DNA of 33,633 bases, taken from the IMG/VR virus record IMGVR_UViG_2529292906_000021. The stretch is one strand, 5' to 3'. Source of the stretch: a virus (taxonomy: Duplodnaviria > Heunggongvirae > Uroviricota > Caudoviricetes). The notes beneath the pieces were generated by a model. The model was not told the origin of the DNA. It did no database searches and saw nothing but the letters and a program-made list of their open reading frames with translations. Below are positions 1 to 33,633 of the stretch, one piece after another (position 1 is the first letter of the stretch; every line of letters starts with the position of its first letter). The position numbers and the translations under genes are program-made.

Positions 1-1131
1 TCAAATGACCAGTTTTTTCCATTCCTTACCGCGTGCGTCGTTGTAAATATCGGTCATTTTTTGATTCGAATGGCCTAGCAAAATTTTGGTATCAACCCCC
101 TGCTCTCTGAACAATCGCTCTGATAAAGATCTCTGCTCATGGAAAGAGGGAGGGGTGCCATTAGCACGCCAGTTGTAATCCACAGAATCCCGGGCTTTTT
201 TAAATGCAACGGTTAATGTTGCTGGCTTAACCATCCCGCCGCGCTTAGCTGTCCCTTTCGCGTGATGGTGGTGCAATAGCCACGGACTAAGAACGCAATC
301 GCGGCAGGATGACACCACATCATCCAGGGTGAGATTTAATTTATCGCAACGCAGAGCCAGAGGGATGGCAATCCGGGTTCCTGTTTTTTGCTGTTCGACA
401 TGAAGATAACCATCCCGGATATCCGAAAATTGCATTTTGCAAATATCTGAAAGGCGCTGGCCTGTCATCAGTGCCAGCAGCATACCGCGCTGTAAAAAGT
501 AACCATCCTTTTCCGCTGCGTTATAAATCATCATCCACTCATCAAAAGTCAGTCGCTGTCTTGATATCCGCACCTGCGGTTTTTTTGCCGATTCTGCAGG
601 GTTAAAGCCTGGCGGGACATCGCCCGTTTGCTGAGCTTCCCGGAAAACATCGATCAGTACTTTCCTGAAAATTTGTCCCATTCTGTTATGTCCTCTGGCC
701 TTGTACTCTTCCAGTACTGATACCACATCTTTTACGGTTATGGCATCTAACCGTCTGGTGCCAAAACGTTCATCAAATACCCTGAGAGGGGCCGCTTTCT
801 GTTTCAGCGTGTTGAGTTTGATCTCGCCGTTTTCATATCTTTCCTGTTGAATTTTTCTGTAATTATTCAGAAAAATGGTAACGGTTGATGAACCGCCGGT
901 ATCACTAATAATTTTCTCCTGCAGACTGAGCATTTGTTCCATTTGCTGCCGGGCAAGACGGCTGTTCGCTTCTGCTGCAATAGTTTCTGCCAGTTTCTGG
1001 TCAATACTGCCGAGACCGTGATTTTTGCCTGTTATGGGATGCCTGTAACGCCAGTAAACTTTGTTATTTCTTTTGTCAAAATACGGAGATAATCCCGGAA
1101 CATCGGTTTTATATTTTCGCGGGCGCGCCAT
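1..1131 (-). CDS. int: Tyrosine-type phage integrase (lambda Int family)
   Basis: 376-aa ORF; C-terminal region (…FHEQRSLSERLF…LLGHSNQKMTDIY…) has the tyrosine-recombinase R/H/R/Y arrangement; the stop codon is bases 1-3 so the gene is complete; xis overlaps its start. att site would lie left of the window. Confidence 0.9.
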   Translation of the reverse strand: MARPRKYKTDVPGLSPYFDKRNNKVYWRYRHPITGKNHGLGSIDQKLAETIAAEANSRLARQQMEQMLSLQEKIISDTGGSSTVTIFLNNYRKIQQERYENGEIKLNTLKQKAAPLRVFDERFGTRRLDAITVKDVVSVLEEYKARGHNRMGQIFRKVLIDVFREAQQTGDVPPGFNPAESAKKPQVRISRQRLTFDEWMMIYNAAEKDGYFLQRGMLLALMTGQRLSDICKMQFSDIRDGYLHVEQQKTGTRIAIPLALRCDKLNLTLDDVVSSCRDCVLSPWLLHHHHAKGTAKRGGMVKPATLTVAFKKARDSVDYNWRANGTPPSFHEQRSLSERLFREQGVDTKILLGHSNQKMTDIYNDARGKEWKKLVI

Positions 1132-1357
1132 CTTCCAGTATCCTCTTCAAAGCAGGGTGATCTGTGGCGATCACCTCCGGCTTGTTTACCATTCCGACAA
1201 AGCGAGCTTGCGGATCCACTCGCCAGCGTCTTCCAACTTTTTTGGGGAGAGGAAATATCATTCCGGCTTTAGCGTATTTACTTAACGTACTCGGAGTAGG
1301 GACCGGTTCACTGAATTCCTCTTTTGCCCACTCAGTGAGCAGAATAAGTCTTGCCAT
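1109..1357 (-). CDS. xis: Excisionase-like small DNA-binding protein
   Basis: 82-aa basic protein immediately upstream of int and overlapping its start by 23 bp, the typical int-xis arrangement; family call from position and size only. Confidence 0.6.
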   Translation of the reverse strand: MARLILLTEWAKEEFSEPVPTPSTLSKYAKAGMIFPLPKKVGRRWRVDPQARFVGMVNKPEVIATDHPALKRILEDGAPAKI

Positions 1358-1421
1358 GGGCGTCGTTCGCTAATCATGGTCGCCGCCACTATAGCTGGTG
1401 GGCAACGACCGGGGTTGAACA

Positions 1422-3893
1422 TTAAAAATCAGCCTGACTCGGGATCAGTTTTTGCCAGATAACTGAAACGTATTTTGCCTGGTAACGGGCGTCATCAAGT
1501 GCATTATGGCGCTCACCTTCGAATGGAATAGCCGTTCTGGCATCGAAGTCTATGGCTTTCCCCAGCTCAACGATTGTGCGTACATCGCGATCGTTGTAGT
1601 AACGCCACGGGCAGGGGATCCCCTGCCGTTCGTATGAACGGCGCAAAATCGTGTTGTCGAAGTTGGCTCCATTTCCCCAAACCTGAACAAAAAATTCACC
1701 GGAGTTTTCGTCGATAAATTCCCGCAATTGTAACAGTGCATCATCTAACGGGATTTCATCGGTCATAATGGCAGATTGCGCTTCGCGTGATTGCTTAAGC
1801 CACCATTTAATGGTGTCCCGATCAATGACTCCGCCAGCAGTTTCCAGATCGATAGTCTTACTAAATTCCGGTCCCATATCTCCGGTTTGCGGATCGAAAA
1901 ATATTGCACCTATTGAGATGATCGGGGCATCAGGATTTTTTCCCATGGTTTCAAGGTCGATCATTAGATGGTCACACGTCCTGCTGGTGGATGTGATTTC
2001 GTGATGACCGTTCACCTTAATTGAGCGATCTGCCGTCTCGCCAGTTTCATTATCGCTATCGTGATGCTGATTGCCGCCAGTGTTCTCCTTGTGTGGATGT
2101 TCAGCGCCTTCCATTTCCTCCGGATCATCTTCCTGAACTTCAACCTGATACTCTTCATCGAATGTTTCCTGGTATGTTGCGTCGCCCATCACCGCGCCAC
2201 AATCAGGGCAGTTGCCGCCGCCGGTCTGACCGCAGGCGGTGCAGACTTTTTCCACTTCCTGTTGCGCCACTGGTTCAGGCTGTTTCGTTTCTGGCTCGTT
2301 TTGTAACGCATTTGGGCTGTTTTGTTCCGCTTTTTGGTAGTTCCGTTCCGATTCATGCTGGTTCTGGTTCACAGAATCGCGGGTCTGGATCCCCTTAACC
2401 CATTTCGGATCATTCGGGTCACTAATCCCTTCAACAAATTCACCACGTGATGCAGCAAGCAACTTATCGGCGTCAGGCTGGCTGATATTGGCTGCCTGCA
2501 TAATTTTGTTTACTTCGTCAGCGGTAACTTTTATCGGCTCTGGTTGTTCTGAATCTTCAGCGGTATCTACATTTTGCGGTAAGCCCGTGTATGTGCCATT
2601 TTTTCGGGCAAAATATTCTTCTTTTGTGATTTCAGTGGCGCCAGCAGCCAGTGCCTTATCCAGACCAGAAAGTTTGTTTGCGCGACCGCATTTTTCTCCG
2701 TCCTTATCTGCGAAGAGGAAATAGAACGGCCCCTCACGCTCTACAGATGGTTCAGCTTCCGGCGCGGTTTCATTTTTTGGGATATCAGATACCTCAGTTT
2801 CCACTGCATCAGTTTGTGTTTCTGATGACTGGAGAACATCAACAGTGCCCAGGTCTGTTTCTTCATTCTCAAACACGCCCTTTGTCGTCAGGTATTCGCA
2901 GATATATTTGTTCAGTGCTATGGGATCTTTGTGAATGTCGATCGGACGCTCACGGACAAGGCCAAAAATAGTCTGGCGGTCGTAGCGAAGGGCATCAGGC
3001 TGTTTGCGCATTGATGCCGAGATACGCTTCCAGTCTTCGCGGTCGTTGTCGATAACTTCATTTTTTGCCCAGCGATGGATGCTGCCGTCAATGTTTCCGG
3101 CATCCACATCACCAGGCCAGAGAGCGTAGGCCAGTTCGTCATCCAGTGTTTTCCATGTCTGCTTGTATTCGCGATGAATGGCAGCAATGACCGGGCTGAT
3201 TTTTCCTGTTGAATTTTCACTGTGCTGTTGATTGGTTCTGGCGCGGGCGAGATCAATAACAGACGTGTATTTTCCGGTTTCCTTGCGTTCACCTTCGCGA
3301 CGTTTTTTCCAGATGCGCATCTCTGCCTGAATTTCGGGCCATTTGGCACCAGGCTTACATTTATGCTTAACCCACCCGATGGCATGCAGCTTAAGCTCCG
3401 GATACATGGCGTTAACTTCTGGCATTTTCATCAACGCTTCAACGATATGTCCGTCGAATGTTGCCATGTCTTCCTGCAACAATTCCTGTGCGCTAATAAC
3501 CATATCAACGGTGATGTTTTCACATGTGTCGAACTTAACCATGACAGCGTTCTGTACTTCAGGGGCCAGCTTGTCAAAAGTGACGTTCATCGGATCTGAT
3601 TCAGTCTCAACCGGGACAAAGGAAGCAGACTCCTCATCCCAGCGGTTTTCCTGCATATATTCAGCATCCCAGGAATCGAGGGCAGGGCGGGGTATACCGG
3701 GTTTATCCTCGCAAACAAGAAATTTATAAGCGCAGTCCTGAGCTGCAGGGAATTGCTCCAGAAATTGCCAATGAAATTTTGCGCGTGCGCGACGCTCATC
3801 ACCGGCTTCAATGGCAGTGGCCACCGCAACAGCGCTATCTTCTTTTATGGCCTGTTCATCAGGAATAGCAGCGCAAATAAAGACCTTACTCAT
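1422..3893 (-). CDS. Large prophage exonuclease (exodeoxyribonuclease VIII-like), C-terminal DnaQ/DEDDh-type 3'-5' exonuclease domain
   Basis: 823-aa ORF. C-terminal ~180 aa has the motifs MIDLETMG…, …VWGNGANFDNTIL…, …HNALDDARYQA typical of the DEDD exonuclease fold. A CxxC…CxxC zinc ribbon (CTACGQTGGGNCPDCG) sits mid-protein. RBS GAGGT precedes the ATG. Confidence 0.75.
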   Translation of the reverse strand: MSKVFICAAIPDEQAIKEDSAVAVATAIEAGDERRARAKFHWQFLEQFPAAQDCAYKFLVCEDKPGIPRPALDSWDAEYMQENRWDEESASFVPVETESDPMNVTFDKLAPEVQNAVMVKFDTCENITVDMVISAQELLQEDMATFDGHIVEALMKMPEVNAMYPELKLHAIGWVKHKCKPGAKWPEIQAEMRIWKKRREGERKETGKYTSVIDLARARTNQQHSENSTGKISPVIAAIHREYKQTWKTLDDELAYALWPGDVDAGNIDGSIHRWAKNEVIDNDREDWKRISASMRKQPDALRYDRQTIFGLVRERPIDIHKDPIALNKYICEYLTTKGVFENEETDLGTVDVLQSSETQTDAVETEVSDIPKNETAPEAEPSVEREGPFYFLFADKDGEKCGRANKLSGLDKALAAGATEITKEEYFARKNGTYTGLPQNVDTAEDSEQPEPIKVTADEVNKIMQAANISQPDADKLLAASRGEFVEGISDPNDPKWVKGIQTRDSVNQNQHESERNYQKAEQNSPNALQNEPETKQPEPVAQQEVEKVCTACGQTGGGNCPDCGAVMGDATYQETFDEEYQVEVQEDDPEEMEGAEHPHKENTGGNQHHDSDNETGETADRSIKVNGHHEITSTSRTCDHLMIDLETMGKNPDAPIISIGAIFFDPQTGDMGPEFSKTIDLETAGGVIDRDTIKWWLKQSREAQSAIMTDEIPLDDALLQLREFIDENSGEFFVQVWGNGANFDNTILRRSYERQGIPCPWRYYNDRDVRTIVELGKAIDFDARTAIPFEGERHNALDDARYQAKYVSVIWQKLIPSQADF

Positions 3894-3988
3894 TTTGTTT
3901 TAACCTCATTACAGATTTCAGGGTGAACGAATCCCTGCCATTGCTGGCATTTTTAATCCGTTGGTATGGTGTTAATATGGCTGGAGGG

Positions 3989-4177
3989 TTATCCAGCCGG
4001 TGTTTCGTTATTCAGGTACAGCGATACTTTTTTTAGCGGGAGGCATTCACCAGAAATTTTTTGCTCGTCTCTTGCCTGGAGGCAGGATTCTTTACTTGCA
4101 TAAATTCCGGTAATCACATTCTGTGATTCACCCGTTATAAGAAAAACCGTCATCATCAGTGCAAATGCTGAAGTCAT
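3989..4177 (-). CDS. Small hypothetical protein with N-terminal hydrophobic segment (putative membrane/secreted)
   Basis: 62-aa ORF; GGAGA RBS 6 nt upstream; start overlaps the stop of the upstream gene (ATGA), indicating translational coupling; N-terminus MTSAFALMMTVFLITG is hydrophobic. Confidence 0.45.
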   Translation of the reverse strand: MTSAFALMMTVFLITGESQNVITGIYASKESCLQARDEQKISGECLPLKKVSLYLNNETPAG

Positions 4178-4362
4178 TGACGTTCTCCGAAAATACCAAG
4201 TTCAAGAAGAGCAATTCGGGAAAGTATGGAATTATCATTGAGCAGATAAGGCTCATATTTCCTCATATTAATGGCATCTTCAGTAAACTCCCGGTTACTG
4301 AGCAGAACACCAATATCAAAACAACCTTCAGACGTATTAACGTTTGGTAATAACGTTTCCAT
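4174..4362 (-). CDS. Small hypothetical protein
   Basis: 62-aa ORF with GAGGA RBS 7 nt upstream; first gene of a coupled pair feeding into the exonuclease operon. Confidence 0.45.
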   Translation of the reverse strand: METLLPNVNTSEGCFDIGVLLSNREFTEDAINMRKYEPYLLNDNSILSRIALLELGIFGERQ

Positions 4363-4933
4363 TATCGCGTCCTCAACAATGAATTTTGTGATGCAGTGCC
4401 TGGTGCCTCCAGGTGACGTTAACCAGTTAACAATTAACGCCGGGTTAGTTGATGCTCGTTACGCCCGTAAAATACCGCCTTACTGCTTTAACTGTTCCGC
4501 GTGCGCATAGCCGCATTCACCGCATCACAAAATTCACTTTAAAAAGGGCGGCAGAGCAGTCACGGAGTAAAACTGATACCGCCAAATGTCACCAGAAAAT
4601 TGATAACAGAGGGCGTTGTAGCGGGGTTGTCACTTAAGCGTATGGTCAACCTGACAACCCGGTGCATTTTCTGGAGCAATGGAGGAAACCCCAGCCATAC
4701 TTACCGCCGCGCCATTTCGCGGAGTGCCACAACCGGAAGCGCACGGTCGAACTAAATTTAACGACACCGTACAGAGAGACCAATTTCGCCGTGCGCTTTC
4801 GCGTTATGCCCTGACTTTTCAGGGACATATCCTTTCAGTAAGCTGTCAGTGCCGGATGCTCACCCGTGTCCGGCGCACGCACTCCACCTGACCCGTGGAG
4901 AACTCCTTAATTACCAACCCTCAGGAGGGTGAA

Positions 4934-5212
4934 ATGGATAAAAAGCAAATTGAGGCCCTGCAATCTATTATTGAAGAACAAGATGAAGCTATCAGGATTC
5001 TTTCATATCGCACTGATATGATACTAAATATGCTTTCTGCATTAACGGCTGCGCTTGGTGGTACAAAAACAAACGTATACCGCGAAGTTGTTATTCAACA
5101 GATAGATAAATTTGAAAAAACCATACCAGGTATTAATGCTCATCTTGCAGAACAAGAGAAAGACCATGCTCTTATGGCAATTTCTTCAGTAGCTCTCCCG
5201 AAAGTTGAGTAG
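4934..5212 (+). CDS. Hypothetical protein (moron-like, rightward in leftward early region)
   Basis: ATG at 4934 preceded by a strong AGGAGG RBS (the six-frame ORF extends to 4895); about 92 aa; no recognisable domain. Confidence 0.5.
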   Translation: MDKKQIEALQSIIEEQDEAIRILSYRTDMILNMLSALTAALGGTKTNVYREVVIQQIDKFEKTIPGINAHLAEQEKDHALMAISSVALPKVE

Positions 5213-5585
5213 TTTTAATTGTTGTTTTGAAATAATCACTGCTTTCACATTTGAGTGATTTCATGGCAATCCAAATGCGGGCCTCTGTGCCTGCATTTGG
5301 TTCCAGTTGCTGTAGACGTTTTGCGTCTTCCAAAAGTAAGGCGATAATGTGTTTCAGCTTCTCATCATTTGCTTGATTCTTGTTTTCAGGCGAATTCTGT
5401 CCGCCGAATAGGCGCTTCTCTTCATACAGACCTATAAAGGCACGACGCACGTTACCGGATATAGTATCGATGGTTTCCTTTTCTACGGTACTCAGGTCAA
5501 GAGTCGCCAGTTGAGAGCGAACCACATTCGATGCCATTTCCTGGAATGGTACTGGTAAATCTTTAAATTCCATCGTCAACCTCAT
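5172..5585 (-). CDS. Hypothetical early leftward-operon protein
   Basis: 137-aa ORF whose ATG overlaps the stop of the upstream gene (ATGA coupling at 5585); 3' end overlaps the convergent gene 4934-5212 by 41 bp. Confidence 0.5.
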   Translation of the reverse strand: MRLTMEFKDLPVPFQEMASNVVRSQLATLDLSTVEKETIDTISGNVRRAFIGLYEEKRLFGGQNSPENKNQANDEKLKHIIALLLEDAKRLQQLEPNAGTEARIWIAMKSLKCESSDYFKTTIKTTQLSGELLKKLP

Positions 5586-5818
5586 CAGTCAGTGTTTCTG
5601 GTTAACCAGCGACGCGCGCCAGCTTCAGTTTTAAACGTTTTGCTTCTGGTATACGTCATCGCGGTGAACGTACCGTCCTGGTTGGGGAACACGCCACATA
5701 CCAGAGATTCGCTGTTGCCAAGATCGATAGTATCCATGCTGACCTCATTTCCCCTTAACGCCGGGGTAGCGGAACAAAAACCTGCTGCATAGTTATTAAA
5801 GTTGAACCCTGCCGTCAT
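5585..5818 (-). CDS. Small prophage protein, DUF1391-like (YdaF/YdfA-type) - tentative
   Basis: 77-aa ORF, GAGG RBS about 9 nt upstream; first gene leftward from the immunity region; family assignment is from memory of the motif …MDTIDLGNSESLVCGVFPNQDGTFTAMTYTRSKTFK… and is uncertain. Confidence 0.55.
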   Translation of the reverse strand: MTAGFNFNNYAAGFCSATPALRGNEVSMDTIDLGNSESLVCGVFPNQDGTFTAMTYTRSKTFKTEAGARRWLTRNTD

Positions 5819-5912
5819 GTTCTTACGCCTCGGGCTGGCTACTTAACCCCTGACCACTGCCTGGTAACTCGAAGTATTGCCCTGCATTCTGTGGGGCGGG
5901 GTGGTGGCAGGT

Positions 5913-5958
5913 ATATAATGTACTTTTCGTTCATTGTTGTAAAGTACTTTTAGTACAC
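5913..5958 (-). promoter_or_regulatory. Putative leftward early promoter (pL-like) with repeated operator motifs
   Basis: On the minus strand: TTTACA (-35, 5943-5938) and CATTAT (-10, 5920-5915) with 17-bp spacer; perfect 10-bp palindrome AAAGTACTTT (5941-5950); the motif ATGTACT/AGTACA recurs here and again right of the repressor gene. Confidence 0.35.
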
Positions 5959-6023
5959 TTTGTGTGTAAAAAAATGAGATGGGATAAAGTGAAGCACAAA
6001 CCCGGAGGAAGGCGCTACCGGAT

Positions 6024-6452
6024 TTATGCTGGTTTAAGAGGCTTTTTGTTTTTCTTTCGTGCTAACTCTTCGTAAATTGCATTGTACTTCTGTTTTTTCT
6101 CTTCAAGAGTTTTTAAAAGTTCATCTGTCTCACTGTCAGGGAGCTCGTCCAGAAGGTCAATGATGATTTTTTGTCTTGGATTTAACTCCTGATAGAAACG
6201 TACCTGTCCACTTTCTTCTGTATCCTCTCCCAAAAGATAGGTTGGTGTTGTTCCTATTAGTGTTGCTAATTCCCTTAATTTCTCCCGGCGAGGAATTGTT
6301 TCGCCATTAAACCATTTGCTAACCGCTTTTGGTGTTAATTTCATTCGACGGGCAATTTCTGCCTGCCTTCCATGTTGTTCATAACCAGCGTTTTCACAGG
6401 CTAGCGCAAGCCTACTGGCGAACTCTTTACGCGCTTTATCTTCATGAACCAT
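6024..6452 (-). CDS. Prophage repressor, XRE-family HTH (CI/RacR-like)
   Basis: 142-aa ORF divergent from the Cro-like gene; N-terminal HTH (…QAEIARRMKLTPKAVSKWFNGETIPRREKLRELATLIG…); acidic/charged C-terminal tail; flanked on both sides by the repeated TGTACT motif. Confidence 0.8.
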   Translation of the reverse strand: MVHEDKARKEFASRLALACENAGYEQHGRQAEIARRMKLTPKAVSKWFNGETIPRREKLRELATLIGTTPTYLLGEDTEESGQVRFYQELNPRQKIIIDLLDELPDSETDELLKTLEEKKQKYNAIYEELARKKNKKPLKPA

Positions 6453-6531
6453 AAGTTCAATGATATTCGCTCTTGAATGTACTGTCAGTTCTGTTATAGC
6501 ATGTACTCAAAGTTCACATTGTGAGGGTGAT
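6453..6531. promoter_or_regulatory. Divergent immunity promoter/operator region (pRM/pR-like)
   Basis: 79-bp gap between divergent repressor and cro-like genes; TTGAAT (6473-6478) - 16 bp - TATAGC (6495-6500) on the plus strand; ATGTACT repeated at 6477-6483 and 6501-6507. Confidence 0.4.
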
Positions 6532-6786
6532 ATGAACCAGAAAACACTTGAAGATGTAATCAAAACTGTTCGCGTTGCTGTTGTGGCCGACGTTTGTGGT
6601 GTCAGCCAAAGAGCAATCTATAAATGGATGGATAACGGAAAATTGCCTCGCACAGAATATACCGGCGAAACAAATTACGCTGAAAAAATCGCTCTTGCAT
6701 CAAACGGATTATTTTCTGCCGATGCAATTTTAACTATTGGCAGGAATAAAACTACTACGAAAAAGCTGATGGGAGTTGATTCATGA
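6532..6786 (+). CDS. Cro/YdaS-like small HTH regulator
   Basis: ATG at 6532 with GAGGGTG RBS (the six-frame ORF extends upstream to 6460); 84 aa; HTH-like segment …VCGVSQRAIYKWMDNGKLP…; position directly divergent from the repressor. Confidence 0.7.
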   Translation: MNQKTLEDVIKTVRVAVVADVCGVSQRAIYKWMDNGKLPRTEYTGETNYAEKIALASNGLFSADAILTIGRNKTTTKKLMGVDS

Positions 6787-7208
6787 AAATCAAGCATGAA
6801 CACATCCGCATGGCGATGAATGCCTGGGCGCGTCCTGATGGCGAAAAAGTTCCAGCAGCTGGAATAACCCAGGCTTATTTTGAGTTGGGTATGACGTTCC
6901 CAGAACTGTATGACGACAGCCATCCGGAAGCCCTGGCTCGCAATACCCAGAAAATTTTCCGCTGGGTAGAGAAAGACACCCCTGATGCTGTTGAAAAAAT
7001 GCAGGCTCTGTTACCGGCGATCGAAAAGGCGATGCCGCCTTTGCTGGTGGCCCGTATGCGCAGCCACAGTTCTGAATATTATCGTGAGATCGTCGAACGG
7101 AGGGATCGGCTGGTGAAGGATGTCGATGATTTTGTTGCGTCAGCGGTTGTTTTGTATGACCAGATGAATCGCGGCGGCCCGGCAGGGAATGCTGTGGTGA
7201 TGCACTAA
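6783..7208 (+). CDS. YdaT-like prophage protein (third gene of a RacR-YdaS-YdaT type module)
   Basis: 141-aa ORF, ATGA overlap with the preceding gene, GGGAG RBS; the gene order repressor / Cro-like / ~140-aa protein matches the Rac prophage racR-ydaS-ydaT arrangement (recalled, not searched). Confidence 0.6.
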   Translation: MKIKHEHIRMAMNAWARPDGEKVPAAGITQAYFELGMTFPELYDDSHPEALARNTQKIFRWVEKDTPDAVEKMQALLPAIEKAMPPLLVARMRSHSSEYYREIVERRDRLVKDVDDFVASAVVLYDQMNRGGPAGNAVVMH

Positions 7209-7230
7209 AAGCACGGTGTTCGGGGGTTTT

Positions 7231-8193
7231 ATGAGCAGCAAGCTTCATGGTCTTGTCTGGGAAGGGTGCGCCTTCACCGGCATGATCTTATCCAGGGTGG
7301 CGGTTATGGCCCGTCTTGCAGACTACAGCAATGACGAGGGCGTGTCATGGCCTGCCATTGAAACTATCCGGCGTCAGATCGGTGCAAGAAGTGAATCCAC
7401 AGTGAAATCGGCTATTGCAGAACTGGCGAAAGAGGGCTGGCTGACGAAGGAAGAGCGTAAGGTCGGTGGGCGTAATGTAAGCAATATCTATCGGCTTAAT
7501 GTGGAAAAACTCGAAGCAGCTGCGGCGGCGGCGCGTGAGTCATATAAACCGAAAAGAAAAATTAGCCCGGCAAAAAATGACCCGTTAACAGTTGACCCGT
7601 CAAATATTGACCCCTCAACGGTTGACCCGTCAAATTTTGATGGATCAACTGTTGATAAAAAACTGCCGATTAGGGGGGCGATGATTGACCCCGATCCGTC
7701 AGTATTAAAACCTGATCCGTCAGATAAAAGATCTTCTTGTCCGGACGCTTCGCAACCGGACCCGCAGACGGCTGAACAGGATTTTTTAACCCGACACCCT
7801 GACGCGGTTGTGTTCAGTGCGAAAAAACGCCAGTGGGGAAGTCAGGAAGATTTGGTGTGCGCACAGTGGATCTGGGGACGAATCGTGAGTCTTTACGAGC
7901 AGGCGGCCAGCGATGATGGCGAGATCACTAGACCGAAAGAACCCAACTGGACAGCATGGGCCAATGACGTTCGCACAATGCGGATGCTGGATGGCAGAAC
8001 TCACAGACAAATTTGTGAAATGTTTGGGCGTCTCCAGCGGGATTCGTTCTGGGTAAAAAACATCATGAGTCCGGCAAAACTCCGGGAAAAATGGGATGAA
8101 CTGGTTATCCGCCTGGGGCGTTCGCCTGCGCAGCGTTGCGTGAATCACATTTCTGAACCGGACACTGAAATTCCGCCGGGCTTCAGGGGGTAA
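7231..8193 (+). CDS. Replication initiation protein (lambda O-like) with embedded origin iterons
   Basis: ATG at 7231 (the ORF can extend to a GTG at 7216); N-terminal winged-helix-like region; the central coding region contains 15-bp periodic direct repeats that translate to a DPSxx repeat (…TVDPSNIDPSTVDPSNFDGSTVD…), the classic signature of an ori inside an O-type initiator gene. Confidence 0.7.
   Translation: MSSKLHGLVWEGCAFTGMILSRVAVMARLADYSNDEGVSWPAIETIRRQIGARSESTVKSAIAELAKEGWLTKEERKVGGRNVSNIYRLNVEKLEAAAAAARESYKPKRKISPAKNDPLTVDPSNIDPSTVDPSNFDGSTVDKKLPIRGAMIDPDPSVLKPDPSDKRSSCPDASQPDPQTAEQDFLTRHPDAVVFSAKKRQWGSQEDLVCAQWIWGRIVSLYEQAASDDGEITRPKEPNWTAWANDVRTMRMLDGRTHRQICEMFGRLQRDSFWVKNIMSPAKLREKWDELVIRLGRSPAQRCVNHISEPDTEIPPGFRG
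7577..7666. repeat. Origin-like iterons (about six 15-bp direct repeats, consensus TTGACCCGTCAAAT) followed by an A-rich stretch
   Basis: Repeats begin at 7577, 7592, 7607, 7622, 7637 and 7652; followed by GATAAAAAACTG and two copies of TGATCCGTCAG (7692-7732); several GATC sites. Confidence 0.55.
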
Positions 8194-8233
8194 GTGTTAA
8201 TTTCTGGTCATGAGGTAATTTTCAGGAGGGCTT

Positions 8234-8656
8234 GTGGCAAAAGTTTTTACACAAGAAGAGCGGGAAAAAATTAAAGGGCAGGTTGTTGAACTCGTACGCC
8301 AGAGTGGGCGCGAGACGTTACGACAACTGGAAACTAAAACTGGGGCAACAAGATATCTGATGAGCGTTCTGGCCAGAGAGCTGGTTGCCAGTGGCGATGT
8401 ATACAACTCTGGTTACGGGTTATTCCCGTCTGAACAGGCGCGTAAGGACTGGCAAAATGCCCGTAAAAAGCTCTCAAGGGCAAAGCCGAAGAAACCATCT
8501 GCGGTTGATCCGGACCTTATCTGGTCATTACCAGATGGCGAAATACGCCGCTACGACAGGCGTCTGAACATAATCTGTCTCGAGTGCCGGAAGAGCGAAG
8601 TTATGCAGCGCGTACTGGCGTTTTATCAGGGGAATTTTGAGGAGGTGGTGCGGTGA
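8234..8656 (+). CDS. Hypothetical protein (replication-region)
   Basis: GTG start 5 nt after a perfect AGGAGG RBS; 140 aa; no recognisable domain. Confidence 0.55.
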   Translation: MAKVFTQEEREKIKGQVVELVRQSGRETLRQLETKTGATRYLMSVLARELVASGDVYNSGYGLFPSEQARKDWQNARKKLSRAKPKKPSAVDPDLIWSLPDGEIRRYDRRLNIICLECRKSEVMQRVLAFYQGNFEEVVR

Positions 8657-16261: not shown

Positions 16262-17079
16262 AACTGGAAGATTTACCGAAATACTACTCCCCAAAATCCC
16301 CCGGCCTGACTGATGCATCGGCCTCAACGTCGAAAGATGCGCTGAGTATCACTGATGTGATGGCCGCGCAGGGCATGACACAGAATCGGGCTGAGATGGG
16401 GTTTTCTGCGTTCCTTGGGAAAATGGGCATTAGTATGAATGACAGAGAGCGGGCAACAGAATTGCTGACAGAATATGCACTCAGTCGGTGTGATCGCGTG
16501 GCGGCGTTAAGAAAACTCCCGGCAGAAATAAAACCGGTAGTGATGCGCATTATGGCTTCGTACGCTTTTGAGGATTATGCCCGCAGCGCAGCGAGTAAAA
16601 AGCAGTGCCCTTGTTGCTATGGGGAAAAATTTATTGAAAGCGTAGTTTTTACAAACAAGGTCCAGTATCCGGATGGTAAGCCGCCGGTATGGGCAAAGTG
16701 TACGAAAGGTGTGTATCCGTCTTACTGGGAAGAATGGAAAAAAGTCAGGGAGGTGGTAAAAGTTGCCTGTCCGGAGTGTGGCGGAAAGGGTGAGGTTTCC
16801 ACCGCCTGTAAGGATTGCCGTGGGCGTGGTGTCGCCATTCATCGTGAAGAGTCGGTAAAACGTGGTATGCCTGTTATCAGAGACTGCCAGCGTTGTGGTG
16901 GTCGTGGCTGTGAAAGACTACCATCAACGGAGGCATTTAATGCCATATGCAAAGTGACGAGTGCTATCACGCTTGATACGTGGAAAAAATCAGTGAAACG
17001 CTTTTACGATACGTTGGTGGTTCGGTTTGACATTGAAGAGGCATGGGCGGAGCGGCAGTTAAAGAGGGTAACGCGATAG
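16258..17079 (+). CDS. Late-gene antiterminator Q-like protein (QuuQ-type) with DnaJ-like CxxCxGxG zinc-finger repeats
   Basis: 273 aa; ATGA overlap with rusA; three CxxCxGxG repeats (CPECGGKG, CKDCRGRG, CQRCGGRG); lies immediately upstream of a lambda-like PR-prime/qut/tR-prime arrangement. Confidence 0.6.
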   Translation: MKLEDLPKYYSPKSPGLTDASASTSKDALSITDVMAAQGMTQNRAEMGFSAFLGKMGISMNDRERATELLTEYALSRCDRVAALRKLPAEIKPVVMRIMASYAFEDYARSAASKKQCPCCYGEKFIESVVFTNKVQYPDGKPPVWAKCTKGVYPSYWEEWKKVREVVKVACPECGGKGEVSTACKDCRGRGVAIHREESVKRGMPVIRDCQRCGGRGCERLPSTEAFNAICKVTSAITLDTWKKSVKRFYDTLVVRFDIEEAWAERQLKRVTR

Positions 17080-17084
17080 TGTTG

Positions 17085-17112
17085 TTGATTTTTCCCGAAT
17101 CTGTGGTAAATT
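17085..17112 (+). promoter_or_regulatory. Late promoter PR-prime-like with downstream qut-like sequence
   Basis: TTGATT (-35) - 16 bp - TAAATT (-10), followed by TTGCTCTAACGATGGGCG, which closely resembles the lambda PR-prime/qut region as I recall it. Confidence 0.5.
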
Positions 17113-17160
17113 TGCTCTAACGATGGGCGTTTTATGCCTGACGTTAGAAGATTTTTTACA

Positions 17161-17184
17161 CCCCGCCGCCTGGCGGGTTTTTTA
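17161..17184 (+). terminator. tR-prime-like rho-independent terminator
   Basis: CCCGCC-GCCT-GGCGGG hairpin followed by TTTTTT, about 50 nt downstream of the putative PR-prime start. Confidence 0.65.
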
Positions 17185-17305
17185 TGACTGAAATCGCGTC
17201 AGTACAGTAAACGCGCTGGTGGCGGTGAATACCTGTCTTTCAGCTTGCTGGCTTTTTCGACAAGAGTTATTGGTGTGTCACGTTAACCGGAAAAGGGAAA
17301 AAGAC

Positions 17306-17503
17306 ATGCTAAAACAGCAGGATATGACAGAAACCGCCAGAGTAGTGTTTAATGAATTAAGCGTTACCGAACCGGCGACAGTCGGGGAGATAGCGCAGAA
17401 TACTTACCTTTCACGCGAACGCTGCCAGTTAATACTGACCCAGCTGGTTATGGCGGGTCTGGCAGACTATCAGTTCGGTTGTTACAGACGCCTTCCGCAG
17501 TGA
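17306..17503 (+). CDS. Hypothetical small protein (first late-operon ORF)
   Basis: 65 aa from the ATG at 17306 (AAGGGAAAAAG upstream; the six-frame ORF extends to 17219); a hairpin plus T-run overlaps the stop (17490-17514). Confidence 0.45.
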   Translation: MLKQQDMTETARVVFNELSVTEPATVGEIAQNTYLSRERCQLILTQLVMAGLADYQFGCYRRLPQ

Positions 17504-17653
17504 AGGCTTTTTTATTTGTGGTAAATGGGCGGCTGGTGGGTGTTAGGGGCACCCACCAGCCATCTGCTCATGCGTTGGGTTCACAAGCAAACCTCAGGCC
17601 CACTGCTTTGCGCAAAAGCAGAATGAGCCTATCAGAGACAGGCTTAATGATCC

Positions 17654-18703
17654 ATGCTTAATACTGTAAAAATATCCAGTTGTGAGTTAATCAACGCCGA
17701 CTGCCTGGAATTTATCCGGTCGTTACCCGAAAATTCTGTTGACCTGATAGTCACGGACCCGCCGTACTTTAAAGTGAAGCCTGAAGGCTGGGATAACCAG
17801 TGGAAGGGCGACGATGATTACCTGAAGTGGCTGGACCAGTGTCTGGCGCAGTTCTGGCGGGTGCTGAAACCTGCCGGAAGTCTTTACCTGTTCTGTGGTC
17901 ATCGCCTGGCATCTGATATCGAAATCATGATGCGTGAACGCTTCAGTGTGCTGAACCATATTATCTGGGCGAAGCCGTCCGGACGCTGGAACGGATGCAA
18001 CAAGGAAAGCCTGCGGGCGTATTTCCCCGCCACAGAGCGCATTCTGTTCGCGGAACATTATCAGGGGCCGTATCGTCCGAAAGATGCCGGGTATGCGGCG
18101 AAGGGCAGTGCACTGAAACAGCATGTGATGGCCCCGCTGATTTCTTACTTTCGTGATGCGCGCGCGGCCCTGGGGATAACGGCAAAACAGATTGCAGATG
18201 TCACAGGAAAGAAAAACATGGTGTCGCACTGGTTCAGTGCCAGTCAGTGGCAGCTACCGAACGAAAGCGATTATCTGAAATTACAGTCGCTGTTTGCCCG
18301 GGTGGCAGAAGAGAAACATCAGCGCGGTGAACTGGAAAAGCCCCACCACCAGCTGGTGGATACGTATACGTCACTGAACCGGCAGTATGTGGAGCTGCAG
18401 AGTGAATATAAGCATCTGCGGCGGTATTTTGGTGTGACGGCGCAGGTGCCGTACACGGATGTGTGGACACATAAACCGGTGCAGTTCTATCCCGGGAAAC
18501 ATCCGTGCGAAAAACCGGCAGAAATGCTGCAGCAGATAATCAGCGCAAGCAGTCGTCCGGGTGACCTGGTTGCAGATTTTTTTATGGGCTCAGGTTCAAC
18601 GGTAAAAGCGGCACTGGCGCTCGGGCGTCGTGCGATTGGCGTTGAACTGGAGACCGGACGTTTTGAGCAGACAGTCAGGGAAGTTCAGGATTTAATCGTT
18701 TGA
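17654..18703 (+). CDS. Phage DNA methyltransferase (amino-methyltransferase, DPPY motif)
   Basis: 349 aa; motif IV …LIVTDPPYF…; C-terminal AdoMet-binding-like …FFMGSGST…; likely an orphan N6-adenine (or N4-cytosine) MTase. Confidence 0.85.
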   Translation: MLNTVKISSCELINADCLEFIRSLPENSVDLIVTDPPYFKVKPEGWDNQWKGDDDYLKWLDQCLAQFWRVLKPAGSLYLFCGHRLASDIEIMMRERFSVLNHIIWAKPSGRWNGCNKESLRAYFPATERILFAEHYQGPYRPKDAGYAAKGSALKQHVMAPLISYFRDARAALGITAKQIADVTGKKNMVSHWFSASQWQLPNESDYLKLQSLFARVAEEKHQRGELEKPHHQLVDTYTSLNRQYVELQSEYKHLRRYFGVTAQVPYTDVWTHKPVQFYPGKHPCEKPAEMLQQIISASSRPGDLVADFFMGSGSTVKAALALGRRAIGVELETGRFEQTVREVQDLIV

Positions 18704-18752
18704 AACGGATGAGATTGCAGAATTAATTACGCACCATTATTATTCTGCTCCC

Positions 18753-18828
18753 GGCCCTTTAGCTCAGTGGTGAGAGCGAGCGACTCATAATCGCCAGGTC
18801 GCTGGTTCAAATCCAGCAAGGGCCACCA
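18753..18828 (+). tRNA. ileZ: tRNA with CAU anticodon (Ile2/lysidine type, ileZ-like)
   Basis: 76 nt with cloverleaf and 3' CCA; anticodon loop CUCAUAA; close to my recollection of E. coli ileX. Confidence 0.8.
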
Positions 18829-18835
18829 TCACATA

Positions 18836-18912
18836 CCGCCATTAGCTCATCAGGAAAGAGCGCCAGCCTTCGAAGCTGGTCGCGCGGAGTTCGGGTCCCC
18901 GAAGGCGGTCCA
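18836..18912 (+). tRNA. argN: tRNA-Arg (anticodon UCG), argN-like
   Basis: 77 nt; acceptor stem with one mismatch; anticodon loop CUUCGAA; 3' CCA present. Confidence 0.65.
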
Positions 18913-18925
18913 TTATCTGTATCCT

Positions 18926-19002
18926 GCGTTGTTAGCTCAGCCGGACAGAGCAATTGCCTTCTAAGCAATCGGTCACTGGTTCGAATCCAGTACAACGCGC
19001 CA
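18926..19002 (+). tRNA. argO: tRNA-Arg (anticodon UCU), argO-like
   Basis: 77 nt; acceptor GCGTTGT/ACAACGC; D-loop AGCTCAGCCGGA; anticodon loop CUUCUAA; T-loop GGTTCGAATCC; 3' CCA. Confidence 0.8.
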
Positions 19003-19017
19003 CACTTATTTTCCCTG

Positions 19018-19041
19018 GCTCGCTTTTGCGGGCTTTTTTTT
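19018..19041 (+). terminator. Rho-independent terminator after the tRNA cluster
   Basis: GCTCGC-TTTT-GCGGGC hairpin followed by an 8-T run. Confidence 0.6.
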
Positions 19042-19047
19042 AAATGT

Positions 19048-19262
19048 CTCACAATTCAGGCGGTTGACTGTTGTCTGGTTTGCGGGGAGTTTGTTAAAAG
19101 AAACTGGCATGGTGAATCCCCCTGTGCGGAGGGGCAATCAGCGAGTAGGTATATGGGATAATCGCGGATTCAGGTGCTGGTACTGAATTCACCGGGAGGC
19201 ACCCGGCACCATGCAATGGCACATAGCGCCACTCTCCAGCCCCTCTCCGGAGGGGCTTTTCT
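19048..19262 (+). repeat. Copy 1 of a ~215-235-bp paralogous element ending in an intrinsic terminator (candidate small RNA unit)
   Basis: Shares with copy 2: CTCACAATTCAG…TTGAC…ATGGTGAATCCCCCTG(T/A)GCGGAGGGGC…TCACCGGGAGGCACCCGGCACCATG…GCCCCTCTCCGGAGGGGC + T-run. Confidence 0.5.
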
Positions 19263-19451
19263 GTGCCGGATACATCACAGTTTCTGGAACCTTAGGTACT
19301 ACAGTATCAGTCAGGGTGCTATATTTTCAGATGTGATGAAAGCCTGTCAGCAGGCAGGGCGTATCGGAAATGACCCAGTAGAGAAAACGTTGACTCAGAT
19401 ACCGGTGCTGAGTTACCGGGAAACCGGCATCACATGACCGCTATCCTTCCA

Positions 19452-19478
19452 GGCCCATCCGCTCCGGTGGGCCTTTTT
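19452..19478 (+). terminator. Rho-independent terminator preceding element copy 2
   Basis: GGCCCA-(10 nt)-TGGGCC hairpin followed by TTTTT. Confidence 0.5.
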
Positions 19479-19515
19479 ACTGCAGAAAACAGGTTCCCCG
19501 TTAAATGCTATGTTG

Positions 19516-19749
19516 CTCACAATTCAGTAAGTTGACAGTTGCCTGTCAGACTGGGCATTTGTTAAAAAAATTTCGCATGGTGAATCCCCCTGAGCGGAGG
19601 GGCGACTGGTGACGGTATAATCTCTGATTATCAAAACGAGAATGACGCGGGTTTAGTGGCACCGGACTGAACTCACCGGGAGGCACCCGGCACCATGTGC
19701 ATGATGATACAGATACGCGGCTTTAGCCCCTCTCCGGAGGGGCTTTCTT
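19516..19749 (+). repeat. Copy 2 of the paralogous element (candidate small RNA unit)
   Basis: Same conserved blocks and identical terminal hairpin GCCCCTCTCCGGAGGGGC + TTTCTT; contains TTGACA and TATAAT hexamers, though not at canonical spacing. Confidence 0.5.
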
Positions 19750-19977
19750 ATGGACAAAAAAAGCCCGCGCTGGGAGACGCGGGCGGCAAGGAATAAACAA
19801 TAAAACGTGAAGTAATATTTCAGCTGGCGAATAATACCCCATAGTAATCACTCTGCGCAACTGCGCGGTCTTTTTCGAATTGCGGGCTGTAGTCTCCCTT
19901 CTGCCATTGTCCTGTAACTTCCGGACTTCAGCCTGCTCCTTATCTGACTCACAACATTATCCCGCCCGGGAGGATTC

Positions 19978-21831
19978 ATGGCATTTAAACACTATGACGT
20001 GGTCAGGGCGGCATCGCCGTCAGACCTTGCGAAACGACTGACACAAAAACTGAAGGAGGGCTGGCAGCCGTTTGGTAGTCCGGTGGCCATAACCCCTTAT
20101 ACCCTGATGCAGGCGATTGCAGCAGAAGGTGATGTGGTCGTCAGTGGTGCAACTGAGCCGGAGTGGTACTACGTCATCGTACTGGCCGGGCAATCCAATG
20201 CCATGGCTTACGGTGAAGGGCTTCCGCTTCCGGATTCATACGATGCGCCCCATCCGCGCATTAAGCAACTGGCCCGTCGTAACACAGTGACTCCCGGTGG
20301 TGAAGTATGCGTATTTAACGACATCATTCCTGCTGACCATTGTCTGCATGATGTTCAGGATATGAGTACGATTAACCATCCCCGGGCTGACCTGAGCAAA
20401 GGGCAGTACGGCTGTGTCGGACAGGGCTTACATATTGCCAAAAAACTGCTTCCGTATATCCCTAATAATGCGGGGATCCTGCTGGTACCATGCTGTCGTG
20501 GTGGTTCGGCATTCACCCAGGGCACGGAGGGGACATTCAGCGAGTCCACGGGAGCCAGTCAGGATTCGGCTCGCTGGGGAGTGGGTAAGCCGTTATATCA
20601 GGATCTGCTTTTCCGCACGAAGGCAGCATTGCAGAAAAACCCGAAAAACGTTTTGCTGGCGATATGCTGGATGCAGGGGGAATTCGATATGACGAATGCC
20701 AGTTACGCCCAGCAGCCAGCAGCATTTCTTGCAATGGTACAGCAGTTCCGTGCTGACCTTGCCGGGCTGGCAGCGCAGTGTCACGGTGGAAGTCCGGCAT
20801 CAGTCCCCTGGATTTGTGGCGACACGACATACGCGTGGAAACAAGAACACGGTACGCAATATGAAGTGGTATATGGTGCATATAAAGGTAAAGAATCCCA
20901 GCAGATTTATTTTGTTCCCTTTATGACCGATGGTAGCGGAGTTAATACACCGACAAACAACCCGTCAGAAGATCCTGATATTGCCGGGTCTGGTTATTAC
21001 GGTTCGGCATCCCGAACGAACAAAAACTGGGTATCATCAAATCGCCCGACGCATTTCAGCTCATGGGCGCGTCGTGGCATTATTCCCGATCGTATGGCAA
21101 CTGCTATTCTGAACGTAGCCGGTCGCACCTTAGCCTTCATTAGTGGTAAGGCACCGGAAATCAAACCCTCGCCCGGCGGCGACACGCCATTGGGGCCGTC
21201 TGAAGATGCATCCATACGCACAATCTCCCTGTTGCCGACAGCCGGAGACGCTGCTGCGCAGGGCTGGAGCATTAAGAATGGCGGAATTCAGTTGTCAGAT
21301 GGTGTATTTAAGATCACCAAGCAGAGCAATAAAGCCTGGTCCCTGACGCGCCCGGTGGATGACGCAGTCTCCCTGCTGACACGGGGTGGCAGACTGAGCT
21401 GTAAGTTTCGACTGTCAGGCGCACTGACCAACAATCAGTTCGGTCTGGGAACTTATCTGTATACCGATGTAGCGTTACCTGACGTCGTGGCGATGACCGG
21501 GACTGGTAACCCGTTCCTGATGTCGTTCTTCACCCAGACCACAGACGGCAAACTGAATCTGATGCATCACAAGAAAGCAGGAAACACAAAGTTGGGGGAG
21601 TTTGGCGATTACGGTAACGACTGGCAGACGCTGGAGCTGGTGTTCACCGCCGGCAGTGCCACGGTTACTCCGAAACTGAATGGAGTGGCTGGCCCGGCAT
21701 TCCAGGTCATAAAAGACAGTCTGACACTGGGGCTGAATGCGCTGACGCTGACGGATGTTACAAAAAATGCAGCGTATGGCGTTGAGATAGAAAGTCTGGT
21801 GCTGGAGATAAATGCACCGGCATCATCATAA
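19978..21831 (+). CDS. nanS: Prophage sialate O-acetylesterase (NanS-p-like, SASA/DUF303 family)
   Basis: 617 aa; N-terminal esterase region with …VIVLAGQSNAMAYGEG… (GQSN motif of SASA-type esterases); located downstream of the tRNA cluster and upstream of lysis genes, as for nanS-p in Stx-type phages; RBS GGGAGGA. Confidence 0.75.
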   Translation: MAFKHYDVVRAASPSDLAKRLTQKLKEGWQPFGSPVAITPYTLMQAIAAEGDVVVSGATEPEWYYVIVLAGQSNAMAYGEGLPLPDSYDAPHPRIKQLARRNTVTPGGEVCVFNDIIPADHCLHDVQDMSTINHPRADLSKGQYGCVGQGLHIAKKLLPYIPNNAGILLVPCCRGGSAFTQGTEGTFSESTGASQDSARWGVGKPLYQDLLFRTKAALQKNPKNVLLAICWMQGEFDMTNASYAQQPAAFLAMVQQFRADLAGLAAQCHGGSPASVPWICGDTTYAWKQEHGTQYEVVYGAYKGKESQQIYFVPFMTDGSGVNTPTNNPSEDPDIAGSGYYGSASRTNKNWVSSNRPTHFSSWARRGIIPDRMATAILNVAGRTLAFISGKAPEIKPSPGGDTPLGPSEDASIRTISLLPTAGDAAAQGWSIKNGGIQLSDGVFKITKQSNKAWSLTRPVDDAVSLLTRGGRLSCKFRLSGALTNNQFGLGTYLYTDVALPDVVAMTGTGNPFLMSFFTQTTDGKLNLMHHKKAGNTKLGEFGDYGNDWQTLELVFTAGSATVTPKLNGVAGPAFQVIKDSLTLGLNALTLTDVTKNAAYGVEIESLVLEINAPASS

Positions 21832-21981
21832 AAAGTGAGCCAGCCAAATGGAAGGTATCGTTAAACTCACCGGTAGTGTCAGTGGGTCGTCTGAGATGCC
21901 TGCATGAGTTATCAGAGCCATCAGTACTTAACTGGTGGCTTTTTTTATTGTTGTCAGCTTCCGGATAACGGGAGACGGGGT

Positions 21982-22197
21982 ATGTACCAGATGGAAAAAA
22001 TCACAACAGGTGTGTCATACACCACGTCAGCGGTGGGAACGGGCTACTGGTTCCTGCAGTTGCTGGACAGGGTTTCCCCGTCTCAGTGGGCGGCAATAGG
22101 CGTGCTGGGGAGTCTGCTGTTTGGGCTGCTGACATATCTGACTAACCTGTATTTCAAAATCAGAGAGGACCGTCGTAAGGCTGCACGGGGAGAGTAA
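21982..22197 (+). CDS. Class II holin (phage 21 S-like pinholin)
   Basis: 71 aa with dual start (MYQMEK…), two TM segments and charged C-terminus …[22 protein letters not shown], very close to my recollection of S21. Confidence 0.8.
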
Positions 22198-22201
22198 TTC
22201 A

Positions 22202-22546
22202 ATGACTCAAAACTATGAACTGATTGTGAAAGGGATCCGCAATTTTGAGAATAAAGTTACGGTAACTTTAGCGTTACGGGACAAAAAACGCTTTGACGGT
22301 GAAATTTTTGACCTGGACATCTCGCTGGACCGTGTTGAAGGTGCCGCGCTGGAGTTTTATGAGGCAGCAGCCAGAAGGAGCATCAGACAGGTCTTCCTGG
22401 ATGTTGCTGCCGGGTTATGTGAAGGGGATGAGCAGTCGCCGGAAAAGCGCCCCGTAATTTTAGAGGCGCAGGATGTGTTGATAACCTACAGAGGAAAACT
22501 ACCGGGAATAATTACGGGTTCTCTGAAGAGTCCGCCGAAATGGTAA
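22202..22546 (+). CDS. Hypothetical protein inserted between holin and endolysin
   Basis: 114 aa; GGGGAGAG RBS; ATG 5 nt after the holin stop; no recognisable domain. Confidence 0.55.
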   Translation: MTQNYELIVKGIRNFENKVTVTLALRDKKRFDGEIFDLDISLDRVEGAALEFYEAAARRSIRQVFLDVAAGLCEGDEQSPEKRPVILEAQDVLITYRGKLPGIITGSLKSPPKW

Positions 22547-22784
22547 TTTTACCAGCATATTTTTCATCCAGTAATACAGCAAGCCGCCTGAAAGAGTCTT
22601 GTTGTTCCTGAGACCATTTGGGATTGCATGATTCAAACTGGATTGATGCCAGCGTTGATTGCATCTGTTCCCTTGGAATTGAGAATGCCAGATATGAGAA
22701 GGCGACGGTAAGGGTATTCACGTCTTCCCGAAGCCTGGAAATGCTGTCGAGCAACTCCTGTAGAGAAATGGTGTTATTGTCCAT
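22512..22784 (-). CDS. Hypothetical protein, convergent with 22202-22546
   Basis: 90 aa; GAGGA RBS 8 nt upstream of the ATG at 22784; 3' end overlaps the convergent gene by 35 bp; a hairpin at 22815-22834 lies upstream. Confidence 0.5.
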   Translation of the reverse strand: MDNNTISLQELLDSISRLREDVNTLTVAFSYLAFSIPREQMQSTLASIQFESCNPKWSQEQQDSFRRLAVLLDEKYAGKITISADSSENP

Positions 22785-22889
22785 AAATAATCCTCATGAT
22801 TGTATTGACCTGTTAGCAGCCTGAGGCAACAGGCTGGAACTGATAAACATATCCAGGGCTCAGAAACCGATAAATCCTGATAAATATCC

Positions 22890-23423
22890 ATGAACGCAAA
22901 AATCAGATACGGCCTGTCGGCTGCCGTTCTGGCGCTGATTGCCGCTGGTGCGCCTGCGCCTGACATTCTCGACCAGTTTCTGGATGAAAAGGAAGGTAAC
23001 CACACCACGGCATACCGTGATGGCGCGGGTATCTGGACCATCTGCCGCGGTGCCATCCTGGTGGATGGCAAACCTGTCGTTCCGGGCATGAAGTTGTCGA
23101 AGGAAAAATGCGACCGGGTTAACGCCATTGAGCGTGATAAGGCGCTGGCATGGGTGGAGAAAAACATCAGAGTGCCATTGAGTGAACCCCAGAAAGCGGG
23201 GATCGCGTCATTCTGTCCGTACAACATTGGTCCCGGTAAGTGTTTCCCGTCGACGTTTTATAAACGAATTAATGCAGGTGATCGCAGGGGAGCGTGTGAG
23301 GCGATTCGCTGGTGGATTAAGGACGGTGGCAGAGACTGCCGTATCCGCTCAAATAACTGTTATGGTCAGGTATCCCGTCGTGACCAGGAGAGCGCGCTGG
23401 CGTGCTGGGGAATCGACAGATAA
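22890..23423 (+). CDS. SAR endolysin (phage lysozyme with N-terminal signal-arrest-release domain)
   Basis: 177 aa; N-terminal weakly hydrophobic Gly/Ala-rich segment (…YGLSAAVLALIAAGAPAP…) followed by a lysozyme core (…EGNHTTAYRDGAGIWTICRG…); matches the pinholin/SAR pairing. Confidence 0.85.
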   Translation: MNAKIRYGLSAAVLALIAAGAPAPDILDQFLDEKEGNHTTAYRDGAGIWTICRGAILVDGKPVVPGMKLSKEKCDRVNAIERDKALAWVEKNIRVPLSEPQKAGIASFCPYNIGPGKCFPSTFYKRINAGDRRGACEAIRWWIKDGGRDCRIRSNNCYGQVSRRDQESALACWGIDR

Positions 23424-23582
23424 GCAGAATATTTTGCTGAAAAATAAGGCATGGCCACGCGGGCGGATAACATGAAATCCTGCGAACTGGCGAAACGTAA
23501 GTGAATAAAAGTAAAAACCCCGTTTGTTGGCACCAAGCGGGGTTTTGTGTTTCCTGACTCCGGAAAAGTCAAAGGAGAAAGT

Positions 23583-23720
23583 GTGTTTGATTTTAGCAAA
23601 CTGATTCGGGAGATTCGAGTGATGGCTGAAAAATTATCCACCTGGAAGTTCATTCTTATCTGGCTGGTGTTTGTGATTATGGCCTCCGGTTATTTCATCG
23701 GTCAGATACGCTGGTGGTGA
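23583..23720 (+). CDS. Putative small membrane protein between endolysin and Rz
   Basis: 45-aa ORF from GTG with AAGGAG 5-7 nt upstream; one predicted TM helix ([20 protein letters not shown]); stop 1 nt before the Rz start; too short for the ORF track. Confidence 0.3.
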
Positions 23721-23721
23721 A

Positions 23722-24189
23722 ATGAACCGCGTACTGTGCGTGGTCATCATTGCCCTGCTGGTGGCCTGTGGTGCGCTTAGTCTGGGGCTGAATCATTACC
23801 GTGATAACGCCATTACCTACAAAGCCCAGCGCGACAAAAATGTCAGAGAACTGAAGCTGGCGAACGCGGCAATTACTGACATGCAGATGCGTCAGCGTGA
23901 TGTTGCTGCGCTCGATGCAAAATACACGAAGGAGTTAGCTGATGCGAAAGCTGAAAATGAAACTCTTCGCGCTGACGTTGCCGCTGGTCGTAAGCGCCTG
24001 CGTATCAACGCCACCTGTCCAGGTCCCGTGCGTGAAGCCACCGGCACCGCCCGCGTGGATAATGCAACCGGCCCCCAACTGGCAGACACCGTTACACGGG
24101 ATTATTTCACCCTCAGAGAGCGGCTGATGACGATGCAGAAGCAACTGGAAGGGGCGCAGGAATATATCCGTACTCAGTGCCTGAAATAA
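23722..24189 (+). CDS. Rz i-spanin
   Basis: 155 aa; N-terminal TM then coiled-coil; conserved …[17 protein letters not shown]…[22 protein letters not shown]…. Confidence 0.85.
23942..24127 (+). CDS. Rz1 o-spanin lipoprotein (embedded in Rz, +1 frame)
   Basis: 61 aa; signal peptide with lipobox (…LVVSAC…); proline-rich mature region …[22 protein letters not shown]…. Confidence 0.75.
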
Positions 24190-24812
24190 GTTTTGTTGAT
24201 GCGCCGTATCGTCGCTGTATTCCCTCATTAACAGAGACCGCAGCCCGACAGGGAGACTCCTCTGCGCGAGTGTGCGGGGATAATCAAAAACGATACACAC
24301 CGGGGTTTACCGCGTTAACGGAGCGCGGCGTTGTCCCCTCATAGTCGCCTGTCCGGTGCGATGGTGGAAGAAACCGGATGTTTATCACTATTAATTGATG
24401 ACACAGAAATGGATTCATTGAATTTCAGCACGTTTTTGTATTCGTGTTATTGAACATCTGTTTATTTTACTTTTAACATATTGATAATAAAAAGAGCTGT
24501 AAATCTTTAGATGAGTCGATTTTGTCCGGGGAAGTTCAAATGGATTTTATGCTGACGGTTTCTGGTGTGGTTATCCTGTCCATTGCTTATACTGCAGATA
24601 AATATGGCTGCCATTTGTTATCACGTATTGGCGCTTATTGTTCGTTGATGCTGATTTTCTCGTCGCTTTTTTTTGAGTAAGTTATATTAATTATAACAAA
24701 TAATTTTCTGTGTTATTTTTTCAGGCTATCCCGTCAGAGGGGAAGCCTGTACTGCCGGGGAGCGAATGGAAAACTGATGTGTCCGGTAACTGCGTGTTCT
24801 GTGAACACCATG

Positions 24813-24998
24813 TTACTTAATTATGTAATTCATACCCGAACTCTCTGTTGACAGCCTTCTTCTGCAGGCTTCAATAACCCACGCTGAAAAGTTTCCTGAA
24901 CCTTTCAGATCAAGAGCGATGTTAATTTGTTCAATCATCTGGTTTGGAAATCGGATGTTGCGGGTTGTTGTTCTGCGGGTTCTGTTCTTTGATGACAT
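24813..24998 (-). CDS. Putative ribbon-helix-helix (Arc/Mnt-like) DNA-binding protein
   Basis: 61-aa ORF in the AT-rich stretch between Rz and cos; segment …RNIRFPNQMIEQINIALDLKGSGNFSAWVIEACRRRL… fits the beta-strand/helix/helix pattern; weak RBS. Confidence 0.4.
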   Translation of the reverse strand: MSSKNRTRRTTTRNIRFPNQMIEQINIALDLKGSGNFSAWVIEACRRRLSTESSGMNYIIK

Positions 24999-25205
24999 AA
25001 TGTTTCCCCATATTCAGTGTTGCTGATTTGTATTATCTGAAGTTGCTTTTACGTTAATTTGATGCAGATCAATTAATACGATACCTGCGTCATAATTGAT
25101 TATTTCTCGTGGTTTGATGGCGTACACACATGTTGTGATAAACCTTATATAGATGATAATCATTATCATTTTCGTGGGTCCTTTCCGGCGATCCGACCGG
25201 TTACG

Positions 25206-25217
25206 GGGCGGCGACCT
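25206..25217 (+). other. cosN cohesive-end site (lambda-type 12-nt overhang GGGCGGCGACCT) with adjacent cosB
   Basis: …GTTACGGGGCGGCGACCTCGCGGTTTTTCACTATTTATGAAAATTTT… is nearly identical to the lambda cos region as I recall it; it lies 187 bp upstream of the Nu1-like start, as in lambda. Confidence 0.75.
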
Positions 25218-25392
25218 CGCGGTTTTTCACTATTTATGAAAATTTTTCAGGGAAAATCGTGTCGGTACTTCTCGAATATAACTTTTTGTTTTTTTAATAT
25301 TGCATCCGTAAAGGTCCGACATGAAAGTGTCCGAAAATGCCTTTTTCTGGCGTTTTCACGTCGGGCCTTGTATTTGATAATGGGTTGTTTTC

Positions 25393-25941
25393 ATGAAGGT
25401 TAATAAAAAGAGGCTTGCCGAAATTTTCAACGTGGACCCGCGGACGATTGAACGCTGGCAGTCTCAGGGACTCCCTTGCGCCTCCAAAGGTAGTAAGGGC
25501 ATTGAATCTGTATTTGATACTGCCATGGCAATTCAGTGGTATGCGCAGAGGGAAACTGATATCGAAAACGAAAAGCTCCGCAAAGAACTGGACGATTTGC
25601 GTGCGGCAGCGGAGTCAGATTTACAACCCGGCACCATTGACTATGAACGCTACCGGCTCACAAAAGCGCAGGCAGATGCGCAGGAACTGAAAAATGCCCG
25701 TGAAGACGGAGTAGTGCTGGAAACTGAACTGTTTACCTTCATTCTGCAACGTGTGGCACAGGAGATTTCGGGGATACTTGTGCGTGTGCCGTTGACATTA
25801 CAGCGTAAATATCCGGACATTTCACCATCACACCTTGATGTGGTGAAAACTGAAATCGCGAAAGCCTCCAATGTTTCAGCTAAGGCCGGTGAAAACGTGG
25901 GCGGGTGGATCGATGATTTCAGACGCGCAGAAGGCAGCTAA
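25393..25941 (+). CDS. nu1: Terminase small subunit (lambda Nu1-like)
   Basis: 182 aa; N-terminal [12 protein letters not shown]…[12 protein letters not shown]… and …[49 protein letters not shown]… are near-collinear with lambda Nu1. Confidence 0.9.
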
Positions 25942-27841
25942 TGCAGCCGGTGCGATAGCTACAGGGCTTTTATCTCTCATTATTCCTGTTCCACTGACGA
26001 CAGTTCAGTGGGCCAATAAACATTATTACCTTCCTAAAGAGTCGTCTTATACCCCGGGGCGGTGGGAAACACTGCCGTTTCAGGTTGGCATCATGAACTG
26101 TATGGGCAACGATCTGATTCGCACGGTTAACCTGATTAAATCTGCCCGTGTTGGTTATACAAAGATGTTGCTGGGAGTGGAGGCTTATTTTATTGAGCAT
26201 AAATCACGCAACAGCCTTCTTTTTCAGCCCACGGACTCAGCTGCTGAAGATTTTATGAAATCTCATGTTGAGCCAACGATAAGGGATGTTCCTGCATTGC
26301 TGGAGCTGGCTCCATGGTTCGGAAGAAAACACCGCGATAATACGCTCACCCTGAAGCGTTTTTCCTCCGGTGTGGGGTTCTGGTGTCTGGGTGGTGCGGC
26401 AGCAAAAAACTACCGTGAAAAATCCGTGGATGTGGTCTGTTATGACGAGCTTTCCTCGTTCGAACCGGATGTTGAAAAAGAGGGTTCGCCAACCCTGCTG
26501 GGGGATAAACGTATTGAGGGCTCTGTATGGCCAAAATCCATTCGCGGCTCGACGCCTAAAATCAAAGGCTCCTGCCAGATCGAAAAAGCCGCTAACGAGT
26601 CGGCACACTTCATGCGTTTTTATGTGCCCTGTCCGCACTGTGGGGAGGAGCAGTATCTGAAATTTGGCGATGATGCCTCGCCTTTCGGTCTTAAGTGGGA
26701 GAAGAATAAGCCAGAAAGTGTTTTCTACCTTTGTGAGCATCATGGCTGTGTGATCCATCAGTCTGAGCTTGACCAGAGTAACGGGCGGTGGATCTGTGAA
26801 AACACGGGCATGTGGACCCGTGACGGCCTGATGTTTTTCAGCGCCCGGGGTGATGAAATTCCGCCGCCGCGCTCCATCACTTTCCATATCTGGACGGCGT
26901 ACAGTCCGTTCACCACCTGGGTACAGATTGTCTATGACTGGCTGGATGCACTGAAAGATCCCAACGGCCTGAAAACCTTTGTGAACACCACGCTGGGCGA
27001 GACCTGGGAAGAGGCTGTGGGCGAAAAACTCGATCACCAGGTACTGATGGATAAGGTTGTGCGTTACACGGCGGCGGTGCCTGCCCGGGTGGTTTATCTG
27101 ACGGCGGGCATTGACTCGCAGCGAAACCGTTTTGAGATGTATGTCTGGGGATGGGCTCCGGGAGAGGAAGCCTTTCTGGTGGATAAAATCATCATTATGG
27201 GGCGTCCCGATGAGGAAGAGACGCTGTTACGTGTGGATGCGGCGATCAACAAAAAATACCGCCATGCAGACGGAACCGAAATGACTATTTCCCGTGTCTG
27301 CTGGGACATCGGGGGGATCGATGGCGAAATCGTTTATCAGAGGTCAAAAAAACACGGTGTTTTCCGGGTGCTGCCGGTAAAAGGCGCATCTGTCTATGGC
27401 AAGCCGGTGATCACCATGCCAAAAACCCGCAATCAGCGGGGCGTGTATCTGTGTGAAGTGGGGACGGACACCGCAAAAGAAATTCTCTATGCCCGTATGA
27501 AAGCCGATCCCACGCCTGTGGATGAAGCCACGTCGTATGCCATCCGTTTTCCTGATGATCCGGAGATTTTTTCGCAGACAGAGGCGCAGCAACTGGTCGC
27601 GGAAGAGCTTGTGGAGAAGTGGGAAAAAGGAAAGATGCGTCTGCTGTGGGATAACAAAAAGCGGCGTAACGAAGCGCTGGACTGCCTGGTGTATGCCTAC
27701 GCGGCATTACGTGTGTCCGTGCAACGCTGGCAGCTTGATCTGGCTGTACTGGCAAAATCCCGGGAAGAAGAGACGACCCGGCCAACCCTTAAAGAACTGG
27801 CAGCGAAGCTGTCCGGAGGAGTGAATGGTTACAGTCGCTGA
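25913..27841 (+). CDS. A: Terminase large subunit (lambda gpA-like)
   Basis: In-frame ATG at 25913 overlapping the Nu1 end as in lambda (the ORF can extend to 25871); …[25 protein letters not shown]…KSIRGSTPK…[12 protein letters not shown]… are lambda-A-like blocks. Confidence 0.9.
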
Positions 27842-28031
27842 ACTGCAGGCGCTGCGTCAGGCGCGCCTTGATTTATTAACCGGTAAACGGGTGGTGTCTG
27901 TCCAGAAAGATGGTCGCAGAATTGAATATACGGCGGCTTCTCTGGATGAGCTTAACCGGGCGATCAATGATGCGGAGTCGGTACTGGGGACAACCCGGCG
28001 TCGCCGTCGTCCGCTGGGAGTGAGGTTTTGA
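27825..28031 (+). CDS. W: Head-tail joining / head completion protein W
   Basis: 68 aa; …LLTGKRVVSVQKDGRRIEYTAASL… resembles lambda gpW; overlaps the terminase end. Confidence 0.85.
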   Translation: MVTVAELQALRQARLDLLTGKRVVSVQKDGRRIEYTAASLDELNRAINDAESVLGTTRRRRRPLGVRF

Positions 28032-29620
28032 AACGAACGCCTGTCCTGATTGATGTGAACGGCGTTCCGCTTCGTGATAGTCTCAGCTACAACGGGGGCG
28101 GTGCAGGATTTGGCGGGCAAATGGCTGAGTGGTTGCCACCGGCGCAGAGTGCCGATGCGGCCCTGCTGCCCGCGTTGCGTCTGGGGAATGCCCGGGCAGA
28201 TGATCTGGTGCGCAATAACGGAATAGCGGCTAATGCGGTGGCTCTGCATAAGGATCACATTGTCGGGCATATGTTTCTGATCAGCTACCGTCCGAACTGG
28301 CGCTGGCTGGGGATGCGGGAGACCGCAGCAAAAAGCTTTGTCGATGAGGTGGAGGCGGCCTGGTCGGAATACGCCGAAGGGATGTTTGGCGAGATCGACG
28401 TGGAAGGAAAACGCACCTTCACGGAATTTATCCGTGAAGGTGTGGGCGTTCATGCGTTTAACGGCGAAATCTTTGTGCAGCCGGTCTGGGATACGGAAAC
28501 CACGCAGTTATTCCGTACGCGTTTTAAAGCCGTGAGTCCGAAACGGGTGGACACGCCTGGACACGGTATGGGGAACCGTTTTCTGCGGGCCGGTGTGGAG
28601 GTCGATCGATATGGCCGTGCCGTCGCGTACCATATCTGTGAGGATGATTTTCCGTTCTCTGGTAGTGGACGATGGGAACGGATCCCGCGTGAACTTCCCA
28701 CCGGGCGTCCGGCCATGCTGCATATTTTCGAGCCGGTGGAGGACGGGCAGACCCGTGGGGCTAATCAGTTTTACAGCGTCATGGAACGGCTGAAGATGCT
28801 CGATTCCCTGCAGGCAACACAGCTTCAGTCGGCCATAGTGAAGGCGATGTATGCAGCGACGATTGAAAGTGAACTTGATACCGAAAAGGCCTTTGAATAT
28901 ATCGCCGGCGCGCCACAGGAGCAGAAGAATAATCCGCTTATTAATATTCTGGAGAAGTTCTCCAGCTGGTATGACACGAATAACGTGACACTGGGCGGTG
29001 TCAAAATTCCGCACCTTTTCCCTGGTGATGATCTGAAACTACAGACTGCGCAGGATTCAGACAATGGATTTTCTGCGCTTGAACAGGCGCTGCTGCGGTA
29101 TATCGCCGCCGGTCTTGGCGTTTCCTACGAACAGTTGTCCCGTGATTACTCGAAGGTCAGTTACTCAAGTGCCCGCGCCTCCGCCAATGAGTCGTGGCGC
29201 TATTTTATGGGGCGGCGAAAATTTATTGCGGCCCGGCTGGCCACGCAGATGTTTTCCTGCTGGCTGGAAGAGGCACTTCTTCGGGGGATTATTCGTCCGC
29301 CACGGGCACGTTTTGATTTTTATCAGGCGCGATCAGCCTGGTCACGGGCAGAGTGGATTGGTGCCGGAAGAATGGCCATTGACGGGCTCAAGGAAGTCCA
29401 GGAATCAGTGATGCGCATTGAGGCCGGACTGAGCACGTATGAGAAAGAGCTGGCGCTGATGGGCGAGGATTATCAGGACATTTTCCGCCAGCAGGTCAGG
29501 GAATCTGCTGAGCGGCAAAAAGCCGGACTCTCACGTCCGGTGTGGATAGCGCAGGCGTATCAGCAGCAGATAGCGGAGAGTCGCAGGCCGGAAGAGGAGA
29601 CAACACCACGTGAGACGTAA
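28028..29620 (+). CDS. B: Portal protein (lambda gpB-like)
   Basis: 530 aa, apparent TTG start; long collinear blocks with lambda B (…GNARADDLVRNNG…, …FEPVEDGQTRGANQFYSVME…, …AIVKAMYAATIESELDT…, …LLRYIAAGLGVSYEQLSR…). Confidence 0.9.
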   Translation: MKRTPVLIDVNGVPLRDSLSYNGGGAGFGGQMAEWLPPAQSADAALLPALRLGNARADDLVRNNGIAANAVALHKDHIVGHMFLISYRPNWRWLGMRETAAKSFVDEVEAAWSEYAEGMFGEIDVEGKRTFTEFIREGVGVHAFNGEIFVQPVWDTETTQLFRTRFKAVSPKRVDTPGHGMGNRFLRAGVEVDRYGRAVAYHICEDDFPFSGSGRWERIPRELPTGRPAMLHIFEPVEDGQTRGANQFYSVMERLKMLDSLQATQLQSAIVKAMYAATIESELDTEKAFEYIAGAPQEQKNNPLINILEKFSSWYDTNNVTLGGVKIPHLFPGDDLKLQTAQDSDNGFSALEQALLRYIAAGLGVSYEQLSRDYSKVSYSSARASANESWRYFMGRRKFIAARLATQMFSCWLEEALLRGIIRPPRARFDFYQARSAWSRAEWIGAGRMAIDGLKEVQESVMRIEAGLSTYEKELALMGEDYQDIFRQQVRESAERQKAGLSRPVWIAQAYQQQIAESRRPEEETTPRET

Positions 29621-31115
29621 TCTTTCACACATTATTGCCGCAGCATTCAATGAACCGCTGCTTCTGGAGCCCGCCTATGCGCGGGTTTTCTTTTGCGCGC
29701 TCGGGCGCGAGATGGGGGCAGCAAGTCTTTCGGTACCACAACAGCAGGTACAGCTTGATGCTCCCGGAATGCTGGCTGAAACGGACGAGTATATGGCCGG
29801 AGGTAAACGACCGGCCCGTGTTTACCGGGTGGTGAACGGTATTGCTGTACTGCCGGTGACCGGCACGCTGGTGCACCGGCTGGGTGGTATGCGGCCATTT
29901 TCCGGAATGACAGGCTATGACGGCATTGTCGCCTGTCTTCAGCAGGCAATGGCGGATAGCCAGGTGCGGGGCGTACTGCTGGACATTGACAGTCCGGGCG
30001 GGCAGGCCGCCGGCGCGTTTGACTGCGCTGACATGATTTACCGCCTCCGTCAGCAGAAGCCGGTCTGGGCACTGTGCAATGACACGGCCTGTTCTGCAGC
30101 CATGCTGCTGGCGTCTGCCTGCTCCCGACGGCTGGTTACCCAGACATCCCGTATCGGCTCCATTGGCGTGATGATGAGCCATGTCAGCTATGCCGGTCAT
30201 CTGGCGCAGGCCGGTGTGGATATCACGCTGATTTACTCAGGGGCGCACAAGGTGGATGGCAATCAGTTTGAAGCGTTGCCGGCAGAGGTTCGCCAGGACA
30301 TGCAGCAGCGGATTGATGCGGCGCGCCGGATGTTTGCCGAAAAAGTGGCGATGTTTACCGGTCTGTCTGTTGATGCAGTCACGGGAACAGAGGCCGCCGT
30401 TTTTGAAGGTCAGTCCGGCATTGAGGCCGGGCTGGCGGATGAATTAATCAATGCGTCGGATGCCATCAGTGTGATGGCCACGGCGCTGAACAGTAATGTC
30501 AGAGGAGGCACTATGCCGCAATTAACTGCAACGGAAGCCGCCGTGCAGGAGAACCAGCGAGTGATGGGGATCCTGACATGCCAGGAAGCGAAAGGACGTG
30601 AACAGCTTGCCACGATGCTGGCAGGGCAACAGGGCATGAGCGTTGAACAGGCCCGGGCGATTCTGGCCGCGGCGGCACCGCAGCAGCCGGTGGCATCCGC
30701 GCAGAGTGAAGCCGATCGCATTATGGCGTGTGAAGAAGCGAACGGTCGTGAACAACTGGCGGCAACGCTGGCGGCGATGCCGGAGATGACGGTGGAACAA
30801 GCCCGCCCGATCCTGGCGGCTGCACCACTGGCGGATGCCGGGCCCTCACTTCGTGATCAGATCATGGCCCTGGATGAGGCAAAAGGGGCAGAAGCGCAGG
30901 CTGAAAAACTGGCGGCCTGCCCGGGAATGACCGTGGAGAACGCCCGGGCTGTGCTGGCTGCGGGATCAGGTAAGGCCGAACCGGTCTCTGCATCCACAAC
31001 CGCCCTGTTTGAACATTTCATGGCGAATCATTCACCGGCAGCGGTGCGGGGTGGCGTGTCACAGACGTCAGCAGACGGTGATGCGGACGTGAAAATGCTC
31101 ATGGCCATGCCATGA
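29610..31115 (+). CDS. C: Head maturation protease / scaffold (lambda C with nested Nu3-like C-terminal part; S49/ClpP-like)
   Basis: 501 aa from GTG; N-terminal …AFNEPLLLEPAYARVFFCAL…; protease core …NGIAVLPVTGTLV…GVLLDIDSPGG…; Ala-rich C-terminal half with internal repeats consistent with a nested scaffold. Confidence 0.85.
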   Translation: MRRNLSHIIAAAFNEPLLLEPAYARVFFCALGREMGAASLSVPQQQVQLDAPGMLAETDEYMAGGKRPARVYRVVNGIAVLPVTGTLVHRLGGMRPFSGMTGYDGIVACLQQAMADSQVRGVLLDIDSPGGQAAGAFDCADMIYRLRQQKPVWALCNDTACSAAMLLASACSRRLVTQTSRIGSIGVMMSHVSYAGHLAQAGVDITLIYSGAHKVDGNQFEALPAEVRQDMQQRIDAARRMFAEKVAMFTGLSVDAVTGTEAAVFEGQSGIEAGLADELINASDAISVMATALNSNVRGGTMPQLTATEAAVQENQRVMGILTCQEAKGREQLATMLAGQQGMSVEQARAILAAAAPQQPVASAQSEADRIMACEEANGREQLAATLAAMPEMTVEQARPILAAAPLADAGPSLRDQIMALDEAKGAEAQAEKLAACPGMTVENARAVLAAGSGKAEPVSASTTALFEHFMANHSPAAVRGGVSQTSADGDADVKMLMAMP

Positions 31116-31151
31116 AGTCAGTGCTGACCATCAATATGAGGTTTTAACAAA

Positions 31152-31499
31152 ATGGTGACGAAAACCATCACTGAACAGCGTGCGGAAGTACGTATTTTTG
31201 CCGGTAATGATCCGGCTCATACCGCCACAGGCAGCAGCGGGATTTCTTCTGCAACACCGGCTCTGACGCCCCTGATGCTGGATGAAGCCACCGGGAAACT
31301 GGTGGTCTGGGATGGACAGAAAGCCGGTAGTGCGGTTGGCATACTGGTACTGCCGCTTGAAGGCACAGAGACGGTGCTGACCTATTACAAGTCGGGGACC
31401 TTTGCGACGGAGGCAATCCGCTGGCCTGACAGTGTGGATGAACACAAAAAGGCAAATGCCTTTGCCGGCACAGCCCTGAGTCACGCGGCTCTGCCGTAA
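31152..31499 (+). CDS. D: Head decoration protein (lambda gpD-like)
   Basis: 115 aa; …DPAHTAT…TPLMLD…LVVWDG…AVGIL…TYYKSGTF…FAGTA… are collinear with lambda D; GAGG RBS. Confidence 0.85.
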   Translation: MVTKTITEQRAEVRIFAGNDPAHTATGSSGISSATPALTPLMLDEATGKLVVWDGQKAGSAVGILVLPLEGTETVLTYYKSGTFATEAIRWPDSVDEHKKANAFAGTALSHAALP

Positions 31500-31556
31500 C
31501 ACGTTATCAGGCCACCATGGTGGCCTGACTGATTTCTGAATGAAAGGAACTGATTT

Positions 31557-32585
31557 ATGGGATTGTTTACGACCCGCCAGTTACTCGGTTATACCGAACA
31601 AAAAGTTAAATTCCGTGCGCTATTTCTGGAGCTGTTTTTCCGCCGTACGGTGAATTTCCACACCGAAGAGGTGATGCTGGACAAAATTACCGGAAAAACG
31701 CCGGTGGCGGCCTATGTCTCCCCGATCGTTGAAGGAAAAGTGCTGCGCCATCGTGGTGGTGAAACCCGCGTGTTGCGTCCGGGCTACGTCAAGCCGAAAC
31801 ACGAATTTAATTACCAGCAGGCGGTTGAGCGCCTTCCCGGTGAAGATCCGGCTCAGCTGAACGACCCGGCCTACCGTCGTCTGCGTATCATTACCGATAA
31901 CCTCAAACAGGAAGAGCACGCTATTGTCCAGGTGGAAGAAATGCAGGCGGTGAATGCCGTGCTGTATGGCAAATACACCATGGAAGGGGAACAGTTTGAC
32001 ACGGTCGAGGTGGATTTCGGACGCTCTGAAGGAAATAACATTGAGCAGGCCGACGGTAAAAAATGGTCTGAGCAGGACCGTGATACGTTTGATCCGACGC
32101 ATGATATTGACCTTTACTGCGATCAGGCCAGCGGTCTTGTGAATATTGCCATTATGGACGGTACGGTCTGGCGTCTGCTGAATGGCTTTAAGCTGTTCCG
32201 CGAAAAACTGGATACCCGTCGCGGCTCAAATTCACAACTCGAAACGGCAGTGAAAGACCTGGGGGCGGTGGTGTCTTTCAAAGGGTATTACGGTGATCTG
32301 GCCATTGTGGTGGCGAAAACGTCTTATGTGGCAGACGACGGTACCGAAAAACGTTATCTGCCGGAGGGCACACTGGTCCTGGGGAATACGGCAGCAGAGG
32401 GCATTCGTTGCTATGGTGCCATTCAGGATGCGCAGGCGTTGTCCGAAGGTGTGGTGGCCTCTTCCCGTTATCCGAAACACTGGCTGACTGTGGGCGATCC
32501 GGCCCGTGAATTCACCATGACGCAGTCCGCACCGCTGATGGTGCTGCCGGATCCGGATGAGTTTGTGGTGGTGCAGGTGAAATAA
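31557..32585 (+). CDS. E: Major capsid protein (lambda gpE-like)
   Basis: 342 aa; …YVSPIV…PGYVKPKHE…RRLRII…VEEMQAVNAVLYGKYTMEGE…LDTRRGSNS…LETAVKDLG…GDPAREFTM…QSAPLM… match lambda E; AAGGA RBS. Confidence 0.9.
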   Translation: MGLFTTRQLLGYTEQKVKFRALFLELFFRRTVNFHTEEVMLDKITGKTPVAAYVSPIVEGKVLRHRGGETRVLRPGYVKPKHEFNYQQAVERLPGEDPAQLNDPAYRRLRIITDNLKQEEHAIVQVEEMQAVNAVLYGKYTMEGEQFDTVEVDFGRSEGNNIEQADGKKWSEQDRDTFDPTHDIDLYCDQASGLVNIAIMDGTVWRLLNGFKLFREKLDTRRGSNSQLETAVKDLGAVVSFKGYYGDLAIVVAKTSYVADDGTEKRYLPEGTLVLGNTAAEGIRCYGAIQDAQALSEGVVASSRYPKHWLTVGDPAREFTMTQSAPLMVLPDPDEFVVVQVK

Positions 32586-32593
32586 TCCGTGAG

Positions 32594-32622
32594 CGGGGGC
32601 GAAATGCCCCCGTGTCTTTTTT
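32594..32622 (+). terminator. Hairpin plus T-run immediately after the major capsid gene (partial terminator/attenuator)
   Basis: CGGGGG-CGAAATG-CCCCCG stem-loop followed by TGTCTTTTTT. Confidence 0.45.
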
Positions 32623-32636
32623 CACAGGAGGCTGAG

Positions 32637-33020
32637 ATGGCAACAAAAGAAGAAAATCTGAATCGTCTTCGTCAACTGGCTGGCCTGCTGGGGCGCGAGG
32701 CGGATATGTCGGGGAGTGCTGCGGATATTGCTCAACGTGTGTCTGAGTGGGAAGAGGAGCTTGCTGTTTCCCCGGAGGGCATTATGCACTCTGATGAGAG
32801 CGGGGCTGATCAAAATCACACAGACGATGGTGAGCAGTTGAACAACACGGATGCTCCGGATGATGTTAAAGCCGTCCGGGTACGGAAGTGCCTGCAAGTA
32901 ATGGGGTATTGCCCGGAGACAGGTCGTCCCGTTGAGCTGGCGTTACGGGGTATGCGTGTTCTGGTGCCATCATCACTGGCAACGGCCATGATACAGCACG
33001 GAACGGCTGAATATGCGTGA
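32637..33020 (+). CDS. FI: DNA packaging protein FI-like
   Basis: ATG at 32637 preceded by AGGAGG (the six-frame ORF begins at 32589 with no RBS); about 127 aa; N-terminal …LNRLRQLAG… resembles lambda FI; position between E and FII. Confidence 0.7.
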   Translation: MATKEENLNRLRQLAGLLGREADMSGSAADIAQRVSEWEEELAVSPEGIMHSDESGADQNHTDDGEQLNNTDAPDDVKAVRVRKCLQVMGYCPETGRPVELALRGMRVLVPSSLATAMIQHGTAEYA

Positions 33021-33366
33021 TTTTCAGAATGCCTTTGATGCTGCCCTTGCCGGGGTGGACAGTACGATCGTTGAAGTGATGGGGATCCGTGCGCAGTTCA
33101 CCTCCGGAGCACAACGTGGCGGCGAAGTTCAGGGGGTTTTTGACGATCCGGAGTCGCTGGGTTTTGCCGGTGGCGGGGTCCGTATTGAAGGAAGCAGCCC
33201 GTCATTATTTGTGCGGACGGATACGGTGCGTGCCGTGCGGCGTGGTGACACGCTGACCATTAACGGCGAGATGTTCTGGGTGGATCGTGTTTCTCCGGAT
33301 GACGGGGGAAGCTGTTATCTCTGGCTCAACCGTGGGCAACCACCCGCTGTTAACCGGCGACGATAA
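33013..33366 (+). CDS. FII: Head-tail connector protein FII
   Basis: 117 aa; …GVFDDPES…G…GVRIEGSSPSLFVRTD…RRGDTLTI…FWVDRVSPDDGGSCYLWL…PPAVNRRR is near-identical in pattern to lambda FII. Confidence 0.9.
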   Translation: MRDFQNAFDAALAGVDSTIVEVMGIRAQFTSGAQRGGEVQGVFDDPESLGFAGGGVRIEGSSPSLFVRTDTVRAVRRGDTLTINGEMFWVDRVSPDDGGSCYLWLNRGQPPAVNRRR

Positions 33367-33381
33367 ACGCAGGGTGAAATT

Positions 33382-33633
33382 ATGGCGATAAAAGGGCTTG
33401 ATCAGGCGATTGATAATCTGAGCCGGGTTCGTAAAAACGCCATTCCGGCTGCTTCTGCAATGACCATTAACCGCGTGGCCACAACGGCGATTAATCAGTC
33501 TTCGTCACAGGTTGCCCGGGAAACCAGGGTGAGACGGAAACTGGTAAAGGAACGGTCCAGACTGAAACGGGCGACGGTCAGAAATCCGAATGCCAGAATT
33601 ATCGTTAACCGCGGTGATCTCCCTGTCGATTAA
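33382..33633 (+). CDS. Z: Tail completion protein Z (5' portion; gene continues past the window end)
   Basis: MAIKGLDQAIDNLSRV…AASAMTINRVA…QVARET…VRRKLVKERSRLKRATV…RGDLPV resembles the lambda Z N-terminus; the reading frame stays open across the window end (the terminal TAA is out of frame). Confidence 0.8.
   Translation: MAIKGLDQAIDNLSRVRKNAIPAASAMTINRVATTAINQSSSQVARETRVRRKLVKERSRLKRATVRNPNARIIVNRGDLPVD

Follow-up and report, generated by a model that had tools for sequence, protein, structure and literature searches.

A likely cluster of small RNA genes in the toxin-less late region of a lambdoid prophage: tandem STnc100-family units and a convergent partner

The window analyzed here, a stretch of viral DNA of 33,633 nt in its entirety, includes the late region of a lambdoid prophage, the location in which STnc100 elements are expected. 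The genes run in the order antiterminator Q, methyltransferase, tRNAs, the units described below, esterase, holin, lysozyme, Rz, and terminase. The tRNA genes (18753-19002, plus strand) are of the ileZ/argN/argO type, namely Met/Ile2 (CAT), Arg (TCG), and Arg (TCT). They are supported by ARAGORN and by the Rfam tRNA model, and the same trio is present in the RefSeq annotation of a 99.9% identical locus in E. coli 042. A terminator scan placed the intrinsic terminator of the tRNA operon at 19017-19041 on the plus strand. On the other side of a 975-bp gap lies a plus-strand ORF for a nanS-p-type SASA-family carbohydrate esterase (19978-21831), recognized from the ORF list and from RefSeq at the E. 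coli 042 locus; this conserved ORF forms one border of the cluster. An earlier note on this DNA had described the order Q, methyltransferase, ileZ-argN-argO, nanS-p, and lysis genes, with stx genes absent and no convincing ORF in the gap. That description is correct, and none of the gap ORFs has a Pfam match. RefSeq annotates no RNA gene over the units at the E. coli 042 locus.

Two plus-strand STnc100 sRNA genes, unit A (19042-19262) and unit B (19481-19755), were delimited in the gap from Rfam RF02076, their fold, and their promoter geometry. The copies are 77% identical overall. They share an 88-nt block at 80% identity (19048-19135 versus 19516-19603), a 32-nt block at 97% (19182-19213 versus 19666-19697), and an identical terminal hairpin of 22 nt (19238-19259 and 19725-19746). 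Each is preceded by a terminator (19017-19034 with T8 for A; 19451-19474 with T5 for B), and TTAAATG (19040, 19501) and TCACAATTCAG (19049, 19517) are common to both. Pairwise alignment therefore agrees with what the earlier note had seen: two related elements with conserved blocks and one terminal hairpin, each behind a terminator and the two shared sequences. The note had proposed that these were small independent transcription units, or candidate sRNAs, and had suggested an Rfam scan. In that scan, both copies proved to be full-length members of a curated sRNA family, RF02076 (STnc100), matching model positions 1-206 with 136.3 bits for unit A and 165.4 bits for unit B (E-values 4e-30 and 1e-37). 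The curated gathering threshold is 47 bits, and the resemblance is far beyond chance. Published STnc_100 qPCR primers match unit A exactly (19108-19127 and 19181-19200), while unit B is near-identical to the unit 3' of stx2 in a Stx2a phage and to the phi296 unit.

Both units have the same internal plan. In unit A, the leader box TCACAATTCAG (19049-19059) and an extended -10 element, TGtTAAAAG (19092-19100), precede a core (19107-19214) made up of P1 (19107-19114/19207-19214), P2 (19118-19134), P4 (19166-19173/19183-19190), and P5 (19192-19206), with pseudoknot strands at 19137-19142/19176-19181. A variable segment (19215-19237) and the terminator (19238-19257 plus a U-run) follow. The corresponding features of unit B are TCACAATTCAG (19517-19527), the extended -10 TGtTAAAAA (19560-19568), and a core (19575-19698) with P1 (19575-19582/19691-19698), P2 (19586-19601), P4 (19649-19656/19667-19674), P5 (19676-19690), and pseudoknot strands at 19606-19611/19660-19665. 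Its variable segment occupies 19699-19724 and its terminator 19725-19744, with a U-rich tail.

The idea of a two-copy duplication stands insofar as A and B are paralogous, but the locus in fact comprises an array of three units together with an sRNA gene that converges on it from the minus strand. What had passed for a spacer between the copies is unit M (19263-19480, plus strand), a diverged third unit of the STnc100 family recognized from a sub-threshold Rfam score, alignment, and fold; the terminator preceding copy B is M's own. Unit M contains TCACA (19275-19279), an extended -10 TGcTATATT (19317-19325), P1 (19333-19338/19428-19433), P2 (19342-19355), P4 (19392-19398/19408-19414), P5 with a GAAA loop (19416-19427), pseudoknot strands (19362-19367/19402-19407), a variable segment (19434-19450), and a terminator (19451-19474 plus a U-run). 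Against RF02076 it scored 30.1 bits across the full model span, which is below the 47-bit threshold for membership. When aligned with units A and B, PasD2, and EcOnc27, it keeps every helix of the fold, and its pseudoknot duplex, at -6.3 kcal/mol, ranks second of 88. Unit M always lies between two canonical units, in some 77-80 viral contigs of IMG/VR, and a second variant of M has altered stems that are still complementary. The loss of the family's invariant loop sequences and the sub-threshold Rfam score make it possible that M is a copy in decay.

The cmscan alignments of A and B follow the RF02076 consensus structure, in which hairpins sit inside a long-range closing helix and a terminator comes after it, and independent minimum free energy folds of A, M, and B gave the same four helices, P1, P2, P4, and P5. 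In a set of 96 diverse cores, these helices are 92-99% paired, with compensatory changes. Paired cells amounted to 86.3% in this set, compared with 40-46% when the strands were slid, and none of 500 shuffles reached the observed values. For the pseudoknot, pairing with a core's own loop gave -8.15 kcal/mol versus -4.30 kcal/mol with other loops, and 0 of 10,000 permutations were as good. A plain MAFFT alignment paired only 57% of pseudoknot cells because the loop was misaligned; a local G-INS-i alignment paired 75-82 of 96. Support for the pseudoknot was taken from the alignment-free permutation test instead of the MAFFT alignment. The pseudoknot of the ~105-nt core is well supported and is not encoded in the Rfam model. 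Covariation in the core is strong across Enterobacterales, a range wider than E. coli and Salmonella, and tandem arrays of the core were seen in Pantoea, Superficieibacter, Enterobacter, and Leclercia. Motif matches outside Enterobacterales (L238, L240, L247, and L268) had no profile match and were taken as chance hairpins. Two core loops are invariant, UNNGC in P2 and AGGCA in P5. Both are lost together in unit M. P5 abuts the 3' strand of P1 as the T-arm of a tRNA abuts the acceptor stem. The possibility of a tRNA-like gene was rejected, as ARAGORN found just the three upstream tRNAs and the Rfam tRNA model was silent within the units at E-values up to 1. The likeness to tRNA is limited to the four-helix topology.

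Terminator-like sites are frequent in this region, with 10 found versus 1.5 expected from shuffles. Four plus-strand terminators stand in series from PR' to nanS-p, and each unit is flanked by terminators before and after. A simple sigma-70 scan of the region found no plus-strand promoter. Extended -10 elements (TGn followed by an A/T-rich hexamer) were picked out by hand 7-8 nt upstream of P1 in A, M, and B; the hexamers of A and B lack the canonical T at position 6. Because the generic scan was empty and the elements were found by hand, we infer these promoters and treat them as putative. The spacing is held in M, although the sequence of M is unrelated. A CRP-like TGTnA-N6-TCACA is centered at -61.5 from the putative start in all three units, but its left half-site is weak in the window (7-8 of 10) and the site is therefore kept as a lead only. 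Transcripts starting at P1 would be ~156-176 nt, whereas EcOnc27 measures ~235/247 nt and has an Hfq peak covering its leader. Consequently, the 5' ends of the RNAs may lie upstream of P1 or come from processing. In PasD2, the 5' end has been mapped to the first nucleotide of P1. Within the units, conservation is lowest in the variable segment ahead of the terminator, which occurs as discrete alleles, that of A differing from those of B and Sp5. Leader, variable segment, and even terminator are without the cross-genus conservation of the core. The variable segment is probably the seed.

Facing the array is a minus-strand sRNA gene of the EcOnc08/21/42 type (19756 to ~19938), recognized from the terminator scan and homology with EPEC. 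Its terminator (stem 19784-19763, U-run 19762-19756) faces that of unit B (19725-19744), so that the two form a convergent pair. The gene is homologous to EPEC 'E2348C_1409.E2348C_1408.IGR', with 93% identity to the EPEC PP6 locus, and keeps the single-stranded CCUUGCC seed (the complement of 19785-19791). For the EPEC homologue, RIL-seq coordinates have been mapped, with the target motif GGCAAGG. The northern probe for Sakai EcOnc08/21/42 matches 30 of 35 positions at 19830-19864, and a promoter-like ATGCCA-17-GATAAT occurs at 19984-19956. The 5' end is uncertain: projection of the EPEC coordinates puts it at ~19938, and an RNA of 271 nt, the length in Sakai, would begin at ~20026. In the latter case, the sRNA would be antisense to the ribosome-binding site and start codon of nanS-p. 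On the plus strand, the terminator scan also found a terminator-like hairpin, CTGCGCAACTGCGCGG, with a T-run upstream of nanS-p (19853-19877); the hairpin is kept in five of five aligned phages.

The convergent arrangement resembles the pairs described by Tree et al., in which an sRNA on the PR' strand and one on the opposite strand lie between the moron site and a conserved downstream ORF; EcOnc08/21/42 and the EPEC gene belong to this group. In the window, however, nothing occupies the moron slot and the plus-strand member occurs in three units. AsxR and AgvB occupy the same convergent position right after STnc100 in Sp5 and 24B, but they are 51-60 nt long, while the minus-strand RNA of the window is ~180-270 nt and has no detectable similarity to them. 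Neither AsxR nor AgvB (RF02703/RF02702), families marked by a conserved 3' region of ~42 nt, was found in 18950-20000 at Rfam E-values up to 1, whereas Sp5 and 24B give 88 bits, and this identity was rejected. Weak matches to OmrA-B (25 bits), Ysr49, and anti-hemB were far below threshold and were taken as chance. A blastn comparison with the E2348/69 region gave no PasA/PasC between nanS-p and holin; matches were confined to the coding ends on either side.

The position of the units relative to stx could be read from related phages. In Sakai Sp5, STnc100 (207.7 bits) lies 75 nt after stx2B and is followed by convergent AsxR, and the element is found at the matching position in 24B, a Stx2a phage, phi296, and a Stx1c phage. 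The Stx1c phage has two tandem copies. The earlier note had taken the elements as occupants of the stx slot, possibly a remnant of the stx leader. Both readings fail, since in the Sp5, 24B, Stx2a, and Stx1c phages the same element coexists with the toxin and is located downstream of stxB. In the alignment with Sp5, homology extends through the tRNA terminator and resumes at TCACAATTCAG; where it breaks off, Sp5 has the stx2 promoter and stx2A. The stx2AB cassette is thus inserted after the tRNA terminator and ahead of the unit's TCACAATTCAG leader, and derivation from the stx leader is ruled out. The Sp5 unit starts past the stx2B stop, and the window holds nothing from the stx cassette. The empty stx/moron insertion junction is a single site at ~19041-19047, directly 3' of the tRNA-operon terminator. 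Judged by these sequence comparisons, the units are not an stx leader and not a toxin replacement. Single-unit versions of the locus also exist, and the phi296/TL-2011a unit resembles an A/B recombinant. The whole array, at at least 99% identity, is present in ~330 of 5,426 complete E. coli genomes.

STnc100 is the same element as EcOnc27 of Sakai and sRNA103 of EDL933 and is a relative of PasD of EPEC. The architecture of the locus was described in 2014 by Tree et al. (PMC4104026). That study reported northern bands of ~235/247 nt for EcOnc27 in Sp5, a 247-nt species destabilized in delta-hfq, and an Hfq CRAC peak (PMC4104026). The 5' end of EcOnc27 is close to the stx2B stop. In EDL933, 11 of 11 STnc100 copies were transcribed, one of them confirmed by northern blot, with high transcription without induction and, for most copies, low ribosome coverage in ribosome profiling (PMC5331693). 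PasD1 and PasD2 are 172-173 nt long and depend on Hfq, and the final ~50 nt at the 3' end are where their RIL-seq chimeras map (PMC8550237). STnc_100 has been quantified by qPCR in outer-membrane vesicles of STEC with the primers that match unit A, which is therefore the allele they amplify. The functional reports on STnc100 consist of effects seen on fimZ and espA upon overexpression and of a match of 11 nt to stxB that is a prediction.

Units A and B share with STnc100/EcOnc27/sRNA103 the full model match, position, strand, core, and terminator type, and they likewise stand after the PR'/tRNA/moron region and before nanS-p. They differ from Sp5 EcOnc27 in that three units are in tandem without stx genes, and in the pre-terminator segment; the EcOnc27 probe matches only 17-18 of 35 positions in the window. 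PasD is a more distant STnc100 relative (41 bits), likewise found immediately ahead of sialate esterase or lysis genes. It keeps P1, P2, P4, and the pseudoknot, depends on Hfq, and carries a seed that adjoins the terminator on its 5' side. However, PasD lacks an intact P5, has another leader and the seed UGUGAG, and its copies are reported as dispersed rather than tandem. PasD1/PasD2 of EPEC E2348/69 correspond to EcOnc13 of Sakai Sp3. Alignment rejected A and B as PasD alleles, as they have other pre-terminator segments and an intact P5; they are of the STnc100 type. A common scaffold combined with divergent seeds is also known from multi-copy sibling sRNAs such as OmrA/OmrB, PrrF1/2, and Qrr1-5. 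Like these, the units are adjacent paralogues, each with a putative promoter and a terminator of its own and a short differing segment, but they are phage-borne and the part they share is a large pseudoknotted domain. The sibling comparison also rests on the discussion in bioRxiv 10.64898/2026.05.13.724894.

Taken together, we consider it highly probable that the gap is an sRNA gene cluster, with units A, M, and B and a convergent EcOnc08/21/42-type sRNA, belonging to the conserved backbone of the late region in lambdoid (Stx-type) prophages. Units A, M, and B would be arranged head to tail on the PR' strand and the convergent sRNA on the other strand. Each plus-strand unit would form its own transcription unit under an extended -10 promoter, with transcription starting at the first base of the ~105-nt core and a possible second start ~55-60 nt further upstream, near TCACAAUUCAG. 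The core would be followed by a variable, single-stranded segment of ~25 nt and an intrinsic terminator with a U-tail. For expression, Hfq binding, RNA sizes, and the seed position in PasD, we draw on the literature on homologues. By this analogy, the RNAs would be made in the lysogen, bound and stabilized by Hfq, and may act in trans, pairing with mRNAs of the host and of prophages. The variable segment, which differs among A, M, and B, is most likely the seed, and the pseudoknotted core is most likely a stabilizing scaffold. A pseudoknotted core with invariant loops in many genera appears over-elaborate for a seed carrier and hints at an additional or other function.

It is conceivable, if doubtful, that the core itself is the functional part, a structured domain that binds a protein or ligand or mimics a tRNA-like substrate, with Hfq-dependent pairing secondary or absent. 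Conservation of the covarying core, but not of leader, variable segment, or terminator, across many Enterobacterales genera fits such a role, as do the invariant loops, the conserved pseudoknot, the T-arm-like abutment of P5 and P1, and the tandem arrays in other genera; the PasD2 5' end exactly at the base of P1 fits endonucleolytic processing as well. However, tRNA detection does not recognize the units, and no consistent partner-protein gene adjoins them in the window. Homologues are among the most abundant Hfq-bound RNAs, the 3' segment of PasD forms RIL-seq chimeras with many mRNAs, and PasD is functional in RIL-seq despite lacking an intact P5. A terminator needs no 105-nt covarying pseudoknotted core, and we find it unlikely that the units are a cis-acting terminator or spacer cascade of the late operon. 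Such a cascade would silence nanS-p and the lysis genes in the lysogen while letting Q-modified polymerase pass, with the sRNAs as by-products of termination or of processing of the tRNA/stx/PR' transcript. The four serial terminators, the constant placement between the Q/PR'/moron region and nanS-p with the lysis genes, the lack of a canonical plus-strand sigma-70 promoter in the scan, and the excess length of EcOnc27 over a P1-start transcript, together with its 5' end near the stx2B stop, would agree with it. Against this, EDL933 copies are highly transcribed without induction, PasD is abundant even without upstream tRNA or stx genes, and the spacing between extended -10 and core is constant across the three units, diverged M among them.

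Local duplication and inter-prophage recombination could also have left a neutral array, with one functional unit and M as a decaying pseudogene. Prophage late regions are highly mosaic (bioRxiv 10.64898/2026.05.13.724894), and the single-unit versions, the recombinant-like phi296/TL-2011a unit, and the low score and missing loops of M would all be accommodated. We nevertheless regard this as improbable, given that M keeps P1, P2, the pseudoknot, P4, P5, a strong extended -10, and a terminator, that its second variant preserves complementarity, that the A-M-B order is held in the ~330 complete genomes and ~80 viral contigs, and that the variable-segment alleles of A and B differ, in keeping with non-redundant functions. 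ORFs of 33-87 aa occur on both strands, including an 87-aa GTG ORF (19174-19437), an antisense 42-aa ORF (a RefSeq pseudogene), and ORFs of 35-45 aa, and hypothetical proteins overlapping the element, or antisense to it, have been annotated in RefSeq and in phage records. Small proteins as the product of the locus are nonetheless extremely unlikely. The five ORFs on both strands that were searched have no Pfam match, and frame-breaking indels of 1, 3, 7, 12, and 15 nt separate the copies; protein coding was rejected on these two grounds. The ORFs also cross terminator hairpins, the conservation is base-pair covariation and not codon-like, and ribosome coverage in EDL933 is low for most copies.

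As the elements belong to the known STnc100 family, which lies 3' of the stx genes in Stx phages, the finding is real but already described, and the family and architecture of the array are already known. What we add is unit M, the minus-strand partner, the frequency of the array, core covariation with the pseudoknot, the extended -10, and the variable segment. The core pseudoknot and its broad spread raise the question of the scaffold's role. One tentative idea, to which we give limited credence, is that the core is a widespread, modular, pseudoknotted four-way-junction RNA domain of Enterobacterales prophages, tRNA-like in its helix topology and bearing the two invariant loops that M lacks, with its own specific partner or activity, that tandem arrays use it as a scaffold for grafted seed cassettes, and that unit M is a third, undescribed subfamily beside STnc100 and PasD. 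RefSeq leaves these abundant virulence-associated sRNA genes unannotated, sometimes under spurious ORFs. Variants in the element 3' of stx2 have been statistically linked to HUS outcome (PMC12711010), and a better structural model of the RNA therefore has some practical value. The toxin-less prophage, which occurs in ~6% of complete E. coli genomes, combines a convergent partner with three sibling sRNA genes whose putative seeds differ, and such an array could rewire host regulation in a way unlike that of Stx phages.

The gap at 19003-19977, which lies between three tRNA genes (18753-19002) on the left and a 617-aa ORF (19978-21831) on the right, is a cluster of four sRNA genes: three plus-strand units, called here A (19042-19262), M (19263-19480), and B (19481-19755), and one gene on the minus strand. 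In the E. coli 042 locus, which is 99.9% identical to the window, the ORF carries the annotation of a nanS-p-type carbohydrate esterase (SASA family); it is preceded by an antiterminator, a hypothetical gene, a DNA methyltransferase, and the tRNAs and followed by a holin, lysozyme, Rz, and terminase. Pfam matched no ORF in the gap, in agreement with the earlier note, which had seen no convincing ORF there. That note had also described two paralogous elements, our units A and B, as candidate sRNAs, and both parts of this description are correct. A direct-repeat finder recovered an 88-nt block of 80% identity (19048-19135 and 19516-19603), a 32-nt block of 97% identity (19182-19213 and 19666-19697), and an identical terminal hairpin (19238-19259 and 19725-19746), and pairwise alignment gave 77% identity overall. 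At its gathering threshold, Rfam matched STnc100 (RF02076) on the plus strand at 19078-19268 (136.3 bits) and 19546-19755 (165.4 bits), each over model positions 1-206; both elements thus belong to a curated sRNA family. Terminator-like sites number 10 in the gap region, against 1.5 expected from shuffles, with one before each of the two elements and another at its end. RefSeq has no RNA gene here and carries a partial pseudogene for a “hypothetical protein” antisense to unit A (19097-19222, minus strand; 6398-6523 in the compared sequence L001). Small hypothetical ORFs are also called over or antisense to STnc100 in phage records, and such calls are probably annotation artefacts.

What had been read as a spacer between the two elements is a third, diverged unit. 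At a relaxed threshold, Rfam matched STnc100 at 19307-19480 with 30.1 bits over the full model span (PasD2, an sRNA of EPEC E2348/69, scores 41.4 bits), and in alignment unit M is in register with A, B, PasD2, and the Sakai sRNA EcOnc27, with a different self-complementary sequence in place of each conserved hairpin. The terminator that “precedes” copy B is that of unit M (19451-19474). In a second M variant (compared sequences L025 and L119), the stems of the terminator and of core hairpin P2 are changed, with complementarity kept.

The repeats could be a toxin substitute or, as the earlier note had offered, a duplicated regulatory leader of stx left at a toxin-less site. Both readings are ruled out by the presence of the same element beside the toxin in Stx phages and by alignment with Sp5, the Stx2 prophage of E. 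coli O157 Sakai. When Rfam was run on the equivalent regions, Sp5 had an STnc100 unit (207.7 bits) starting 75 nt after stx2B, with a convergent AsxR directly next to it, and phage 24B had the same arrangement. A Stx2a phage carries a single unit 3' of the toxin, a Stx1c phage two tandem units 3' of stx1B, and the toxin-less phage phi296 a single unit directly 3' of the tRNAs. Homology between the window and Sp5 runs through the tRNA-operon terminator, after which Sp5 departs into the stx2 promoter and stx2A, rejoining the window at the TCACAATTCAG leader after the stx2 cassette; the empty cargo site is therefore a junction near 19041-19047. What is repeated is backbone that, in Stx phages, lies downstream of the toxin and coexists with it. 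A Stx2a phage and phi296 have nearly the same sequence as the window between copy B and nanS-p. The phi296 unit (L003 2859-3107), also present in TL-2011a, has an A-like leader, a B-like centre, and an A-like pre-terminator segment; from this patchwork, it looks as if the unit were a recombinant between array units, or as if the array had been born by the reverse event.

Conserved across genera is a core of ~105 nt. Its structure, derived on 96 cores less than 85% identical to one another (alignment A5), comprises an 8-bp closing helix (P1), a hairpin with a UNNGC loop (P2), a further hairpin (P4), and P5 (CCGGG-AGGCA-CCCGG), which abuts the 3' strand of P1. Over the 96 cores, this structure is 86.3% paired, against 40-46% with the 3' partners slid by 1-3 columns, and 500 shuffles yielded no case that equalled it in pairing, in covariation score, or in the count of compensatory pairs. 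Pairing is 92-99% in P1, P2, outer P4, and P5, where single positions show as many as five or six pair types. The MFE folds of A, M, and B, each independent, agree on this four-helix architecture; their z-scores are -1.7 to -2.1 when the pseudoknot energy is left out. The pseudoknot is of the H type, which a covariance model cannot encode, and joins the segment directly 3' of P2 to the complementary P4 loop. It is 57% paired on the MAFFT alignment, which misaligns the loop; in a local G-INS-i alignment, 75-82 of the 96 cores pair at each of the four central positions, which alternate CG/UA/UG, AU/GC, GC/AU, and CG/UA. In an alignment-free test, the mean for pairing of the post-P2 segment with the P4 loop of the same sequence was -8.15 kcal/mol, compared with -4.30 for the loops of other sequences and -3.45 for its own loop shuffled, and no permutation of loop assignments (0/10,000) was as good as the observed pairing. 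The pseudoknot is kept in A (-8.6 kcal/mol), B (-8.8), M (-6.3), the second M variant (-6.9), and PasD2 (-8.7).

An extended -10 element on the plus strand precedes the first base of P1 by 7-8 nt in unit A (TGtTAAAAG, 19092-19100), unit M (TGcTATATT, 19317-19325), and unit B (TGtTAAAAA, 19560-19568), despite the unrelated sequence of M. P1 also begins at the 5' end of PasD2 as mapped by RNA-seq (741157), and the predicted RNAs are therefore about 156 (A), 147 (M), and 176 (B) nt. However, EcOnc27 runs at ~235/247 nt, with an Hfq peak over the A-rich leader (PMC4104026), which would place the start near TCACAAUUCAG, some 7 nt downstream of the TTAAAT/TGTAAT box that the earlier note had already noticed. 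Both RNA forms may exist. In each of A, M, and B, a TCACA box precedes the P1 start by exactly 54 nt and, with a weak upstream half-site, resembles a CRP site (TGTnA-N6-TCACA at 19038-19053, 19264-19279, and 19506-19521; 9/10 matches in the consensus of 63 units, 7-8/10 in the window). Speculatively, its centre at -61.5 from the putative start would be a classical class I position; the 11-nt box TCACAATTCAG is more conserved than a CRP half-site would account for.

Across 63 unique full-length units, conservation is at least 95% in the core, the terminator, and the leader boxes TCACAATTCAG, GTTGA, and TTTGTTAAAA, and lowest in the ~25-nt segment from P1 to the terminator. This segment exists as discrete alleles (20 variants among 56 parsed units); A differs from B, and neither matches the Sp5 allele. 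The predicted PasD seed and RIL-seq chimera positions fall in the homologous segment. Taken together, its variability, its alleles, and the PasD seed position suggest that the segment is the seed, and A, M, and B would then have different target sets.

The minus-strand gene ends in a strong terminator (19784-19763 plus U7) and shares 93% identity with the EPEC PP6 locus of the RIL-seq sRNA “E2348C_1409.E2348C_1408.IGR” (NC_011601 1444797-1444978, minus strand), which the EPEC RIL-seq authors equate with Sakai EcOnc08/21/42. CCUUGCC, complementary to the GGCAAGG target motif of the EPEC sRNA, is kept in the window, and the Sakai northern probe (~271 nt RNA) matches at 30/35 positions (19830-19864). 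AsxR and AgvB were ruled out by Rfam as identities of this gene. Within it, just upstream of nanS-p, a plus-strand hairpin with a T-run (CTGCGCAACTGCGCGG, 19853-19877), kept in all five phages compared, may be either a plus-strand terminator or a portion of the minus-strand RNA. The esterase stop and the holin start are separated by a 150-nt spacer (21832-21981), the position of PasA, PasC, or EcOnc51/52 in other prophages, in which there is a strong hairpin followed by T7 (GAGCCATCAGTACTTAACTGGTGGCTTTTTTT, about 21915-21947). Blastn of the spacer against the E2348/69 PasA region found similarity only at the flanking coding ends, and the hairpin could be another sRNA allele or merely the esterase terminator. 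Elsewhere in the window, Rfam at its gathering threshold matched sok, the hok/sok antitoxin RNA (12190-12365, plus strand, 117 bits), and DicF (4546-4597, minus strand, 77 bits).

Among 5,426 complete E. coli genomes, 330 carry the whole 1.4-kb stretch at a coverage of at least 80%, mostly at 99% identity or more, and 3,338 carry parts of it; the full array in one piece was absent from every deposited phage genome searched. A unit-M-specific motif occurs in 79 IMG/VR contigs, and a profile search found the order canonical-M-canonical at about 77-80 of 200 IMG/VR loci. With a degenerate core pattern, members of the family turned up in Salmonella, Klebsiella, Enterobacter, Citrobacter, Kosakonia, Pantoea, Erwinia, Raoultella, Leclercia, Kluyvera, Cedecea, Superficieibacter, and others, often with 2-5 cores adjacent. 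Superficieibacter and Pantoea genomes and one Pantoea plasmid have 3-5 head-to-tail STnc100-type cores at 120-260-nt spacing; tandem arrangement thus characterises the family in general and is not peculiar to the window. Such arrays lie in the compared sequences L224 (6325-7007), L225 (898-2069), L248 (6352-7050), L255 (4089-4787), and L245 (88-1635). Genuine cores on three short contigs (L241, L244, and L258) from MAGs labelled Mucilaginibacter or Proteobacteria most likely stem from enterobacterial prophage DNA that was mis-binned; a further four motif matches outside the enterobacteria had no profile match.

Much of this has been described. Tree and colleagues reported “convergent sRNAs” in the Sakai moron insertion site downstream of the late promoter PR', with the PR' strand carrying EcOnc27 and the opposite strand carrying AsxR (EcOnc02) 3' of stx2B, the same organisation in seven other prophages, and EcOnc27 northern bands of ~235/247 nt, the 247-nt species being destabilised without Hfq (PMC4104026). 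EcOnc27 has been equated with STnc100 and with sRNA103 of EDL933, and its variants were reported to be predictive of HUS (PMC12711010). In EDL933, all 11 STnc100 copies were transcribed without induction, with northern confirmation for one (PMC5331693). STnc_100 was detected in STEC outer-membrane vesicles, with one copy placed 75 nt downstream of stx2 (PMC12370729); the qPCR primers of that study match unit A exactly (19108-19127 and 19181-19200; published 93-bp amplicon). A 2026 preprint from the Storz laboratory (10.64898/2026.05.13.724894) describes EPEC PasD1 and PasD2 as distant STnc100 relatives directly upstream of an esterase gene and makes no mention of a pseudoknot or of tandem arrays. 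The finding is thus already known: published work covers the family, its Hfq dependence, the stx-adjacent position, and the convergent arrangement. Our additions are the third diverged unit, the three-unit array that recurs in toxin-less prophages, the core with its pseudoknot and broad distribution, and the geometry of the promoters; they merit mention but leave that status unchanged. We think it rather unlikely that the elaborate, conserved core is more than an sRNA body, with a specific partner or activity of its own.

Follow-up and report, generated by a model that had tools for sequence, protein, structure and literature searches.

ydfR and an antisense moron between the holin and lysozyme genes of a tailed phage

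In the tailed phage recorded as IMGVR_UViG_2529292906_000021, two small genes lie tail to tail between the holin gene (S) and the lysozyme gene (R). Were these genes inserted into the lysis cassette as a pair, and what might they do there? We analysed the whole 33,633-nucleotide stretch of this record (hereafter the window), and the features of the cassette are listed in Table 1. A first-pass annotation, made from the sequence alone, had called both ORFs; their coordinates, their strands and their 35-bp tail-to-tail overlap were reproduced exactly. The holin stop codon ends at 22197 and is separated by a 4-nt spacer from the ATG of the plus-strand gene at 22202, which is preceded by a GGAG-type Shine-Dalgarno sequence (SD). 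The minus-strand gene has an SD of its own (GAGG at 22792-22795, 7 nt upstream of the ATG), and its TAA stop is the antisense of the Ile-Thr codons in an "ITGSL" motif of the plus-strand product. The same geometry of stop codon and ITGSL overlap is present in another locus (L115/L122). In identical DNA, PGAP labels the holin as "class II holin family protein". The lysozyme has a G/A-rich N-terminal segment that is compatible with a putative SAR domain, and its gene is followed by Rz and then Rz1. The window also contains dozens of spurious ORFs of about 90 amino acids, and the length of an antisense ORF is no evidence by itself.

Table 1. Features of the lysis cassette and of the minus-strand transcription unit in the window
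Feature	Position	Strand	Basis or remark
S21-type class II holin (S), 71 aa, M1/M4 dual-start motif	21982..22197	+	PF04971 2.3e-32; phrog holin
ydfR-family gene (DUF1327), 114 aa, ATG start	22202..22546	+	PF07041 7e-43; phrog_406 4e-68
Intrinsic-terminator-like hairpin, GCGCCUC-N9-GGGGCGC then UUUUCC	22443..22469	-	45 nt past the stop of the minus-strand gene
Tail-to-tail overlap, 35 bp	22512..22546		ydfR (+) versus minus-strand gene (-)
Antisense cargo gene (Ybl58 / phrog_2411 family), 90 aa, ATG start	22512..22784	-	phrog_2411 1e-58
Indel of about 290 bp relative to S-ydfR(116 aa)-R cassettes without the minus-strand gene	about 22541..22835		Alignment with vB_EcoS-640R1
5' leader of the minus-strand gene, with hairpin CAGCCUG-UUGCCU-CAGGCUG (22818-22837)	22785..22837	-	Sequence blocks
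Block A, CCCTGGATATGTT, upstream edge of the cassette	22846..22858	-	Single exact match in the window
Phage lysozyme (R), 177 aa, divergent from the minus-strand gene	22890..23423	+	PF00959 1.3e-23; phrog_7 endolysin

The plus-strand gene is ydfR. Its product scored 145 bits against PF07041 (the cut-off is 25), with residues 1-111 aligned to positions 1-91 of the 93 in the profile. In the S21-type cassettes of E. coli lambdoid prophages, ydfR (DUF1327) usually occupies the space between S and R: the order S-ydfR-R is found in the Qin prophage of K-12 (essQ-ydfR-rrrQ), in Stx phages, in BP-4795, and in other phages. The first-pass annotation had taken this gene to be an insertion, which is wrong, as ydfR is a standard component of the lysis cassette whose homologues hold the same position between S and R. 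We expect ydfR to be transcribed from the late promoter together with S and R.

According to the AF2 model and the family alignment, YdfR is made up of an N-terminal beta3-alpha domain (residues 1-71) and a tail (residues 72-114) that ends in ...ITGSLKSPPKW. Residues 1-72 of YdfR from K-12 bind the N-terminal (catalytic) half of RNase E, the same segment binds RNase E/RNase G, the protein copurifies with RNA, and overproducing it does not impair growth (PMC13232886). The window's YdfR is about 80% identical to the K-12 protein over residues 1-72. Because the K-12 homologue binds RNase E and copurifies with RNA, the likely role of YdfR is to modulate the RNA metabolism of the host as a late protein, and not to take part in lysis. 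The tail is conserved across the family alignment and is predicted with low confidence by AF2. Within E. coli, pS is just 0.09 in the tail versus 0.27 in the N-terminal domain, with pN/pS of about 0.5. Since synonymous divergence is low there, the conservation of the tail may be partly at the level of DNA or RNA (the embedded terminator described below, or recombination) rather than at the level of the protein.

The minus-strand ORF is also a real gene. It is annotated by PGAP in identical RefSeq DNA (WP_000369850.1); its product, which we call Orf90, matches phrog_2411 over its full length (1-90 of 90, E = 1.1e-58); its reading frame of 83-93 amino acids is kept among homologues down to about 30-40% identity; and dN/dS is 0.17-0.37 (Nei-Gojobori method, 4 copies, 2 of them outside any ydfR context). 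We retrieved 62 homologues of Orf90, and alignments show that it has the family's core motif, L..L...VN.L.VAFSYLAFS.P.E....L..L.FES.N. Frameshifted copies of the gene turn up occasionally, as exceptions. The gene is present in 1,221 of 5,426 complete E. coli genomes; for O157 strains Sakai and EDL933, it was not found among the matches listed.

Orf90 is predicted to contain four helices (AF2, pLDDT 66.5) and is net acidic, with no signal peptide and no transmembrane segment. (The AF2 models of YdfR and Orf90 both have pLDDT of 64-67, which is moderate.) We did not find any match for the gene to domain or defence families in Pfam, NCBIfam, or PADLOC. A "Mip" match (E = 0.037, 13.7 bits versus a cut-off of 50) was rejected as noise. 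Fold searches gave nothing significant (with the Orf90 model, the best hits were E = 2 in PDB and E = 0.57 in BFVD), a metagenome scan gave no distant relatives of the family, and we found nothing relevant in the literature on ybl58, WP_000369850.1, phrog_2411, or DUF1327. The first-pass annotation had noted that neither small protein resembles a lysis protein. Profile searches and AF2 models bear this out, as neither YdfR nor Orf90 resembles a holin, an endolysin, or a spanin, and searches of Pfam and PHROG and the AF2 models turned up no lipobox, no transmembrane or SAR segment, and no relationship to families of lysis proteins in either one.

Unlike ydfR, the minus-strand gene was inserted. 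The start of ydfR lies 688 bp from the start of R in the window, versus 414 bp in cassettes without the minus-strand gene, and the GC content of the insert is 0.44-0.45 versus 0.50-0.55 in the flanks. Across 79 sampled phage loci, the minus-strand gene is present in 44, and another 30 lack it but have a ydfR with the same tail. The idea of an inserted pair thus stands for the minus-strand gene, whose indel is given in Table 1, and falls for ydfR. Because the gene lies on an indel of about 290 bp and has its own SD, a hairpin leader, and an intrinsic terminator, it is a moron that faces the late operon, and the moron-like character that the first-pass annotation proposed is borne out for this gene: the insert is optional, is lower in GC, and comes with an SD and a terminator.

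The minus-strand gene is also found alone, in four contexts, which include a position beside iha, plasmids (with an autotransporter gene), and the Serratia chromosome, where it is a core gene between dinI and bssS. These solo copies are under purifying selection. Because ydfR occurs without the minus-strand gene in 30 of the 79 loci, and the minus-strand gene occurs alone in four contexts, the two genes are not obligate partners.

The terminator of the minus-strand gene is embedded in the ydfR codons for PEKRPVILEAQ. It has only 4 U and was passed over by a generic terminator scan. The solo copy beside iha, which has no ydfR, has a hairpin (GCGCCTC...GAGGCGC, followed by TTTGT) at the same +45 position. 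Because the 3' part of the minus-strand gene is antisense to ydfR and the gene has its own terminator, antisense or collision interference between the two genes is physically possible, as judged from their arrangement. The upstream end of the transcription unit is less clear-cut. A generic sigma-70 scan gave no consensus promoter upstream of the minus-strand gene. Block A, which is conserved in cassettes from Citrobacter, from E. coli, and from the site between the tail genes M and L, and which is degenerate in a cassette without the minus-strand gene, contains a candidate -10 element (TATGTT, 22851-22846) with a weak -35 element. Transcription would then start at around 22840. Candidate sigma-54, LexA, and IHF sites, and a sigma-28 site in the Citrobacter leaders ("GCCGATAA"), were dropped by eye because the second half-site was missing.

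In relatives, the 5' leader has a conserved architecture: UCAGCC, a hairpin (H1), a second hairpin (H2) with the loop AUGGCUGAU, the SD, and the start codon. Pairing is found in 87% of cells, versus 75% in shuffles, with compensatory changes at 10 pairs. For 13 distinct sequences, the corresponding values are 86.5% versus 69%, and for 64 sequences, they are 90.7% versus 84%, with compensatory changes at 12 of 14 pairs. H1 has a U-tract in several members. A covariance model of the leader matches immediately upstream of unrelated cargo genes with E values of 1e-9 to 4e-14. In IMG/VR, there are at least 120 matches, which lie ahead of 19 clusters of cargo and are always oriented against the late genes. 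These cassettes are antisense to the late operons of enterobacterial phages and occupy several sites there: the M-L interval among the tail genes, the I-J interval, positions next to the terminase, and lysis cassettes. In all, at least 19 unrelated small proteins are encoded behind one structured leader. Rfam gave no meaningful match for this region of the window or for a full leader, and the leader family and the set of cassettes are apparently undescribed. The leader in the window itself scores below detection by the covariance model at E ≤ 1: it carries only block A, block B, and a direct UCAGCC/GGCUG hairpin. Because blocks A, B, and C were matched by eye, we describe it as what appears to be a collapsed version of the conserved UCAGCC...GGCUGA cassette leader.

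The arrangement of convergent genes recurs as well. Nearly all of the leader cassettes overlap a sense ORF tail to tail, by 7-54 bp in relatives; for genes of the phrog_2411 type, such an overlap, of 7-47 bp, is found in 9 phage contexts. These sense partners have in common a coiled coil and an ITGSL-like tail, and the ITGSL codons differ synonymously between E. coli and Citrobacter. An HMM of the partners matched partners that were not used in training at 1e-7 and 2e-5, and with it, YdfR variants outscore nearly every one of 2,418 decoy ORFs; taken one sequence at a time, the partners show weak homology to YdfR (E = 0.002-2). The sense protein also changes with the cargo. At the site between S and R, it has 114 amino acids with the 90-aa cargo gene, 183 or 211 with an 88-aa gene, and 268 with a 104-aa gene, and the sense tail co-varies with the cargo at the M-L site too. 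The three antisense genes found between S and R (phrog_2411, phrog_2572, and phrog_1853) show no homology to each other by BLASTP or hhalign. They do have a loose "helix-(L/I)P-x-E-helix" pattern in common, for which homology is not supported by either tool.

We propose that the two genes form an old convergent module, whose members travel together: one is a standard late gene, and the other is an autonomous antisense moron, whose product is coupled to the tail of its sense partner and is shut off late. We give this explanation an even chance. The minus-strand transcription unit would consist of block A with its candidate -10 element, the hairpin leader, the SD, the ORF, and the terminator inside ydfR. 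As long as the late operon is silent, the prophage would express the cargo protein. With the onset of Q-antiterminated transcription of the late genes, the cargo would be turned off by head-on polymerases and by RNA complementarity over about 100 nt (22443-22546); conversely, minus-strand transcription would dampen leaky read-through into ydfR and R. The cargo product would probably bind or counteract the conserved tail of the sense partner (...ITGSLKSPPKW in YdfR). Our best guess, then, is that Orf90 is a protein that is expressed in the lysogen, shut off by late transcription, and coupled to the tail of its partner.

The minus-strand gene could instead be independent cargo for lysogenic conversion, defence, or anti-defence that is functionally unrelated to ydfR. 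In that case, the overlap and the tails specific to each partner would be by-products, with the sense ORF reading into recombined cassette DNA up to the first stop. We see this as a real possibility but would not bet on it. It would account for the purifying selection on the solo copies beside iha, with the plasmid autotransporter gene, and between dinI and bssS in Serratia, for the existence of a same-tail ydfR without the minus-strand gene, and for the low synonymous divergence of the YdfR tail within E. coli; hypervariable families of cargo are also expected of arms-race genes. It fits less well with the tails themselves. The ITGSL-type tail is kept, with synonymous changes, though the cargos are only 35-60% identical and though the N-terminal parts of the sense proteins are unrelated in size (62 to 238 amino acids). 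Furthermore, some partners are short stand-alone proteins of 58-85 amino acids and are not extensions of other genes.

The first-pass annotation had also raised a toxin-antitoxin system, and an abortive-infection pair can be considered along with it, in which YdfR or its tail would be the toxin and Orf90 the antidote. The two genes are small and adjacent, they are co-inherited in many contexts, they are located in a prophage, and a tail that co-varies with its cargo is reminiscent of polymorphic toxin-immunity pairs. But the genes are convergent, whereas a type II system would form one operon; each of them is often found alone; and we found no toxin or antitoxin match in PADLOC, Pfam, or NCBIfam. 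A type I system does not fit either, as neither product has a membrane segment and the antisense transcript is protein-coding. In an experiment on the 103-aa K-12 form, overproduced YdfR caused no growth defect (PMC13232886). We consider this suggestion to be unsupported and a toxin-antitoxin role to be unlikely.

Even less probable, in our view, is that one or both genes set the timing of lysis, by acting like an antiholin or by controlling the endolysin. Both genes lie between S and R, the 4-nt spacer would closely couple the translation of ydfR to that of S, and a minus-strand transcript would be complementary to the S-ydfR-R mRNA in the region immediately upstream of R. But neither protein has a transmembrane or SAR segment or homology to holins, the holin already has a dual-start antiholin motif, many S21-type cassettes function without the minus-strand gene, and the same cargo family and leader are found in tail operons and beside the terminase, far from any lysis genes. 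Finally, the lack of a recognisable domain and the weak promoter signals could suggest that the minus ORF is untranslated and that the antisense RNA alone, or nothing, is functional, but we find this very hard to believe given the low dN/dS (which includes comparisons with copies outside the ydfR context), the preservation of ORF length across genera, the properly spaced SD, and the fact that the occasional frameshifted copies stand out as exceptions.

The antisense gene is present in about a fifth of complete E. coli genomes and ydfR is present in most, and both are labelled as "hypothetical" or as a DUF. Our analysis places ydfR as a normal resident of the lysis cassette, whose sole known activity is binding RNase E, and establishes the antisense gene as a bona fide gene that is separately terminated. 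It also describes a leader, absent from Rfam, that heads many unrelated small genes opposed to the tail and lysis operons of phages. More speculatively, and with more doubt than we attach to the two-gene module, enterobacterial siphophages may carry integron-like, swappable antisense cassettes, in which a conserved leader RNA (UCAGCC, H1, and H2 with its loop), probably pseudoknotted, would gate hypervariable proteins that are cognate to YdfR-like tails and would switch them with the state of the late operon. If so, the switch could be a safety catch on the late genes, a kin-discriminating device for exclusion or defence, or a regulator of the RNase E-binding factor. Should the leader prove to be a riboregulator, and should the cargo act on partner tails, this would be a new way of coupling accessory genes to the decision between lysogeny and lysis, and the cassettes would be a rich and easily testable source of small phage effectors.

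How does this locus compare with known systems? Among the closest is the ydfR locus of Qin in K-12, which shares with the window the Pfam family, the position between holin and lysozyme, and the identity over residues 1-72. K-12 YdfR has 103 amino acids and a different C-terminus, and its gene overlaps rrrQ directly. The ITGSL tail, the terminator embedded in ydfR, and the antisense gene are all present in the window but absent from the K-12 locus.

In phage lambda, OOP RNA is a short convergent transcript that opposes cII. Like OOP, the minus-strand transcript would overlap a sense gene at its 3' end and stop within it, which gives scope for RNase III-type or collision interference. The minus-strand transcript would encode a conserved protein and lies in a late operon, whereas OOP-type antisense RNA acts in an early operon.

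Integron gene cassettes and polymorphic toxin-immunity loci have a constant part that flanks a swappable unit. The leader cassettes are similar in combining a constant part with a variable C-terminal tail and a small cognate gene, and, as in integrons, many unrelated cargos follow one conserved element. They differ in that no toxin domain and no recombinase or attC-type site was identified, and their genes are convergent and lie in the structural or lysis operons of phages, while the genes of toxin-immunity and integron systems are in tandem.

The morons of phages include bor and lom of lambda and gp15 of HK97. Like these, the minus-strand gene is an extra gene with lower GC and with a terminator and a candidate promoter-like element in its flanks, located between late genes that are otherwise adjacent. 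The gene bor is particularly similar, as it adjoins the lysis genes and is opposed to late transcription, as is the minus-strand gene. Morons of the bor and lom type encode envelope proteins, whereas Orf90 would be cytoplasmic. The minus-strand gene also differs from these morons in that it overlaps a sense gene at the 3' end, and its cassettes differ in having a common structured leader, cargo that is swapped, and a sense C-terminus that changes with the cargo.

By gene annotation, the window covers two thirds of a lambdoid prophage of E. coli, from its left end: the integrase is followed, in order, by a Q-like antiterminator, tRNA genes, an SASA/DUF6645 esterase, lysis genes, terminase and head genes. 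The first-pass annotation had described a convergent, overlapping gene pair between holin and endolysin, and we confirmed the pair, its coordinates and its 35-bp tail-to-tail overlap (see the table). Upstream lies an S21-type holin (71 aa, M1/M4 dual start); downstream are phage lysozyme, Rz and Rz1. Several E. coli chromosomes (e.g. AR_0017) match the surrounding 1.6 kb at 100% identity; for phages vB_EcoS-783R2 and Chlobot the figures are 99% and 88%. In identical RefSeq DNA, PGAP annotates both ORFs, as "YdfR family protein" and "hypothetical protein" (WP_000369850.1).

Features of the window and of the comparison loci (L-numbers) that carry relatives
Feature	Locus	Position	Strand	Remark
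Lambda-type integrase	window	1-1131
823-aa protein	window	1422-3893	-	adjoins integrase
Three tRNA genes	window	18753-19002
About 1 kb without clear gene	window	19003-19977
ydfR (plus ORF)	window	22202-22546	+	114 aa
Terminator-like GC-rich hairpin, then UUUUCC	window	22469-22443	-	inside ydfR, 45 nt past minus-gene stop
Minus ORF	window	22512-22784	-	90 aa
Insert of about 290 bp	window	about 22541-22835
Equivalent of cassette hotspot	window	22541-22889
Block B-block C direct pairing	window	22818-22837		simple hairpin
Block A, exact	window	22846-22858		sole such site in window
Small ORF between lysozyme and Rz	window	23547-23720	+	57 aa from GTG; PGAP version 45 aa
Family leader, block A		CCCTGGWTATGWT		candidate -10
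Family leader, block B		GGTTCAGCCC
Family leader, hairpin H2		GGATGGCTGATTAAC		invariant loop
Leader example	L093	4922-5003
Leader example	L115	2845-2931
Leader example	L090	4916-5003
Leader example	L008	3629-3714	-
Leader example	L119	2931-3013	-
Leader example	L125	2880-2971	-
phrog_2411-type gene	L093, L099			between tail genes M and L
phrog_2411-type gene	L115, L122			after tail gene I
phrog_2411-type gene	L090			beside terminase
phrog_2411-type gene	L103, L105			Citrobacter; upstream of different holin
phrog_2411-type gene	L097, L102			two short contigs
Frameshifted copy	L085	2798-3082	-	E. coli
Solo copy beside iha	L088	2446-2718	-	E. coli L26 chromosome
Solo copy beside autotransporter gene	L089	2467-2736	-	plasmid pTK3896_2
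dinI-bssS member	L106-L111	about 2974-3255
dinI-bssS member	L100	4001-4279
Decayed prophage copy	L116-L118	2658-2921	-	Salmonella enterica

Other features of the prophage can be noted here. The small ORF between lysozyme and Rz encodes one hydrophobic segment and matches no Pfam family. The tRNA genes have a CAT anticodon (Met per ARAGORN, Ile per PGAP), Arg-TCG and Arg-TCT, and the stretch without a clear gene separates them from the DUF1737/SASA/DUF6645 esterase. Stx phages carry stx in such a layout; in the window this slot is empty. The 823-aa protein has a C-terminal Rv2179c-like 3'-5' exoribonuclease domain (PF16473, 2e-67), and its N-terminal 640 residues have no assigned domain.

The plus-strand gene is ydfR (DUF1327/YdfR, PF07041, 7e-43). 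It had been taken for an insertion, which is not so: S-ydfR-R (holin, ydfR, lysozyme) is the normal order of S21-type cassettes, also seen in K-12 Qin (essQ-ydfR-rrrQ), Stx1/Stx2 phages, BP-4795 and others, and ydfR is an ordinary cassette gene at this site. Cassette DNA matches 4,408 of 5,426 complete E. coli genomes. The only functional data on YdfR come from recent work in K-12, where residues 1-72 bound the N-terminal catalytic half of RNase E (by two-hybrid and co-purification) and, more weakly, RNase G; RNA co-purified with the protein, and its overproduction altered few transcripts and did not slow growth (PMC13232886). In an AF2 model, residues 5-71 form three beta-strands and a helix (pLDDT about 65-86) and the C-terminal 40 residues are of low confidence; structural matches are weak and generic.

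The minus-strand gene is a real and probably autonomous gene. Its product matches phrog_2411 (1e-58), homologues keep a reading frame of 83-93 aa, and dN/dS is 0.17-0.37 over codons 1-78. Relative to cassettes in which a 116-aa YdfR stands without an antisense gene, the window carries an insert of about 290 bp with lower GC; 1,221 of the 5,426 genomes contain DNA specific to this insert. We read the hairpin beyond its stop as the gene's own terminator because an equivalent hairpin is kept at equal offset in a diverged solo copy beside iha that no longer has ydfR next to it. Only 20 relatives emerged when 1.84 billion cluster representatives were searched exhaustively with a profile, and those that could be placed are all from Enterobacterales (Escherichia, Shigella, Citrobacter and Serratia). 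Searches of Pfam, NCBIfam and PADLOC gave no family, and a fold search with the AF2 model (four helices, pLDDT 66.5) gave no significant neighbour. Some E. coli copies (L085, P0061 and P0029) are frameshifted, either into fragments of 94 aa and 50 aa or twice, with the C-terminus restored, so the gene is dispensable in some lineages.

We located distant phrog_2411 members on their contigs. Wherever the context is a phage, the gene runs antisense to the late genes and overlaps a short sense ORF by 7-47 bp. The sense partners are 58-85 aa long or form the end of a 238-aa protein; they have a common N-terminal coiled-coil ("SLExRVE...") and C-terminal tails ("...EKITGSLRAPIKL", "...EKITGSLFAPLS", "...IIGSLITPPEL", "...QIFGDLKKPPSY") that resemble that of YdfR ("...GKLPGIITGSLKSPPKW"). 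An HMM trained on only five stand-alone partners recovered two others (1e-7, 2e-5) and placed YdfR variants above nearly all of 2,418 decoy ORFs, with weak individual E-values. E. coli and Citrobacter encode the tail motif with different synonymous codons. Within E. coli, synonymous divergence of the YdfR tail region is low too, and part of the tail's invariance there may come from the embedded terminator or recent recombination.

At the S-R site, between holin and lysozyme, a 114-aa YdfR occurs with the 90-aa gene, a 183/211-aa YdfR with an unrelated 88-aa antisense gene (phrog_2572, overlap 53 bp), and a 268-aa YdfR with an unrelated 104-aa one (phrog_1853). At the M-L site, a common N-terminal coil carries three different tails, each with a different antisense gene. 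What is exchanged is thus the sense gene's 3' end together with the antisense ORF. In L003/L008 (Stx2 phage 86 type), L004 (PhiR5_1) and L007 the junction of ydfR and R is a hotspot for cassettes, and both in-frame YdfR extensions (183/211 aa and 268 aa) start with ...PP[TS][AT]LRSEK.

Upstream of the antisense genes is a conserved leader: block A, block B, hairpins H1 and H2, SD and ATG. Across nine sequences H1 and H2 covary, with 87% of cells pairing versus 75% in shuffles and 23-45% when partners are slid, and compensatory changes at 10 pairs. The statistics also hold with 13 and with 64 distinct leaders, in alignments that are model-fitted and have H1 partly fixed by the search pattern. 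UCAGCC of block B is complementary to GGCUGA of the H2 loop, an invariant pairing that would form a putative pseudoknot. A covariance model built from the nine sequences matches directly upstream of unrelated cargos (small antisense genes behind the leader): phrog_1853 in Stx2 phage 86 (E 1.5e-9) and two of Atlantibacter type (4e-14, 4e-12). Rfam has no family matching the leader.

A pattern scan of IMG/VR gave at least 120 matches. At the 80 loci among the matches listed, 76 leaders directly precede an ORF, and the cargos form at least 19 BLAST-unrelated clusters, mostly of 42-99 aa; one is DUF1883 and the others have no Pfam match. For most cargos there is an overlap of 14-54 bp with a convergent sense ORF, whose tail is specific to the cargo cluster. 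Among the matches listed, the late genes invariably lie on the other strand, and the sites are M-L (27), I-J (5), beside ydfR (2), beside terminase (2) and unclassified (37); some contigs have two leaders. The tabulated examples and more than 90 further matches in L128-L207 keep the invariant loop AUGGCUGAUUAAC alongside UCAGCC and covarying H1/H2. Several members have a U-tract after H1, so attenuation is possible. Many cassettes left unclassified by tail-gene references (L128, L134, L135 and L143 from IMG/VR) lie between glycosyltransferase-like genes of 485 aa (weak PF00535) and about 200 aa; the L128 sense partner (111 aa) follows the strand-strand-strand-helix pattern of YdfR-like proteins, with a tail of its own.

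The window's leader is a reduced form that the covariance model does not score, so this copy's membership rests on its cargo family, geometry and conserved blocks, not on full RNA structure.

We propose that the minus-strand gene is probably expressed in a prophage whose late operon is silent. Head-on, Q-modified late transcription would silence it, and sense/antisense pairing over about 100 nt would add to this. The target of its protein may be the tail of the sense partner, here YdfR, which probably binds RNase E and RNA. From sequence, we give this reading as a whole roughly even chances; the descriptive parts of the analysis we hold with high confidence. As the main alternative, the cargo would have an independent action on the host or other phages, and tail covariation would be a by-product of cassette exchange.

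We rate toxin-antitoxin and lysis-regulator readings of the pair low because the genes are convergent and occur separately, K-12 YdfR is non-toxic, both proteins lack a membrane segment, and an antiholin start is already present in the holin gene. As to separate occurrence, ydfR stands without the minus-strand gene in K-12 and at 30 of the 79 phage loci sampled, and intact homologues of the minus-strand gene are found by themselves next to iha, next to an autotransporter gene on a plasmid, and between dinI and bssS on the Serratia chromosome.

The copies beside iha (an adhesin/siderophore-receptor gene) and the large autotransporter gene are diverged and flanked by IS remnants, and the exact sequence of each is found in at least 1,000 contigs. 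The Serratia member (92-93 aa) is a conserved chromosomal gene in several species and recurs in a MAG from Enterobacterales. No convergent partner accompanies it, and by eye only, GGAAC...TCTG with sigma-E-like spacing lies upstream. In the decayed copy from a Salmonella enterica prophage, the phrog_2411 gene is reduced to its C-terminal half. The leader and an ITGSL-tailed 63-aa partner are still intact there, and a YdfR-like 83-aa gene is next on the sense strand, ahead of a different holin and lysozyme.

The first-pass interpretation of both genes as morons, with toxin-antitoxin among the suggested roles, is supported in part: for the reality of the pair and for the minus-strand gene as a moron, but neither for ydfR as an insertion nor for toxin-antitoxin. 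As one of a family of cassettes that have a conserved leader and appear not to have been described, the minus-strand gene goes beyond a routine hypothetical gene. It is a further member of the moron class.
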